This document shows positions 1 to 64,000 of a stretch of 64,000 nucleotides of DNA, one piece after another. The position numbers were made by a program, and so were the translations under genes. The stretch covers positions 11,126-75,125 of the forward strand of contig JBCCXA010000010.1 in assembly GCA_039192515.1 (NCBI GenBank), written 5' to 3'. Within the stretch, counting starts at the first letter, position 1. Each line of letters opens with the position of its first letter. This DNA is from Verrucomicrobiota bacterium. Its GTDB lineage: Bacteria > Verrucomicrobiota > Verrucomicrobiia > Methylacidiphilales > JBCCWR01. The notes under the pieces were generated by a model that was not told where the DNA came from, did no database searches, and worked only from the letters and a program-made list of their open reading frames with translations.

Positions 1-1052
1 TGATACTGCTCTAAGAGTGGATCAGAGGGAGCTAATTCATAAGGATTAATACCCTTATGCTGCATCATCCCTTCCCAAATATACCTCCAAATATCATCGC
101 CAGGATACATCCATAACAAAGCGATGCGCGGCCCAAGAACAACAAGCCAAAACAACCACCATTTAACATGCCTTAACCCCCAACTGATAACAAAGCCTAA
201 ACCCATGATCGCCGCACCCTTTAGAAATTCAGGCACTGCTGCAAGAAAACGAAAATCGCCTACTGGCAAAATAACGGCACTACCCCAAGCATAGCAGAAA
301 AGCACCAATATTGTTAGTATTGCTTGAAGCCATGGTCTGCCTATTATCTGAGAAATATCTTGAATGATCAGCTTCCCCAGTGTTCCTAGAATGATTGATC
401 CCGCAAGAAAACTACCTTTAATAGTGCCTGCTATTTTTGATTTACCCCCTTTTCTATGAAAGTAGGCAACATCGACTTCCTGAGTAAGGATCTTTTTACT
501 AGCCGCCTTGGCTTGCATTTCTACCGTCCATCCGAAGGCACGATCTTCCATCTTTAGCGCATCTAAAGTTTCTCTTTTGATTAATCTTAGCGGCCCAAGA
601 TCATGAAACTTCTTACCCCAGGCTAAACACATAATATTTCCGGCTAACCAACTTCCAAAACGTTGAACCGGTGTCATTACGGAGCGCCCCTCATCAGATG
701 CTAGTCTATTTCCTAAAACAAAATCATATTGTTGCGCCTCATCAAAGAACTTTGCTAATGCCCCAAGATCATCACTACCATCACCGTCACAGAACAAGAT
801 CCATTCGATTTGCTCTGGCAAATCCTTCATGCCACTCCAGCAAGCTTGTCCATAGCCCATCTTCGACTCATGAATAACCTCTGCACCAGCCTCCTTAGAG
901 ATACAGTCCGTTTCATCAATACTGCCATTATCTACGACACGTATGTAACTTAACCCCAACGAATGCAAATTCTTAATGACATCAGCAATCGTCTCCCGTT
1001 CATTCAAGGCGGGAATAATCACCTGCACACGCTTTAAGTCTATACCACTCAT
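1..1052 (-). CDS. Family-2 glycosyltransferase fused to a polytopic membrane (GT-C/DUF2029-like) domain; N-terminal ~350 codons, 3' end beyond window
   Basis: Own minus-strand translation from ATG at 1052..1050: MSGIDLKRVQVIIPALNERETIADVIKNL..VVDNGSIDET..FCDGDGSDD (GT2 fold), then hydrophobic helices and GDDIWRYIWEGMMQHKGINPY. The frame stays open to position 1. It is absent from the ORF track because the window edge truncates it. Confidence 0.75.
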   Translation of the reverse strand, partial: MSGIDLKRVQVIIPALNERETIADVIKNLHSLGLSYIRVVDNGSIDETDCISKEAGAEVIHESKMGYGQACWSGMKDLPEQIEWILFCDGDGSDDLGALAKFFDEAQQYDFVLGNRLASDEGRSVMTPVQRFGSWLAGNIMCLAWGKKFHDLGPLRLIKRETLDALKMEDRAFGWTVEMQAKAASKKILTQEVDVAYFHRKGGKSKIAGTIKGSFLAGSIILGTLGKLIIQDISQIIGRPWLQAILTILVLFCYAWGSAVILPVGDFRFLAAVPEFLKGAAIMGLGFVISWGLRHVKWWLFWLVVLGPRIALLWMYPGDDIWRYIWEGMMQHKGINPYELAPSDPLLEQY

Positions 1053-1229
1053 TAGGTTGATTTCTTATCGGCTAAACTCATGAGATGCCTATGAAGCGCA
1101 TTTGTTCCATTGACCTTCAAATGTAGGCAGTAAACTTAGCCAACGCACACTCGATTTGACACATCTATACTCTGTTGTAAATAAGTATTGGCAAAGAACT
1201 AGATCTTTGCTCAAAACAAGATCATCATT

Positions 1230-1835
1230 ATGAATGTAAAAGAAGCAATTGAAACACGACGTGCTGTAAAGCACTATGACCCTGAATATATCATGTCTGA
1301 GGAGGATTTAGCTGAGTTGGTGCGCCTAACCAAATTGGCACCCTCCTCATTCAATATCCAAAACTATAGGTTTTTAATCATCCGAGACCCTGAAACGCGC
1401 AAAGAGATTCGTGAAGTTGCATGGGACCAGGCTCAAGTGACCGATGCCAGCGTTCTGTTTTTAATGTGTGCAGACTTGTCAGCTCACGAAGCCGAACCCG
1501 CTAAGTATTGGGGGCATGCACCTAAAGAAGTCCAAGACATACTTGGGCCGATGATAAAACCATTTTATGATGGTAAAAGTGAATTAATCCGTGACGAAGC
1601 CAACCGCTCTGCAGCTCTAGCTGGTATGACTCTTATGCTCGCAGCTCGCGAACTCGGTTATGACTCCTGCCCCATGGTTGGGTTTGATTTTGAGAAGGTT
1701 GCAAAAATCGTTAACCTTCCTAGTAACTTTATTATTAGTTTCATGGTCGTGGTTGGAAAAAGCACCAAACCCGCCTGGGACAGGGGAGAACGACTTCCCG
1801 ATACAGAAATTGTTATCTATGATAAATTCAAGTAA
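1230..1835 (+). CDS. NAD(P)H nitroreductase family protein
   Basis: 201 aa with RRAVKHY..PSSFNIQNYRF near the N-terminus, typical of the nitroreductase fold. Confidence 0.8.
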   Translation: MNVKEAIETRRAVKHYDPEYIMSEEDLAELVRLTKLAPSSFNIQNYRFLIIRDPETRKEIREVAWDQAQVTDASVLFLMCADLSAHEAEPAKYWGHAPKEVQDILGPMIKPFYDGKSELIRDEANRSAALAGMTLMLAARELGYDSCPMVGFDFEKVAKIVNLPSNFIISFMVVVGKSTKPAWDRGERLPDTEIVIYDKFK

Positions 1836-1846
1836 CCCGATATTTT

Positions 1847-1874
1847 AATAAGGCGAGCTAAGACTCGCCTTATT
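1847..1874. terminator. Bidirectional hairpin between convergent genes
   Basis: AATAAGGCGAG-ctaaga-CTCGCCTTATT is a perfect 11-bp stem between the stops of 1230..1835 (+) and 1900..2490 (-). Confidence 0.6.
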
Positions 1875-1899
1875 GATGTTCTTTATTTGGATATTCATT

Positions 1900-2490
1900 T
1901 TAATCTAAGTTTGAAAGATAATCCTTAACACCATCAGCTGTCGGCTTCATGGCGGCATCACCTTTTTCCCAATTGGCTGGACATACTTCACCATTCTCTT
2001 CGACATATTGCAGAGCATCCACCAAACGGAGCATTTCGTCTACATTACGTCCAAGAGGAAGATTATTAATCATCTGATGTTGAACAATACCTTGTTTATC
2101 GATCAAAAATGACGCACGTAAAGAAACACCATCAGGATGTTCCACACCGTAGGTAGCCATAATTTCTCGTTTTAAATCTGCCACGATTGGAAATTGCACT
2201 GGACCTATTCCACCGCCATTGATTGGTGTGTTCCTCCATGCTATGTGAGTGAATACTGAATCGATTGAAATGCCAATTAATTCAACATTACGCTTTTTGA
2301 ACTCCTCACAGCGCTTGTCATGCGCAATGATCTCTGTTGGACAAACAAATGTGAAATCTAAAGGCCAAAAAAATAAGGCCACATATTTCCCCCTAAAATC
2401 AGAAAGCCTGAAGGAATCATTAATGGTTCCATCAGGCATGACAGCTGACGCGTTAAAATCTGGAGCTTCTTTAGTTACTAAGACACTCAT
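1900..2490 (-). CDS. Typical 2-Cys peroxiredoxin (AhpC/Tsa family)
   Basis: 196 aa with the peroxidatic motif FTFVCPTEI and the resolving-Cys context GEVCPANW. Confidence 0.9.
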   Translation of the reverse strand: MSVLVTKEAPDFNASAVMPDGTINDSFRLSDFRGKYVALFFWPLDFTFVCPTEIIAHDKRCEEFKKRNVELIGISIDSVFTHIAWRNTPINGGGIGPVQFPIVADLKREIMATYGVEHPDGVSLRASFLIDKQGIVQHQMINNLPLGRNVDEMLRLVDALQYVEENGEVCPANWEKGDAAMKPTADGVKDYLSNLD

Positions 2491-2573
2491 ATTTGCATTC
2501 CTTTCTTGTTGATCTTATATGAGCCAAGGTGCCACTAATCTAGCCTCACGCAAGTCGAAAGGACTATTTTTCC

Positions 2574-4007
2574 TTAAATAGCTTTAATTGTTAATGTAAC
2601 TTCATTTTTTAAGTTTTTCACTGCATCGAATGCCCTTCGCGTTATCTCTTGAACACTCCCTTTTCCATTTATGGACTCCACTAAATGGAGCTTACGAAAG
2701 AAATCTACAACCGGTTTGGTCTGGTCGTTGTAGGTCTTGATACGAGCTAGGATTGTCTCTGGCTTGTCATCCAAGCGCTGGTAAAGCTTTCCCTGACATT
2801 CATCACAGACTCCTTCCTTTAGAGGAGGACTAAAACTCTTGTGATAAGTCTTTTGACAGACAGAGCATGTTAGGCGGCCAGATAGTCTTCTAATAATTTC
2901 CTCCTCACACACATCTATCATGAGCACACCGCTTAGTTCCCTACCTAAATTCTGCATCATAATGAGTAGAGACTGAGCTTGTGGCAAAGTTCTAGGATAA
3001 CCGTCTAAGATCACTCCATTAGCAGCATCCTTTCTTGAAAGACGCTCAGAGACCATCTCTTCAACGATAGCATCTGGTGCAAGCTGACCACGTTCTATAT
3101 AGCTTTTTGCCATCTTACCTAGATCAGTTTGATTCGAAAAATGCTCTCGAAATAAGGCACCTGTAGAAATGTGCAAAAGGCGTAGCTGTGTGCTCAAATG
3201 TTCAGCCTGGGTGCCCTTGCCTGACCCTGGCCCACCAATCAACACAATATCTTTAGCTCGAGAGTCTTTGCCGAAACTAGCCTGAAGATTTGAGCGTCCT
3301 GCTCTCTTCGCGATCATTGTTTTAATAACGAATTTATCCGCTGTTACTCGACCGCCGTTTAGATGTTGATTCAATGAATCTTTTACATTTTCTCTCACGG
3401 CATCTATTCCCGCGCCAGCATCCAAGACTAATAACTTTTCTTTATTCACGTATCTTTCTAAAAGCGAGGGAATTAGCCTATAGAAAGTCTTGAGACGCAA
3501 ACTCATAATTTCTGGGCTATCGTGTTCACGCTCAATCAATACTCCCGGACAGCTATCACAATGCTGTTTCTTTTTGGGTGGATAATAATCACGATGAAAA
3601 ACTCTATAACACTCTGAGCAAATCATTCGACCTACCACACGATCAATGGCATCGTCGTTCGCAATATCCAAATAAATTACTGCATCAAGCTTGGTTTGAG
3701 ATTGCATAAATAGCTCACTTAAAAACTCCTCTTGAAAGACATTGCCAGGCAATCCATCAAAAATAATCCCTTTGTCCCGAGGTATTTGATTGTACCAATC
3801 TAACATCATAGCTTGTACAACTTCATCAGGAACAAGCTCCCCATTGTCCATGTAGCCTTTGGCTAACTGTCCGAGCTCAGTTTGCCTTGCTAAGTTATCT
3901 CGAAACCAGTCTCCCGGCGAAGCATGAACCATGTCTTGACCCTCTGACAGCAACTCTGTCTGGGTGCTTTTTCCTGCGCCTGGTGGACCTAGGATTGCAA
4001 CTTTCAC
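2574..4007 (-). CDS. adk: Tandem (double-domain) adenylate kinase
   Basis: 477 aa with two complete Adk units. Unit 1 has GPPGAGKSTQ and lid CSECYRVFH..CDSCPG. Unit 2 has GGPGSGKGTQ, DGYPRT and lid CSVCQKTYH..CDECQG. Confidence 0.85.
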   Translation of the reverse strand: MKVAILGPPGAGKSTQTELLSEGQDMVHASPGDWFRDNLARQTELGQLAKGYMDNGELVPDEVVQAMMLDWYNQIPRDKGIIFDGLPGNVFQEEFLSELFMQSQTKLDAVIYLDIANDDAIDRVVGRMICSECYRVFHRDYYPPKKKQHCDSCPGVLIEREHDSPEIMSLRLKTFYRLIPSLLERYVNKEKLLVLDAGAGIDAVRENVKDSLNQHLNGGRVTADKFVIKTMIAKRAGRSNLQASFGKDSRAKDIVLIGGPGSGKGTQAEHLSTQLRLLHISTGALFREHFSNQTDLGKMAKSYIERGQLAPDAIVEEMVSERLSRKDAANGVILDGYPRTLPQAQSLLIMMQNLGRELSGVLMIDVCEEEIIRRLSGRLTCSVCQKTYHKSFSPPLKEGVCDECQGKLYQRLDDKPETILARIKTYNDQTKPVVDFFRKLHLVESINGKGSVQEITRRAFDAVKNLKNEVTLTIKAI

Positions 4008-4236
4008 TATCTTTTCCTTATCTCATTTCTTTGAATCAATCGGAGGAAACATTCATGGTGACGCACAATTCACGCGATAGAAATCTACAAAATGATTGCC
4101 TTATGGCTTGCCCCCTTGCTTTAAGATAAAACCGAGGCTACTATGAAGCTATTAAAACTACAAATTTTTATGGTTTTATCCTACCCATAAAATTATAAGA
4201 AGTTGCATAATTTTATATCTAGTATAAGATTCTTAT

Positions 4237-5019
4237 ATGGTATTTATCAAGGACCCCGAAGAGGTTCACGATCCGGCTCCTGCATTAACTAGAGGCTTGG
4301 ATATACTTCAAATCTTAGAAGAAGAGGGACCAGCAAGCCTGGAATTCCTCTCTCAACATACTGGCTGGCCAAAGTCCTCAATCGCCCGTTTACTTCAAAG
4401 CCTTGAAAACTATGGCGCCATAGTCAGAGACTCTTTTACAAAGTTATACACTACTCAGTTACGACTTATTCCTAGCTCTCCTGAAGAAACGCTCCTTCGA
4501 GACCTATGCCGAACAGAACTCCAGGAGCTTTCAGAGGCCATTGATTTGACAGTCGAACTTTATGCATACCAAGATTCAAGAATTATTTTAAAAGAAATCA
4601 TTGAGCCTGAAGCTCCTGCGCTAAGGCTTACCTTGAAAGTAGGAGATTCACATGATCTCCTACAGTATGGGGCTCTCTCGCTTCAAGTGCTGAGTTTTAT
4701 CCTGCCCGAAGAAGCCTGGCCTCAAGATAACCTTTGGTATTACCAACAGGGCAAAAAGAAGAAGGTCACAGGCCGTAAGCTAGTCGAATCAATCAATGCC
4801 ACTCGTCATGATCGAGTTGCGTATGATGAGGAATTCAATGAGTTCGGCATCCGCCGATTTACCGCACCCATTTTCTCTCACGACCAAAGCCTGACTGCTA
4901 TTTTGAGTATTGCCCAGACCTGGACTCCACTAGCAGATAAGGATATTCACCACCTCGCGCAAGCAGCACAAAACTCGGCGTCACGACTTAGTGATTCATT
5001 TTCCAAAAAGGGTTTTTAG
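4237..5019 (+). CDS. IclR-family transcriptional regulator
   Basis: 260 aa with an N-terminal wHTH (LDILQILEEEGPASLEFLSQHTGWPKSSIARLLQSLENYG) and a C-terminal IclR-type effector domain of the expected length. Confidence 0.7.
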   Translation: MVFIKDPEEVHDPAPALTRGLDILQILEEEGPASLEFLSQHTGWPKSSIARLLQSLENYGAIVRDSFTKLYTTQLRLIPSSPEETLLRDLCRTELQELSEAIDLTVELYAYQDSRIILKEIIEPEAPALRLTLKVGDSHDLLQYGALSLQVLSFILPEEAWPQDNLWYYQQGKKKKVTGRKLVESINATRHDRVAYDEEFNEFGIRRFTAPIFSHDQSLTAILSIAQTWTPLADKDIHHLAQAAQNSASRLSDSFSKKGF

Positions 5020-5024
5020 AAATA

Positions 5025-5936
5025 TCAGCAGTCATCAACCTCACTCGAAGTCGATTGATCTAATGCTTTCAAAACCTCTTCAACATTCCCTGGACGATTT
5101 TGAGGTTGACGCTCGATCATGGCATGCACGGCTTCAATAATGGGTTTTCCTATGTCCGGTCGAAGCACTCCTAGGGATTTTGGAGCACCCTCAAGATGTA
5201 GTTGAATGATCCGCTTGATCTCCTCATGACCAAATGCCGATCTACCAGCCAGGGCGTGGTAGAAAACATGACCAAGAGAGTAAATATCTGAATAATATTG
5301 CGCACGCTCTCCTGAAATTAATTCTGGAGATACATACTCTGGGGTTCCTAAAATCTCCTTCTTGCCTAACTGAGCAAGCGTTTTAGTTTCATTCTCAAAG
5401 CTTGCTAGTCCAAAATCTAGAATCTTGACAGATATTTTACCCAAAGGATCTCTGTCTAACATGATGTTCTCGGGTTTAATATCACAATGTAATATGCTTT
5501 GTTTATGAATACTCCCTAAGCCGCTTAGAGCCTGCTTAGCTACTTCAATAAAATCCTCTTGAGTTAAAGGAGCTCTATCTAAAATTCTATCTAGGCCTTG
5601 CCCATGAATAAGCTCCATAATATAATAAATCATTGATTTACTTTTATAGCTGTCATAAAGCTCAACCACATTTGGGTGTTTACAAAGACTTAATAGCTCA
5701 CTTTCGCCCTTACCCAGCTCCTCATTGTGATAAGCTGCTACTGCTTCAGGTGTCAGTCTTTTAATAGCTATAGGCCTTTTATCAACACAGTCCCATCCAT
5801 GATAGATATTTGCAAGCCCGCCTGCCCCTATCATATCATATTGTTCATATCGGCCCTTCAATACTAAGGTGTCTTGAGGCCTGGAAGAAATTTCAACAAC
5901 TGAACGCATTTCTTTAATCAAAGTGCATTTTAGCAC
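5025..5936 (-). CDS. Ser/Thr protein kinase (Hanks type)
   Basis: Motifs AIKRL, HCDIKPENIM, DFGLA and GTPEYVSPE. Confidence 0.9.
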   Translation of the reverse strand: MLKCTLIKEMRSVVEISSRPQDTLVLKGRYEQYDMIGAGGLANIYHGWDCVDKRPIAIKRLTPEAVAAYHNEELGKGESELLSLCKHPNVVELYDSYKSKSMIYYIMELIHGQGLDRILDRAPLTQEDFIEVAKQALSGLGSIHKQSILHCDIKPENIMLDRDPLGKISVKILDFGLASFENETKTLAQLGKKEILGTPEYVSPELISGERAQYYSDIYSLGHVFYHALAGRSAFGHEEIKRIIQLHLEGAPKSLGVLRPDIGKPIIEAVHAMIERQPQNRPGNVEEVLKALDQSTSSEVDDC

Positions 5937-6077
5937 TCAATGTTCGTAGAGCAACTTAACATATGATCACCTTTATTTATGAGAGAGGCTCTATTTATTT
6001 CAAGCAAAGTCTCTAAGTATACAATTTAGCTAATATTTTCTTAGTCTTAATCGAGATTAGATTAGAGGTTGTAGAGT

Positions 6078-6365
6078 ATGGGATTTCCTGTAGATTTTTT
6101 TAGCATGTCAGAGGGTTATACAGATGGAATAGAATCCGCAGATGAATTCGATCATTCAGCAAATGCCGAAGTCGTCACTCAAGAAATTATCAAACGCTAT
6201 AAACCCTCGCCCCTCGGCCAAATAGTGAAAACCGTCGTCGATTGTACGGAAGGCAATTCCCAAAAAGTCATTCGCTATGCAAAAAAGAAGCCCTACCAAT
6301 CAATCGCTATCGCTGGCTTAACTGGCATCCTTATAGGTGCTATCTGCACGGCCAGAAAACGCTAG
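6078..6365 (+). CDS. DUF883 (ElaB/YqjD-like) tail-anchored membrane protein
   Basis: 95 aa whose C-terminus KKKPYQSIAIAGLTGILIGAICTARKR is typical of the family. Confidence 0.6.
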   Translation: MGFPVDFFSMSEGYTDGIESADEFDHSANAEVVTQEIIKRYKPSPLGQIVKTVVDCTEGNSQKVIRYAKKKPYQSIAIAGLTGILIGAICTARKR

Positions 6366-6450
6366 CGGTTCAACAACCCTCTTTATCTCTGGGTCAAACA
6401 CCCCTGCACTATTAGCAAGTATTTCGTATTAAGTCGGCTTAGCCAGAGCC

Positions 6451-7608
6451 TTAGAGCGTCTGTAGAAACCTTACTAGCTGCTCGCGGTTTGGGCTATTTG
6501 CATGTCGCACGTAAAAGCCAGAGTTTGCCACTGCTAGTTGGAGTGCATGACCTAGGCTCAAACCAAGCAACCGACCAATTAGGAAACCTGCATTGAAGTG
6601 ATCTCCCGCACCAGTGCTAATCTTAGGTTTTGCTGTAAATGGTCCAGCCACAAACGTTTCTCCGTCCGCATCAGCCCCGCAAGCATACTGAACTGGATGG
6701 ACTACGACCGTATGCAAATTAAGTTTCTCCCTGATCGCACCGGATAGGCCTGTGTATCCCTTGGGTGTCTTGGGAAAATTCTTTAACCGCAGCACCTTAG
6801 CCACTTGGAGGGACTCACTTTCATTAAGCCCAAGAATCACATCATGCTTGCCCTGGAAATCCGCAATAATTTTGAGAGCTGCATTGAGATCCGCATCTGT
6901 TCGCTTGGCAGGATCCGCCAGATCAAAGAACATCAGTTTTTTCTTATCCTTCTTTGCATTCTTGAACTCAGACTGCAATTTCTTCCAAATTGCCGACATG
7001 TGAGGAAGCATGGTCCAGTTCACCATAGCTACAAAATCAGAGTTTAGCCACAGCTTCTTGAAGTTAGCATCGCCCATACGCTTCTTAATGTTATCCCAAC
7101 TAACTTCACTTACGGTACCATGCTGACCAAACATCAACTTACCATCCTGGAATTCCAAAGCAGAAGTGTAGCCAGGCTCCGCAATCGAGTGAACTTTTGC
7201 ACGCTTAGCAAATTCCTTAAAGACATAATTAATCTCAGGATAACCGAGCATACCTACATACTCAATAGGGGCACCTAAGGTACTGAGCGCAAACGCCATA
7301 ATAGGCCCATTACCGCCAATCTTCTCGGTGCTCTCAATAATTTCAAAGTTCGTGCTTTGTCCAGCGGCATCATTAATCTTTTTGGCGAATTTCTTCATAG
7401 ATGCATACGGCGTGTATTTTGTGATCGTCTGGCGCTGATCAACCACATCGAAGATGGAATCAACAAAGCCGTCGAAACCAACAAGACCTTTATATTTGAG
7501 CAATTGTGCTCTTGAACCTATTAAACGCTCGGCAGTCTGACGAGCCAATCTAGAATCTGTAGACATTGGGGTAGGCATAAGCGTGGCAATATAGCAAAGC
7601 CATTTCAT
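6451..7608 (-). CDS. PfkB-family carbohydrate kinase
   Basis: 385 aa with C-terminal TGAGDHFNAGF (PfkB signature 2). The start is uncertain; an alternative ATG lies at 7566. Confidence 0.7.
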   Translation of the reverse strand: MKWLCYIATLMPTPMSTDSRLARQTAERLIGSRAQLLKYKGLVGFDGFVDSIFDVVDQRQTITKYTPYASMKKFAKKINDAAGQSTNFEIIESTEKIGGNGPIMAFALSTLGAPIEYVGMLGYPEINYVFKEFAKRAKVHSIAEPGYTSALEFQDGKLMFGQHGTVSEVSWDNIKKRMGDANFKKLWLNSDFVAMVNWTMLPHMSAIWKKLQSEFKNAKKDKKKLMFFDLADPAKRTDADLNAALKIIADFQGKHDVILGLNESESLQVAKVLRLKNFPKTPKGYTGLSGAIREKLNLHTVVVHPVQYACGADADGETFVAGPFTAKPKISTGAGDHFNAGFLIGRLLGLSLGHALQLAVANSGFYVRHANSPNREQLVRFLQTL

Positions 7609-7824
7609 CTGGCAAGAGTCATTGTCAGAAAAGTTAAAAAACTATCCTTTCTCGAAAAGACGTTCTCTCAGAAAACTTATTATAGCAAGTTGTACTACTA
7701 GAGATGCAACTTGTCGGTGAAATCTACCTTACTTGAATTTGATTCAACCAATATGGTACAACTAAACCTATTTTCTGTCTTCTCAGCTTTTCAACCTCCA
7801 CCTATAACCGTTGCCTTAACTATC

Positions 7825-8364
7825 ATGTCAAAAAATATCGTTTACTTTGATCTAGAAACACAAAAGAGTGCGCAAGAAGTGGGTGGCTGGGGAAACATTG
7901 CAGATATGAAAATGTCGATTGGCGTTACCTACAGCACTACAAGACAAACCTATCGTATTTACACGGAAAAAGAAATCCAGGAACTCATTGAGGAATTACA
8001 AAGAGCAGATTTAGTTGTTGGCTTCAATGTCATTCGCTTCGATTTTGAAGTACTCAGACCTTACGCCATCTTCGACTTTTCTCAGGTACCAACTCTAGAC
8101 ATGATGGTTAGTTTGGAGAAAATGATCGGCCATCGTCTCAAATTAGACTCAGTCCTTGAAGCAAGTTGCGGTGTTAACAAAACAGCAGTTGGCACCGAAG
8201 CCCTGAAATGGTGGAAAGAAGGTAAGATCCGAGAAATAGCTGAGTACTGCTGCTACGATGTTAAAGCAACTAAATGGGTCCATGAATTTGGTGCAATAAA
8301 TAAAAAAGTGCTGTATGAAAATTCGCGAACCAAGCTGAAGGAATCCATAGCTGTGAACTGGTAG
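7825..8364 (+). CDS. RNase H-like / DEDD-type exonuclease-fold protein
   Basis: IVYFDLETQ (ExoI-like D-x-E), GFNVIRFDFEVL and YCCYDVKAT motifs. I prefer the ATG at 7825 over the track's TTG at 7711. Confidence 0.55.
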   Translation: MSKNIVYFDLETQKSAQEVGGWGNIADMKMSIGVTYSTTRQTYRIYTEKEIQELIEELQRADLVVGFNVIRFDFEVLRPYAIFDFSQVPTLDMMVSLEKMIGHRLKLDSVLEASCGVNKTAVGTEALKWWKEGKIREIAEYCCYDVKATKWVHEFGAINKKVLYENSRTKLKESIAVNW

Positions 8365-8759
8365 ATTCTAACCAGCCATAATTTGAACTTCTCCTGTGGC
8401 TAAAATAAAACAAACGGTTGGTTAAATTACTACATTTTAACCAACATCTAGCTCGAGCTAAGACTGTAGTAAACCGTAGAATTTGAATTCATCGAATCAC
8501 CACAGTCTTACTATTATCACGAGTTATAAACAAGTGCGGACACCGCGGGTTAAAATATGTTCAAAGTTTTTTATTTTTTTCTAAAAAATCGTGTTGACCA
8601 ACCGAACTTACTTCATAACCTGATAATTATATAGAGGTGAGGGAGTTTGGTATACGCTATGCCAGGGTATCGCCTCTATTCAGTAACCAAAGTATCTGTA
8701 TTCCTGAGTGTGGGTTCACATAAATGATACAGATATTAAATAGGAAGAATATAAAGAAC

Positions 8760-9950
8760 ATGAATAAATTCGTAACTAGCCTCTTCGCAGCCGCAGCTAT
8801 TGCATCACCTACTTTTGCAGGTGCTCCTGCCCCCGCTGCCAAGGACCTCGAAGAAGTAATTGAAGAAGTAAACTACGTAGAAACAGCTAAGACAGGAATC
8901 ATTTTAAGTGGTTATGTCGATGCTGGTTATATCTACAACTTTAGCAGTGGTGGATCAGCCCTTCGTGCGCCGGATGACAATAGTGCAGAGGGTGATTTTA
9001 ATCTTAATGCATTCAAGCTAGCCCTAGAGAAACCTCTGAGTGACGCTAACGAACTTCAAGCAGGTTTCCGCGTTGACCTTGTATTCGGTGAAGATGCTGG
9101 TTCTACATTCGGCGGTAACACAGCGGGATCTCCTGATGGCGACAGTTTCGCCGTAGAGCAAGCTTATGTTCAATTTCGCATGCCTGTTCTCAATGGTGTC
9201 GATGTCTCGGTTGGTAAGTTTGTTACTTGGTTAGGCTACGATGTTTTTGAACGTCCTGCTAACCTACACATCACCTATGGTAACCTTTTCTGGAATGCGA
9301 TTCCAGCTGACCACACGGGTATCGCATTCACAACTTCCATCAATGATACCATTGATGATGTCGGTTTCGCTATAGTCAACGGAGTAAACACTGATGATGG
9401 AGCTGGTCTAACAGACACCGATACTTACGGTCTGATGGCTAAGGTCAATGTTACGAACCCAGGCGGAAACGCTAATTTCTACCAATCTATTTATTATTCA
9501 TGGAATGGCGCAAACGATTGGGCACTTGGTGGAACCGCTAATGGCGAAACTTTTGTTTATGACAGTTGGGGAAACTGGTTGCCAACCTTTGCTGATGACA
9601 AGTTATTGCTAGGAGCTAACTTCAATTTTGGATACGCTGAACTGGGTGGAACACTGGACGAAAGTTTCTGGTGGGGAACTGCTCTAGAAGCTAAATACCA
9701 GTTTACCGACATCTTCAGCCTCGCGGGTCGTTGGGATTACTTCAACGCTGTTGATGGAAGAAAGCTAGGAACAGCAGGCGTAACAGAAGAGATTTACAGC
9801 TACACTCTAACAGCTGGATTCGACCTTCTTGAAAACTTGCTGCTTCGTGCCGAGTATCGACTCGACTGGGGAAATGGCGTGGAAACCGATGGCCCTGGAA
9901 CAGATGGGATTGTTCACACAGTTGCAGCACAAGCTGTATACAGCTTCTAA
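8760..9950 (+). CDS. Outer-membrane beta-barrel porin
   Basis: Signal peptide MNKFVTSLFAAAAIASPTFAGAP, an alternating Gly/aromatic-rich sequence and a C-terminal ...AQAVYSF (terminal Phe). ATG 8760 is chosen over the upstream ATG at 8724. Confidence 0.7.
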   Translation: MNKFVTSLFAAAAIASPTFAGAPAPAAKDLEEVIEEVNYVETAKTGIILSGYVDAGYIYNFSSGGSALRAPDDNSAEGDFNLNAFKLALEKPLSDANELQAGFRVDLVFGEDAGSTFGGNTAGSPDGDSFAVEQAYVQFRMPVLNGVDVSVGKFVTWLGYDVFERPANLHITYGNLFWNAIPADHTGIAFTTSINDTIDDVGFAIVNGVNTDDGAGLTDTDTYGLMAKVNVTNPGGNANFYQSIYYSWNGANDWALGGTANGETFVYDSWGNWLPTFADDKLLLGANFNFGYAELGGTLDESFWWGTALEAKYQFTDIFSLAGRWDYFNAVDGRKLGTAGVTEEIYSYTLTAGFDLLENLLLRAEYRLDWGNGVETDGPGTDGIVHTVAAQAVYSF

Positions 9951-9979
9951 CCAAAGAAGTTAACGGAATTGTTTTCACA

Positions 9980-10009
9980 AGAGCCCTACTGAGTAGGGCT
10001 CTTTTTTTT
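9980..10009 (+). terminator. Rho-independent terminator of the porin gene
   Basis: AGAGCCCTAC-tgag-TAGGGCTCT followed by TTTTTTTT. Confidence 0.85.
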
Positions 10010-10125
10010 GCTTATTTGCCATTTGCCAAATAGCTATGAAAATGAGTCAAAACTCGAATCAGGCTAAGCCACCCCTCCAATAGCAGAAACAAAACCACAT
10101 GCCTGTTAATGAGAGCATTACTGAA

Positions 10126-10370
10126 TTAAACCCGGACGATGTCATAAAAGCTTAGCGAGATGCCCAAAAGCTTGAGCCACAAGGAAAAGAGAATCGATTA
10201 AGATATATCCATCCCATGGTCTCAGCGTAGCTTTTACAACAAAGCGAAGGCTTAGATCCAAGCGCGCAGATCACCCATCCAGAAAGAGGTGAGACATAGG
10301 TCTCCATAACGTAATATCTCTAGGAGATTCTATGCTTCTTGGGCCAAGATCTTTAAGTCCCTACCGATGC
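10126..10370. repeat. Intergenic repeat family, copy A (long form)
   Basis: Aligns by eye with 25491..25663 and 25861..26108. Shared blocks are AAACC, GAGAT, AAAAGCTTGAGCCACAAGGAAAAGAGAATCGA, GTCTCAGCGTAGC, CCAGAAAGAGGTGA and CTTTAAG. Confidence 0.7.
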
Positions 10371-10699
10371 TTTAGACTCATCACCTTAGTTGAGAAGAAA
10401 GCTCACTCATAAGATCAAATGGCCCAAGCTAAAAAGACAGGGCTTATCGAGCTGCATGAAAGTGCCAAAATCTTTTGGACACCCGTGGCATGGTATTTGC
10501 TAATAAACAATGTGTTTCTAGAATTTAGAATGAAAGAAATAACTTGGGGCACCAAATTAGCAATGGGTGAAAATAGATAAGCAGCATCTTGGATAGATAA
10601 TGGAATATTTAACAAAGGTAAGTAAAACAGCCAATCATAAGCCGTTCTTATTTGCATAAGAGTATGATTTTTTTGTTCATTCGTCATACTTGAAAGACA

Positions 10700-12058
10700 A
10701 TGACCAGCTCAGACACAAAAAGTATTTATGAGACCTTAAAAAGTAATGGGGTCAAATATTGCCTTGGTGCTTACGTGGATATTCATGGCTGGCCGAAGGG
10801 TAAAATAGTCCCTATAGATCACTTTGAGCACTTTGCTCAGGGCTCCGAACTTTATACGGGCTATGCACTCGATGGTCTTGGGCAGTCACCCAATGATGAC
10901 GAAATAGCCTCTGTACCAGATCTTGACCACATTATTCAGCTACCTTGGAAACCGGAAGTAGCTTGGATGCCAGCTGATAATACATTCCATGAAAAACCAT
11001 ATGAAGTCAGCACTAGGGTAGCATTTAGAAGAATATTGAGAAAAGCTGAGTCGCTAGGTTTTAAGTTCAAGCTAGGCATTGAGTGCGAGGTTTACTTTGT
11101 AAAAAAAGATGACCATGGAAGGCTCATCAACCCAAATCCCAACGATCAATTAACTAAGCCCTGCTATGACGTCCCAGCTTTCTTTGACCAATATGCACTC
11201 TTAGACGAGATCGTCACAGCCATTAACAGCTTAGGCTGGAATGTCTATTCATTTGACCACGAAGATGGCAACTCTCAATTTGAATTTGATTTCGCTTATA
11301 CTGACGGACTTCATATGGCCGATCGCTATATTTTCTTCAGATTCTTAGCCAAACATTATGCTAAAAAAGTTGGACTTATCGCTACGTTCATGCCAAAACC
11401 CTTTGCCGACAAGACTGGCAATGGAGCACACTTCAATATGTCACTTGCTGATATAAACACCGGAGATAACCTTTTTGCCTTAGACAAAAAGGATGATCCC
11501 AAAGGACTTGGACTTTCAACATTGGGCTACTCCTTTATCGCAGGTATCATCCAACATGGTCAAGCACTCTGCGCAGCGTTTGCTCCATCGGTTAATAGCT
11601 ATAAGAGGCTGGTTAGACGCGGAGCAATGTCTTATTACTCATGGGCTCCAGTTTTAAACTCATTTGGAAGCAATAACAGAACAAACTCCATTAGAGTCCC
11701 TATGAATGGCGGACGTTGCGAATCAAGAAATGTGGACTCTTCTTGTAATCCTTACCTTGCGGCAACACTTGCCTTGGCTGCAGGCTTAGAAGGTATTGAA
11801 AAAGGTCTAGACCCTGGTTTACCTCATAATGAAAATCTTTATGAATATTCTGATATGGAGTTATCTGAAAAAGGCATTGAACCCTTGCCCCAAAATTTAA
11901 GTGAAGCTGTAAAAGCGTTTTCTGAAGATCCCTTTGTAGAAGAAACTTTAGGATCGGAGCTGACCAAAGAATTCATCACCTATAAACAACAGGAATGGGA
12001 AGCATATCATCAATCCATCAGTCAATGGGAAGTAGATTTCTACTCTGGCTTATATTGA
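10700..12058 (+). CDS. Glutamine synthetase-family enzyme (GlnA-like; substrate unknown)
   Basis: 452 aa with a GS catalytic-domain pattern: [23 protein letters not shown] and SIRVP...R.E.R. Confidence 0.8.
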
Positions 12059-12098
12059 TTATAGACACCCAAATCAAAACTCGAAAGGAACAAACAAC

Positions 12099-13157
12099 AT
12101 GGACAAAACTAGATTCGTGATACCCTCAATCCTCGCTGCTATGGCCATATTTGTCACTAGCTGCTCAGAGCCACCGCCACCAACTCCTACGGCTAAAGAA
12201 GAAACTACTCCGACTCCAGAATCGGTAGTAGAAAAAGAAGCTCCTGAAACACCAACACTAAAAATCGGTTACAGTGATTGGCCAGGATGGGTAGCTTGGG
12301 AAATTGGCATTGCTAAAAAATGGTTCGAGGAAGAAGGTGTCGACGTTAAATTCGAATGGTACGACTACGTGGCCTCTATGGACGCCTATGTCGCAGGAAA
12401 TGTAGACGCCGTTTGTATGACTAATGGCGATGCTTTAGTCACTGGAGCAACTGGCAAACCCTCTGTAGGCATTATCATAAATGACTTTTCTAATGGTAAT
12501 GATATGATCGTCGCAAAACCGGGTATCGAATCAATAGCCGATTTGAAAGGCAAAAAGGTTGGCGTTGAAGAGGGCTTTGTTTGTCATTTACTCTTATTAA
12601 AAGGTCTAGAAAGTGTAGGCTTATCTGATGCAGATATTACAATAGTTAATACACCTACTAATGAAACCCCCCAAGTGCTAGCATCGGGGGCTGTTGATGC
12701 TATCGGAGCATGGCAACCTAACTCTGGTCAAGCCCTTAAGACCGTAGCTGGATCAAAGCCTGTTTTCACCTCAGCAGATGCGCCAGGTATTATCTATGAC
12801 CTACTCTATGTCTCTCCTGAAAGCCTTGCGGCCCATAAAGCTGAGTGGATGAAGGTTGTTAAAGTTTGGTACCGTATTGTTGATTACCTAAAAGATGAGA
12901 GTAATACTGATGATGCTCTCAAGATTCTTTCCAGCAGAGTCAACCTACCTCCTGAAGAATACGAACCATTCCTAAAAGGAACTTACATTCTCACTTTAGA
13001 CGAGGCATTAGTCAGGTGGCAGGAAGCTGAGGGCCTAGGCTCAATTTATGGCTCCTCTAAGATAGTAGACGATTTCAACGTACGTTTCGAAGTCTACAAA
13101 GAACCTTTAGACACCACTAAGTATCTGGACTCAAGCCTTACGAAAAGCTTGAAATAA
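12099..13157 (+). CDS. ABC transporter substrate-binding lipoprotein (NMT1/SsuA, NitT/TauT type)
   Basis: Signal and lipobox FVTSC, a Pro/Thr linker, and [12 protein letters not shown] typical of NMT1-like binding proteins. Confidence 0.75.
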
Positions 13158-13173
13158 CTATCCTTATCATCTC

Positions 13174-13204
13174 AGCGGCTTAATTTTCTATTAATTAAGC
13201 CGCT
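13174..13204 (+). other. Intercistronic hairpin between binding-protein and permease genes
   Basis: AGCGGCTTAATT-ttctatt-AATTAAGCCGCT forms a 12-bp perfect stem with no U-tract, so it may be an mRNA-stability element. Confidence 0.5.
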
Positions 13205-13222
13205 TGAAAATTAAATATTTGT

Positions 13223-14584
13223 ATGAGCCATGAAGTAGCCAGCAAGCCCTTTAAAGAAGAGTGGTTTACCATTCGCAAAGACTTAAGCCAGGAAAGACAA
13301 ACCTTTTTAACCATCTTCTCATTTCTCATACCACTTTTTATTTGGGCATTACTAAGCTATGTCCCCCCATTTGCATGGCATCCTGATATTAAGCTATCTA
13401 TTTCTGCAGATCAAAAGGGGGTAAAAACTGTTTATTCGGCCGGTGATCGGGTAAGCAAAGAACACTTTCCATACTTTCAGGCTGCCATTCGAAAAGAGAA
13501 TCAAGACGTTCTGGCAGCGGAATCATCTTCGAAGACTATTCCTTCTACTCAGCGTGATAACCTAAAAACTCTTCGACACCTAACTCATATAGCTATTAAG
13601 CAAGGGTGGGTGCTCGAAGCAGAGAAAGAAGATGATGCAGCCATCTACAGGACATGGGGAAAACTTGCTACAGGCAAACTCTACGCTAAAGATTCCGTCA
13701 TCTCGCCAGAAAACCTTCTAGTTATCCAACATAACTGGAAAACACTAAGTCTAGTGAGCACGGAGTACTCTTACAAAGCCTTACCCAAGACACAACTACT
13801 CAAACTGGTCCCCACTGGCAAGAGTTCAAATCCTGTTTACCTCCCTGCACCTCACGAGGTTCTTCAAGCCGGTTTTTATGACTTCACCACGGATCCTGGT
13901 AGAGATAAGCCTTGGATGTACCAAAGATTCTTGCATTCCTTAAGGATCGTTTTCGGAGGCTTTTTATTTTCCTGCCTGCTCGGCATACCTCTTGGCATTC
14001 TTTGTGGAACTTACGACTTCTTCTCTAAGCTAGTCGAACCCTTTATCGATTTCTTCCGCTATATGCCCGCACCAGCTTTTAGTACCCTACTGGTTGCCAT
14101 ATTTCTAGCACATGATGCACCCAAAATTGCACTCGTTTTTGTGGGGACTTTCTTCCAAATGGTCCTTGTTATTTCCAAAACTACTCGTCTTCTTGACCGT
14201 TCCCTGCTTGAAGCTGCCCAGACACTTGGAGCTAAGAATTTTCACTTACTTACAAGAGTTATTATCCCTGGCATCATGCCGAATTTATATAACGATCTGC
14301 GTATTTTATTGGGATGGTCCTGGACATGGCTAGTAATCGCTGAACTCATCGGCGTTAAAACGGGCCTCACTGAGTTTATCGAAACTCAGGGAAGATGGCG
14401 AAATTTCGATCGGGTTTTTCCAGTTATTATTGCTATTGGTATTACAGGATTTTGTACAGACCAAATACTAGCTTGGCTTCGCGTCTACCTTTTCCCTTGG
14501 CATGATACTGCTGAAGGCCAAGGTATGAAGAAAATCTTCAATGTCTTCAACATCTTTAAGAAGACAAAGTCCCAATCCGTATAA
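13223..14584 (+). CDS. ABC transporter permease (NitT/TauT type) with ~190-aa extracytoplasmic insertion
   Basis: 453 aa. TM1 is at residues ~28-46, followed by a long hydrophilic stretch. The canonical permease core ([21 protein letters not shown], the EAA loop) starts from residue ~240. Confidence 0.8.
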
Positions 14585-15492
14585 TGAGCCTTTCAAAAGA
14601 CATCAAAGCATTAAAGCTCCCGGACTATCGCGAACAAACTAGTGAGGTAAAGGAACGTTTCAAACAACTAAAAGAACGCCCAATACAACTCAGGGTTAAA
14701 GAGTTGGGACGAATCTTTGAAAGTAGTAGCGGACCTATTGAAGCACTGAAGGATATTAATTTTGAAATATACCGCCGCGAATTTACTGTTGTGGTTGGAC
14801 CATCTGGATGTGGCAAGTCAACACTCATTCGTATCCTAGCTGGATTAGATTACCCAACTTCTGGCACTGCCTACACAGATGACAACATCGTTCAAGGGCC
14901 CTGCCCAGAAAGAGGCATGGTTTTTCAAGGTTACACACTCTTTCCTTGGCTAACAGTTAAGAAAAATGTGATGTTCGGCCTAGAAATTAAATACGGTAAT
15001 AGCGCAATAGCCGAACCTGAAGCTATGGAGTGGATTGAACTCGTCGGCCTTTCGAAGTTTGCTAATCATTATCCACACCAACTATCTGGCGGCATGAAAC
15101 AGCGAGTTGCTATTGCTAGAGCTTTGGCAAATGAACCTCGCATCTTGATTATGGATGAGCCATTCGGCGCATTAGACGCCCAAACGCGTTGCCAAATGCA
15201 AGCTCATCTGCTGCGTATTTGGCGCGAGGTAGACGTAACAATATTATTTATTACTCATGATTTGGATGAAGCCATATACTTGGCTGACCGCATTATTGTT
15301 CTAGATTCTCACCCAGGACGCATCAAAGAGATTATAGAAGTTGGCATCCCTCGACCTAGGGAACCGGAGCAATTTTTAAGCCCCCTATTCCTTTCCATTA
15401 AAAATCGCCTAGAACACCTTATACACTCCAGGAATATAGAAGAGGAAATCCCTATGGTAAAAATGACTCTGGAAGGAGATGATGTTGAATAA
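14584..15492 (+). CDS. ABC transporter ATP-binding protein
   Basis: Walker [10 protein letters not shown], signature LSGGMKQRV and Walker B ILIMDEPF. The ATG overlaps the permease stop (ATAATG). Confidence 0.9.
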
Positions 15493-15561
15493 TTTTAACA
15501 CTTATTTAAATTTTTTGTTCATACTTTTCAAATAATTCTTCATACTATAAACTGGAAACAT

Positions 15562-16008
15562 ATGAAATCTGATTCATTGACTTTAGCCGGAGGTGTTCAA
15601 AGATTCACCGTAAGTTTACCGCGCAAACTTTTTACTCAGTTTGAGAGAATGATCCATAGCAAAGGCTTTTCAAACAGATCTCAAGCTGTCACAGATTTAG
15701 TAAGTAAAGCAGTAAGCGAGCACCAAACCAAAATCTCCAATACCGTCATGACAGGAGTCTTGACTGTTATTTATGAGCATCGCAAACGAGATCTTCAAAA
15801 CCGCCTTACCCAACTTCAGCACAAATATCTTAAAGAGATTATTTCCATCCAACTTATACATCTTGAAAATGATCATTCCTTGCAAGTACTCCTCATGCAA
15901 GGCCCTGGAAAAAGACTTAAAATGATTTCAGATGAATTTATAACCTGCAAAGGAGTTAAACAAGGCAAGCTAGAACTTAGTGCAACCATTATCCCACAAC
16001 TTTATTAG
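15562..16008 (+). CDS. NikR-family (ribbon-helix-helix + ACT-like) regulator with non-canonical metal site
   Basis: RFTVSLPRKLFTQFERMIHSKGFSNRSQAVTDLV is the RHH domain. The C-domain YEHRKRDL..LQHK..LIHLENDHSLQV aligns to E. coli NikR [27 protein letters not shown]. Confidence 0.7.
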   Translation: MKSDSLTLAGGVQRFTVSLPRKLFTQFERMIHSKGFSNRSQAVTDLVSKAVSEHQTKISNTVMTGVLTVIYEHRKRDLQNRLTQLQHKYLKEIISIQLIHLENDHSLQVLLMQGPGKRLKMISDEFITCKGVKQGKLELSATIIPQLY

Positions 16009-16019
16009 CATCTAATCAT

Positions 16020-16742
16020 ATGAAAATCCCTGAAGATAAAATCCGATTCTCATTAAAAATTCAAGCAGGAGAAAACTGGTCACATGTCTTAAAAAGAGGA
16101 ACAACACTTCAACTACATGACATAGAAGGAGGTGCAAATATTTCTATGATGCTCTACAACTTTGAAATACTAAGTGAGCGTTACAATATGCCAGACACGC
16201 TTAAGGCCCAACATACAGCTTATCTTACCAAAGGGCATTGCCTTTATTCTGATATGGGCCGTATTCTTGCTTCTATTACAGAAGACTCGTGCGGTTGGCA
16301 TGATACGATCTCAGGCTACTCAACTCCTGAAATTATTGAAAAAAAGTATGGCACTGGGACTTTTCAAGAACTCCGTAATAAATTTCACCGAAATGCCTAT
16401 CACGGATTTCTTCAAGAATTAGCAAAATATGACATGGGGCCGAGAGACCTAATACCCTGTGTTAATTTTTTTAGCAAAGTCACCAATGATTTGCATGGTA
16501 ATCTTAGTTATGTTCCCAATCATTCCAAATCCGGTAGTATTGTCCATCTTCGTTCCGAAATGAACACACTTATCATCTTGAATACATGCCCCCATCCTTT
16601 GGATACTAGCCCAACATATAACGCAAAAAAAATCGAAGCAACTATCTGGACTTCGCCCCTGATTGAATCAGATGATGCATGCCGAACCTCGTGCCCGGAA
16701 AACGAAAGAGGTTTTATCAATACTGAACGATATTTTCTGTAA
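16020..16742 (+). CDS. DUF1989 protein (urea-carboxylase-associated family; CgdA/B-like)
   Basis: 240 aa and a paralogue of the next ORF. The paired position directly upstream of the biotin carboxylase is the hallmark of this family. Confidence 0.7.
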   Translation: MKIPEDKIRFSLKIQAGENWSHVLKRGTTLQLHDIEGGANISMMLYNFEILSERYNMPDTLKAQHTAYLTKGHCLYSDMGRILASITEDSCGWHDTISGYSTPEIIEKKYGTGTFQELRNKFHRNAYHGFLQELAKYDMGPRDLIPCVNFFSKVTNDLHGNLSYVPNHSKSGSIVHLRSEMNTLIILNTCPHPLDTSPTYNAKKIEATIWTSPLIESDDACRTSCPENERGFINTERYFL

Positions 16743-16761
16743 CCCTAAATTAAAATAAACT

Positions 16762-17403
16762 ATGACTACAAAAGAAAGCCAACTTAAGCCTGCCTTAGCC
16801 ATCTACGATGAGACCATTCTAGCTGGAGACGGTTGGATGCATGAAATTAAGCAAGGCCAAACCCTACGCATCGAAGATGTTGAAGGCAATCAAGCAGTAG
16901 ACACGCTTTTTTATAATGCCCAAGACTATGAAGACCGCTATAGCGCAGTAGATACCATAAGAGAACAAGGAAACATTTATCTCACCACTGGAACGAAACT
17001 AATATCAACTAAAAGAAACACTTTACTGACTATCGTCGCTGACACTTGCGGACGCCATGATACTCTCGGCGGCGCATGCTCTACGGAGAGTAATACTGTT
17101 CGTTATTCTTTAGAGAAACACTATATGCATGCATGCCGCGATACTTTTACAAGATATGGAGCTTTATGGCCGGAACCTTTCAGCAAAAAAGATATCACCA
17201 ACAATATCAATTTCTTCATGAATGTTCCAGTCACCCCAGAAGGCAAGCTGACTTTCGAAGATGGCATTTCTGCGCCAGGACTATATGTTGAGCTCCTTGC
17301 TGAATTGGATACGGTATGTCTTATTTCCAACTGCCCACAGCTAAACAATCCTTGCAACGCTTATAATCCCACTCCTGTTCGTGTGCTTATTTGGAATCCT
17401 TAG
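16762..17403 (+). CDS. DUF1989 protein (urea-carboxylase-associated family; CgdA/B-like)
   Basis: 213 aa. [21 protein letters not shown] and [12 protein letters not shown] resemble the upstream paralogue (GTTLQLHDIEGGANISMMLYN, CGWHDTISG). Confidence 0.7.
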
Positions 17404-17411
17404 CCAAAGCT

Positions 17412-20400
17412 ATGTTTCAAAAAGTCCTCATAGCCAATCGTGGAGCCATAGCTTACCGTATTCAAAGGACCCTCAAAAGAATGGGGGTGCATAGTGTTGC
17501 AGTCTATTCAGAGGCTGACACTCATTCACGTCACACACTCAACGCAGACGAGGCTATTTTAATCGGTGAGGCTCAGCCTACAGAAAGTTATCTTAATATA
17601 CACAAAATCATTGAAGCAGCCAAATCTTCTGGGGCACAAGCCATTCACCCTGGATATGGTTTTCTTAGTGAGAATACAGATTTTGTTAAAGCTTGCGAAC
17701 GAGCTAACATTACTTTCATTGGCCCAACAGCGAAGCAAATCGAAGCTTTTGGGCTTAAACATTCAGCTAGAGAGCTTGCTAAAAAGTGTAACGCTCCACT
17801 ATGCCCTGGCACGGAGCTATTATTAGACATAGATGAAGCCAAAAGCGCAGCAAAACAAATAGGCTACCCCATCATGATTAAGAGCACTGCTGGCGGTGGT
17901 GGCATTGGTATGCAGATTGCGTATAACGAAAAAGAGCTTTGCTCAGCATTCACATCTGTTAAGCGTCTCGGGGAACATAATTTTAAAAATGCTGGCATCT
18001 TCATTGAGAAATACATCGAAAGGGCCAGGCATATCGAGGTACAAATCTTTGGAGATGGTCAAGGGACAGTGATCGCTCTAGGAGACAGGGATTGCACTAT
18101 CCAGCGACGAAACCAAAAAGTCATTGAAGAGGCGCCCGCACCTAACCTAGATGATCCTATTCGAATAGAACTACATCAAACAGCTATAGCCTTAGGCAAG
18201 TCGGTAAATTACCAGAATGCAGGGACGGTCGAATTTATCTACGACTGTGAAACAAATTCCTTCTACTTCCTTGAAGTAAATACTCGCTTGCAAGTTGAGC
18301 ATGGCGTTACCGAAGAAGTCTTTAGCATTGATTTGGTCGAATGGATGCTGCTGCAAGCTTCAGGAGAATTTAGGGATCTAATGGCTTTCAATCTGAAGCC
18401 TCAAGGTCATGCCATGCAAGCGCGCATTTATGCAGAGAACCCTCAGAAAAATTTCCAGCCGAGCTCAGGCATTCTTACACATGTTACATTTCCAGATAAT
18501 GCCCGATGCGAAACCCACATAGAAAGCGGATCATCCATCCCACCTTATTATGACCCCATGATTGCTAAAGTAATTGTTAGGGGTGATGACAGAGATCAAG
18601 CTTTAAAGAAATTAAGCCAATCCTTAGATGAGGCTTACTTATATGGAATTGAAACGAATTTGGATTATGTCAAACGGATACTAGAGACTGATGAATTCCA
18701 TGATGTAAGGATAACGACAAGATTTTTAGACTCACTAACCACTCAAAGTAATACTATAGACGTTCTTTCCCCGGGAACTGTTAGTTTAGTCGTTTCATAC
18801 CCTGGAAGGCTAGGGTTTTGGCACGTCGGAGTTCCTCCATCAGGACCCATGGATAATCTAGCTTTTCGCTTGGGTAATGCCGCACTCGGAAACGATGCTG
18901 GCGCTGCAGGTTTAGAACTTACTGCATCAGGTGCTAAATTAAAATTCAACTGTGATAAGCAAATTATCTTAACGGGTGCTCCTATGCACTCACAGGTCAA
19001 TAACCTACCTGTCGATTACTGGAAAGTCATTCACATTAAAAGCGGAGATGTACTTAAAGTAGGTAACACTGTTGAAGATGGTCTAAGGTCCTATATTCTT
19101 TTTCAAGGGGGCCTTAAAATCCCTGACTACTTGGGCAGTAAAACAACTTTTCGCTTAGGTAAGTTTGGCGGGCATTGCGGGAGGTCACTGCAGACTGGTG
19201 ACGTCTTACATCTAAATCAAACGAGTGCTCAGAAAATTAAAGAAATCCCAAGCGATTTTATTCCATCCTATAACAAGCGCTGGGAAATAGGTGTTCTCTA
19301 TGGTCCACATGGAGCACCTGATTTCTTTACAGAGAAAGATATAGAAACATTTTTCAAAACCGATTGGAAAGTTCATTACAACTCAGATAGAACAGGTATC
19401 CGCTTGACAGGCCCTAAGCCACAATGGGCCAGGAAAGATGGAGGTGAAGCGGGTCTACACCCCTCGAATATCCATGATAATGCCTATGCCATTGGAGCCA
19501 TCGATTTTACAGGGGATATGCCAATCATTCTAGGACAGGATGGTCCAAGCCTAGGAGGGTTTGTCTGCCCAGCAACAGTTGTCCAAGCAGAAATTTGGAA
19601 AATGGGACAACTAAAGCCAGGGGATACCATACGCTTCATACGCTTGCAATATGAACAGTCCCTGGTTGCCAAGAAAAAACAAGATCTGGAGATTAAGAAC
19701 CTTGAAAGAACTGAAGCTGTTACGTCTAAAATTTCATCTAGCCCTGACTTGGATCAAGCTATCCTTCATCAAACGACTTCCACAGATGAAATCAATCAAA
19801 CCGTTTACCGTGGCGCTGGCGACTCTTATGTGTTAGTTGAATATGGCCCCATTAGACTGAATCTTAACTCAAGATTCCGAGCACATGCTCTCATGCTTTG
19901 GCTACAATCTAATGAAATTAGTGGCATTATCGACCTGACGCCGGGAATACGCTCTCTACAGATTCATTTTGATAATTCCGTTATCACTCTTGACCAGCTA
20001 ATGGAACACCTTCTTCGAGCCGAGCGACAATTAAAATCCATCGAAGACATGGTAGTGCCCACACGAATTATCCATCTACCCTTATCTTGGAATGACCCTT
20101 CTACTCAACTCGCAATTGAAAAATATAATCAAAGCGTGCGCGCTGATGCACCATGGTGTCCAAGCAATATTGAATTCATTCGCCGAATTAATGGGCTCGA
20201 TTCTATCCAAGAAGTGCAACGTATTTTGTTTGAAGCCAGTTATCTAGTTATGGGACTGGGCGATGTTTATTTGGGAGCTCCCGTCGCCACACCTATTGAT
20301 CCAAGACACCGCTTGGTCACAACCAAATATAATCCTGCTAGAACATGGACTCCTGAAAACGCCGTGGGCATAGGTGGCGCCTACCTTTGTGTCTATGGTA

Positions 20401-21017
20401 TGGAAGGACCTGGCGGCTATCAGTTTGTAGGACGCACCGTGCAAATGTGGAATAACTACCACCAAACAAACCATTTTACAGCCAGCAAGCCCTGGCTCCT
20501 CAACTTTTTTGATCAGATCCGTTTTTATCCCGTAGAGGCTGATGATCTTTTAAAAATCCGTGATGACTTTTTACATGGCAAATATGAACTGAAAATAGAA
20601 CATGCTCAATTTAGTCTTAGTGATTACAATCAATTCCTATCAGATAATCATGCAGACATACGAGTATTTAAAAATAAACAAAAACAAGCCTTTGAAGACG
20701 AACGAGAACGCTGGATAGAGAATGGTCAAGCTACCTTTGAAGGCAGCGAGCATGACTTTGAGGAAGCAAACTCTCAACATATCAATCTACTAGATAATGA
20801 AGAGGCTGTTGAATCTGTTATATCAGGAAGTGTTTGGAAAATTGAAGTATCTGAAGGTCAAGAAATAGATGAGGGAGATGTCTTAGTTGTGATTGAAGCC
20901 ATGAAAATGGAAACTTCCATCCTTGCGCAAACTAGCGGAAAGATTGGCCAAATTCTTTGCCAAGCTGGCAACCCAGTTTCATCAGGTCAAACTCTTTTAA
21001 CCATCCTTACCGACTAG
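17412..21017 (+). CDS. Urea carboxylase-type biotin enzyme (urea or guanidine carboxylase)
   Basis: Contains a biotin carboxylase module (KVLIANRGAIA, EVNTRLQVEH), KipA/KipI-like carboxyltransferase domains and a C-terminal biotinyl motif EAMKME. ATG 17412 is preferred over the track's TTG at 17391, which overlaps the upstream gene. Confidence 0.9.
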   Translation: MFQKVLIANRGAIAYRIQRTLKRMGVHSVAVYSEADTHSRHTLNADEAILIGEAQPTESYLNIHKIIEAAKSSGAQAIHPGYGFLSENTDFVKACERANITFIGPTAKQIEAFGLKHSARELAKKCNAPLCPGTELLLDIDEAKSAAKQIGYPIMIKSTAGGGGIGMQIAYNEKELCSAFTSVKRLGEHNFKNAGIFIEKYIERARHIEVQIFGDGQGTVIALGDRDCTIQRRNQKVIEEAPAPNLDDPIRIELHQTAIALGKSVNYQNAGTVEFIYDCETNSFYFLEVNTRLQVEHGVTEEVFSIDLVEWMLLQASGEFRDLMAFNLKPQGHAMQARIYAENPQKNFQPSSGILTHVTFPDNARCETHIESGSSIPPYYDPMIAKVIVRGDDRDQALKKLSQSLDEAYLYGIETNLDYVKRILETDEFHDVRITTRFLDSLTTQSNTIDVLSPGTVSLVVSYPGRLGFWHVGVPPSGPMDNLAFRLGNAALGNDAGAAGLELTASGAKLKFNCDKQIILTGAPMHSQVNNLPVDYWKVIHIKSGDVLKVGNTVEDGLRSYILFQGGLKIPDYLGSKTTFRLGKFGGHCGRSLQTGDVLHLNQTSAQKIKEIPSDFIPSYNKRWEIGVLYGPHGAPDFFTEKDIETFFKTDWKVHYNSDRTGIRLTGPKPQWARKDGGEAGLHPSNIHDNAYAIGAIDFTGDMPIILGQDGPSLGGFVCPATVVQAEIWKMGQLKPGDTIRFIRLQYEQSLVAKKKQDLEIKNLERTEAVTSKISSSPDLDQAILHQTTSTDEINQTVYRGAGDSYVLVEYGPIRLNLNSRFRAHALMLWLQSNEISGIIDLTPGIRSLQIHFDNSVITLDQLMEHLLRAERQLKSIEDMVVPTRIIHLPLSWNDPSTQLAIEKYNQSVRADAPWCPSNIEFIRRINGLDSIQEVQRILFEASYLVMGLGDVYLGAPVATPIDPRHRLVTTKYNPARTWTPENAVGIGGAYLCVYGMEGPGGYQFVGRTVQMWNNYHQTNHFTASKPWLLNFFDQIRFYPVEADDLLKIRDDFLHGKYELKIEHAQFSLSDYNQFLSDNHADIRVFKNKQKQAFEDERERWIENGQATFEGSEHDFEEANSQHINLLDNEEAVESVISGSVWKIEVSEGQEIDEGDVLVVIEAMKMETSILAQTSGKIGQILCQAGNPVSSGQTLLTILTD

Positions 21018-21022
21018 CTAGC

Positions 21023-22825
21023 ATGAAAGATCTTAGCCTAGATATCGACAGTCTACGTCGAGCTTACCAACAAAAGTGCATCACGCCTCGTGAAGTAGTA
21101 GAAATGATTCACAAGCGAATGGACGGGCAAGAATGGCGTAATGTCTGGATCACTAAATTAACTCTCGAGCAACTCGAGCCTTATTTTAGATCCCTACCCT
21201 TTAGCAAAATCGATTCTCTTCCACTCTATGGCATTCCATTCGCCATTAAGGATAACATTGATCTCGTAGACATTCCTACTACCGCAGCATGTCCAGAATA
21301 TGCCTACATACCGACTGAGTCTGCGTACGTCGTTCAGCAACTCATCCATGCTGGAGCTATTCCTATTGGCAAAACAAATCTAGATCAATTTGCAACTGGA
21401 CTAGTGGGCACACGCTCTCCTTATGGATCTTGCCCCAATAGTTTCAATCCGCAATATATCTCTGGAGGGTCTAGCTCCGGTTCAGCAATTGCTGTGGCTC
21501 TTGGTTGGGCATCTTTTTCCTTAGGGACTGATACAGCTGGCTCCGGAAGAGTTCCAGCCTCCTTCAATAATCTTGTTGGCTTAAAGCCTACTCGAGGTGT
21601 TTTAAGCACTAAGGGTGTAGTGCCTGCATGTCGAACACTAGACTGTGTCTCTATCTTTGCTCTCCATGTTGGCGATGCTAAAAAAGTTTTCAATATCTCC
21701 TCAATATATAACCAAAAGGATTCTTATTCTCGGCCATTCCACGCTCGTAAAAACAGGTCTGTGAACCAACTCAAGATCGGCATACCCATAAAAAAGCAAA
21801 TCTTCAGTGAAGAGTTCCCTGAAACATATAGACTATTGAATGAAAATACTAGCCTTTTAAAAAACTTAGGTTATGAAATCCTACAAGTTGACATTTCCCC
21901 TATGCTTCAAGCAGCTAAGCTCTTGTATGAAGGACCATGGTTAGCAGAACGCTATGCCGCTATAAAGGAATTCATTGAAAAACAGCCCGAAAGCCTTTTC
22001 CCCACAACCAGAGAAATTATTACTTGTGGGAAAAAGGCTTCAGCTGTAGAGGCCTTTACAGCTTCTTACAGACTGCAAGACCTCATCCGAGAATCAGAAA
22101 AAATTTGGGAATCGATTGATGTTCTGTTAACTCCAACCACACAGACCATCTACACTTTAAAGGAAATTGATTCTGATCCAATCCGACTCAATTCTCTATT
22201 AGGGACATTCACCAATTTTATGAACTTGCTTGATTTCAGCGCCATCACGGTACCTGCTGGCCGCTATCGAGAGCAGTTACCCGACCTTCCTTTTGGCATT
22301 ACTTGTGTTGCCCCAAGCTTTTCCGATCTTGATCTTATAAGATTTGCAACGCCTTTCCATCAAGCTCAAAAATGTTCCATGGGTGCTACAGAACACCCGG
22401 TCCCCCAGGATGTACCAGATGATAAAGCTCCACCTACTCATGTTGCCCTAGCCGTATGCGGAGCTCATCTCTCTGGTTTACCTCTCAACCACCAATTAAC
22501 AGAACGTCAGGCGAAGCTTCTCAAATGCTGTAAAACAGCACCATCCTATCAATTTTTTGCTTTAGAAGGTGGCCCTCCCTATCGACCAGGTCTTATTCGA
22601 TCTAATCAAGGTGATGCAATTGAGGTTGAAATTTGGGAAATGCCCCTAAAACATTTTGGATCTTTTGTTGCGAATATCCCTGAGCCTCTTGGCATCGGCA
22701 AAGTAGAGCTTGAAAATGGTTCGTGGGTTTCTGGGTTTATTTGCGAAGATTATGCAATTGAAAAAGCTGTAGACATTACATCGTTTGGGAGCTGGAGAAA
22801 CTATATGTCCTCTTTGAATCAGTAA
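21023..22825 (+). CDS. Allophanate hydrolase (amidase-signature family)
   Basis: FAIKDNID, GGSSSGSA and GTDTAGSGR form the amidase signature, and a C-terminal AtzF-like domain is present. ATG 21023 is used; the track start at 20957 overlaps the carboxylase. Confidence 0.85.
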   Translation: MKDLSLDIDSLRRAYQQKCITPREVVEMIHKRMDGQEWRNVWITKLTLEQLEPYFRSLPFSKIDSLPLYGIPFAIKDNIDLVDIPTTAACPEYAYIPTESAYVVQQLIHAGAIPIGKTNLDQFATGLVGTRSPYGSCPNSFNPQYISGGSSSGSAIAVALGWASFSLGTDTAGSGRVPASFNNLVGLKPTRGVLSTKGVVPACRTLDCVSIFALHVGDAKKVFNISSIYNQKDSYSRPFHARKNRSVNQLKIGIPIKKQIFSEEFPETYRLLNENTSLLKNLGYEILQVDISPMLQAAKLLYEGPWLAERYAAIKEFIEKQPESLFPTTREIITCGKKASAVEAFTASYRLQDLIRESEKIWESIDVLLTPTTQTIYTLKEIDSDPIRLNSLLGTFTNFMNLLDFSAITVPAGRYREQLPDLPFGITCVAPSFSDLDLIRFATPFHQAQKCSMGATEHPVPQDVPDDKAPPTHVALAVCGAHLSGLPLNHQLTERQAKLLKCCKTAPSYQFFALEGGPPYRPGLIRSNQGDAIEVEIWEMPLKHFGSFVANIPEPLGIGKVELENGSWVSGFICEDYAIEKAVDITSFGSWRNYMSSLNQ

Positions 22826-22847
22826 TTATGAACCTAAAGAAAAGAAC

Positions 22848-23234
22848 TCAAGACTCGCTATAAATAATTCCCATAGATTTGGTATAGGTTTCAATGCCTG
22901 TAAAATGAGCCTCCTTATCTCCCTGCAAGTAGCGAGTAGCTAACTCTTTCTCTATCTTCTTCAATCGCTTGATATGCTTCCTAGCTACCTCACCTTCAAG
23001 TGTCCCAAGCTGCTTACGATTAGCGCTTACTTTTTTACTAGACTGAGTCGTCCTGTAATCTTCAGTTAGTGAGGTATATTTTTTCTGCAAACGCAACAAT
23101 TCTGTGGTGCGCAAATAGCTAAGCGAATAATCTTCAACCTCTGTCTTAAGCGATCGGCTACTATCCAAACTCTGACATGCTTGCATGAAAAAGGTCACCG
23201 CAAAACAGCAAGAAAGAAAACTCACAAGCCTCAT
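22848..23234 (-). CDS. Hypothetical secreted/lipoprotein
   Basis: 128 aa with a signal-like N-terminus MRLVSFLSCCFAVTFFMQACQS. No family was recognised. Confidence 0.5.
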   Translation of the reverse strand: MRLVSFLSCCFAVTFFMQACQSLDSSRSLKTEVEDYSLSYLRTTELLRLQKKYTSLTEDYRTTQSSKKVSANRKQLGTLEGEVARKHIKRLKKIEKELATRYLQGDKEAHFTGIETYTKSMGIIYSES

Positions 23235-23301
23235 AAAAACAGTGAAGCTTCGCGAATGTTTTGATCAAGACAGAACTTCGTTAATAAAGTTTTGGAAATA
23301 A

Positions 23302-24270
23302 TTACTTTTTTCGCGTAAGTCGCCAATTGAAGGCATTTACGCCTCTAATTGAACGACGTTGACTTTCTCTCTTAACCAAAGTGTCATCCACCCCTATCGT
23401 CTTAGTCTTATCATCATCAGTAGTATTGGATGATAGTGCACTGCTTCGCTTTGGCGCAGGAAGCGGTTTTACTATTTTAGGGACTTCTTGGAAAGGCGCC
23501 GTGCCTCTCGTGCTCTTATCTATGTTCTGGGGTACTGGTGCAGCTGATGTTAAAGCTGAAAGACTCTTGTTCTTAATGGTGGCATTTGCACGAAGCAATA
23601 CACTACCTACATAGATAGCATCTCCTGGAACCAATAAAGCATCCTCAACCTTTTCCTCGCGAAAATAGATACCATTGGTAGAGCCTAGGTCTAATACCTG
23701 TATAGTATTTTTAGTTACAGATACAGAGCAATGTCTCCGTGAAATTGAATGATGGGGAATAACTAATTCTGCAAACTCAGGCGTAGCACCAATAATCACA
23801 GTCCCTTTTTTTAACTCAAAAATATAACCTTTTAGCTCTGTATTCTCTGCTTCTAGGTATAGGGTATAGCGCCTAAAATCAGGCAATAAAACCGTTTGCT
23901 TTTTTTTGTCTACTCCATCAGACAAATCATCCCCTGTCATCTGCTGGATATGGCTTAACAACAACGCATTAGCAGGAAATTTTTCTGCTAACTTCCCAAA
24001 CTCAAACAACACCTCTCTAGTTGTAACTTGACAGCTTACCCTATCAGACACTTCTCCCAAACGCCATTCAACCTTTGATTTTTCCCAGGCTAGCATTCCT
24101 AACACGGCTACTCGATGGCTCAGAGACCTCGTAAAGGCACGGGTCACCAAGCCTTTGGTTAGATAAATTTCACCGATATCTGGCACGTCTAAACGCTCTA
24201 CGTATAGACACCCCGTCTCCGCTTTAGGCCCAGCAAGTTGTAGGTTTTTTATCAGATTAGAGTTAGCCAT
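23302..24270 (-). CDS. FHA-domain protein
   Basis: IGATPEFAELVIPHHSISRRHCSV..LDLGSTNGIYF..GDAIYVG is an FHA core in the C-terminal half of a 322-aa protein. Confidence 0.75.
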   Translation of the reverse strand: MANSNLIKNLQLAGPKAETGCLYVERLDVPDIGEIYLTKGLVTRAFTRSLSHRVAVLGMLAWEKSKVEWRLGEVSDRVSCQVTTREVLFEFGKLAEKFPANALLLSHIQQMTGDDLSDGVDKKKQTVLLPDFRRYTLYLEAENTELKGYIFELKKGTVIIGATPEFAELVIPHHSISRRHCSVSVTKNTIQVLDLGSTNGIYFREEKVEDALLVPGDAIYVGSVLLRANATIKNKSLSALTSAAPVPQNIDKSTRGTAPFQEVPKIVKPLPAPKRSSALSSNTTDDDKTKTIGVDDTLVKRESQRRSIRGVNAFNWRLTRKK

Positions 24271-24435
24271 AGTCTCCTATCCTCCCCCTCGCAGCTTTCC
24301 CGTATTTTGTTAATATAAGCTACAATTGACATTAGATCGAGCTTTTTAAGTTCTATCTAAAAAAGTTTAGAGCTTATCAAGGCAGTATTTTGCAGAGGCT
24401 ATGCAAAATAACACAAATATGGCGTAATACCAAAG

Positions 24436-25404
24436 TCAACGTTTAATACTGGCCATGACAAGTGCTTCAGGTCCCTCAGCTTGCATAATCAAATTCCCAC
24501 GCCTGTCTAACTGTAGATCATAACCGCCAACACTAATTTTGCCACGCAGTAACCCATAGAGCTCTTGTGAACCAATTTTTATACGATTTTGGCCTCTCTC
24601 CAAAAACAGCTCATCTTGCGCTTTTGTAATAGTGCTTTCAACGCCCCTGGAGACAAAAGAATAAGAGGCACCTGACTCTAGTTGATCTTTAAGGGCTGGA
24701 TATAACAACATACCAAAATGGAACATCTTGGGTTTCCACCATTTCGCTGTCCAAACCTTATTATTTTCATCAAAATCTACATCAGCTTTCCTCAAAAAAC
24801 CCTTTTGCTTGGCAATATCTTCAACTGGAAAATTGCCAGCCTTATTGTTTAAACTCTTAACATCTACAGGCTGTGCTTGCTCGATTACCGGTAATGCTTG
24901 CGCTTCTTTGGCAGTTGTTTCAGCTCGGGCCGGCACCTCTTCACTCCAAGAAACAAGAACTGGCCGCTGGGGATCTTGAACTTTATTCGCAATAAGTGAA
25001 ACCTCTCTATCTAGCTTTGCAGGAAGAGCTTTCAAAGACTTTTCTTGCATGGCACTAGCTTTTACCTCATCAGCAGTTGTATAAGCTCTACTTTGGGTTT
25101 CAGATTGAACTAGCGGCTTAGACTCCATGGGCTTATTGAGAGATTTCGGCTCCTTAGACTCTGGTAAAGTTTTTGCAAAGTGAGGCCCTGGCTTTGGGAG
25201 AGCATCTGTTACTGCATAGCCTTGAACATCACTCACCCCTCTAGCTAAGAAATACTCCTGCGCCAATTTCTTCTCCTGGGCTAAAATATCAGCCCAAGGG
25301 GAATGATGAGGTAATAATTTAGCCTCGCTAGTAGGGATTTGATCTCGAGTTTGCCCAGCTAACCTAAAATAAGATGTAAGTACAGATGGCTTCACACCTT
25401 CCAT
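24436..25404 (-). CDS. Hypothetical protein (Pro/Lys/Glu-rich N-half, globular C-half)
   Basis: 322-aa ORF co-directional with the FHA gene. No family was recognised. Confidence 0.5.
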   Translation of the reverse strand: MEGVKPSVLTSYFRLAGQTRDQIPTSEAKLLPHHSPWADILAQEKKLAQEYFLARGVSDVQGYAVTDALPKPGPHFAKTLPESKEPKSLNKPMESKPLVQSETQSRAYTTADEVKASAMQEKSLKALPAKLDREVSLIANKVQDPQRPVLVSWSEEVPARAETTAKEAQALPVIEQAQPVDVKSLNNKAGNFPVEDIAKQKGFLRKADVDFDENNKVWTAKWWKPKMFHFGMLLYPALKDQLESGASYSFVSRGVESTITKAQDELFLERGQNRIKIGSQELYGLLRGKISVGGYDLQLDRRGNLIMQAEGPEALVMASIKR

Positions 25405-25490
25405 AATCTAAATTTACGCACATCCTGTGCCAATATTGATAGATCTCATTGCTCTCCTATGATCAGGCTTATAAAAGAGCTCACTTAGCT

Positions 25491-25663
25491 CTAACCTAGA
25501 TGATGTCATAGAAGTTGAACGAGATACGTAAAAGCTTGAGCCACAGGAAAAAGAGAGTCGACGGAGATGTAACAGAAAGGTGACATCTCTTGGGGACTCT
25601 ATGTTTCTTCGTGACAAGATCTTGCACAGATTCTTAAGTGTCTATGGCATCATTCTGGGTTTA
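25491..25663. repeat. Intergenic repeat family, copy B (short form, ~75-nt internal deletion)
   Basis: It shares CTAACCTAGATGATGTCATAGAAG..GAGAT..AAAAGCTTGAGCCACAGGAAAAAGAGAGTCGAC..AGAAAGGTGA..AGATCTTGCACAGATTCTTAAG with copies A and C. Confidence 0.7.
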
Positions 25664-25860
25664 ACGAGGCAAAAAAATCCTTAGCCTCGGAAACTCTTTC
25701 TCATAGCTAGAGAAATAGCCTGATTTACCCCCTTTTGTACACAGAAGCCTATATTCCCAGAGCACCTAATTTAGAAAAGTGAGAAGAAATTTGTTACCTA
25801 TTTTATTGATCTCAATCGCTTTTTTGGCCAGGCAATCACTTCTTGCCATGAATGCTCCTG

Positions 25861-26108
25861 TTAAACCTAGACTGTGCAATAGAAATTGAAAGAGATGCAT
25901 AAAAGCTTGAGTCAGAAGGAATAGAGAGTCGACCAAGATCTATTCATTGTATCGTCTGAGCGTAGCTATCAAGCATGTAGAGCGCCAATCCAGATAGAGG
26001 TGAAACCTGAGCCTCAATAAGGTGATAGCTCTAAGGAGAGAATTATGTTCATTAGAGGGACGGGATCTTACACAGATCTTTAAGACTCTACGGCGCCATT
26101 CGGGTTTC
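25861..26108. repeat. Intergenic repeat family, copy C (long form)
   Basis: Contains TTAAACCTAGA..GAGATGCATAAAAGCTTGAGTCAGAAGGAATAGAGAGTCGAC..GTCTGAGCGTAGC..CCAGATAGAGGTGA..GGATCTTACACAGATCTTTAAG..GGGTTT. It has the same orientation as copy B and starts ~200 bp downstream of copy B's end. Confidence 0.7.
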
Positions 26109-26172
26109 ATCTAGCAACTCTAATGCAAATAAGCGGCAAATACCGACTAAGAGCTGCTTTAAAGTTACGGAA

Positions 26173-26508
26173 TTAATTTAAATCTCTTCTTTTGGCATGC
26201 TCACAAAGCCATTTGACGCGTTCTGGTGGACTCAGCATGATAAGCTCTACTGCTTCATCCATCAGTACCTCCGAATTGTCACAATCGATCACTGCACGGA
26301 AATCGGTATCCAAGGAGTAATAATTAAGAGTTACCGGGTCTGTGAGCTCTTCAGGTGCACTCGTTCTTTCAAAATTCATGGAGCAGACCTTATCTCCTTC
26401 CGAGAACTTCATCTCATAACCCCTGCAAACATCCGCCACGAGTAACTCATCCCAACTATTCGACCTGTAGTAAAATTCTACTTCTGAAGGATTTTCAAAA
26501 TTCGGCAT
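26173..26508 (-). CDS. Hypothetical protein
   Basis: 111-aa ORF with no recognised family. Confidence 0.45.
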   Translation of the reverse strand: MPNFENPSEVEFYYRSNSWDELLVADVCRGYEMKFSEGDKVCSMNFERTSAPEELTDPVTLNYYSLDTDFRAVIDCDNSEVLMDEAVELIMLSPPERVKWLCEHAKRRDLN

Positions 26509-26649
26509 ATAACGAGTGTCTCTTTCCTATAACACGGTACTATTATATTATTCGACTCGATTTCACCCGAAATAAGCTTATCTCAAATAATTTTCTTAGC
26601 TTGCTAGCGGCGGAAAGAATTGCTTTAATCACCGTTCGTTTTTGTGCCT

Positions 26650-26734
26650 GGAAGGGTGGCAGAGTGGACGATTGCACCGGTCTTGAAAACCGGCGTGCCG
26701 CGAGGTACCGTGGGTTCGAATCCCACCCCTTCCG
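26650..26734 (+). tRNA. tRNA-Ser (anticodon UGA)
   Basis: Folded by hand. The acceptor is GGAAGGG/CCCTTCC with discriminator G. The anticodon arm is CCGGT-CTTGAAA-ACCGG, there is a long variable arm, and the T arm is GTGGG-TTCGAAT-CCCAC. No CCA is encoded. Confidence 0.95.
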
Positions 26735-26956
26735 AAATTGTCAGAAGCAAAACGTTGGCTCTCACCAAAAATTGGGCACACTCGAATGTTAATCATATTA
26801 GTCAGTAATATCGCGTCCTATGTACTCATCTCTAGGCCATGATTGACGAAATAGCGTTTATTCAACAATATCCTAGAAACCATCAGATGTGGATACAGCA
26901 ATTCATAGATTCTAAAAAATCTTCAAACCTCTCATCTGAGTATATTTTTTCTGTTT

Positions 26957-27994
26957 ATGAATAGCGAGCATATCATATGGGTCAGTATTTTCTTGTGCCT
27001 CTCGCAAAGCGCTATCTTTTCAGGACTGAATATTGGTCTCTTTTCCCTTAGCAAACTAAGCCTAGAGGCTCGAGCGCAGAGCGGAAGTAAGGAAGCCCGC
27101 AAAATCCTAAGCCTCCGCAGCAACTCAAACAAACTGCTGGCTACCATTTTATGGGGAAATGTCTCAGCTAATTGTCTACTGACTATGTTAAGTGACTCTG
27201 TGTTAGCCGGTGTCGCAGCTTTTTGCTTCTCTACTATCGCAATTACTATTATTGGAGAAATTTTGCCCCAAGCATATTTTTCTAGATACGCACTCAAGAT
27301 TGGTTACATTTTAGCGCCACTTATCAGCTTTTATACCATCCTTCTCTACCCAATAGTGAAATTGACCACGCTATTTTTGGATCGCCTCCTAGGCCAGGAA
27401 GGCCCCGTTTACTTTAGAGAAAAAGACCTCCATTTCATATTGAAGAGGCACACAGAAGAAGAAGGTACAGACATCGGCGCTGTCGAAGGCATAGGTGCCA
27501 TGAATTTCTTAAAACTTGATGACATCCCGGTTTCCAAGGAGGGAGAAGTGCTTCATTCTAAAAGTATCATTTCCTTACCCACGAAAAAGGGAATCGTCTT
27601 TTTTCCCGAGATAACCATGGAGTTCGATGACCCTTTCCTAAAGCAAGTCAATGCCAGTGGCATGCCTTGGGTGGTCATTACCGATTACAAAAATGACCCT
27701 AAACTTGTATTAGATGCCGATGGCCTCATGCGAGATATCATTTCACAGAAACAAAGAAGACCCTTTTTCCACTGCCATAAGCCTATTGTCGTTACAGACT
27801 CAGCCAAAACATTGGAGGACATCATAAGCAAACTTCACGTCCATAAGACACATGCCGAGGATGATGTTATCGATCACGATATTATCCTATATTGGGGGAA
27901 GACAGAAAAAAGAATCATTACCGGGGCAGATATCCTGGGAAGGCTACTCAGAGGTATCGTCCAAGGAAAAACAATTAGTCCTAAGGGCAACTAA
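26957..27994 (+). CDS. DUF21/CNNM-family membrane protein (TlyC/CorC-like)
   Basis: N-terminal TM domain with GEILPQAYFSRYALKIG, typical of DUF21, plus a cytoplasmic C-terminal region. Confidence 0.65.
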   Translation: MNSEHIIWVSIFLCLSQSAIFSGLNIGLFSLSKLSLEARAQSGSKEARKILSLRSNSNKLLATILWGNVSANCLLTMLSDSVLAGVAAFCFSTIAITIIGEILPQAYFSRYALKIGYILAPLISFYTILLYPIVKLTTLFLDRLLGQEGPVYFREKDLHFILKRHTEEEGTDIGAVEGIGAMNFLKLDDIPVSKEGEVLHSKSIISLPTKKGIVFFPEITMEFDDPFLKQVNASGMPWVVITDYKNDPKLVLDADGLMRDIISQKQRRPFFHCHKPIVVTDSAKTLEDIISKLHVHKTHAEDDVIDHDIILYWGKTEKRIITGADILGRLLRGIVQGKTISPKGN

Positions 27995-28024
27995 TGAACT
28001 ATTCATATTAGGTGACCATAAACA

Positions 28025-28408
28025 CTAAGCGGCCATTACTAAACCCATATCCGATACCTTAGCTAATACTAACTTTAATTCCCTATATCCAAAGGGCTTC
28101 TGCATAAAATCAATAATTCCAAGACTTTCTTTCTGAAAACAATTTAAATGTAAAGGTGAACCTGACATAATTACTGCAGGAATCGAACAATGTAAGTTTC
28201 TTACGCATTCTATAACTTCTAAACCATTTTCTCCTGGCATATGGTAATCCGTTAAGAAGCAATCATACTCTTTATCCGAAATTACCTCTAAAACATCCTG
28301 AGCAGAAGCCACGGATGTCGCATCCCAGCCGGTAGCATTTGCCACCACTGCAATAGTCTTTCCCAAAGTTTGATCGTCGTCTAGTATTAATAATTTTTTC
28401 CTACTCAT
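28025..28408 (-). CDS. Single-domain response regulator (CheY-like receiver)
   Basis: 127 aa with KLLILDDD, a phospho-acceptor context CFLTDYHMPGENG and the MQKPF pocket. Confidence 0.85.
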   Translation of the reverse strand: MSRKKLLILDDDQTLGKTIAVVANATGWDATSVASAQDVLEVISDKEYDCFLTDYHMPGENGLEVIECVRNLHCSIPAVIMSGSPLHLNCFQKESLGIIDFMQKPFGYRELKLVLAKVSDMGLVMAA

Positions 28409-28694
28409 ATAAACCTCCTTACGGTGAATAATACACTCTGCTAATTTTTAAATTTAAGTCATTAATTCCGTTTATCAATAGGTCAGATGAAATAGATGGG
28501 CATTTGATTTCATTTAATTTCTAGAATTTTAACTAGTTAGAGCTCAACCAATTTTATTGAAGCTCAGGATTTGGCACAGCCATATCATCCGTCAAATTAA
28601 GATGATTACTTATTAAAGAAAAAATGTGTATGACCGATTGTAATTAAATTAGTAAAACAATTAATTTAAACCTCTATTTTCTCCTTTCAGCGCC

Positions 28695-29756
28695 ATGCAA
28701 AATTCATCCCAACACGGTTTATTTAAGAGCCTAATGGACACCCCACTAATCGTTTCAGTGATTGCTCATGTTCTCTTATTCTTAATGGTTGGAACGGTTG
28801 TTATTTTCGAAAAACCTATGATCCAGAACCATTTTGAGTTAGGAGAACTAGGCGTTTCCCTCTCACAAGATAAACTCGTTGAAGATGAGCTCCTATTTGA
28901 AGAGATAGAAACACTATCGCTTGAAGTGCCAACAGAAATGCAGGAGGTAGATAACCCGACGGTGGGCAGTCCTAATGTATCAGCAATTGCTGATGTCATC
29001 ACTTCGATGAGCTCAATTAATCTAAGTCACAGAGTCTTTGTTCCAGAAAATACTGCCTTTGCCTTTGATAGTATTGCTAAAGGGATAGGGTATGGTCTAG
29101 GCGAAGGTTCTGGCTTAGGAAATGGAGTTGGCAGAGGAGCTGGGAGATTGTCCTCCAAGGTTAGTTTTTTTGGGGTTCAAGCCGAGGGCGTCAATATTCA
29201 ATTCATCATTGATCTTTCTGCCTCAATGAGGGGGCCAAAAATCGAGCGCCTTAGAAGCGAAATGATAAAAGCAATTTCTAGCTTAGAAAATGGCTCTCAA
29301 GTATCCATTATATGTTTTGCTGGCCGCGGTTGGGTCTGGGGAACACCATACCAAACATTCGTAGCCACGAATGAACGCGGATCAAGAATTGTTAGAAAAG
29401 ATTGGACATCTCCCAAGCCTAAATGGATTCCTATAGATGAATTTTCCCGAGCTGAGCTTTTAAGCCAGGCCAAAGAGATCTCATACTCCAAGACTATATA
29501 TGGAACTAACTGGACAGAAGCCGTGGATTTAGCAAAGAGGGTCAGCCCAAATCCATCAGCGGTATTTTTTATGACTGACGGTCGACACAATGGTAGTAAC
29601 CTTTCAGAGTTCAACCATTCTGTTGCCGACTGGTCTGAGAATGGTTTCCCATTCAATATCGTTTTCCTTGGAAATAATTTACCTGAAAGAGGTGAAAAAT
29701 CTTTAACAGCGGCTGCCAAATCCTCTAACGGTATCTTTAAAATGGTCAGAGATTAA
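28695..29756 (+). CDS. Membrane-anchored von Willebrand factor A domain protein
   Basis: An N-terminal TM helix, a Gly-rich linker, and a vWA MIDAS-like motif FIIDLSASM..FFMTDG. Confidence 0.7.
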   Translation: MQNSSQHGLFKSLMDTPLIVSVIAHVLLFLMVGTVVIFEKPMIQNHFELGELGVSLSQDKLVEDELLFEEIETLSLEVPTEMQEVDNPTVGSPNVSAIADVITSMSSINLSHRVFVPENTAFAFDSIAKGIGYGLGEGSGLGNGVGRGAGRLSSKVSFFGVQAEGVNIQFIIDLSASMRGPKIERLRSEMIKAISSLENGSQVSIICFAGRGWVWGTPYQTFVATNERGSRIVRKDWTSPKPKWIPIDEFSRAELLSQAKEISYSKTIYGTNWTEAVDLAKRVSPNPSAVFFMTDGRHNGSNLSEFNHSVADWSENGFPFNIVFLGNNLPERGEKSLTAAAKSSNGIFKMVRD

Positions 29757-30268
29757 ACACCTGCGTGGCTCTCCGGTACAGCAGCTGCCAATGAGTACTT
29801 GAAACTCCTCTAATGTTTTCTGTTTCCCTAAAATAATAGACAAAATAATCATCTGGTAAATTTTAAGTAAGGTTCTTTAGCTCAATAGCCTCGTTATCAT
29901 TTGATCGCGATCCGTAAAGACTTAAACTAATAGTCAACGAACTTGCAGGTCCATGAAAGGGAAAAACCGATAATAATATCCTTCTAACAAGAACCTCGAG
30001 AGTCAAGTAGACTCGATATTTCCTAATCTTATGATCTTGGGAGAACTTGAATCTGCTAACTCGCCCCCTGTTCTTCCTAGGCGGTAAAAATCTTTTTTCA
30101 CTAAAGGAGATCCAGACCTGAAATTTAAGGTTTGGAAATAGGCATAGATAATATTTGCTTGGTGCTGCTTTATTCTTACAGGCAAGTTCACCAACATCAG
30201 TAGATAGAAGATTGGAATCAATTCGCTTGATGAACCGCTGCCATTATCTACCGTTGGAAGTAAACTTT

Positions 30269-30979
30269 ATGAAAATACCAATGAAATCATTCACGTTAGC
30301 CATATCATTATTCATATTTACTTCTTTTGGCAGTTATGCAGGAGAATCCCTTAACACCCTATCTGAAAAAGAAAAAAATGAAGGATGGAAGCTACTCTTT
30401 AATGGAACAGACAAAGACGGTTGGAGAACCTATCAAAAAGAGGTCGCTTCTGAATTGTGGCAAGTCATCGATGGGGCGCTTGTCTTGACTGCCAAGGGAG
30501 GCGGAGATCTTATTTATAAAAAGACCTTTAGTGATTTCGAGTTAAAAGTTGAATGGCAAATCACCAAAGATGGTAATAGCGGCATTTTTTGGAGAGCTTC
30601 TGAGGATGCTAAAAAGATCTATATGACCTCTCCTGAGTATCAGGTAGTCGATCATTTTGGTGAAAAATTTGGCAATGTCCCAGTTAAAGAAAAAGCTGGT
30701 TCTGAATTTGGTCTTTACGATACAGACCCCAAACTAGCTAAACCACCCGGACAATGGAACCAGTCTCGTATTCTTGTAAAAGGAAATGATGTCAAATACT
30801 ACCTCAATGGAACAAAGACAGTAGAATATACACTCTACTCAGAAGAATGGGAAGAGAAGATCAAAAACACGAAGTTTAGCAAGTGGCCTAAATACGCTCG
30901 TAATGCTAAAGGGTTCATCGGCCTGCAGGACCATGGAGATAAAGTGTTATATCGCAACATCAAAATCCGCGAACTCTAG
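30269..30979 (+). CDS. Secreted DUF1080 (3-keto-disaccharide hydrolase-like) protein
   Basis: Signal peptide MKIPMKSFTLAISLFIFTSFGSYAGE. GWKLLFNG..DGW and IGLQDHGDKVLYRNIKIREL are DUF1080 hallmarks. ATG 30269 is preferred over the track start at 30155. Confidence 0.75.
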   Translation: MKIPMKSFTLAISLFIFTSFGSYAGESLNTLSEKEKNEGWKLLFNGTDKDGWRTYQKEVASELWQVIDGALVLTAKGGGDLIYKKTFSDFELKVEWQITKDGNSGIFWRASEDAKKIYMTSPEYQVVDHFGEKFGNVPVKEKAGSEFGLYDTDPKLAKPPGQWNQSRILVKGNDVKYYLNGTKTVEYTLYSEEWEEKIKNTKFSKWPKYARNAKGFIGLQDHGDKVLYRNIKIREL

Positions 30980-31027
30980 TGAATTTGTTCCTATTTTTGC
31001 AGAGATTCATGCCATAATCTGCGACTT

Positions 31028-32371
31028 ATGTCTAAAGTAAGAACTCGTTTTGCGCCTTCACCGACAGGGCTCCTACATGTTGGAGGGGCGAGGACTGCTC
31101 TATTCAATTGGCTTTTTGCTAGACATCATAAAGGTTCATTTGTGCTTCGCATCGAAGATACGGACGCTTCTCGTAACACGCCTGAAGCCATCCAAGTTAT
31201 TTTTCAAAGCCTAGAATGGCTTGGATTAGATTGGGACGAAGGACCAACGCAGGATGGGGCGCCAAGAGGGTCCTTAGGTCCCTACCGCCAAAGCCAGCGT
31301 AATGAAATCTATCAAAAATACATCCAACAACTTCTTCAGTCAGGCCATGCTTATGAGGAAGAAAAAGCTGTCCGATTCAAATTACCAAAAGGTAAAATCA
31401 CTGTTGAAGACTTAATTTGTGGCCCCAGAACTTTTGATCTACACGAGCAGCCCGATATCACAATCCGTAGGCCTGACGGTTCACCTATCTTTCACTTAGT
31501 TAATGTAGTTGATGATCTTGAGATGCAAATTACCCATGTGCTGCGTGGAGAAGATCACTTGCAAAACACCCCCAAACACCTTGCTCTCTTTAAAGCACTA
31601 GGAGCTAGTCCACCTGCTTATGCCCACATCCCTCTCATATTAAACCCCAATGGATCGAAGATGAGTAAAAGAGATCTAGGCTCGTCAATCGGAGAATATC
31701 TCCGAAATGAATTCATTCCAGACGCCATTGTTAATTATCTTTGCCTTCTAGGCTGGTCCCCTAAGGATAATTCTGAAATGTTAACTAGCGATGAAATCAT
31801 CTCTCGCTTCGATCTCCATCAGATTAATCGAAGTAATGCGCGGTTCGATATGAAGAAATTACATTGGCTCAATGGAGAGTATTGGAAAAAAATGGATCGA
31901 AAAATTTATCTAGAGCGCGCCAATCTGTTAATAAAGGAAGCAAAATTAGAGGTCACAGACCCTGGCTACTTACAACAAATTTTATTACTTATCCAAGAAC
32001 GTATCAAAACTGGTTTTGATTTAGTCGAACAAGTTCGCACTTTAGTTGATGAGCAGTTTAGTTATGACGAAAAAGCTGAAAAGAAAGTGCTCAAAAAAGA
32101 AGGGGCTACATCTAGACTTGAGACACTTTTAGAAGCTTTTTCAGTGCTCAAAAATTTTTCAGCTGAAGCACTTGAAGAAGCTCTCTTACAACTAACCGAA
32201 AAGCATCAAGAGTCTCCCGGGGCTTACATGCCGTTGTGTCGTTTTTCTGTTTCTGGTCAGAGTGGAGGACCTTCTCTATACCACATGCTTGAAATCATGG
32301 GACAAGAACGCACAATAAGTCGCATGCAAAGAACGCTCAAAAGAGTATCCCAAACCAACAGAGAACAATAA
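31028..32371 (+). CDS. gltX: Glutamate--tRNA ligase
   Basis: RFAPSPTGLLHVGGARTALFNW (HIGH region) and GSKMSKR (KMSKS). Confidence 0.92.
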   Translation: MSKVRTRFAPSPTGLLHVGGARTALFNWLFARHHKGSFVLRIEDTDASRNTPEAIQVIFQSLEWLGLDWDEGPTQDGAPRGSLGPYRQSQRNEIYQKYIQQLLQSGHAYEEEKAVRFKLPKGKITVEDLICGPRTFDLHEQPDITIRRPDGSPIFHLVNVVDDLEMQITHVLRGEDHLQNTPKHLALFKALGASPPAYAHIPLILNPNGSKMSKRDLGSSIGEYLRNEFIPDAIVNYLCLLGWSPKDNSEMLTSDEIISRFDLHQINRSNARFDMKKLHWLNGEYWKKMDRKIYLERANLLIKEAKLEVTDPGYLQQILLLIQERIKTGFDLVEQVRTLVDEQFSYDEKAEKKVLKKEGATSRLETLLEAFSVLKNFSAEALEEALLQLTEKHQESPGAYMPLCRFSVSGQSGGPSLYHMLEIMGQERTISRMQRTLKRVSQTNREQ

Positions 32372-32372
32372 C

Positions 32373-32741
32373 ATGGATAAAACTGTTCCTATAGACACGT
32401 TGTTGGAACAGACCTTTTCTTTTGCTAAGGCTTCTCGGAGTCTAATACTAGATCTGCCACAAACTCCCGCCAATCAAAATGACGGACGACAACTCATAAC
32501 AACCTCTGGAGCTCTAGCGGCTCACTATATCGAAGCTTCAGAGGAACCCCATCCTGACAAAAGTGCTCTTCTCATGAAAACGTGTATTAAGGACGCCAAA
32601 CAAAGTCATTTATGGCTTAGCCTCCTTGACTGCGGCAAAGATACCAACCGTCAGGATTTAAGGAATAAATTATTGGAAGAATCTGAAGATATCCAATTGG
32701 CACTAGCATCTCTCATTCAAGACAAGGCCTCACAGACTTAG
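32373..32741 (+). CDS. Four-helix-bundle protein (23S rRNA IVS-protein-like family)
   Basis: 122 aa with the pattern GRQLITTSGALAAHYIEASE..DKSALLMKTCIKDAKQSHLWLSLL. The ATG lies 1 nt after the gltX stop. Confidence 0.5.
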   Translation: MDKTVPIDTLLEQTFSFAKASRSLILDLPQTPANQNDGRQLITTSGALAAHYIEASEEPHPDKSALLMKTCIKDAKQSHLWLSLLDCGKDTNRQDLRNKLLEESEDIQLALASLIQDKASQT

Positions 32742-32752
32742 TCAGGGAGGAT

Positions 32753-33322
32753 ATGACTATTCCAAACTATATTACCCTCCTTAGAATTCTTCTAATTCCA
32801 CTCTTTTTAGGAGCTCTTATCTATTACGATCAGTCTTCTGGATTAAATGAGCTCTACCGATTGATAGCCCTTTGGTCTTTTGTGATTGCTTCGATATGTG
32901 ACGGTCTGGATGGGTTTCTCGCTCGTAAACTACGTCAAGAGAGCCAGCTTGGTGCTCTGCTAGACCCGCTGGCAGACAAGGCTTTAATCCTCTCTGCCAT
33001 CATTACATTAAGTATTACAAACGTTCCTGAGCTCTATCAACTGCCACTTTGGTTCGCTATTATCATTGTGAGTCGTGACATACTGGTAACTATTGGTTTC
33101 GCTATTTTACATCATGTCGTTCGCTACTATAAGGTAAGTCCTCACTGGTCAGGAAAAACATCCACCGTTTTTCTGATGGGAACTATTATTATGATTCTGC
33201 TTAAGATTACCTGGCTACCTATCGATCCTTTTGTCTATTGCACCGGAGCGCTCATTCTATACTCTGGTGTAGTTTACATCCTTAGAGGTATACGCTTTGT
33301 GCAAGACTCTGGACAAGCATAG
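32753..33322 (+). CDS. pgsA: CDP-alcohol phosphatidyltransferase (PgsA-like)
   Basis: DGLDGFLARKLRQESQLGALLDPLADK matches the family motif D(x)2DG(x)2AR(x)8G(x)3D(x)3D. Confidence 0.8.
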   Translation: MTIPNYITLLRILLIPLFLGALIYYDQSSGLNELYRLIALWSFVIASICDGLDGFLARKLRQESQLGALLDPLADKALILSAIITLSITNVPELYQLPLWFAIIIVSRDILVTIGFAILHHVVRYYKVSPHWSGKTSTVFLMGTIIMILLKITWLPIDPFVYCTGALILYSGVVYILRGIRFVQDSGQA

Positions 33323-33373
33323 CCTCTGCAATTATTATTTTGTCTTTGCCTAGATTCACTTGGATGACTCACT

Positions 33374-34768
33374 ATGAAGCCTATCGTAGCCATTATTGGC
33401 CGACCCAACGTCGGCAAGTCAGCACTCTTTAACCGCATCTGCGGAAAAAAGATTGCCTTAGTGTATGATCAACCAGGCGTTACCAGGGACCGTATGAGCA
33501 CTAACTCTCACTGGAACAACAAAGCTTTTACACTGATGGACACCGGTGGTATAGGCTTAGAGGATGCCAGCGGGTTTGAAGACGCTATTTCAAAAGAAGT
33601 AGAAACCGCCCTGTCCTTTGCAACAGATATTCTTTTTGTAGTCGATGGCAGAGAGGGGCTCAACCCTGTTGACCAAGATATTGCCAATAAGCTACGGCGC
33701 TTTAAGCAGTCGGTTCTTCTTGTCGTCAATAAAATTGACACAGAAAAGCAAGAAGACTTAGAACACGAATTCCATGCGTTGGGTTTTGATAAGATCTATT
33801 CCATCTCAGCAGCTCACGGGCGAGGCATGGATAACCTTATGAGCAGCCTTACCTGTAGCTGGCCTGAAGCAACCCTACAGGAACAAGATGACACCCTACG
33901 CATAGCTCTTGTAGGTCGACCCAACGTGGGAAAGTCTTCATTGATCAATGCTGTGCTCAATCAAGATAGGGTTATTGTTTCACCTATAGCAGGCACAACC
34001 CGAGACTCTGTAGACGTCTTCCTTACTTACCATGAGCAAAATATTTGTTTTGTTGACACTGCAGGCATGAGACGAAAAACCCGAGTTCACAGCCCACTTG
34101 AACAAGCAATGACTGGACGTTCTGCACATTCTATAAACCGTGCCCATATTTGTGCGATAGTGATTGACGCGGTTGAAGGAGTTTCTCAACAAGAGAAGAA
34201 AATTGCTGGCCTCATTCATGAAGCAAATAAACCATGTCTTATCATTATTAATAAATGGGACTTAGCCGTAGAATCACTACGCAATCAAGAGGCTGAGGAG
34301 GCTTTAAAGGACAAAGATAAACGGAAAGCTATCCCAAGCCTAAAGGAGTTCAAGGCTGACTATGAGCAAGCGGTAATGGGCGAGCTTTTCTTCCTTCCCT
34401 ATGCACCGATGTTTTTTGTCAGCGCGGTAAATAGAAAAAACATGAATGGCTGGATAAAAGCCTTGTTGAATATCAATAAGCAGCGCTTACTGAACCTACC
34501 AACCGGCGAATTAAATCGACTGGTGAAGCGCCTGACTGAAACTCACCCACCCCCAAGAAATAAAGGAAGAAATCGGAGCTTAAAAATATTCTATGCCAGC
34601 CAACTCAAAGGTGAACACTCGACGCCAAGTATAGCCCTTTTTGTAAACCATCCCGAAGATCTATCAAATAACTACCTGCGCTACATTGAGGGCCAAATTC
34701 GAAAGACCTATCCATTAGTAGGCTGCCCTATCAAATGGGAAGTTCGCGGACGCCGCAAAGAAGATTAG
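33374..34768 (+). CDS. der: Ribosome-biogenesis GTPase Der (EngA)
   Basis: Two GTPase domains (GRPNVGKSALFN, DTGG, NKID and GRPNVGKSSLIN, DTAG, NKWD) plus a KH-like C-terminus. Confidence 0.92.
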   Translation: MKPIVAIIGRPNVGKSALFNRICGKKIALVYDQPGVTRDRMSTNSHWNNKAFTLMDTGGIGLEDASGFEDAISKEVETALSFATDILFVVDGREGLNPVDQDIANKLRRFKQSVLLVVNKIDTEKQEDLEHEFHALGFDKIYSISAAHGRGMDNLMSSLTCSWPEATLQEQDDTLRIALVGRPNVGKSSLINAVLNQDRVIVSPIAGTTRDSVDVFLTYHEQNICFVDTAGMRRKTRVHSPLEQAMTGRSAHSINRAHICAIVIDAVEGVSQQEKKIAGLIHEANKPCLIIINKWDLAVESLRNQEAEEALKDKDKRKAIPSLKEFKADYEQAVMGELFFLPYAPMFFVSAVNRKNMNGWIKALLNINKQRLLNLPTGELNRLVKRLTETHPPPRNKGRNRSLKIFYASQLKGEHSTPSIALFVNHPEDLSNNYLRYIEGQIRKTYPLVGCPIKWEVRGRRKED

Positions 34769-34919
34769 GCCACCTGCCTTACTGCCCCAAGCAATCGATA
34801 GCAAGTCTCCAGATTGCCTAATTTTTCTTGAATTTAGTCCTATCAAAGTCACTTTGGTAAGGAAACTTTTTATTTTTATTTTCGACCTCCATAACCCACT
34901 CATAATAAACAACTTATAA

Positions 34920-37595
<2,676 letters not shown>

Positions 37596-37626
37596 GACCT
37601 TATAACTTTCCGACACTTTAATAACC

Positions 37627-40284
37627 ATGGCAGACGAAAAACAACCCCCATCAGATAAACCATCAGAAGAATCTTTCTTATCAGCCCAGAACATATCGAA
37701 CATCAATGTTGCTGATGAAATCAAGAACTCGTTTCTTGATTACTCCATGTCCGTCATCATTTCTCGCGCTCTGCCTGATGCGCGCGATGGGCTCAAGCCT
37801 TCACAGCGCCGCATTCTCTATGCCATGCATGAGCTAAGCCTCTACCCGCCAAAGAAGCACATGAAATGCGCTAAGATCGCAGGCGACACTTCAGGAAATT
37901 ATCACCCGCACGGTGAGGCTGTGATCTATCCAACACTCGTCAACATGGCTCAAAACTGGTCTATGCGAGATCCTTTGATCCATCCTCAGGGAAACTTTGG
38001 CTCCATAGAAGGTGACCCCCCTGCAGCCATGCGTTACACCGAAGCTCGTTTATCTCACCTCGGTGGAACCCTGATGAACGACATGGACAAAGATACTGTG
38101 GATTTTGTTCCCAATTATGACGAGCGCCTCACAGAACCAAGCGTTTTTCCAGCCTCGTTTCCTAATCTCCTTGTAAATGGAGGAACCGGTATAGCAGTAG
38201 GTATGGCTACTAATATACCACCACATAATCTAGGCGAGGTCATTGATGGAATATGTGCTCAGATTGATCATTCAAATATTACTATCCCTGAGCTGATGCA
38301 ATATATTAAAGGTCCTGATTTTCCTACAGGGGCAAGCATCCTAGGCGTTAGAGGTATTAATGAGTATTTCCATACCGGCAGAGGATCTGTCCGAGTTCGT
38401 GCTAAACTTCATACTGAAGAACATACTGGCGGTAAAGAGGTTATCATTGTTGACGAAATCCCTTACAATGTAAACCGAGCCACCTTAGTAAGCCGCATTG
38501 CAGAGCTAGTTAATGAAAAAGTTCTTACAGACATTTCTGCTATTCGCGATGAATCAGATGAAAATACTCGCGTAGTCATTGAACTAAAGAGATCTGCCGT
38601 TCCCAAAGTAATTATTAACAACCTTTACAAACTCACAGCACTGGAGAGTTCCTTTAGTGCTAACATACTGGCCATCGACCAGAAGCGCCCGAAAATTCTC
38701 AACCTTAAAGAGATTATCAACTGCTATATCGAACACCGTCGTGAAGTCATTATTAGACGCACAAGATTCGAATTAGGAAAAGCGGAAAAGCGCGCCGAAA
38801 CCTTAGAAGGCTACCTGATTGCTCTAGGTAACTTAGATGAATTTATTCGTGTCATCCGAGAATCATCTAATAGAGAAGAAGCTAAGAATAAACTCTTGGC
38901 CTATGAATACAGTCGCGAAGTTGCAGAGCAATTTGGAATCACCATCCGCAATGAATCACGCCTCGATAATAGCCAATACAAAATTTCAGAACAACAAGTA
39001 GATGCTATCCTAGAGCTGCGACTTTACCAGCTCACAGGCCTCGAAATTGGCAAAGTCAAAGACGAGTATGCCAAGCTCCTAGAGCGTATTGCGGATCTTC
39101 AAGATATTCTGGCACGTGAAGAACGCGTCCTACAGATTATCAAAGATGAGCTCAATGCTATTAAGGAGAAACATGCAACCCCTCGACTTACCGAAATTAT
39201 TCCCGATGAAGGGGAAATGAATATTGAGGACTTGATTGTTAATGAAGGAGTGATTATTACACTCACTCATGGTGGTATGATCAAGCGCACCAATATCACC
39301 GAATACCGTGCTCAACGACGTGGTGGCAAAGGAGTCATTGGCCTAAAGACTCAGAGCTCCTCTGCTGACGAAGAAAACATCGACTTTGTTGAACACCTCT
39401 TCACAGCAAGCATGCATGACTATCTTATGTTCTTCACGAACATCGGGCGTGTCTATGTTGAACGAGTCTACAGCATCCCTGAAGGCACTAGAGTTTCTAA
39501 AGGGCGTAATATCGCTAACGTCCTTGAATTACAGCCGAATGAAAAAGTAGTCGAGATCATGCGACTGGAATCAAAAATCGACGAAGAGGGTAAAGATGTT
39601 ACTCTGCGTGATGACAACAAATTCGTTTTCTTTGCCACTCAACAAGGCACTGTCAAAAAAACCGCGCTTTCCGCTTTTGCAAACGTCCGAAAGGGAGGCA
39701 TTCATGCCATTAAGATTGACGAGAACGACGTGCTCATTGACTGCAAACTCACCAACGGAACCAACGAGCTTGTACTAATAAGTGCCAAAGGCCTCTCCTT
39801 AAGATTTTCTGAAGATAATGTGCGCCCCATGGGAAGAACCGCGGCGGGTGTAAGAGGTATTAATTTAACATCAGGAGATAAAGTGGTAGCTCTAGCGCTT
39901 GTCTCTGACGAAGCGACTCTCCTAGTAGCCGCGGAAAACGGTATTGGGAAACGCAGTTCCTTCGAGGAATATCGTAAACAAGGAAGAGGTGGTAAAGGAA
40001 TTATCACTATGAAAACCAATGACAAGACAGGACTTGTCATTGGAGCCCTAACTGTCAAAGAGACAGATGAAATCATGCTTATTACGACCCAAGGTCAAAT
40101 GGTCAGAACAGCTATTAAGGATATCCGCGAAGCAGGCCGCGCCACAATGGGCGTCAAACTAGTCACTACCGACTCCAATGACTCTTTACAAGCCATTGCC
40201 CGCGTTATTGAGCGCGAAGATGACTCTGAAGTAGAGGAAGATTCAGAGACCATAAACCCATCCGAGGTGACTGGAAAAGATTAA
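37627..40284 (+). CDS. gyrA: DNA gyrase subunit A
   Basis: DGLKPSQRRILYAM, GNYHPHGEAVIYPTLV, AAMRYTEARL (active-site Tyr) and a C-terminal beta-pinwheel with repeats ending in GRGGKG. Confidence 0.95.
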   Translation: MADEKQPPSDKPSEESFLSAQNISNINVADEIKNSFLDYSMSVIISRALPDARDGLKPSQRRILYAMHELSLYPPKKHMKCAKIAGDTSGNYHPHGEAVIYPTLVNMAQNWSMRDPLIHPQGNFGSIEGDPPAAMRYTEARLSHLGGTLMNDMDKDTVDFVPNYDERLTEPSVFPASFPNLLVNGGTGIAVGMATNIPPHNLGEVIDGICAQIDHSNITIPELMQYIKGPDFPTGASILGVRGINEYFHTGRGSVRVRAKLHTEEHTGGKEVIIVDEIPYNVNRATLVSRIAELVNEKVLTDISAIRDESDENTRVVIELKRSAVPKVIINNLYKLTALESSFSANILAIDQKRPKILNLKEIINCYIEHRREVIIRRTRFELGKAEKRAETLEGYLIALGNLDEFIRVIRESSNREEAKNKLLAYEYSREVAEQFGITIRNESRLDNSQYKISEQQVDAILELRLYQLTGLEIGKVKDEYAKLLERIADLQDILAREERVLQIIKDELNAIKEKHATPRLTEIIPDEGEMNIEDLIVNEGVIITLTHGGMIKRTNITEYRAQRRGGKGVIGLKTQSSSADEENIDFVEHLFTASMHDYLMFFTNIGRVYVERVYSIPEGTRVSKGRNIANVLELQPNEKVVEIMRLESKIDEEGKDVTLRDDNKFVFFATQQGTVKKTALSAFANVRKGGIHAIKIDENDVLIDCKLTNGTNELVLISAKGLSLRFSEDNVRPMGRTAAGVRGINLTSGDKVVALALVSDEATLLVAAENGIGKRSSFEEYRKQGRGGKGIITMKTNDKTGLVIGALTVKETDEIMLITTQGQMVRTAIKDIREAGRATMGVKLVTTDSNDSLQAIARVIEREDDSEVEEDSETINPSEVTGKD

Positions 40285-40826
40285 CCCTTTTGCTTCGATT
40301 TTTTATTATCTTTCTCAACGAATTTTTTAAGCTTTTTCCACTGGGATTTCTTAACGATATAGCCTACACAATTCTCCGTGCCACAGTGGCATGGATGCTC
40401 CTGGTAGTGCTCAATATCATAGCCATAATTATATCCTAGCTCTTGCCCTGTTTTAATTCGTTTTGTAGCATGCACCCAAATTTCACCATCTACATTGTAA
40501 GCTTTGCAATTCGGTTCACAGGTGTGATTGATATATTTGCCTGGATTATGTGGTACGTTCCCATCTAAATCATAACGCTTATTTAAATCAAATATATAGA
40601 CAGCACCCTCATCAGTCCCTTTACTACGCTCCATTTGAGCAATGGCTCGTTCGTATGACTCTTTCTTGGTAATTTTACGACCTGTATACTGAATAATGGG
40701 TTGCCCCTTTTTGATATCTTCTTTTGCAAACACCCCTGTTCCATGAATAGGGGATTTTCGAACCTCAATACAAGAAGGAACTTCTATCTTCTTTGGATAT
40801 TTATTCTTTTTGCCCATGCTTGGCAA
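40281..40826 (-). CDS. SET-domain protein (putative lysine methyltransferase)
   Basis: GTGVFA..., INHTCEPNC, GQELGYNYGYD and a post-SET-like CHCGTENCVGY. Its stop overlaps the gyrA stop within TTAA at 40281..40284. Confidence 0.8.
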   Translation of the reverse strand: MPSMGKKNKYPKKIEVPSCIEVRKSPIHGTGVFAKEDIKKGQPIIQYTGRKITKKESYERAIAQMERSKGTDEGAVYIFDLNKRYDLDGNVPHNPGKYINHTCEPNCKAYNVDGEIWVHATKRIKTGQELGYNYGYDIEHYQEHPCHCGTENCVGYIVKKSQWKKLKKFVEKDNKKSKQKG

Positions 40827-40865
40827 ACTCTAGCTATGAGGCACAAACTGCAAAGCTAAAATAAA

Positions 40866-41585
40866 TTAGTCAGGTATTTCATATCCAGCAGGTGGCTTAC
40901 TAAACCAAGTCATCCAATGCTTAATATATTTTTCAGGAATTCGAATTACCTGAGTTGGTGACTTATTAAATTGATACTGGGCTAGACCATCTGCCGTTCT
41001 GTAGGCAACAGGAAGGCCCGTTTTTTTTGAAATCCAACCTTCGTAAAGCTCAATATCAGATTCCTTAATAAACTTTTTATCATCTGCAATGGTATAGTAA
41101 TGGCACTCCTGCTCGAACGCTTCCACCACGCCCTTGTAATGCTTTTTCTCAAAAGGCCAAAAACCTGGATAACCTTCCCACACGTTATAATGACCGCGAT
41201 TACCACGAGTCATTCTGATTCTATCTGGATTATCACTACGTGAGTAGAGACGCATACCATGAATCAAGTAGCTCTCCTCTATATAGCCTTTTGTATAGGT
41301 AATCATGCACTTTGCTGTGTGTTCAGTTATCGAATACTCGAATACTACTGGTCGGTTGACTAATGTTTTAGGTTCAGCACTTTCTTCTTCTACAAAGAGT
41401 CTATCTCCATCTGTTTCACCTTCACCATCCTCTTCGGATACAGTGACTTTCCAGCTAGCAAATTCTCCTGGTATAGGAAGTGATGATTCAAGATCCTTCT
41501 TCTTTTCCTGAGCTTGAACCATAACCGTTGAGCCTAACAAATAGGCAAAGGCAACAATTCGATGTAACGTTACTGATCTGTTCAT
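40866..41585 (-). CDS. Hypothetical secreted protein
   Basis: 239 aa with an N-terminal signal-like AFAYLLGSTVMVQAQE. No family was recognised. Confidence 0.5.
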   Translation of the reverse strand: MNRSVTLHRIVAFAYLLGSTVMVQAQEKKKDLESSLPIPGEFASWKVTVSEEDGEGETDGDRLFVEEESAEPKTLVNRPVVFEYSITEHTAKCMITYTKGYIEESYLIHGMRLYSRSDNPDRIRMTRGNRGHYNVWEGYPGFWPFEKKHYKGVVEAFEQECHYYTIADDKKFIKESDIELYEGWISKKTGLPVAYRTADGLAQYQFNKSPTQVIRIPEKYIKHWMTWFSKPPAGYEIPD

Positions 41586-41679
41586 TGTATGATGTTTGGA
41601 TTATAAAATCGCTTTTACAAATTACCAGTTTTTTGGGTTAAGCGACAAAAAAATCTAGAACACATAATAAGACCGGACC

Positions 41680-42471
41680 TTAGGGCTTTTGAAAGAATTC
41701 TCTAGTAAGGCCCGTGTTAAAAGTGATATTTTTGGAAATCTCATCCACCCATAGATCATTGTAAGGCTCAGCATTCCAGTTGGACTGAGTGTATTTGCGT
41801 CTGGCAGGAAGCTTAATTCCGTCAACTGCTTCATATTCCACCATCATTAGCAAAGGATCTTTTTTACCGAAATCCATGACAGTGAATAGAAACTGATCAA
41901 TCAATTTTGTTTTCCGATTGATGTAGACTAGATAGATATCTTTGGCGTCTCCAACACCTTCTTCGAAAGTAATCTTTACCTTATCGTATTGGATGCCATT
42001 AACAACTCCCTCACCTTCGTACAAATAGATAAGTCCAGGGTCAAGAAGCTTGAACATCATGGCAAACCAGTAATAGTTCGTCTTCCGTGTGAACTCTGCC
42101 ATTTTGACCACTTTTGGGTCATTTATAAGCTTACCATCAAGCGTCACATAAGTATTGATGCCATCAAAAACTTGTATTACTTCGCCTTCTTTCCCAGGAA
42201 TTACGAATTTTTCATATTTATGGTATTTGCCCCAGGACAGTTCTCCGTCAAATAGATATTTTTCTTCTGAGATATTTTCTAAACCGCTTTTGTTATCTCT
42301 ATATATATAAGTATAACTAACATCCTTTTTTGCATAAAAAGCGCTTTTACCTCCCATGGCTGCAATAGAATCTGCAATCAATGATTTAGGATCTTTGGTC
42401 CAAGCCATATAACTTGGGCTTAAAAAGAAAATTAGCCCAAACAAAATAAGATGATGTATTTGATATTTCAT
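41680..42471 (-). CDS. Hypothetical secreted protein
   Basis: 263 aa with a signal-like N-terminus MKYQIHHLILFGLIFFLSPSYMAW. No family was recognised. Confidence 0.5.
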   Translation of the reverse strand: MKYQIHHLILFGLIFFLSPSYMAWTKDPKSLIADSIAAMGGKSAFYAKKDVSYTYIYRDNKSGLENISEEKYLFDGELSWGKYHKYEKFVIPGKEGEVIQVFDGINTYVTLDGKLINDPKVVKMAEFTRKTNYYWFAMMFKLLDPGLIYLYEGEGVVNGIQYDKVKITFEEGVGDAKDIYLVYINRKTKLIDQFLFTVMDFGKKDPLLMMVEYEAVDGIKLPARRKYTQSNWNAEPYNDLWVDEISKNITFNTGLTREFFQKP

Positions 42472-42550
42472 GCGTTTGTTTTTATACTAAAACTGGCTTA
42501 TGAGGGGATTTTAAATTTAAGGTAAAGATCTTGTTTTATAGCGCGAAGAT

Positions 42551-42766
42551 TCAATAACGATCACTGCCCAAAAAACCAATCAACCTATTAAGCAATGTTT
42601 GACTAGAGTAATTTCTAACTGCTCCTTTACTTGCGAAGTCATCACTATGCTGATTTTCAATGTTTTCTAACCACCTAAAGGGTGATTGCTCCCATTCGAC
42701 ATTTCCATTTTCAGAAAGTCTTACAGGAGAATCAAAATCTAAAGCTATTTTATACTCTTCCTTCAT
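42551..42766 (-). CDS. Hypothetical small protein
   Basis: 71-aa ORF downstream of, and co-directional with, the TetR gene. The evidence is weak. Confidence 0.3.
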   Translation of the reverse strand: MKEEYKIALDFDSPVRLSENGNVEWEQSPFRWLENIENQHSDDFASKGAVRNYSSQTLLNRLIGFLGSDRY

Positions 42767-42805
42767 GATAAAGATGAATATAGGATACTAGACTAAATAG
42801 TCAAA

Positions 42806-43429
42806 TTAGGAAGTAGATTTCTCTAGTTTCAGCGAGTTAAAAGCCCCCACAAGTTTGAAAACATCTTCTGAGAATCCCCTCAGGATCTCAGGGTCATTCA
42901 GAATCCTTGCCTGGGTTAGAGCCCCTTCAAAGTAAGCGAATATGTTCCTCGCACGCTCATGAGGATCATCGATCTCAATTAACCCCTCACTTTTAGCATC
43001 ACGAATTGCGCTAGTTAAATAGCAAATATAACGGTTGATGAGTTCTTCAACCTTTTGCCTCAATTCTGGCTCTTGAGTAGAAACTTCAGAGCCTAAAGTA
43101 AACATAGGACAACCTAGGACATTGCCCTTTTCTTTCTTGCATTCTACTTGTGTTTGATAAGTCTTGATAAAAAAATTCTCTAAGCGTTCCAAAGGTGGCA
43201 CTGTGGGTGAAAATAGGGCATCCATTGCCTCACGCTTGCATTCCCAGTTATGCTCTAAAGCTGCAGCAGCTAGTTCGCCTTTTGATTTGAAGAAGTAATA
43301 GAAGCTACCTTTTTTCACCTTTGCCCGCTCGCAAATAGCATCAACTGTAGCGCTCCCATAGTTCTGCTCTAAAATCAGATCCATGACTGCCGTTAACAAT
43401 CTTAGCTTAGCATCACTAGTTCTACCCAT
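42806..43429 (-). CDS. TetR/AcrR-family transcriptional regulator
   Basis: N-terminal HTH YGSATVDAICERAKVKKGSFYYFFKSKGELAAAAL. Confidence 0.85.
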   Translation of the reverse strand: MGRTSDAKLRLLTAVMDLILEQNYGSATVDAICERAKVKKGSFYYFFKSKGELAAAALEHNWECKREAMDALFSPTVPPLERLENFFIKTYQTQVECKKEKGNVLGCPMFTLGSEVSTQEPELRQKVEELINRYICYLTSAIRDAKSEGLIEIDDPHERARNIFAYFEGALTQARILNDPEILRGFSEDVFKLVGAFNSLKLEKSTS

Positions 43430-43499
43430 ACCTATATTATAGTTGACTAATTAGTCTAAACAAACTTTTTTTAACGCTCTTCTTGTATTATTTGCAATC

Positions 43500-44006
43500 T
43501 TATCTGTTCTTATCAGAAGCAACTTGAGCGAGCACTTCGGTCAGCAAACGCTCCGTATTCTGGGTAATATCCAATACCAGTGCATTGCATGGCTCCTCTA
43601 GCTCCTTAAACTGGCTTTCTAGAAGTGCCACCGGCATGAAGTGATTAGGTCGAGTATTTATTCTATCGCGAACTAATTCTTTGTCCCCTTTAAGAAAGAT
43701 GATCCAACATTTACCTATTAAACCTTCCAATAAAGTGCCCCGGTGCTTCTCTCTTAGGGCTGAACAGGCGAGAACGGCTGACCCCTGCATCGCCTTTTGT
43801 CTTAAAAGAAGATTTAGTTTGTGAAGCCACGGTTGACGATCTTGATCCCCCAAAGCAATGCCTTGAGACATCTTGGCTATACTAGTATCAAGATGGTAAT
43901 CATCAGCATCATAGAACGAAACTTGGAGCTTACTCGCTAAAGCTCTTCCAAATGTGGTTTTGCCACTACCTGAAACCCCCATAACAAGAAAAATAGGATA
44001 GGTCAC
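43500..44006 (-). CDS. gntK: Gluconokinase (GntK/IdnK family)
   Basis: 168 aa with FLVMGVSGSGKTT..FYDADDYH..KMSQGIALGDQDRQPWL, characteristic of gluconate kinases. Confidence 0.75.
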   Translation of the reverse strand: MTYPIFLVMGVSGSGKTTFGRALASKLQVSFYDADDYHLDTSIAKMSQGIALGDQDRQPWLHKLNLLLRQKAMQGSAVLACSALREKHRGTLLEGLIGKCWIIFLKGDKELVRDRINTRPNHFMPVALLESQFKELEEPCNALVLDITQNTERLLTEVLAQVASDKNR

Positions 44007-44025
44007 GAGCTTAGCAGCAGTAGTC

Positions 44026-45162
44026 TTAAGCGGCTGAAAGACGGCACGAATAAAGCACCTCTAAGTGATCAAGCGCTTTTTGAATATCGTGGCGCCACTC
44101 ATCCACCTTCTTACGAGATAATTTTACTTTATCAGAAACAGCTCTCTCAAGCTCAGTATAATGAATGGAAAACTCATCAGAGGCTTTGGATAAATAATCA
44201 ACGGATTTTTTTAGTTGTTCCGAGGCAGTATGTGCCCAATCCGCTTTAGCCATTGCCACTTCCAGACCATGATCAATTTTTAATTTAGTTTCTTGGATCT
44301 CAGCCATTAAAATTCGAGCGTCAGAAACACGACGCAACCCCGACGCCATTCCAACTTTAGCCAAAAGCCAGATAGCCCATTTGGTGGGATCCCATTGCCA
44401 AGATTTAACTCCATTTCTGTAGTCATGTTGAAACTCATGGTGAAAATTGTGGTAGCCTTCACCAAAGGTTAGTAGTGCCATGATCCAACTGTCTCTTGCA
44501 CTATGCTTTGAAGAATAGGGCTGTGAACCGAAATAGTGGCAAGCAGAATTAATAAAAAAAGTGCAATGCTGCACGATAACCGTCCTTAAAATTCCAGCTA
44601 TCAGGAAACCGCCGAGCGCACCCATCCATGTTCCGTAATACAATCCGGCGATTATTGCAGGTAACACAAACCCAACTAGCACGGCAATCACATGCACATA
44701 CTTATGTTGCCAAACAAGTAAAGGGTCCTTACGAAGGTCATAAACATTATCCATTGGAGGTTTAGGCCGTAGTTTAAACAACATCCAACCCATGTGTGCA
44801 TACCAAAAGCCGTTGTTGATATTGTAAGGGTCCTCATCATGGTCTACGTGCTTGTGGTGTCTTCTATGATCAGAAGTCCAGTCAATTACTGAGTTCTCCC
44901 AAGCAGCAGCCCCAAATAAGGTTACAAATAGCTTTACTGGGAACTTGGCCTTAAAAGCCAAATGTGAAAATAGCCTATGATATCCAAGAGTAATGCTCAT
45001 GGCTGTCGCAGTAATATAAAACAGCAATAAGCCCAGCATAAACAGATCTATACCTTGAAAGTATACATACACCGGCACAGCAGTCAGGGCTAATATGAGA
45101 GTGCCAAATAAAAAAATAGTTGTTGGCCAAATGACCCTATCAAACGGAATATATTTAAACAT
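44026..45162 (-). CDS. Acyl-CoA/acyl-lipid desaturase (Delta-9 type) with C-terminal extension
   Basis: Three His boxes: HRLFSH, HRRHHKHVD and HNFHHEF. Confidence 0.85.
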   Translation of the reverse strand: MFKYIPFDRVIWPTTIFLFGTLILALTAVPVYVYFQGIDLFMLGLLLFYITATAMSITLGYHRLFSHLAFKAKFPVKLFVTLFGAAAWENSVIDWTSDHRRHHKHVDHDEDPYNINNGFWYAHMGWMLFKLRPKPPMDNVYDLRKDPLLVWQHKYVHVIAVLVGFVLPAIIAGLYYGTWMGALGGFLIAGILRTVIVQHCTFFINSACHYFGSQPYSSKHSARDSWIMALLTFGEGYHNFHHEFQHDYRNGVKSWQWDPTKWAIWLLAKVGMASGLRRVSDARILMAEIQETKLKIDHGLEVAMAKADWAHTASEQLKKSVDYLSKASDEFSIHYTELERAVSDKVKLSRKKVDEWRHDIQKALDHLEVLYSCRLSAA

Positions 45163-45546
45163 TTACTTAATTTACCTCGAATAATTTAGTGAAGTGGGAA
45201 GCTTAACCTGTTTTCTATTACAGATCAAATTTACCTAATCATATCTAGCAAAGAACATTTAATAGGAGTAAAAGAAGCACATTACCATTTAAAAATGATA
45301 AATCTTTCAATTCACTACCCGACAATCCTTTTTAAACAAACTCGTTTTATTATTGTCGACCATCAATAAAAAGTCTTAATATAAGGTTCAGAAAATAAAA
45401 AAGAGGTCTAAATCGATTTGACTAGGTGCCATTATTCATTGTGCAAGCTTGGGTAAGCTTGCCGCCTCGGATTATCAAAGAAGTTGCCTAAATAACAATT
45501 AAACCTTCTTCATATGAAGACCTCTACCCCAAAGGAATCTATCTAA

Positions 45547-45891
45547 ATGTCTAACAGTAAACTCTATGTTGGAAACATGGCTTACAGCATAACCGAAAAT
45601 GATATTGAAGAAGCTTTTTCTCAATATGGCACAGTCGAAGAAATTAAAATGGTGCATGATCGCGATACCGGGAAATTCCGCGGCTTTGCATTCGTTCAAT
45701 TAAACGACCCTGCAGCCGCAAAGGCGGCTATCGAAGCACTTGATGGCCAAGACTTTCAAGGACGAAAACTCGTTGTTAATGAAGCACGCCCGCAAGAGAA
45801 TCGTGGTGGTGGCGGCGGCGGGCGCCAATTCCGTGGCGGTGGTGGTGGACACCATCGTGGTGGCGGCGGCGGGCGCAAACCGCGCTACTAG
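45547..45891 (+). CDS. RRM-type RNA-binding protein with Arg/Gly-rich tail
   Basis: RNP2 KLYVGNM, RNP1 RGFAFVQL and the tail NRGGGGGGRQFRGGGGGHHRGGGGGRKPRY. Confidence 0.9.
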   Translation: MSNSKLYVGNMAYSITENDIEEAFSQYGTVEEIKMVHDRDTGKFRGFAFVQLNDPAAAKAAIEALDGQDFQGRKLVVNEARPQENRGGGGGGRQFRGGGGGHHRGGGGGRKPRY

Positions 45892-45956
45892 TTTTCCACC
45901 TTCAAGCTATTTCACACTAGCTAACTTGCATGATCCAGTCATGACATATCCTGTAC

Positions 45957-47072
45957 TCATGACTGGATAGATCTTGGGGCTGAAGTTGATTGACGAATAA
46001 CCAGCTCAGGCTGAATCAATGTCCGGGAGTTTTCGTTAAGTAATTTTTTGGAAAGCGGCCTGGATGATTTTTTCTCAATCTGATCAACAAGTCTCTCCAC
46101 CACGGCCTGCATCAACACTTCTTCTTTAGGTGTGCATGTAGTCAGGGCTGGGATACAAAACCGAGCTTCCTTGAGATCATCAAAGCCAACTATAGAAACG
46201 TCCCGCGGTATTTTTATACCTACATCATATAAGTGCTTGATTGCACCCTGTGCGATTTGATCATTCATTGTCACGATAGCGGTAGGCCTGGGTTTTAGTG
46301 CCATAAACTCATTAGCCTGATCATAACCATATTGTTGATCAAGGTGAACTGATTTGCGGGTTTCGAAAATATGAATATCCTTACCAATTTCCAATCGCCT
46401 ATCCTTGGCGAATGCTCTTATACCCTTGATGCGGACAGCCCCATAAGCAACCCGTTCATCTATACCAAAGGTAACAAAACTTCTGTGCCCTTGCTCATAG
46501 AGATGCTCGAAAACCGTTTGCATCAAACCACTTCTATCGCTTGAAACTTCCTGAAAGGGCAATGCAAATCTAGGATCAATGGCCACCACCGGCATTCTAG
46601 ATTCAGATAGCTTCTTAATGATAGAACTTCCCTTGCGTGAAAGAGACCCGGCTAAGACAATCCCATCCACTTTAAAAACCATAAAGTTCTGCAGAACTTG
46701 CTGCTCCTGTAGCGCATCCACATTAGCCAACTCAATTAGAACTTGATAGCCGAATGAATGGAGTATCTTTTGTAGCACCCACGTTTTCCTAGCCAACATC
46801 GGCGTTTCAAATTCTTGAAAGCATACGCCGATAATGCCGGTTCGAGCACCCCTTAGACCTAATGCAAAAGGGTTGCGAGAAAAACCTAGCTCTCGAATTG
46901 CTTGATCGACGCGTTCACGTGTCTTGCTATTTACTGAAGCATGTCCATTGATAGCTCTGGACACTGTCCACCTGGATAGCCCTAGATAATCTGCCAACTC
47001 CTGTGTCGAGTGGACACTAGCACACGCTTTTCCTTTCATATTCTTCATCGGCCTAATAAGGCAATTGTCCAA
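45957..47072 (-). CDS. LacI-family transcriptional regulator
   Basis: HTH ELADYLGLSRWTVSRAINGHASVNSKTRERV plus a periplasmic-binding-fold effector domain. The start may be ATG 47048. Confidence 0.85.
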   Translation of the reverse strand: MDNCLIRPMKNMKGKACASVHSTQELADYLGLSRWTVSRAINGHASVNSKTRERVDQAIRELGFSRNPFALGLRGARTGIIGVCFQEFETPMLARKTWVLQKILHSFGYQVLIELANVDALQEQQVLQNFMVFKVDGIVLAGSLSRKGSSIIKKLSESRMPVVAIDPRFALPFQEVSSDRSGLMQTVFEHLYEQGHRSFVTFGIDERVAYGAVRIKGIRAFAKDRRLEIGKDIHIFETRKSVHLDQQYGYDQANEFMALKPRPTAIVTMNDQIAQGAIKHLYDVGIKIPRDVSIVGFDDLKEARFCIPALTTCTPKEEVLMQAVVERLVDQIEKKSSRPLSKKLLNENSRTLIQPELVIRQSTSAPRSIQS

Positions 47073-47142
47073 AGTCGCCCTATTATATCCTAAGCTTGCT
47101 TAAGCAACTTTAGTAAAAGTAGAGTTGTAATGAGTCTCGCAC

Positions 47143-48240
47143 TTAACGAACGACCCGGGCAGATCCACCCGCCATCAGCTTTTCCACTTCTTTGAGCGTA
47201 ACCATGGAAGTATCACCTGGTGTAGTCATTGCCAAAGCTCCATGGGCTGCACCATAATTGATTGCTTTAGAAGCATCATTATGGGTTAGGAAGCCATAAA
47301 TTAAACCCGAAGCAAAGCTGTCTCCACCTCCCACTCGATCCAAAATCTCCAATTCAGCTCTGTGAATAGCCTCATAGAAAGTTCCACCATGCCAGCAAAT
47401 AGCTCCCCAATCATTTACCGTAGCAGTCTTCACTGTTCGCAAAGTCGTTGCAGTTGCTTGAAAATTAGGAAAAGTAGAAACAGCTTTTTCTATCATCGCC
47501 TTAAACTTCTCTACATTGATTTGCGAAATGTTTTCATCAAGTCCTTCCACCTCGAAGCCTAGACAAGCCGTAAAGTCCTCTTCATTACCTATCATCACAT
47601 CAACATACTGAGCAATTTCTCGATTAATTTCCTGAGCCTTCTTTTGTCCTCCTATTGAATCCCAAAGAGATGGGCGATAATTCAAATCGTAAGATACAAT
47701 GGTGCCGTATTTTTGCGCTACTTCCACAGCTTCAATAACAACTCCTGGTGTTGTTTCAGAAAGCGCTGCATAGATACCTCCTGTATGAAACCACCGAACC
47801 CCTGCTTTGCCAAAGATTTCCTCCCAATCTATATCTCCCTTCTTTAGTTGCGAAGCTGCGGTGTAACCTCGATCAGGAACTCCTACCGCGCCGCGTATAC
47901 CAAAGCCACGTTCCGTAAAATTCAAACCATTTCGAATAGTTCTCCCAATACCATCATAGGGATACCATTTAATTAAGTCGGTGCAAACTCCACCCTGCAT
48001 AATCAAGTCTTCAATCAAATGCCCTACTTCATTATCAGCGAAGGCTGTTACAACGCCTGTTTTGAGACCAAAACATTTACGCAATCCGCGAGCAACATTA
48101 TATTCGCCTCCACCTTCCCAAGCGCGAAATTCTCTAGCAGTTCGCACCCGTCCTTCTCCTGGATCAAGGCGAAGCATGATTTCTCCCAAAGAAACTAGAT
48201 CAAATTTACATTCTGATGATTCTTTTATTTTTATAGCCAT
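47143..48240 (-). CDS. PfkB-family sugar kinase (2-dehydro-3-deoxygluconokinase-like)
   Basis: DLVSLGEIMLRLDPG and DRVGGGDSFASGLIYG are KdgK-like motifs. Confidence 0.75.
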   Translation of the reverse strand: MAIKIKESSECKFDLVSLGEIMLRLDPGEGRVRTAREFRAWEGGGEYNVARGLRKCFGLKTGVVTAFADNEVGHLIEDLIMQGGVCTDLIKWYPYDGIGRTIRNGLNFTERGFGIRGAVGVPDRGYTAASQLKKGDIDWEEIFGKAGVRWFHTGGIYAALSETTPGVVIEAVEVAQKYGTIVSYDLNYRPSLWDSIGGQKKAQEINREIAQYVDVMIGNEEDFTACLGFEVEGLDENISQINVEKFKAMIEKAVSTFPNFQATATTLRTVKTATVNDWGAICWHGGTFYEAIHRAELEILDRVGGGDSFASGLIYGFLTHNDASKAINYGAAHGALAMTTPGDTSMVTLKEVEKLMAGGSARVVR

Positions 48241-48272
48241 GTATTGTATTCGGTTTAGTGGTCTCTTTACTC

Positions 48273-49364
48273 TTAAATTTCCACGGATTTAAATTTTGCC
48301 ATATCCCATGGTGTTTGCTGACAATCCTCCGCGATATGAGCAAATTCAGTAAGCTCAGCCTCTGTAAATAGAAGCCCTTCATGTTTAGCAGATAGCTGCG
48401 CAGCCTCAGCTTCAATCTGACCAGGAAGCAAACATTTTTCGTTACCCTGCCCAAGAATATCATTTAGTATTGCTCGCACATTCTCTGACTGGTTAAGCCC
48501 GCGCACATAGTCATGTGAATTAATTGCTTCGGGATGAATCACTTGGAAGAAAAAGGTGGAACCACTTTTACTCTCGCTTGTGGAAGCCACTCCACGTTGG
48601 GAAGGCAAACAACCTCCAGTGTAAGCAGAATATAGCTCGTCGACTAACCCAAGGCCATAGCCTTTATGCATACCGAACGGCAGCAGAGCTACAGCTTCAT
48701 CAGGTTCAATAGTGGGATGACCATTCCTATCTACAGCACTATTCGGGGGAAGCTTTTTACTCTCTCTCTTAAATTGCTGCACCCTTCCCATAGCGACGGT
48801 AGAGGTAGCCCAGTCTACGACTATTGGGAAACCTACGGCATCTTGCGTGGGAAAAGCCCAGGAGTGAGGATTTGTTCCCATAGTTGGCCTCTTTCCGCCA
48901 TAAGGAACAACTTCACTAGTTGCCGAAGTGCAGTTGGTATAAGCAATATATCCCTTCAAGGCCGCATCAATCACATAGCCACCTCCCCATAAATAATGTG
49001 TTGCATTCTCTACAGAGACGATACCAACTCCATATTGATCAGCTAGCTTGATACAAGTATCCATAGCCTTGTAAGCGACTGCAGGTCCAAGTTTTTTTTG
49101 AGAATCCCAAACTTCTGAGGCAAGGAACTTATTATCAATTTTCTTTATTTCTGCACCCGGCATCCATTTACCTGCTTTCGATCCAAACAGTTCATCTAGG
49201 TGAAGGGCTTTAATGGCATGGTGCGTTCGAATACCATAGTAAGCGGCGGTTGAACAAAACCTTGCTCCATCTGCGGCTTCATCACTTGTATAACCTCGGT
49301 GAATATAAGCTGCTTCTACAAGCTTATTATGCACCTCCTCCGGAACGACATAATAGGTCATCAT
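48273..49364 (-). CDS. Ldh_2-family (malate/L-lactate/sulfolactate-type) dehydrogenase
   Basis: 363 aa with YGIRTHH, GTNPHSWAFP and HKGYGLG motifs of the Ldh_2 family. Confidence 0.7.
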   Translation of the reverse strand: MMTYYVVPEEVHNKLVEAAYIHRGYTSDEAADGARFCSTAAYYGIRTHHAIKALHLDELFGSKAGKWMPGAEIKKIDNKFLASEVWDSQKKLGPAVAYKAMDTCIKLADQYGVGIVSVENATHYLWGGGYVIDAALKGYIAYTNCTSATSEVVPYGGKRPTMGTNPHSWAFPTQDAVGFPIVVDWATSTVAMGRVQQFKRESKKLPPNSAVDRNGHPTIEPDEAVALLPFGMHKGYGLGLVDELYSAYTGGCLPSQRGVASTSESKSGSTFFFQVIHPEAINSHDYVRGLNQSENVRAILNDILGQGNEKCLLPGQIEAEAAQLSAKHEGLLFTEAELTEFAHIAEDCQQTPWDMAKFKSVEI

Positions 49365-49366
49365 TT

Positions 49367-50323
49367 TTAAAAAGAATTAGCCTGCGCTAGAGGTTCCCTT
49401 CCTTCTAGCACTGCTATCAAATTTTTTACTGCCATAGTTGCTTGCCGCTCGACGCTCTCCATGGTCCTGGACCCAATGTGAGGAGTAATTACAGCATTTT
49501 CCACTTTTAAAAGTGGATGATCTGTCGGAGGTGGCTCCGCATCTAAGACATCTGCGCCATAGCCTAGAAGCTTTCCCGAGTTGAGGGCCTCCACCATCGC
49601 ACTTGTTTCCACTATTTCACCACGCGCACAATTAAGCACGACCGAGCCATCTTTGAAGAGTTTAAGCCTATTTGAATTGATCATACCACGCGTCTCCTCT
49701 GTAAGCTTTGTATGAATACTCAAAATATCAGAGCGCTTGATTAATTCATCTATGCTTCCCATTTTTTCAATTCCTTGTTTTTGTGTAAATTCTTCGGGCC
49801 AATACGCACCAAAACCCAAGACTTTCATACCAAACGCTTTGGCTCGAATTGCCACTTCCCTTCCTATGCGTCCAAGACCTACTAAACCCATGGTTTTCCC
49901 CATCACCTCATGGCCAGTCATACGCTTCCATCTGCCTTCACTTACATAATTCGCTTCTGTTACAATTTTCCGGTAAACCGCAAAAAGTAACCCGAAGGTG
50001 TGTTCCGCTACAGTCGTATGATTAACACCTGGACAAAAGGTAACTGGCACCTTCAAGTCTGTGGCCGCATCCACATCAACTTTATCAAGACCTATGCCGT
50101 ACTTGGAAATCAACTTAATTTTAGGGAGACTTTTTTCCAGAACACTGCGAGTAATAGCATCATCACCACAGAGAAACGCATCATAGTCCCCTGCAAGTTC
50201 TAACATTTTTTCCTCCGACAAAGGCCCCCGTTCTCGGTGAATCTCATATCCTTTAGATTCTAATAATTCGTGATGGGGACCAGGAGTATCTTGAAAAGAT
50301 GTCGTAGTTAATAAAATTTTCAT
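49367..50323 (-). CDS. D-isomer-specific 2-hydroxyacid dehydrogenase
   Basis: [13 protein letters not shown] (NAD fold), NCARGEIV and ITPHIGS (catalytic His). Confidence 0.85.
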
Positions 50324-50506
50324 CTCTATCTAAACCCTTCTTGATTCAACTTCTATGAGATCACCCGAGTTCAATACATCTCAAGCACCCCTTAGTCGCT
50401 TAGGTGGAATAGAACAAACCTCACAATCACACACCTGTTAGATTTTTCTTTAAAGTGCCATAGGTGTTGAAAGCTGTAAAGGATTTAATAGATTCCCCGC
50501 AAGGGT

Positions 50507-51058
50507 TCAGGCGCTCATTTCAGCATGAGAAAGCTCAAGCTCCTTGCTAATAGTAAATTTGATAATAGTCCCCTGGCCTACCTTGCTCTGAGCAACCCAT
50601 ACTCTACCTTGGTGCTGTTTTACCAGCGTCTCAACAATCGCCAAACCCGCACCAGAACCTTTTATTTTGTTATTATTATGAGCCTTTTTGAATAGAGCAA
50701 AGACCTTTTGCTGCATCTCAGGCTCTATACCTATACCATTATCTATCACAGAAAAGAGATAATATTTTAAATCATCTTCATATTTAATAAGAATTTGAGG
50801 CCTATCTTTATCACAATACTTAATAGCATTCGCTATGAGGTTTTGAAACAAGATGAGAATAGAAGTCTCATGACATGTGATATGAGGTATTTCCTGCACC
50901 TCAATCACGGCACCAGAGTCTTTGATTTGCTTTTCTAATAGTGTTTTAGCTTCGGCAATAAGTCCTGAAAGATCGCAATTGGAAAAGACAATATCCCTAC
51001 GAGCTCTTCGAGATAGGGTGAGAAGATATATACGCACCGAAAGATTTCCAGGACGCAT
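50507..51058 (-). pseudogene. C-terminal fragment of a sensor histidine kinase (end of HisKA helix 2 + HATPase_c; no phospho-acceptor His)
   Basis: N-box FQNLIANAIKYC, G1 VIDNGIGI and G2 GSGAGLAIV. The frame is closed by TAG immediately upstream of the first Met, and no H-box is present. Confidence 0.75.
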
Positions 51059-51066
51059 CTACTTTT

Positions 51067-51630
51067 TTGCGAACTTTAACTACCTCCGAGCAAAAGAAAA
51101 AAATAGAACAGGAGGTGGATGAACTAATCCAAGAATCATCCAAGCCAGCGGAAGCCGCCAATACTAAAAGAACTGATCTCAAGAGAGATATCTATCTAGC
51201 TGAAGACTTAGCGATGCGAGAGATTGAACAAGAATTTGAAGTTAAAACGAATAGACAGGTTGCGTTCGGCTCCATGGATGCAGGTATCGACGGCATGTTT
51301 GCCAAGAACGGAAAAGGTTATGGAATCGAAGTGAAATTTGTCTGTAATACCCTCTCCAGAAATGTTATCAATCAGGCTGCAGGAATAGGAAATCAGCTAT
51401 TTGAAAGGTATGGATGGAAGAACTTTGATATGATTATCGCAGTTGTCCTCGACAATCAGAATCCAGTAGAGGTCCAAAAGCAGAGGAACCAAATACAGGA
51501 ACTAGTTAATGAAAAAGGTGATGGCTATCATTGTCGAGTTTACGAGTATGGCGAGCTTCTCAAAAAATGCGGCATCGATAAAAATGGATATAGATCTTTC
51601 AAAGTCTATAGAAGAATTAGAAGGAGATGA
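51067..51630 (+). CDS. Hypothetical protein with PD-(D/E)xK (Mrr-like) nuclease-type motif; possible orphan toxin domain
   Basis: REIEQEFE..SMDAGIDGMF-x9-YGIEVKF fits E..D..(E)xK. The start is uncertain (TTG 51067, GTG 51115 or ATG 51213). The 3' end overlaps the next ORF by 47 nt. Confidence 0.45.
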   Translation: MRTLTTSEQKKKIEQEVDELIQESSKPAEAANTKRTDLKRDIYLAEDLAMREIEQEFEVKTNRQVAFGSMDAGIDGMFAKNGKGYGIEVKFVCNTLSRNVINQAAGIGNQLFERYGWKNFDMIIAVVLDNQNPVEVQKQRNQIQELVNEKGDGYHCRVYEYGELLKKCGIDKNGYRSFKVYRRIRRR

Positions 51631-52096
51631 TTGGGGTCCACCTGATTTTGATTCTCATGTTGTTAGCACGTGCCATGAGTTACGTAAAAAGCCAATCAAA
51701 GATTTTGAGATAGAAGAACTGCGATTCATGATATTACAGAACGTAGGATCTGAATATTTAGCTCCATTAGCTTGCGTAGACCACGACCCTATAGACCAGT
51801 GGGCACCCGTGCATGATTATTTAGTCTACTATAGCTTATGCCTACACATCGGACCAGAGAACGAAGAAGGAGCAGATTTGTTTTATGTAGATATTGCGAC
51901 TCCACAGGCCATAAAACACTTTCAGTTGGGCAAAACCGTTTCGGATAAAAGCATTATTTTGAATCCCTATTCATGGCCGGAGGTATTAACCAGAGTAAAG
52001 AGAATGATTAATCATGTTTCGGGCGTGTCCTGGCAGCAAGTGGCAGAGGAATTAGACAAAAGTTTTAGTTGGGAATTTAGTGGTTATCCGTCATAA
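51584..52096 (+). CDS. Chimeric immunity protein: CdiI-like N-terminal half fused to an Imm8-like domain
   Basis: IEELEGDDWGPPDFDSHVVSTCHELRKKPIKDFEIEELRFMILQNVGSEYLAPLA matches my recollection of the CDI-immunity family. LHIGPENEEGADLFYVDIATP..WQQVAEELDKSFSWEFSGY matches the Imm8 pattern. ATG 51584 is chosen over 51509. Confidence 0.6.
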   Translation: MDIDLSKSIEELEGDDWGPPDFDSHVVSTCHELRKKPIKDFEIEELRFMILQNVGSEYLAPLACVDHDPIDQWAPVHDYLVYYSLCLHIGPENEEGADLFYVDIATPQAIKHFQLGKTVSDKSIILNPYSWPEVLTRVKRMINHVSGVSWQQVAEELDKSFSWEFSGYPS

Positions 52097-52101
52097 AGAT
52101 A

Positions 52102-52168
52102 CAGAACAAGCCAGTTGAGCTAATCTGCAAAACGCGTTGCGTTTTTTGATTAGCTTTTAGATCGCCTC
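52102..52168 (+). repeat. attC-like site 1 (degenerate R')
   Basis: R'' CAGAAC is at 52103-52108. Arms are GAGCTAATC / GATTAGCT with an inner hairpin AAAACGC-gtt-GCGTTTT. ATC (52162-52164) sits where GTT is expected, and the site may double as a terminator. Confidence 0.55.
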
Positions 52169-52219
52169 CTACCCTATAATATTTAAAACACCGTGAGCAG
52201 TTAGCTCACTTCTAACGAT

Positions 52220-52555
52220 ATGAATACAGAAGAGGAAGATCAGTCAGCACATGTAGCCGGCTTCATCACGTTTTCCGGATCAATTCCAGAATTGAGAGCG
52301 ATGATCCGTGATGCTGGTCTCACACCTTCGAAGGCAGATTCGCACCATATTCACATTGAAGAGTTTTCTCACGTCATGCTGAGAGAGTACTCGAAGTTTG
52401 AGTATATGATCGAAGCAGATGCAGATACACCAGATGAGATGGTTGAAGATATGAAGAGATTCTCTTCAGCGCTATCTGCTGAAAGAATTGGATACAACTA
52501 TGAAATCTATGATTCTTCAAATGAGCTAGTTTGCCAGAAGGAGGAGAAGTTTTGA
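52220..52555 (+). CDS. Cassette ORF, hypothetical acidic protein
   Basis: 111-aa ORF bounded by attC-like sites 1 and 2. No family was recognised. Confidence 0.55.
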   Translation: MNTEEEDQSAHVAGFITFSGSIPELRAMIRDAGLTPSKADSHHIHIEEFSHVMLREYSKFEYMIEADADTPDEMVEDMKRFSSALSAERIGYNYEIYDSSNELVCQKEEKF

Positions 52556-52556
52556 A

Positions 52557-52631
52557 TCATATCAAGGCAGAGCTCACAATGGCTACTCATCGCTTCGCTC
52601 TTCGCAGCCACGTGAGTCTTTGACGTTAACC
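52557..52631 (+). repeat. attC site 2
   Basis: The R''-like box is CATATCAAGGCAG (ATC for AAC). Arms are CTCAC..TGGCT / AGCCA..GTGAG. R' GTTAACC is at 52625-52631. Confidence 0.65.
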
Positions 52632-52649
52632 ATACGAGAAAGTACGCGC

Positions 52650-53408
52650 ATGGACGAAATTGAAAAAATTATAAGTCGATATAATGAAGAATATGTAGGC
52701 AAGAGCCTAGAATCGTTAGATGATATAAATAGGTTCACTGGTACTTTCGTAAAGGATGTAGCAGAGATTTATGATTGCATCACGAGAATGCGAAACATCG
52801 ATCGCAACCCAACTGGATTCAATCTAGACGATGCTCCTATTTTGGGGCTGTTAACCAGAATATGGAAACTACTCAAAGAAATCGTTATCTACTACGAAAA
52901 AGATAACGCTGAAATCATAAGTATATTAGAAAGACCACTGATAGAAGCGGCAGTTACGGCTGAATATTTACTAATGAGCGATTCTGCTGTTATTAAAGAC
53001 TATAGAAAATGCTCATATAAAGATCGATTAAGAATACTCCGAGAATTAAAAGAAGGTTCTAGGTTTTTCGAAACAAAGGCCGGAAAACGGTTGCTCAAAT
53101 CAGTTCAAGAGAAAATGGATTTAGAAGGTTTCTCTGAAGACGACTTCAAGAAACAAAAGAAAAATCGATGGAAGCTTCAAGGAAAAACTTTCTTCGACAT
53201 ATTCGGAGAGGTTACAGACGAAGACCTTTACAAGTACACTTATGGCATGATGTCTGAGTCTATTCATGGATCTTGGAACGAATCTATGGATTGGTGCCTC
53301 CAAAAAAACGAAGATTCAACATTCACAGTTTATCCGTTCTATCATGGAGCTGATGTTAGATATATATGCCCAACACTAAAGTTTTGCAATGAGTCATACA
53401 GACTTTGA
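52650..53408 (+). pseudogene. Cassette gene (possibly DUF5677-like) truncated by an in-frame TGA
   Basis: ATG 52650 lies 25 nt after R' GTT. After TGA (53406-53408) the same frame stays open for 38 more codons (LKRIDCEDENMVNVLNWIERVNTRIFMIFDQKYDGPNG) and ends at TAA 53523-53525 inside the R'' box of attC 3. Confidence 0.6.
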
Positions 53409-53519
53409 CTAAAACGAATTGATTGCGAGGATGAGAACATGGTCAATGTCCTCAATTGGATTGAAAGAGTTAATACGAGAATATTTATGATTTTTGACCA
53501 AAAATACGATGGGCCAAAT

Positions 53520-53597
53520 GGCTAACAAAGCCAGCCAGAGGGACCAAAAAACCGCCGCGTCGCTCTGGTTTTTCGGCCCCTGCTGGCAGCGTTCGGG
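53520..53597 (+). repeat. attC site 3
   Basis: R'' GCTAAC is at 53521-53526. Arms are GCCAGCcAGaGGGaCCaAAAAACC / GGTTTTTcGGCCCCTGCTGGC. R' GTTCGGG is at 53591-53597. Confidence 0.8.
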
Positions 53598-53605
53598 GAT
53601 AAAAT

Positions 53606-54028
53606 ATGAAAGCTGATCAGCGCATATTTGGTGAAATCTATGATGAAAGCAAATCTCATCGTATAACATTAGTATATGATGAAACATCACGTGGCGGGTA
53701 TGATTTCCTTAGGATAGACTGGCATACCCTAAGAGACAATGAATGGCGTATTCATCATACATTATCGCAGGATGCCTTCTCAAAGAATTCCAATGAACAA
53801 ATATGGGTTAGTGACATTCATAGTTTTGATCCTGAGACCGCTAACTGTATTCTGAAAATTGCAGAGGGAGAAAAACAATTAGATGTAGGACATATTTCGT
53901 ATATCTATTCTTGGAGAATTTGGGATATTAAAGATAACAAAGAAGTAAAGCTAATTAAGGTGTGCGAGAACATATGGGAGGGACCCATACTATTAGAAAA
54001 AGTAGAGCACACCGAACATGCCAGTTGA
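53606..54028 (+). CDS. Cassette ORF, hypothetical protein
   Basis: 140 aa with ATG 15 nt after R' GTT and the stop inside the next attC. No family was recognised. Confidence 0.6.
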   Translation: MKADQRIFGEIYDESKSHRITLVYDETSRGGYDFLRIDWHTLRDNEWRIHHTLSQDAFSKNSNEQIWVSDIHSFDPETANCILKIAEGEKQLDVGHISYIYSWRIWDIKDNKEVKLIKVCENIWEGPILLEKVEHTEHAS

Positions 54029-54135
54029 CAAAATGGCTCATACTCCGCGCTGTGATTTATCAGTATGAAAGATGAACTTCAACCCGTGAGATTTATCTGA
54101 TATTATCAGAGCCATTTCTCACTTTTACGTTCGGT
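54012..54135 (+). repeat. attC site 4 (long, ~124 bp)
   Basis: R'' CCGAAC is at 54012-54017. Arms are GTtGAcAAAATGGCTC (54024-54039) / GAGCCATTTCTCAC (54109-54122). R' GTTCGGT is at 54129-54135. Confidence 0.8.
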
Positions 54136-54151
54136 AGAAGAATAGAAAATT

Positions 54152-54892
54152 ATGAAAATTAAACTCGCAGCAGTCGGCATGTTTTTTTTGTCGTTATCGT
54201 GTTTTGCTCAAAGTGAGGCTATCAAGACAGAGGACGCGGACGCGAAAATTATTGCGGAAGTGCTCGGACAGAAGATCACCGCTGCCGAAAAGGACAATCT
54301 CCAGGGGTTGATCTTTGGAGCTCTATTACAGGAGTTTGCGAAGGAAAATAAGATCGAGCCCACAGAGGCGGAACTGGACGCCTTCATCGTGCAGACCCAG
54401 AAGCAAGAGAAGCGAAATCAAGTAGAATTCGAAGCAGATCGGGAAAGACTGCGGCGAGAGCTGAGGTCTACCGACCTCTCGGATGAAGAGCGGGAGGATA
54501 AGGAATCTCAACTCCAGACGGTTGAGAGCATTCTGAAGGCCAATCGCGAGACAAAAAGAATGACGAAAGGGATGGAAGCAGAGATGCACTCCATGATGTG
54601 CCAAATGGCGCAACAGTTTGTCAACTCGTGGAAGATCAACAAGGCCCTATACGAAGAATACGGAGGTCGAATCATCTTTCAGCAGGCTGGAGTTGAGCCA
54701 CTGGATGCATATCGGGATTTTCTGAGGAAGAAGGAGGAGCAGGGAGCATTTCAGATCCTCGATGAGAGCCACAGGGCACAGTTCTGGAATTACTTTACGA
54801 ATGACAACATGCATACTTTCTACGACAAAAACGACGGAGCGAAATTTATACATACCCCTTGGTGGATGGTGGACAAATCACCAGAAGAATAA
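54152..54892 (+). CDS. Cassette ORF, secreted coiled-coil-rich protein
   Basis: Signal peptide MKIKLAAVGMFFLSLSCFAQSEA. Codon usage is visibly more G+C-rich than in neighbouring cassettes. Confidence 0.6.
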   Translation: MKIKLAAVGMFFLSLSCFAQSEAIKTEDADAKIIAEVLGQKITAAEKDNLQGLIFGALLQEFAKENKIEPTEAELDAFIVQTQKQEKRNQVEFEADRERLRRELRSTDLSDEEREDKESQLQTVESILKANRETKRMTKGMEAEMHSMMCQMAQQFVNSWKINKALYEEYGGRIIFQQAGVEPLDAYRDFLRKKEEQGAFQILDESHRAQFWNYFTNDNMHTFYDKNDGAKFIHTPWWMVDKSPEE

Positions 54893-54896
54893 AATC

Positions 54897-54952
54897 ACCG
54901 AACAAGACAGTGGTGGCAACGGCTAAGGCCGTGCCACACTTCGAAGTTCGCT
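54897..54952 (+). repeat. attC site 5 (short family)
   Basis: R'' CCGAAC ends at 54903. Arms are GTGgTGGCAaCGGC (54910-54923) / GCCGTGCCACAC (54928-54939) with two bulged bases. R' GTTCGCT is at 54946-54952. Confidence 0.85.
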
Positions 54953-54958
54953 AATAAA

Positions 54959-55330
54959 ATGGCCCTGATCTTTAAATTGGAATGCGATAAGTGTGATTTC
55001 ACCGTAGGTCCTACTGGTGGAGGACACCTTTACGTTACTCTAGATGATGGAAGCCGTAAGCCTTTACCTCATCCGGCTGAATTTTCGACAGCATTAGATG
55101 CAACTGGTAAAGAGTTACCAGAGTTACAGAAGGAAAAGCGAATTGGCAGTGAACTCCAGTATCTTTGTTTAGCATGTGGCCATGATTTATATCTCGATCC
55201 GAGCAAAGATGTTTTAGTTTGTCCTGTTTGTACGTCTGATAACCTCATCGACATGCAGAAAGTTAAAAAGAAAGCCTGCCCAAAATGTAAGGAAGGCCAT
55301 CTAAGGCAAGAACACATAGGTATTTCATGA
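54959..55330 (+). CDS. Cassette ORF, double zinc-ribbon protein
   Basis: 123 aa with four CxxC pairs: CDKC, CLAC, CPVC and CPKC. Confidence 0.6.
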   Translation: MALIFKLECDKCDFTVGPTGGGHLYVTLDDGSRKPLPHPAEFSTALDATGKELPELQKEKRIGSELQYLCLACGHDLYLDPSKDVLVCPVCTSDNLIDMQKVKKKACPKCKEGHLRQEHIGIS

Positions 55331-55340
55331 ATGTAATAAA

Positions 55341-55406
55341 AGCGAACAATCCGATACATCGAATTCACTCCCTGCGGTCGTTCTTGGCTGATCGGTGACG
55401 TTAGTC
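55341..55406 (+). repeat. attC site 6
   Basis: R'' GCGAAC is at 55342-55347 and R' GTTAGTC at 55400-55406. The 27-nt core AATTCACTCCCTGCGGTCGTTCTTGGC (55362-55388) is identical to that of site 10. Confidence 0.8.
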
Positions 55407-55413
55407 AGAATAA

Positions 55414-55938
55414 ATGAAATCAATCATACCATCCAAGGAAGAGTGTTTCTACATCCTCGAAATGTTGGAGTCCTCACTGATTGATTTCAGCTACACTCAT
55501 CCTTGGGCTGACCGAATAATCGGATTGATTGACATACCCCCATCTTGGCTCTGCGACGTCTCTACAAAAAAATACACTGGAGACCAAAAGAAAGCATTTA
55601 GGGAATATGTCTTCAGTGAGCCATTTGAAGAAACACCAGTTGATATTGATAAATTCCACGTCGGGTGTCTTTGGATTAGATACGAAAGAAGAGAATTGTC
55701 TTGGGCTTCCTTCCTTCAACTGTCAGGCGAGTATCTCGACGCTGCGGGGGGAGACTGGGATTGCGAAACCCCATACCACTACCTCAATACTATTGAAGAT
55801 GCCTATTTCAGCTACGAATCCGAGGAGCGCACAAAGGCATTATATCTTAAAGATCATGATGTGTTGCCATGGGCGAATCTAGCAAAACAGAAACTCGAAC
55901 CTTTTTTAGAAACACGAATGACTAACAAGGCAGGATAG
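55414..55938 (+). CDS. Cassette ORF, hypothetical protein
   Basis: 174 aa with ATG 14 nt after GTT and the stop inside attC 7. No family was recognised. Confidence 0.6.
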   Translation: MKSIIPSKEECFYILEMLESSLIDFSYTHPWADRIIGLIDIPPSWLCDVSTKKYTGDQKKAFREYVFSEPFEETPVDIDKFHVGCLWIRYERRELSWASFLQLSGEYLDAAGGDWDCETPYHYLNTIEDAYFSYESEERTKALYLKDHDVLPWANLAKQKLEPFLETRMTNKAG

Positions 55939-55974
55939 GCAACGCCTTTGGCGCGCCTACCTTTGACGTTCGGG
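55920..55974 (+). repeat. attC site 7 (short family)
   Basis: R'' ACTAAC is at 55921-55926. Arms are GGaTAGGCaaCGC / GCGCGCCTACC. R' GTTCGGG is at 55968-55974. Confidence 0.8.
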
Positions 55975-55992
55975 CAATAGAATATTTCAAGA

Positions 55993-56361
55993 ATGAATCC
56001 TGATTTAAATTTCTTTTTTATGCTATTGATTAGTTCGGTATTCATTTTCTTCAGTTACAGAATTATCAAAAGGCACATGCTCAATATTGAGCTAGATAAA
56101 CATCTAAATGATAAAAATTATGTAGTTCATGAGATTACTTCTTATGTGTGTCTGAGAGACGAAGATGTCCCAAAAAGTTTATTAGATTTTTACTATTCTC
56201 AGTATCCCAGAATTATGAGATGGCACAGCCAGTGGCACATGATATACAGAGTAACGATATTAGATAGTAATTCGTCACCAGAATATAGGTGGTATTATCT
56301 TGATTCTAGAGCTTCAAAGCATAATCGTATTAAAGAATTAAAACCCGAACCTGGCAGTTGA
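55993..56361 (+). CDS. Cassette ORF, N-terminally membrane-anchored hypothetical protein
   Basis: 122 aa with the TM helix FFFMLLISSVFIFFSY. The stop lies inside attC 8. Confidence 0.55.
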   Translation: MNPDLNFFFMLLISSVFIFFSYRIIKRHMLNIELDKHLNDKNYVVHEITSYVCLRDEDVPKSLLDFYYSQYPRIMRWHSQWHMIYRVTILDSNSSPEYRWYYLDSRASKHNRIKELKPEPGS

Positions 56362-56411
56362 CCTAATCGCGTACCCTAGCGGGTTCGCTCCAGGTCACTT
56401 TTACGTTCGCT
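56344..56411 (+). repeat. attC site 8 (TACCCTAGCGGGTT-core family)
   Basis: R'' CCGAAC is at 56345-56350. Arms are GTtGACCT / AGGTCAC around the core TACCCTAGCGGGTTCGC. R' GTTCGCT is at 56405-56411. Confidence 0.8.
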
Positions 56412-56419
56412 GAATAAAT

Positions 56420-56797
56420 ATGAGTTTGATCTTAGATTGGCTGACCCTGAGCTCGAAAGTGATCGATTCGCTTGAGGAAGCGTTAAGAAGCTACGAACCT
56501 GATCAAGTCGAACTCAACGCTATCGCTTGGCAGATCGCGGAACTAAAGAAGGTAAATGAAAAAGTTAAAAAAGATGGATTCTTCGACTCAAGTTACACCG
56601 AAGCTTACCTGATCAAAGCTACATCTCGGGAACATCTGAATATTCAAACCGCGATATTAGAAGAATTAGGCTACCTATTCGATATAGCTCAAAGAGCTGT
56701 TCGATTAGGCCCCTCGAAGGCAAATGACATTCTTAAGATTAAACAGAGCGAACAAGGCGGTGAGCTCAATTCCGAGAGGCTGCGCTCCTCGTCTTGA
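56420..56797 (+). CDS. Cassette ORF, hypothetical helical protein
   Basis: 125 aa. The C-terminal 16 residues (EQGGELNSERLRSSS) are encoded by attC 9. Confidence 0.55.
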   Translation: MSLILDWLTLSSKVIDSLEEALRSYEPDQVELNAIAWQIAELKKVNEKVKKDGFFDSSYTEAYLIKATSREHLNIQTAILEELGYLFDIAQRAVRLGPSKANDILKIKQSEQGGELNSERLRSSS

Positions 56798-56815
56798 GCT
56801 ACCTTAGCGTTCGCT
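56747..56815 (+). repeat. attC site 9
   Basis: R'' GCGAAC is at 56748-56753. Arms are GGTgAGCTCAA / CTTGAGCTACC. R' GTTCGCT is at 56809-56815. Confidence 0.8.
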
Positions 56816-56818
56816 GAA

Positions 56819-57088
56819 ATGAAAAAACCTCCCACAGAGATAGATGGAGCTAAGGTTATTGAGTGGGCCTGGTCTGGAGATACCCCATTTGGCCTAGTGC
56901 CAGGAGCTGAACCCCCTGAGATATATGGATTGGCGATAGCTACCTACGACAACCAATCATACTACCGTTTTTCGTGCGATAGCGATTGGCATACTACTCA
57001 AGACAGTGTGTATGACTCTATTGAAAAAGCTAAGTCCTTGTTACCTAAGCAGTATTGCGATGTTGAAGCATTCTGGAGAAAATCATAA
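56819..57088 (+). CDS. Cassette ORF, small hypothetical protein
   Basis: 89 aa with ATG 10 nt after GTT. No family was recognised. Confidence 0.55.
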   Translation: MKKPPTEIDGAKVIEWAWSGDTPFGLVPGAEPPEIYGLAIATYDNQSYYRFSCDSDWHTTQDSVYDSIEKAKSLLPKQYCDVEAFWRKS

Positions 57089-57094
57089 AATATT

Positions 57095-57160
57095 AGCGAA
57101 CAAACACGTAGTGCCAATTCACTCCCTGCGGTCGTTCTTGGCACACGCTTAACGTTCGAC
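57095..57160 (+). repeat. attC site 10
   Basis: R'' GCGAAC is at 57096-57101. Arms are CGTaGTGCCAA / TTGGCACACG. The core (57116-57142) is identical to that of site 6. R' GTTCGAC is at 57154-57160. Confidence 0.85.
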
Positions 57161-57168
57161 AGAAATTT

Positions 57169-57687
57169 ATGAAAAAGAAACTAACTCTACTCGCACTTGC
57201 TCTCATACCTACTGCTTGCCTACTCGGAAAGACCATATCCCTCGATGGAGGGAGTGTAGCATTCGATGCACCGGATGAATTCACTCCAGTGCCTCAAGAG
57301 ATAATTGACATAAAGTATCCCTCTTCGAGAGCCCCGAAGTATGTGATTGGGAATAAGTCTGCAGCTACGACGATTGCCTATGATATTAAACCGCACTCAA
57401 TTCCTCAGCACAAAATTGAGGAAGCTAGAAAGTCATTCAGAGATTTGTTTCCTCGCATAATTCCAGGACTTCAGTGGAAAGAGAATAAAGTAATCACACT
57501 AGCAGGACAAAAGTGGGGATACATGGAAATGACATCGACTGCTATCGATACGAATATTTACAATATCATGCTCTTTACAGGATACAAAGGTAAGATGTTG
57601 GTCTTCAATTTCAACTCAATAAGAGAGGAGTTCCCGAAATACGAAAAAGCCCTCAGGGATTCTCTAAATTCGATTGAAATCAAATAG
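57169..57687 (+). CDS. Cassette ORF, secreted DcrB/DUF1795-like protein
   Basis: Signal peptide MKKKLTLLALALIPTACLLG. The family assignment is tentative, based on overall pattern only. Confidence 0.5.
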   Translation: MKKKLTLLALALIPTACLLGKTISLDGGSVAFDAPDEFTPVPQEIIDIKYPSSRAPKYVIGNKSAATTIAYDIKPHSIPQHKIEEARKSFRDLFPRIIPGLQWKENKVITLAGQKWGYMEMTSTAIDTNIYNIMLFTGYKGKMLVFNFNSIREEFPKYEKALRDSLNSIEIK

Positions 57688-57727
57688 TCGAACAAGACGT
57701 GTGAGGCAACGAGCGCAAGCGTTCGTC
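57688..57727 (+). repeat. attC site 11, internally deleted (3' arm missing)
   Basis: TCGAAC-AAGACGTGTGAGGCAACGAGC-GCAAGC-GTTCGTC keeps R'', the L''-like arm and R' (57721-57727), but no complementary 3' arm. It is only ~40 bp long. Confidence 0.5.
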
Positions 57728-57737
57728 GAAATATTAA

Positions 57738-58024
57738 ATGGCATTACAAGTTTATATTTCAGATCCTAAAGGTGGACTTGAGAAACATCAGATCTTACCT
57801 GAGCTATCTCATGAACAACATCAAGAGTTATTTTCAAACTCAAAGATGAGTATTCAGACATATCTTATTCCCACCAGGAGCTAGAAGCTCTTGTTTCAGA
57901 GATAGAACATGCAACTATGAATTTCGATATGACATCACCCGTAAAAGCGTTTTTGAGCCCTTTTCATTCATTATCTGTTATTGCTCTGACTAGGGAGAAG
58001 AATATAGTATTAATCTCAGATTAA
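57738..58024 (+). pseudogene. Cassette gene disrupted by a frameshift
   Basis: The frame from ATG 57738 gives 48 aa and ends at TAG 57882-57884. A second frame is open from 57815 to TAA 58022-58024 (..HQELEALVSEIEHATMNFDMTSPVKAFLSPFHSLSVIALTREKNIVLISD) and stops right before attC 12. One indel in the 57815-57884 overlap would join them. Confidence 0.6.
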
Positions 58025-58030
58025 ATTAGA

Positions 58031-58100
58031 GACGAACATGACAGTTTACCAAATACGTTTACCCTAGCGGGTTTCGCTTTTGGTGACTTCGACATTCTGC
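58031..58100 (+). repeat. attC site 12 (TACCCTAGCGGGTT-core family, mutated R')
   Basis: R'' ACGAAC is at 58032-58037. Arms are GTtTACCAAAtACG / CGCTTTTGGTGAC. ATT (58094-58096) replaces GTT. Confidence 0.65.
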
Positions 58101-58186
58101 AAAAAAGTCATCGACCATGAAAAATCTCGAATATTTAAACACAGAGAGTAAACAAACCTTGCGAGAAGGAATATCCGAGTTGCGGC

Positions 58187-58654
58187 ATGCCGAAGGCGCC
58201 GGAACTTCTGAATGACATGGATGCCCACGATGCAATCCATGTGCTTTTCGGCTGCCCAACGAACTTGGCAGGTGAGATCGTTGCACATATTTGGACTGCT
58301 TTCGGAACGACCGTATCAATAAAGGATATGCGCCGGGTCAACCAACACCGCGATCACAGGCAAGTATTGGAACAGATTGGGCATCGAAAATTATTTCTTA
58401 CATGGATTCGCAGTCTGCCGCGAATCCTCAAGGTGATCATCCGCACAAAGAAGATGAAGTCGCGTTGGCCTGTGGAAGAGGTTGATGCATTCGCTGACCG
58501 ACCTCTCGACGAATTGCGAAAGGAATTCTCGATCAGGCTCATTCCTTTCGATCCAGGGGAAGGCGGATCAGGAGGTGCAGCACTCCGAAACTTGAATCGT
58601 AAGACAGAACAAGGCAGTGGACTCAACGCGCTGCCGCGCGTGAGTCACTTTTAA
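58187..58654 (+). CDS. Cassette ORF, Coq4-like HDxxH protein (possibly frameshifted at the 5' end)
   Basis: DAHDAIHVLFGCPTNLAGEIVAHIW resembles the Coq4-family HDxxH-x(10-13)-E metal motif. A 32-codon frame from ATG 58117 overlaps out of frame. The C-terminal 16 residues are encoded by attC 13. Confidence 0.55.
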   Translation: MPKAPELLNDMDAHDAIHVLFGCPTNLAGEIVAHIWTAFGTTVSIKDMRRVNQHRDHRQVLEQIGHRKLFLTWIRSLPRILKVIIRTKKMKSRWPVEEVDAFADRPLDELRKEFSIRLIPFDPGEGGSGGAALRNLNRKTEQGSGLNALPRVSHF

Positions 58655-58662
58655 AGTTCGCC
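58604..58662 (+). repeat. attC site 13 (short family)
   Basis: R'' CAGAAC ends at 58610. Arms are GTGgACTCAaCGCG (58617-58630) / CGCGTGAGTCAC (58637-58648). R' GTTCGCC is at 58656-58662. Confidence 0.85.
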
Positions 58663-58667
58663 ACAAA

Positions 58668-59141
58668 ATGAACCATTTTCTACTACCTGTCCTTATCGTC
58701 ATATCGGTCTTCACTGGAGTTTGTTGTGCCGAAGGCTTAGCCCCAACAAATCTCACTGTGATAGTTTGTGATTCTACCAACAAGGTTTTGGATACTGTTA
58801 TTGTTCCGGACGACAAGAAGTCCAGATCAGTGAAATTTACTCTACCTGAGGGAACAGACGAGATTCGAGTTTTCGCACTCGGAAAGCGTCAGCACAAAGA
58901 CATGCAGACAGGCTACTATATCACCGGCCGACCTGATGATAAGAAGTGGATGGGGTTGGGCTACGTCGAGGCGCATGTCGAGAAAGGCGTTTTGACCGGA
59001 ATCGATGGTAACGGATTCGGACAGATCAAAATTGACAAGAATCTCAAGAAGCAAGTCTTGACCGACATCAAAGTTGGGACGACGGCCACGATCACAACCG
59101 TAATAATCAATGGCGAACAAGGCAGTGGTGGCAACGGCTAA
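58668..59141 (+). CDS. Cassette ORF, secreted hypothetical protein
   Basis: Signal peptide MNHFLLPVLIVISVFTGVCCAEG. The C-terminal EQGSGGNG is encoded by attC 14. Confidence 0.6.
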   Translation: MNHFLLPVLIVISVFTGVCCAEGLAPTNLTVIVCDSTNKVLDTVIVPDDKKSRSVKFTLPEGTDEIRVFALGKRQHKDMQTGYYITGRPDDKKWMGLGYVEAHVEKGVLTGIDGNGFGQIKIDKNLKKQVLTDIKVGTTATITTVIINGEQGSGGNG

Positions 59142-59167
59142 CGCCGCGCCACACTTTGACCTTAAAT
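59112..59167 (+). repeat. attC site 14 (short family, mutated R')
   Basis: R'' GCGAAC is at 59113-59118. The 5' arm GTGGTGGCAACGGC is identical to that of site 5. CTT (59161-59163) replaces GTT. Confidence 0.7.
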
Positions 59168-59597
59168 GTCCACTCAGGAATAGACTATAAGCCAAGATAA
59201 AGTAATAAAAATACTTGCAATAGCAAATATAATCTCTCTGCCTGTTGTTGTAGTTCTGAGTTTCTATCTTGATTCTTCTTTGCCGCCATTACTTGTAGAC
59301 TTCTTGGAGCAAGAAATGGAACGAGAAAATACCAATGTAGAATTGGTAGTTAGTTTTCTTACAATTCCGGTTTTATTAGTTCATCTTGTAGCACTATTCG
59401 GAGTTCTGCTATTCAAACAGTGAGCACGTATTCCTCTACTATTTACAAGCATACTATTTTATGTGCTTACTCCTTTTTTAGGGCCCTACGTGGATCACGG
59501 TATTTCGGCGACATTAGATAGTTTATCTTCGTTTATGCTGGGGGCGCTGTTAGTGCTATTGTTTTTCGGAGAATCAACATTTAACAAGTTAAGCTAG
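59166..59597 (+). pseudogene. Cassette gene for a ~4-TM membrane protein with two in-frame stop codons
   Basis: Hand translation gives one frame: MSTQE-TAG(59181)-TISQDKVIKILAIANIISLPVVVVLSFYL..LVALFGVLLFKQ-TGA(59421)-ARIPLLFTSILFYVLTPFLG..LGALLVLLFFGESTFNKLS-TAG(59595). It is absent from the ORF track because each piece is shorter than 60 aa from a start codon. Confidence 0.65.
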
Positions 59598-59637
59598 CAG
59601 GACGCCGCAAGCGGCGCCTCTGCTTAAAGCGTTATCT
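59579..59637 (+). repeat. attC site 15 (short family)
   Basis: R'' TTTAAC is at 59580-59585. Arms are TTAAGCtAGcAGGaCGCCGC (59589-59608) / GCGGCGCCTCTGCTTAA (59611-59627), which pair perfectly once the 3 bulged bases are removed. R' GTTATCT is at 59631-59637. Confidence 0.85.
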
Positions 59638-59642
59638 GATAA

Positions 59643-60098
59643 ATGTCATATATCCTGACAAAACAAAGAAATGCCAACGTCAAAGCTGCATTTGAAAAAT
59701 ATGCTTTGTATTTAAAAGAAAATGAAAGGTCATTCCCCAAGGGTGCATATGAACTTGCTACTAGTGATTGGTGGTTTAATTTTAATAATCACAGATGTCC
59801 ACATGACTCTTGGTTAGAGAAATTTGAGATTATGGAACACAGCCAAGGCGAGAGGAATGAGATAAGGTGGTCAAACATCGTTATTACTCTACTAGGCGCT
59901 TATCATGACTCTCTGCTTACCATTGAATATTCAGCAGTTTGCAATTATAGACTAGAGTGTGATTCAGGACATGGAGATTGGCTTTTTGACCAGTTTCTGT
60001 GTTCGGATGATGGCGATGTCATACATGAAATTGAGTGGTCTAGATCTCACTGGATAATTCACTGCAAAGATATTGAGTTTAGCTATAAGAAAATTTAA
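59643..60098 (+). CDS. Cassette ORF, hypothetical cytoplasmic protein (immunity-protein-like architecture)
   Basis: 151 aa with ATG 12 nt after GTT. The family is not securely recognised. Confidence 0.55.
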   Translation: MSYILTKQRNANVKAAFEKYALYLKENERSFPKGAYELATSDWWFNFNNHRCPHDSWLEKFEIMEHSQGERNEIRWSNIVITLLGAYHDSLLTIEYSAVCNYRLECDSGHGDWLFDQFLCSDDGDVIHEIEWSRSHWIIHCKDIEFSYKKI

Positions 60099-60167
60099 GA
60101 TAATAAGTCAGTTCACCAAATGCGCTTACCCTGGCGGGTTTCGCTTTTGGTGACTTCAAGCTTAGAG
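60098..60167 (+). repeat. attC site 16 (TACCCTGGCGGGTT-core family, both R boxes mutated)
   Basis: GATAAT (60099-60104) replaces xxGAAC. Arms are GTtCACCAAAtGCG / CGCTTTTGGTGAC. CTT (60161-60163) replaces GTT. Confidence 0.6.
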
Positions 60168-60179
60168 TAATATAAAAAC

Positions 60180-60596
60180 ATGAGTTATTTCATGACAGCG
60201 ATTGGTGAAAAACCAATTATTGAAGGAATTGAAACTAAATCAATTGACGATTCTCAGGATTATCTTAAAAACTTAAAGCCTTATTTTTCTGAAACGTATC
60301 AGGATGAAAGAGTATGGGTCTTAGAGTACTTCGATAAAGATTATAATGATTTTATTTCACTCTCTGAAAGCACATTTCATGAAACACAAGACTTTGAAGC
60401 AACACTTTTATATAAAACCGTAAAGTCTCTGGAACAGAATCAAAACTCTTTCCACATTTGGTGGGCTAGCAACAACTCTCACACCGATGTAGAAGAAGTC
60501 AGTACTTTTGAAGAAGCAATTGAACTAATCAAAGAGCAAATTAACAGAGCTGAAGAAATCGGTATAAGGGCAACTCTAACAAACGGATCAACCTAA
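60180..60596 (+). CDS. Cassette ORF, hypothetical acidic protein
   Basis: 138 aa and very AT-rich. The stop lies inside attC 17. Confidence 0.55.
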   Translation: MSYFMTAIGEKPIIEGIETKSIDDSQDYLKNLKPYFSETYQDERVWVLEYFDKDYNDFISLSESTFHETQDFEATLLYKTVKSLEQNQNSFHIWWASNNSHTDVEEVSTFEEAIELIKEQINRAEEIGIRATLTNGST

Positions 60597-60649
60597 TAGC
60601 ATCCATTCGCTACGCTCATTCCAGCTATAGGTTATCTAGGACGTTAGGT
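60573..60649 (+). repeat. attC site 17
   Basis: R'' CTCTAAC is at 60574-60580. Arms are GATcAACCTAaTAGC / GCTATAGGTTATC. R' GTTAGGT at 60643-60649 matches the canonical GTTRRRY. Confidence 0.85.
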
Positions 60650-60666
60650 CAAAAAAAGGAAAATAT

Positions 60667-60930
60667 ATGATTAAATTTAAAGACTTTGTTCCAAAAGAAG
60701 TAACTAAAGCTGGATTCTTTAGCTCAGCAAGATTGGAAGAATTAAATGATTCTTTAAAAAGAGCTAATATTTGGATTGAAAATCAAAACATAAACGTTCT
60801 TAACATAGAAACTGTTGTTTTACCAAATATTCATAGGTCATCAGAAGAAGGATCTACTGACACAGATATTACAACTTCTGGGGACATGTCATCAAATTGG
60901 CATCAATTTATTAGGGTTTGGTACAAGTAA
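60667..60930 (+). CDS. Cassette ORF, small hypothetical protein
   Basis: 87 aa with the RBS-like AAAGGAAAATATATG. No family was recognised. Confidence 0.55.
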   Translation: MIKFKDFVPKEVTKAGFFSSARLEELNDSLKRANIWIENQNINVLNIETVVLPNIHRSSEEGSTDTDITTSGDMSSNWHQFIRVWYK

Positions 60931-60942
60931 AGCACTAAAAAC

Positions 60943-61019
60943 GACCTAACAATTAGATCAACCTAATAGCTTCCACTCGCTGCGCTCGCTCCAGCTATAG
61001 GTTATCTAGGACGTTCTGT
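60943..61019 (+). repeat. attC site 18 (last in array; near-duplicate of site 17)
   Basis: R'' ACCTAAC is at 60944-60950. CAACCTAATAGC..CCAGCTATAGGTTATCTAGGAC is shared with site 17. R' GTTCTGT is at 61013-61019. Confidence 0.85.
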
Positions 61020-61119
61020 GAAAAAAGAATTACCAGATAGAGTTATTAGTCACCTTAACAGAGGCGATCCCGCCAAAGAAAAATCATCCCTTTCTTCTCA
61101 GATACTACTCATATGAAAA

Positions 61120-61350
61120 TTAACGGGACAGCAATGCTTCGCAAGTAACAGTAAATCCACGAACTCCCGTTTCCATATCTATGATAATCTTTAAGATGTA
61201 ATTAGCATCCGAAATAACTTTGTGGGTGTGAGCAACCCATTTAGCAGAATCATTCAGCCTATTAATGACCAGGTAGCTTGTAGCTGCTACGGCTAATAGG
61301 ATGGCCATCATGGCAGTATAACCGGTGACTATTTGGTGCTGTAATTTCAC
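61120..61350 (-). pseudogene. N-terminal fragment of a CHASE3-domain sensor protein
   Basis: KLQHQIVTGYTAMMAILLAVAATSYLVINRLNDSAKWVAHTHKVISDANYILKIIIDMETGVRGFTVT matches the start of CHASE3 (TM helix, W-V-x-H-T, ETGxRG[YF]). It then diverges (CEALLSR) and stops after 76 codons. Confidence 0.7.
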
Positions 61351-61478
61351 TATTAGTGACTCATGAGATATTATTTGGTCCTATTGCCAACCAAGACCCT
61401 GCATATACTTCGGTTGTGATTGAGTAACATAAAGCAGAGAGAAGGCTTTTTTAGAAATAAGAAAGGGCTGAAACTATT

Positions 61479-61715
61479 CTAGTTATCAAACCACTGTTTT
61501 GCGCGAATCGCCAAAATCAAAAGCCCCGCTATCACTAAGCTCCAGAATAAGGTTTTTCCGAACAACGATTTAAGCTCACTACCTACTTTTAAAAAATCAT
61601 CTGCCAAACGGCCTACATTTCCACCCTTTTTAGAAAAGAAATGCAAGACTCTCCATGACATCCAGATCAAGATCCCAAGTATGAGAATTATTTTAATGAG
61701 AAGCCCCATCAGCAC
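61479..61715 (-). CDS. Small two-TM membrane protein
   Basis: 78 aa with two hydrophobic helices. No family was recognised. Confidence 0.45.
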   Translation of the reverse strand: MLMGLLIKIILILGILIWMSWRVLHFFSKKGGNVGRLADDFLKVGSELKSLFGKTLFWSLVIAGLLILAIRAKQWFDN

Positions 61716-61855
61716 ACTCTTTATAAACTCTGAATGAGCTCTTAGTCAACGCAGTCACGTCTTAATCATATGGCTTCTCTCCTCTCCCTCTATTAATTCA
61801 TGACCTTATTGCACGTTTACTTGGCACGAATAGGGCTCTGTTGCAGACTACTGAA

Positions 61856-63766
61856 ATGCCCTCAACAAGTTCGCCCAGTAATGCTGTCATCAGCGCTGCA
61901 GACATTTCGTTGCAATATGGATTACAAGTCATCTTCAAAAGAGCCACTTTAGCTATCTATGAGGGAAATCGTGTGGGTCTCGTGGGACGAAATGGGTCTG
62001 GCAAATCCACCTTTCTTAAAATTTGCGCAGACGTTTTGTCTCCAGACAGTGGCACTATAGCGCGTCGTAACCAGCTCATTACTGGATACCTGCCTCAAAA
62101 CTTCGAATTAGACCCTAAACTGAATATCCTTGGAAATATTCGAGCAGGCGCTCACCACATCCTAAGCCTGATTCAAGAATTTGAGGAGCCCAACACCAGC
62201 ACGGAACGCTCAGCAAAACTTCAACAAATGATCGAGCACTTTGATGGCTGGAATTTAGAGAGCCGCATTAAGCTCATTACCTCAAACCTCAACACACCTC
62301 CATTGGAAAATGGTATAGACAAACTTTCCGGAGGTGAGAAACGCCGAGTAGCTTTTGCCAGATCTCTGGTAGCTCAACCTGATTTGCTCATCCTCGATGA
62401 GCCCACCAACCATTTAGATACTGATACCATTCTCTGGCTTGAAACTTTTCTCTCACGCTACCCAGGCACTATTTTATTTGTTACCCATGACCGAGCTTTC
62501 TTGGATCAAGTTGCCACCCACATAGCTGAATTACATCAAGGCATCTTCTATTCACACGAAGGTTCCTACCAAGACTACTTGGAAAACAAGGCACAACGCC
62601 TAGCCCATGAAGAAAACGTTGAACAAAAACGCCAGAGCTTCATCCGGCGGGAACTGGACTGGGTTCGGCGAGGCCCCAAAGCTCGCACCACCAAAGCAAA
62701 GGCTCGCTTAGATCGCTTTGCAGATGCTACGAGTACGGCAGCTCCTGAAAAAGAACTCGACATGGAGCTCATCATTCCACCCCCTCCACGCTTGTCTAAC
62801 CGCATTATTGAAGCCCAGCAAATCAGTAAGTCATTTAACCAGGGCAGTCCTCTTTTCCAAGATTTGAATATCAATCTAGACCCTGGAACTCGCCTAGGCA
62901 TTGTAGGGCGAAATGGTTTGGGGAAAACCACCCTGCTTAAGATTCTTCTCAAACAGCTTGAGCCAGACACTGGTAAAGTAGAACACGGAGCTAGCACCGA
63001 GATCAATTATGTTGACCAAACCAGACTCCTTCTCAACGAAGATAAAACCATTTTAGAGGAAGTGGCGGGTGCATCTGAATTTGTGACCATCGGACAGGAC
63101 CGCGTCCATGTTAGGACCTATCTGCATCGCTTCCTTTTCACAGATGAAAGAATCAATATGACCATTCGCTATCTTTCTGGAGGCGAAAAAAACCGTATTC
63201 TCCTCGCAAAAATATTAAGAAGAGGCGGGAACGTACTGGTTTTGGATGAGCCCACCAACGACCTAGATTTAGCAACTTTGCGAGTACTTGAAGAAGCCTT
63301 ACTGGCCTTTAAAGGCGTCGTTCTGCTTGTCAGTCACGACCGAACTTTTCTTAACCGTATCTGCACAGGAATCGTTGCTTTTGAAGGTGAAGGAACTGTC
63401 GAATACTACTCAGGCAACTATGACTACTACCTTGAAAAGCGTATCACACCAAAAGGCTCCGAACCTCAACCGACTTCGAAACCATCTAAAAAAGGCTCTA
63501 ACCAACAAGCCCCTCCCAAACTCAAGTGGAAAGAGCAACGCGAACTTGAGAGTATGGAGGAGAAGATAATGCAAGAAGAAGAGCGTTTTTCAAAAATTGA
63601 AAAACTATTTGCGGATCCTGAGTTTTATCAAAAACATGGCCATAAAGCCCAAGAACTAGAAGATGAGCTCAATCAAATACGCGAAAAAATCCAGGAACTT
63701 TACTCGCGCTGGGAAAAACTAGAAAAAATCAAATCAAACTATGAAGCCCATCTTGAAGAGAAATAG
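61856..63766 (+). CDS. ABC-F family ATPase (Uup/EttA-like)
   Basis: Two ABC cassettes (GRNGSGKST/LSGGEKRRV/LILDEPTNHLD and GRNGLGKTT/LSGGEKNR/LVLDEPTNDLD), no TM domain, and a C-terminal coiled coil. ATG 61856 is preferred over TTG 61841. Confidence 0.9.
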   Translation: MPSTSSPSNAVISAADISLQYGLQVIFKRATLAIYEGNRVGLVGRNGSGKSTFLKICADVLSPDSGTIARRNQLITGYLPQNFELDPKLNILGNIRAGAHHILSLIQEFEEPNTSTERSAKLQQMIEHFDGWNLESRIKLITSNLNTPPLENGIDKLSGGEKRRVAFARSLVAQPDLLILDEPTNHLDTDTILWLETFLSRYPGTILFVTHDRAFLDQVATHIAELHQGIFYSHEGSYQDYLENKAQRLAHEENVEQKRQSFIRRELDWVRRGPKARTTKAKARLDRFADATSTAAPEKELDMELIIPPPPRLSNRIIEAQQISKSFNQGSPLFQDLNINLDPGTRLGIVGRNGLGKTTLLKILLKQLEPDTGKVEHGASTEINYVDQTRLLLNEDKTILEEVAGASEFVTIGQDRVHVRTYLHRFLFTDERINMTIRYLSGGEKNRILLAKILRRGGNVLVLDEPTNDLDLATLRVLEEALLAFKGVVLLVSHDRTFLNRICTGIVAFEGEGTVEYYSGNYDYYLEKRITPKGSEPQPTSKPSKKGSNQQAPPKLKWKEQRELESMEEKIMQEEERFSKIEKLFADPEFYQKHGHKAQELEDELNQIREKIQELYSRWEKLEKIKSNYEAHLEEK

Positions 63767-63906
63767 GCTTCGTCCGCAAAGCTTATCCTTGCCATAGAAA
63801 TCAGGTGTGCTAAATGCTTTGAGGTTAAGAGCAAAACATCAAACACTTTGAAGCCTATAGAGAAATAACCCCTTTTTCTTTATTGTATGAAAGAACCACT
63901 AAAGAT

Positions 63907-64000
63907 ATGAGCGAAACAGCAACCGAAAAGAAAACATCTGAATTCAACAAGAACAATCCCTTCTTGGCTAAGATCCTCAGCAAAAGGAACCTCAACAAAG
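63907..64000 (+). CDS. 5' end of an unidentified gene (31 codons; runs off window)
   Basis: ATG 63907 gives MSETATEKKTSEFNKNNPFLAKILSKRNLNK. The NPF.AKI..R..L pattern recalls the start of FAD-binding domains of CysJ-type reductases, but this is too short to call. Confidence 0.3.
   Translation, partial: MSETATEKKTSEFNKNNPFLAKILSKRNLNK

Follow-up and report, generated by a model that had tools for sequence, protein, structure and literature searches.

The window, i.e. the whole 64,000-nt stretch of DNA that was analysed, carries on its + strand a cassette array lacking an integrase (CALIN; 51059..61119), which is made of 17 complete cassettes and two truncated end pieces. The ORFs of the array all lie on the + strand, one per 345-966 bp cassette, and each one is followed by an attC site; the 18 sites initially counted were reproduced (52101-61019), and the array polarity then proposed agrees with the orientation of the ORFs. 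After the last attC site, a 100-bp stump of a further cassette is found (61020..61119, + strand). The GC content of the array is 41.2%, that of the flank 42.1%. Most cassette ORFs were scanned, and their products mostly have no Pfam match, those with a match being one Imm8/CdiI_3 immunity protein and one DUF5677 protein. Sigma-70 promoter-like sites are not enriched in the array, and no Rfam family matches the attC sites, the sole gathering-level match in the window being a tRNA.

The left end of the array adjoins the C-terminal fragment of a histidine kinase (50507..51058, - strand; annotated as 'MAG: ATP-binding protein [Verrucomicrobiota bacterium]'), which has HATPase_c as its one domain and lacks the N-terminal part of the gene. 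The right end adjoins the N-terminal fragment of a sensor kinase (61120..61350, - strand), with a transmembrane helix and the first 34 CHASE3 positions. Together, the two fragments resemble the ends of a single CHASE3 histidine-kinase gene that has been disrupted, and both array-to-flank junctions are present at 100% identity in an independent assembly of run SRR22824305. The initial annotation had placed an integrase or attI to the left, near 51 kb; neither is there, the left edge being occupied by the truncated histidine-kinase gene. No recombinase domain was detected with Pfam and NCBIfam in the flanking genes, in all ORFs of 260-480 aa and in most cassette ORFs, the HxLRH motif was not found in the window, tblastn with IntI1 over the 64 kb gave a best E-value of 4, and no integrase was found in the 51 kb to the left of the array or within about 6 kb to its right. 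None of the features of a complete integron is found in the window, these being intI, which encodes a tyrosine recombinase with the IntI-specific insertion, and, ahead of the first cassette, attI and Pc. Since neither an integrase nor attI adjoins it, the array is a CALIN, a class that requires two or more attC sites and the lack of an integron integrase within 4 kb of them (PMC4889954), here with 18 sites and no integrase in the searched sequence.

The attC sites of the array

The sites share the standard attC plan, namely R'' (RYYYAAC), an unpaired spacer of 5-6 nt, L'' with the extra bases, a variable loop, L', a spacer and R' (GTTRRRY). All of them lie on the + strand, and two positions separated by a slash are alternative placements of one extra base. 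The two-bulge layout is found in: (i) B (52557..52631; R'' TCATATC, with ATC and not AAC, R' GTTAACC; extra G 52572 and A 52578/52579), the bottom-strand minimum-energy fold of which has C and T bulges on the '' arm with 6 bp between them; (ii) E (54897..54952; R'' ACCGAAC, R' GTTCGCT; extra G 54912/54913 and A 54918/54919); (iii) G (55920..55974; extra A 55935 and A 55941/55942); (iv) M (58604..58662; R'' ACAGAAC, R' GTTCGCC; extra G 58619/58620 and A 58625/58626); (v) N (59112..59167), with arms near-identical to those of E and R' CTTAAAT, the crossover G being lost; (vi) Q (60574..60649; extra C 60589 and A 60595/60596), with bottom-strand G16/T23 as in attC-aadA1; and (vii) R, the last site (60944..61019; extra C 60959 and A 60965/60966; R' GTTCTGT). 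Two sites are of the three-bulge type, namely O (59579..59637; extra T 59595, C 59598 and A 59602) and C (53520..53597; extra C 53535/53536, A 53539 and A 53543). The canonical register of C (6 bp, C, 2 bp, A, 3 bp, A) amounts to -18.3 kcal/mol, while its free-DNA minimum-energy fold is a slipped register at -20.5 kcal/mol with a bulge on the other arm.

In A* (52101..52223, 123 nt; R'' ACAGAAC, R' GATATGA; extra T 52115/52116), the L'' arm AGT[T]GAGCTAA pairs with TTAGCTC-ACT beside the R' box, and R' is complementary at all six positions to R'' of B. D (54011..54135, 125 nt) has a long variable terminal structure, an extra T at 54025/54026 and a 2x1 loop at 54029-54030. The stem of F (55341..55406; extra A 55356) is weakened by two mismatches and its fold (-4.4 kcal/mol, z = +1.2) is no better than those of shuffles; its geometry is that of J, with which it has a 27-nt central word in common. 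H (56344..56411) has an extra T at 56358/56359 and then an asymmetric internal loop, whereas a 3x2 loop follows the extra G 56762 of I (56747..56815) and the extra A 57110 of J (57095..57160). L (58031..58100) has R' ATTCTGC, also with loss of the crossover G, and a 2x1 loop at 58046-58047, with a net gain of one T within the TTT run 58045-58047. In P (60098..60167; extra T 60112/60113), both triplets are altered (R'' AGATAAT, R' CTTAGAG). Finally, K (57687..57727) is a 41-nt remnant that keeps R'', L'' and R', the L' arm being deleted; its R boxes are still complementary at all six positions to those of the neighbouring sites.

Foldable sites are 55-125 nt long. The lengths of attC sites in the literature range from 57 to 141 bp, varying with the terminal structure. 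AAC and GTT are both present in 13 of the 18 sites; the other triplets differ by one base in B (ATC), L (ATT), N (CTT) and P (AAT and CTT), and A* ends with GAT. The array is partly decayed, several sites and cassettes being damaged: AAC or GTT is altered in four sites (B, L, N and P) and one arm is missing from a fifth (K), three sites have lost the crossover G, and the ORFs of two or three cassettes are broken.

Hairpin geometry and placement of the extra bases

The arms of the three hairpins on which the initial annotation was built, as read directly, are 5' GTGGTGGCAACGGC (54910-54923) and 3' GCCGTGCCACAC (54928-54939) in E, 5' GTGGACTCAACGCG (58617-58630) and 3' CGCGTGAGTCAC (58637-58648) in M, and 5' TTAAGCTAGCAGGACGCCGC (59589-59608) and 3' GCGGCGCCTCTGCTTAA (59611-59627) in O, lower-case letters being the extra bases that were taken out before the arms were compared. 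Once these two or three bases are removed (54913 and 54919 in E; 58620 and 58626 in M; 59595, 59598 and 59602 in O), both the coordinates and the exact complementarity claimed are right in all three cases, the G and A bulges of E and M being equally assignable to the neighbouring identical base (GG, AA). That the arm sequences are unrelated is true of O and overstated for E and M, the 5' arms of which are identical at nine of 14 positions, with complementary changes in the 3' arm at all five differing ones; the 2-nt loop implied for O is actually a 4-nt loop. As single-stranded DNA, the bottom strands of E, M and O fold with -15.9, -14.4 and -13.5 kcal/mol, respectively, and z scores against dinucleotide shuffles of -4.3 (-4.26), -3.1 (-3.05) and -2.9 (-2.93). 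The minimum-energy folds of E and O contain every stated single-base bulge on the arm opposite the bottom-strand AAC; that of M contains the T bulge only, the outer 3-bp helix and the C bulge being seen in the centroid. In Boltzmann samples of E, 98% of the folds have the bulges on the '' arm; in O, the canonical fold is favoured over a slipped one by only 1.1 kcal/mol.

Across the array, both arms have an unpaired spacer of about 5-6 nt, next to which comes a 3-bp helix, AGT/ACT being its commonest form. The 3' spacer of M is 7 nt long, and the unpaired stretch of C and O is shorter, as their pairing begins 3 nt away from the R box. When the R boxes are held in register, pairings with bulges on the '' arm outscore those with bulges on the ' arm in 17 of the 17 foldable sites (sign test p = 1.5e-5, although the sites are not independent trials, since they include the sequence families E/N, Q/R, L/P and F/J). 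The placement of the extra bases on the AAC-side arm, originally described for three sites, extends to all the foldable ones, none of which, in this register, pairs equally well when the other arm carries the bulges. Counted from AAC, the first extra base is found at 8-10 nt (published positions 15-17) and the last at 15-17 nt (15/16 nt in the seven two-bulge sites), C and O having theirs at 10, 13 and 17 nt. In eight characterised attC sites of resistance plasmids, analysed as a control with the same code, the extra bases lie 9 and 16 or 9, 13 and 17 nt after AAC, in line with the published extrahelical positions G16/(N20)/T23-24 (PMC5027507), and the spacing in the array agrees with both. 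The distal extra base is a bottom-strand T, at position 22/23 or 24, in all nine sites where a second or third bulge is discrete. In A*, F, H, I and J, the surplus base belongs to an asymmetric internal loop near the distal position, again on the '' arm; the corresponding loop of D lies closer in, and L and P show only a 1x1 mismatch at the distal position.

Folding of the sites bore out the proposed asymmetry: of the pure single-base bulges in the bottom-strand minimum-energy folds of the 17 foldable sites, 20 are on the '' arm and 2 on the opposite one. C is an exception, its free fold slipping to the other arm. When all 18 sites are compared, 15 have the more stable fold in the bottom strand and two (G and the remnant K) in the top strand. 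In Boltzmann samples, C and I mostly have more bulges on the other arm, and L and F show no clear preference.

Covariation, cassette boundaries and the nature of the array

Arm covariation, also put forward in the initial annotation, is real and strong across the array: in an alignment that was itself built from the structure, 85.5% of the cells are paired, as opposed to 28-45% with the partners slid, and 60 cells are changed on both sides, as opposed to 22.5 in shuffles, 0 of 500 of which reach the observed value. A second regularity concerns the cassette boundary, which lies at G/TT, the TTRRRY after the crossover belonging to the next cassette and pairing with its own R''. The six bases after G/TT in R' of site n are complementary to R'' of site n+1 at 99 of 102 nt, with 14 of the 17 junctions perfect, against 64 of 102 when R' and R'' of the same site are compared (permutation p < 1e-5 for the next-site excess). 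Such complementarity is the signature of cassettes put together by an integrase.

These features make it very probable (about 0.9), as far as sequence can tell, that the hairpins are genuine integron attC sites in a partly decayed 18-site CALIN on the chromosome of an uncultured Verrucomicrobiota bacterium (MAG); the bulge asymmetry, first read as structural evidence for attC in three sites, holds as such for the whole array. It is barely credible that they are common palindromes of intergenic DNA (intrinsic terminators or REP-like repeats, for instance) whose resemblance to attC is due to chance: they do lie at the 3' ends of genes, TTTT follows a few of them (e.g. CACTTTTAC) and one (58627-58642) was flagged as terminator-like, but terminator-like sites are not enriched (12 found versus 8.6 +/- 2.8 expected), and neither terminators nor REPs account for the AAC/GTT boxes, for bulges confined to one side at a set distance or for the match of R' to the complement of the next R'' (p < 1e-5). 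Moreover, hairpins of this kind are rare elsewhere: in the window, with a stricter threshold, only one, devoid of bulges, is found outside the array, and, with a looser one, 0-3 per locus are found in about 600 kb of unrelated loci. The order of the cassettes could, in turn, be an artefact of a chimeric contig joined across repeated attC sites, as contigs of the independent assembly break inside G and N, relatives of which recur in the array, and words of 19-27 nt are common to E/N and F/J. This is very unlikely, since the R'(n)/R''(n+1) complementarity would be lost at a misjoined junction, whereas it is kept at every junction, including those beside repeated sites, and both outer junctions are reproduced at 100% identity.

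For the attC sites so identified, the anatomy, the G/TT crossover signature and the polarity of the array are established at the level of the nucleotide sequence, while how they recombine is inferred by analogy with established attC biology. On folding of the bottom strand, the extra bases would find no partner and would protrude from the arm that lies opposite the AAC being cleaved. Owing to this asymmetry, binding and cleavage by the integron integrase would be limited to the bottom strand, so that cassettes would be inserted in one orientation. It is conceivable, though we regard it as doubtful, that a complete integron lies elsewhere in the genome, with the array as its live satellite, and that the integrase of that integron still excises and reshuffles the cassettes in trans. 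Thirteen of the 18 sites keep AAC, GTT and the canonical fold, IntI is encoded in the genomes of about half of the known CALINs (PMC4889954), and the integrase search covered the 64 kb and about 4 kb to the right, within a 104.8-kb contig of a MAG; however, no integrase was found in this sequence, and the loss of three crossover Gs and one arm, along with the two or three broken cassette ORFs, suggests relaxed selection. Less probable still, the array might have arisen from 17-18 cassettes closed into a circle, which would have moved together as one block and been inserted, outside any att site, into a CHASE3 histidine-kinase gene. The last R' (GTTCTGT, site R) is perfectly complementary (six of six) to the first R'' (ACAGAAC, site A*), both ends of the array fall within cassette sequence, and the flanks resemble two halves of one host gene; if so, the locus would be the trace left by a block of cassettes transferred with no integrase next to it.

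CALINs are common, and the array is a well-understood kind of element with textbook geometry, which leaves the understanding of integrons unchanged. It documents a large integrase-less cassette array in Verrucomicrobiota, the integrons of which are, to our knowledge, little described, and shows that reading of the raw sequence can recover the diagnostic asymmetry of attC. The locus could also be of modest use as a set of natural test substrates (17 sequence-diverse sites with one geometry, among them crossover-G variants and one cassette in which the R-box change is compensated, GAT/ATC) and as a case study of the origin and decay of an array.

Comparison with known integron systems

The layout of B, E, G, M, N, Q and R is that of the class 1 two-bulge attC sites (attC-aadA1/aadA7, dfrA14, aph(3')-XV), with which they have in common R'' AAC, a 5-nt spacer, 3 bp, an extra nt at 9, 6 bp and an extra nt at 16, as well as a distal bulge that is a bottom-strand T, Q and R also having G16/T23. 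In contrast to the class 1 sites, the arm sequences are unrelated to theirs, the first bottom-strand extra base is C, T or A in most sites of the array instead of the usual G, and the host is a Verrucomicrobiota chromosome with no integrase alongside. C (16/17, 20 and 24) and O (17, 20 and 24) are like the three-bulge sites VCR2, attC-oxa2, catB2 and blaVIM-1, with bulges at positions 16, 20 and 24 (PMC5027507), in having single extra bases on the same arm and a distal bottom-strand T; they differ in that the first bulge of O is one position further out, with a separation of 2+3 instead of 3+3 bp, and in that the slipped fold of C competes with the canonical one.

At the level of the whole array, heterogeneous attC sites, cassettes mostly of unknown function and the lack of a recognizable intI pseudogene are features of the CALINs surveyed by Cury et al. 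2016 (PMC4889954), although the 18 sites exceed the reported mean of about 5, and both ends here lie inside cassettes and are flanked by fragments of one host gene. Sedentary chromosomal integrons, e.g. the Vibrio superintegron, are likewise chromosomal, with many small cassettes of unknown function, an immunity-type protein and the base composition of the host, but this array has no intI, attI and Pc, and its attC sites form several families rather than one homogeneous repeat. Finally, as when an integrase inserts cassettes at secondary genomic sites (attG; bioRxiv 10.1101/2022.09.11.507474), cassettes are found inside an ordinary chromosomal gene, away from attI; that mechanism predicts junctions at attC crossovers, whereas here the host gene has lost a part and the sequence at both junctions is internal to a cassette.

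Extra bases and arm geometry

Three hairpins, which the initial annotation had described as having a 3' arm exactly complementary to the 5' arm once two or three extra bases are removed, were all found on reading the sequence of 54700-59800. They are attC E (54897-54952), M (58604-58662) and O (59579-59637) among the 18 attC sites lettered from left to right as A* and B to R, and the exact complementarity holds in each of them when the extra bases are set aside (54913 and 54919 in E; 58620 and 58626 in M; 59595, 59598 and 59602 in O; all on the + strand), the positions in E and M being ambiguous by 1 nt because each lies within a GG or AA pair. As bottom-strand ssDNA, E, M and O fold with -15.9, -14.4 and -13.5 kcal/mol (z = -4.3, -3.1 and -2.9), respectively. 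The arms had also been taken to be unrelated in sequence, which is true of O only: E and M have 9 of 14 arm positions in common, and their five differences, each accompanied by a complementary change in the opposite arm, are clean covariation.

The count of 18 sites, spanning 52101-61019 and each placed after a + strand ORF, was reproduced. All but K (57687-57727), which has lost its L' arm, are foldable. A* (52101-52223) is a single 123-nt site, as indicated by L''/L' pairing and by the chain of R boxes described below; its division into two sites, a 'decayed' one and a dubious short hairpin, was ruled out on the same grounds. When both arms were aligned from the AAC and GTT triplets towards the loop, the R boxes being held in register, placement of the extra bases on the arm beside AAC (R''/L'', hereafter the '' arm) scored above placement on the other arm in 17 of 17 foldable sites (sign test p = 1.5e-5, the sites not being fully independent owing to sequence families among them). 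Every foldable site has its first extra base 8-10 nt past AAC. A second one is found at 15/16 nt in seven sites (B, E, G, M, N, Q and R), while C and O have three (at 9/10 or 10, then 13, then 17); in A*, F, H, I and J there is an asymmetric internal loop near the distal position, and in D one closer in, with the surplus base on the '' arm; and L and P merely carry a 1x1 mismatch around that position. Wherever the distal extra base is discrete (nine sites), it is a T on the bottom strand. Long identical words are shared by attC sites of different cassettes, namely F and J (55341-55406 and 57095-57160; 27 nt, in the loop), L and P (58031-58100 and 60098-60167; 24 nt), E and N (54897-54952 and 59112-59167; 19 nt) and Q and R (60574-60649 and 60944-61019; 26 nt), so that the array comprises several attC families and not one.

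MAFFT, applied to full sites, aligned the 5' halves and not the 3' halves, and a structure-anchored mini-alignment was therefore used for 16 sites, all but A* and the remnant K, with the R box followed by 3 bp, the extra base and 6 bp. In it 85.5% of the cells are paired, a percentage biased towards structure because the alignment was built from structure, versus 28-45% when the partners are slid by 1-3 columns; this slid control is free of such bias, as is the variety of pair types (two to four per column across the nine stem columns). Both sides are changed in 60 cells, a value reached by none of 500 shuffles, which gave 22.5.

The one-sidedness of the bulges withstood the search for alternative pairings in E, M, O and most of the array. 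In the minimum-energy folds of the bottom strand of the 17 foldable sites we counted 20 pure single-base bulges on the '' arm versus two on the other, both belonging to C. The '' arm predominates in 12 of 16 sites in Boltzmann samples (A* left out), with 98% in E, 68% versus 0.7% in M and 61% versus 35% in O, where the competitor is a slipped register, 1.1 kcal/mol worse, in which the R boxes are no longer in register with each other. A true exception is C, whose slipped register is better than the canonical fold (-20.5 versus -18.3 kcal/mol), and F folds no better than its shuffles. With all 18 sites counted, 15 are more stable as the bottom strand and two (G and the remnant K) as the top strand, an excess that fits the strand bias reported by Nivina et al. 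2016 (PMC5027507).

What can be read directly from the DNA is the anatomy of the attC sites, their bulges on one side at canonical spacing, the signature of crossover and the polarity. That the hairpins are terminators or REP-like repeats is hardly conceivable, as neither would account for the boxes, for bulges at fixed positions on one side or for the chain of R boxes, and attC-like hairpins are scarce outside the array; sites resembling terminators show no enrichment, on which ground the terminator reading was rejected. By what is established for integrons, IntI would bind the bottom strand in its folded form, the extruded bases fitting the integrase on that strand alone, and cleavage would occur within the AAC of R'; with fit and cleavage so confined, cassettes would enter in one orientation.

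Cassette boundaries and history of the array

In integrons, the crossover falls between the G and the TT of GTT; the six bases after it are part of the next cassette, whose own R'' they pair with. Along the array, the R' of one site and the R'' of the next are complementary at 99 of 102 positions, 14 of the 17 junctions being perfect, and the R' and R'' within one site at 64 of 102; the observed value was reached by none of 100,000 permutations. This R-box chain is independent evidence for assembly of the units by integrase-type recombination, and also shows the contig order to be correct. Misassembly as the source of the cassette order is contradicted by the unbroken chain and is very unlikely.

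The last R', GTTCTGT (61013-61019), complements the first R'', ACAGAAC (52101-52107), at 6 of 6 positions, as if a circle had been opened inside the first cassette. The chance of such a match is roughly 1 in 9, because site M has an identical R''. The corresponding reading, insertion of a circular block of cassettes into the kinase gene, is improbable. In cassette B, whose left boundary is GATATGA (52217-52223, crossover after the G) and whose own R'' is TCATATC (52557-52563), GAT/ATC replaces GTT/AAC; the two changes are about 340 bp apart and would pair in the excised circle, so that the R box reads as a compensated, non-canonical one.

Signs of decay are found at several sites. L (58094, ATT), N (59161, CTT) and P (60161, CTT) are substituted at the same position, the G just before the crossover, all three keeping the TT; P also has AAT instead of AAC, K is without one arm and F has two stem mismatches. 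Broken ORFs occur in cassettes K-to-L (57738-58024; 48 and 35 aa) and N-to-O (59280-59597; 47 and 44 aa), the pieces lying in different frames, and a third cassette, L-to-M (58117-58215), may have a frameshifted start. The first unit (51067-52096) contains two overlapping ORFs, one for a 187-aa protein that matches no family and one for an immunity-type protein (Imm8/CdiI_3), and may be what is left of a toxin-immunity pair.

Flanks of the array and search for an integrase

The polarity of the sites had led to the expectation of an integrase gene or attI to the left, near 51 kb. The polarity (+) stands, as read from the sequence; at the expected position there is instead a C-terminal histidine-kinase fragment with the ATPase domain only (HATPase_c; 50507-51058, - strand). 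No recombinase domain was found in the scanned ORFs (the flanking genes, most of those in the cassettes and every one of 260-480 aa), nor the HxLRH motif in the window, over which the best tblastn match of IntI1 had an E-value of 4. The array (51059-61119, + strand) is a CALIN, a cluster of attC sites lacking an integrase, as defined by Cury et al. 2016 (PMC4889954), who reported integrons in Verrucomicrobia. Continuing recombination by an integrase acting in trans is possible, if on the unlikely side.

The right edge is formed by an N-terminal fragment (61120-61350, - strand) that comprises a transmembrane helix and the first part of a CHASE3 domain. The two fragments look like the ends of one sensor-kinase gene, the middle of which would have been replaced by the 10-kb array, an origin argued from domain content, order and strand since no close full-length homologue was found: a search with the CHASE3 fragment matched only itself, and the C-terminal fragment has relatives, mostly partial, of no more than 46% identity. 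An independent assembly of run SRR22824305 reproduces both array-flank junctions without a difference. Contigs of that assembly stop inside attC G (55957) and N (59131); repeated attC sequences evidently break up short-read assemblies of the locus.

The window is a stretch of chromosome from an uncultured Verrucomicrobiota bacterium, a group to which annotation assigns the C-terminal kinase fragment as well. The GC content of the array is that of its flanks. The adjoining dehydrogenase has matches of 67-69% identity in Opitutales and Verrucomicrobiota MAGs, the nearest genomes being Opitutales MAGs, and neither an attC array nor an integrase is present in the dehydrogenase loci of those related MAGs. 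Exact protein look-ups returned contigs of the same sequencing run only, or no match, and exact-pattern scans of metagenomes gave none with the stump of a further cassette that follows R (61020-61119, + strand; 100 bp) or with the loop motif common to H, L and P. Elsewhere in the window, two separate stretches of a 477-aa ORF (2574-4007, - strand) match the adenylate kinase domain, which suggests a tandem-domain adenylate kinase.

Comparison with characterised attC sites

At the gathering threshold, an Rfam search of the window matched a tRNA only, and hence Rfam holds no attC family. Eight attC sites taken from R100, pNY8709-IMP, pLGP4 and pFDL-VIM (those of aadA1, blaIMP-1, aac(6')-IIa, dfrA14, blaVIM-1, aac(6')-Ib4, aph(3')-XV and catB2) served as controls and were analysed with the code applied to the sites of the window. 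Their extra bases lie on the '' arm at 9 and 16, or at 9, 13 and 17, which, with the 7-nt R box added, become 16, (20) and 23/24, the positions given for attC sites by Nivina et al. 2016 (PMC5027507). The sites of the window have the geometry of these controls. The first extra base of the bottom strand is a G in only three sites of the window; it varies among the controls too, where it is a G in three of eight. The loop of R (60974-60986) has the 13-nt word ACTCGCTGCGCTC in common with the attC of the catB2 resistance cassette, a length attained in only 4 of 300 shuffles, and the loop of I (about 56780) shares 11 nt with the same attC. The structural reading of the initial annotation is right, and what it described is the already known architecture of attC sites.
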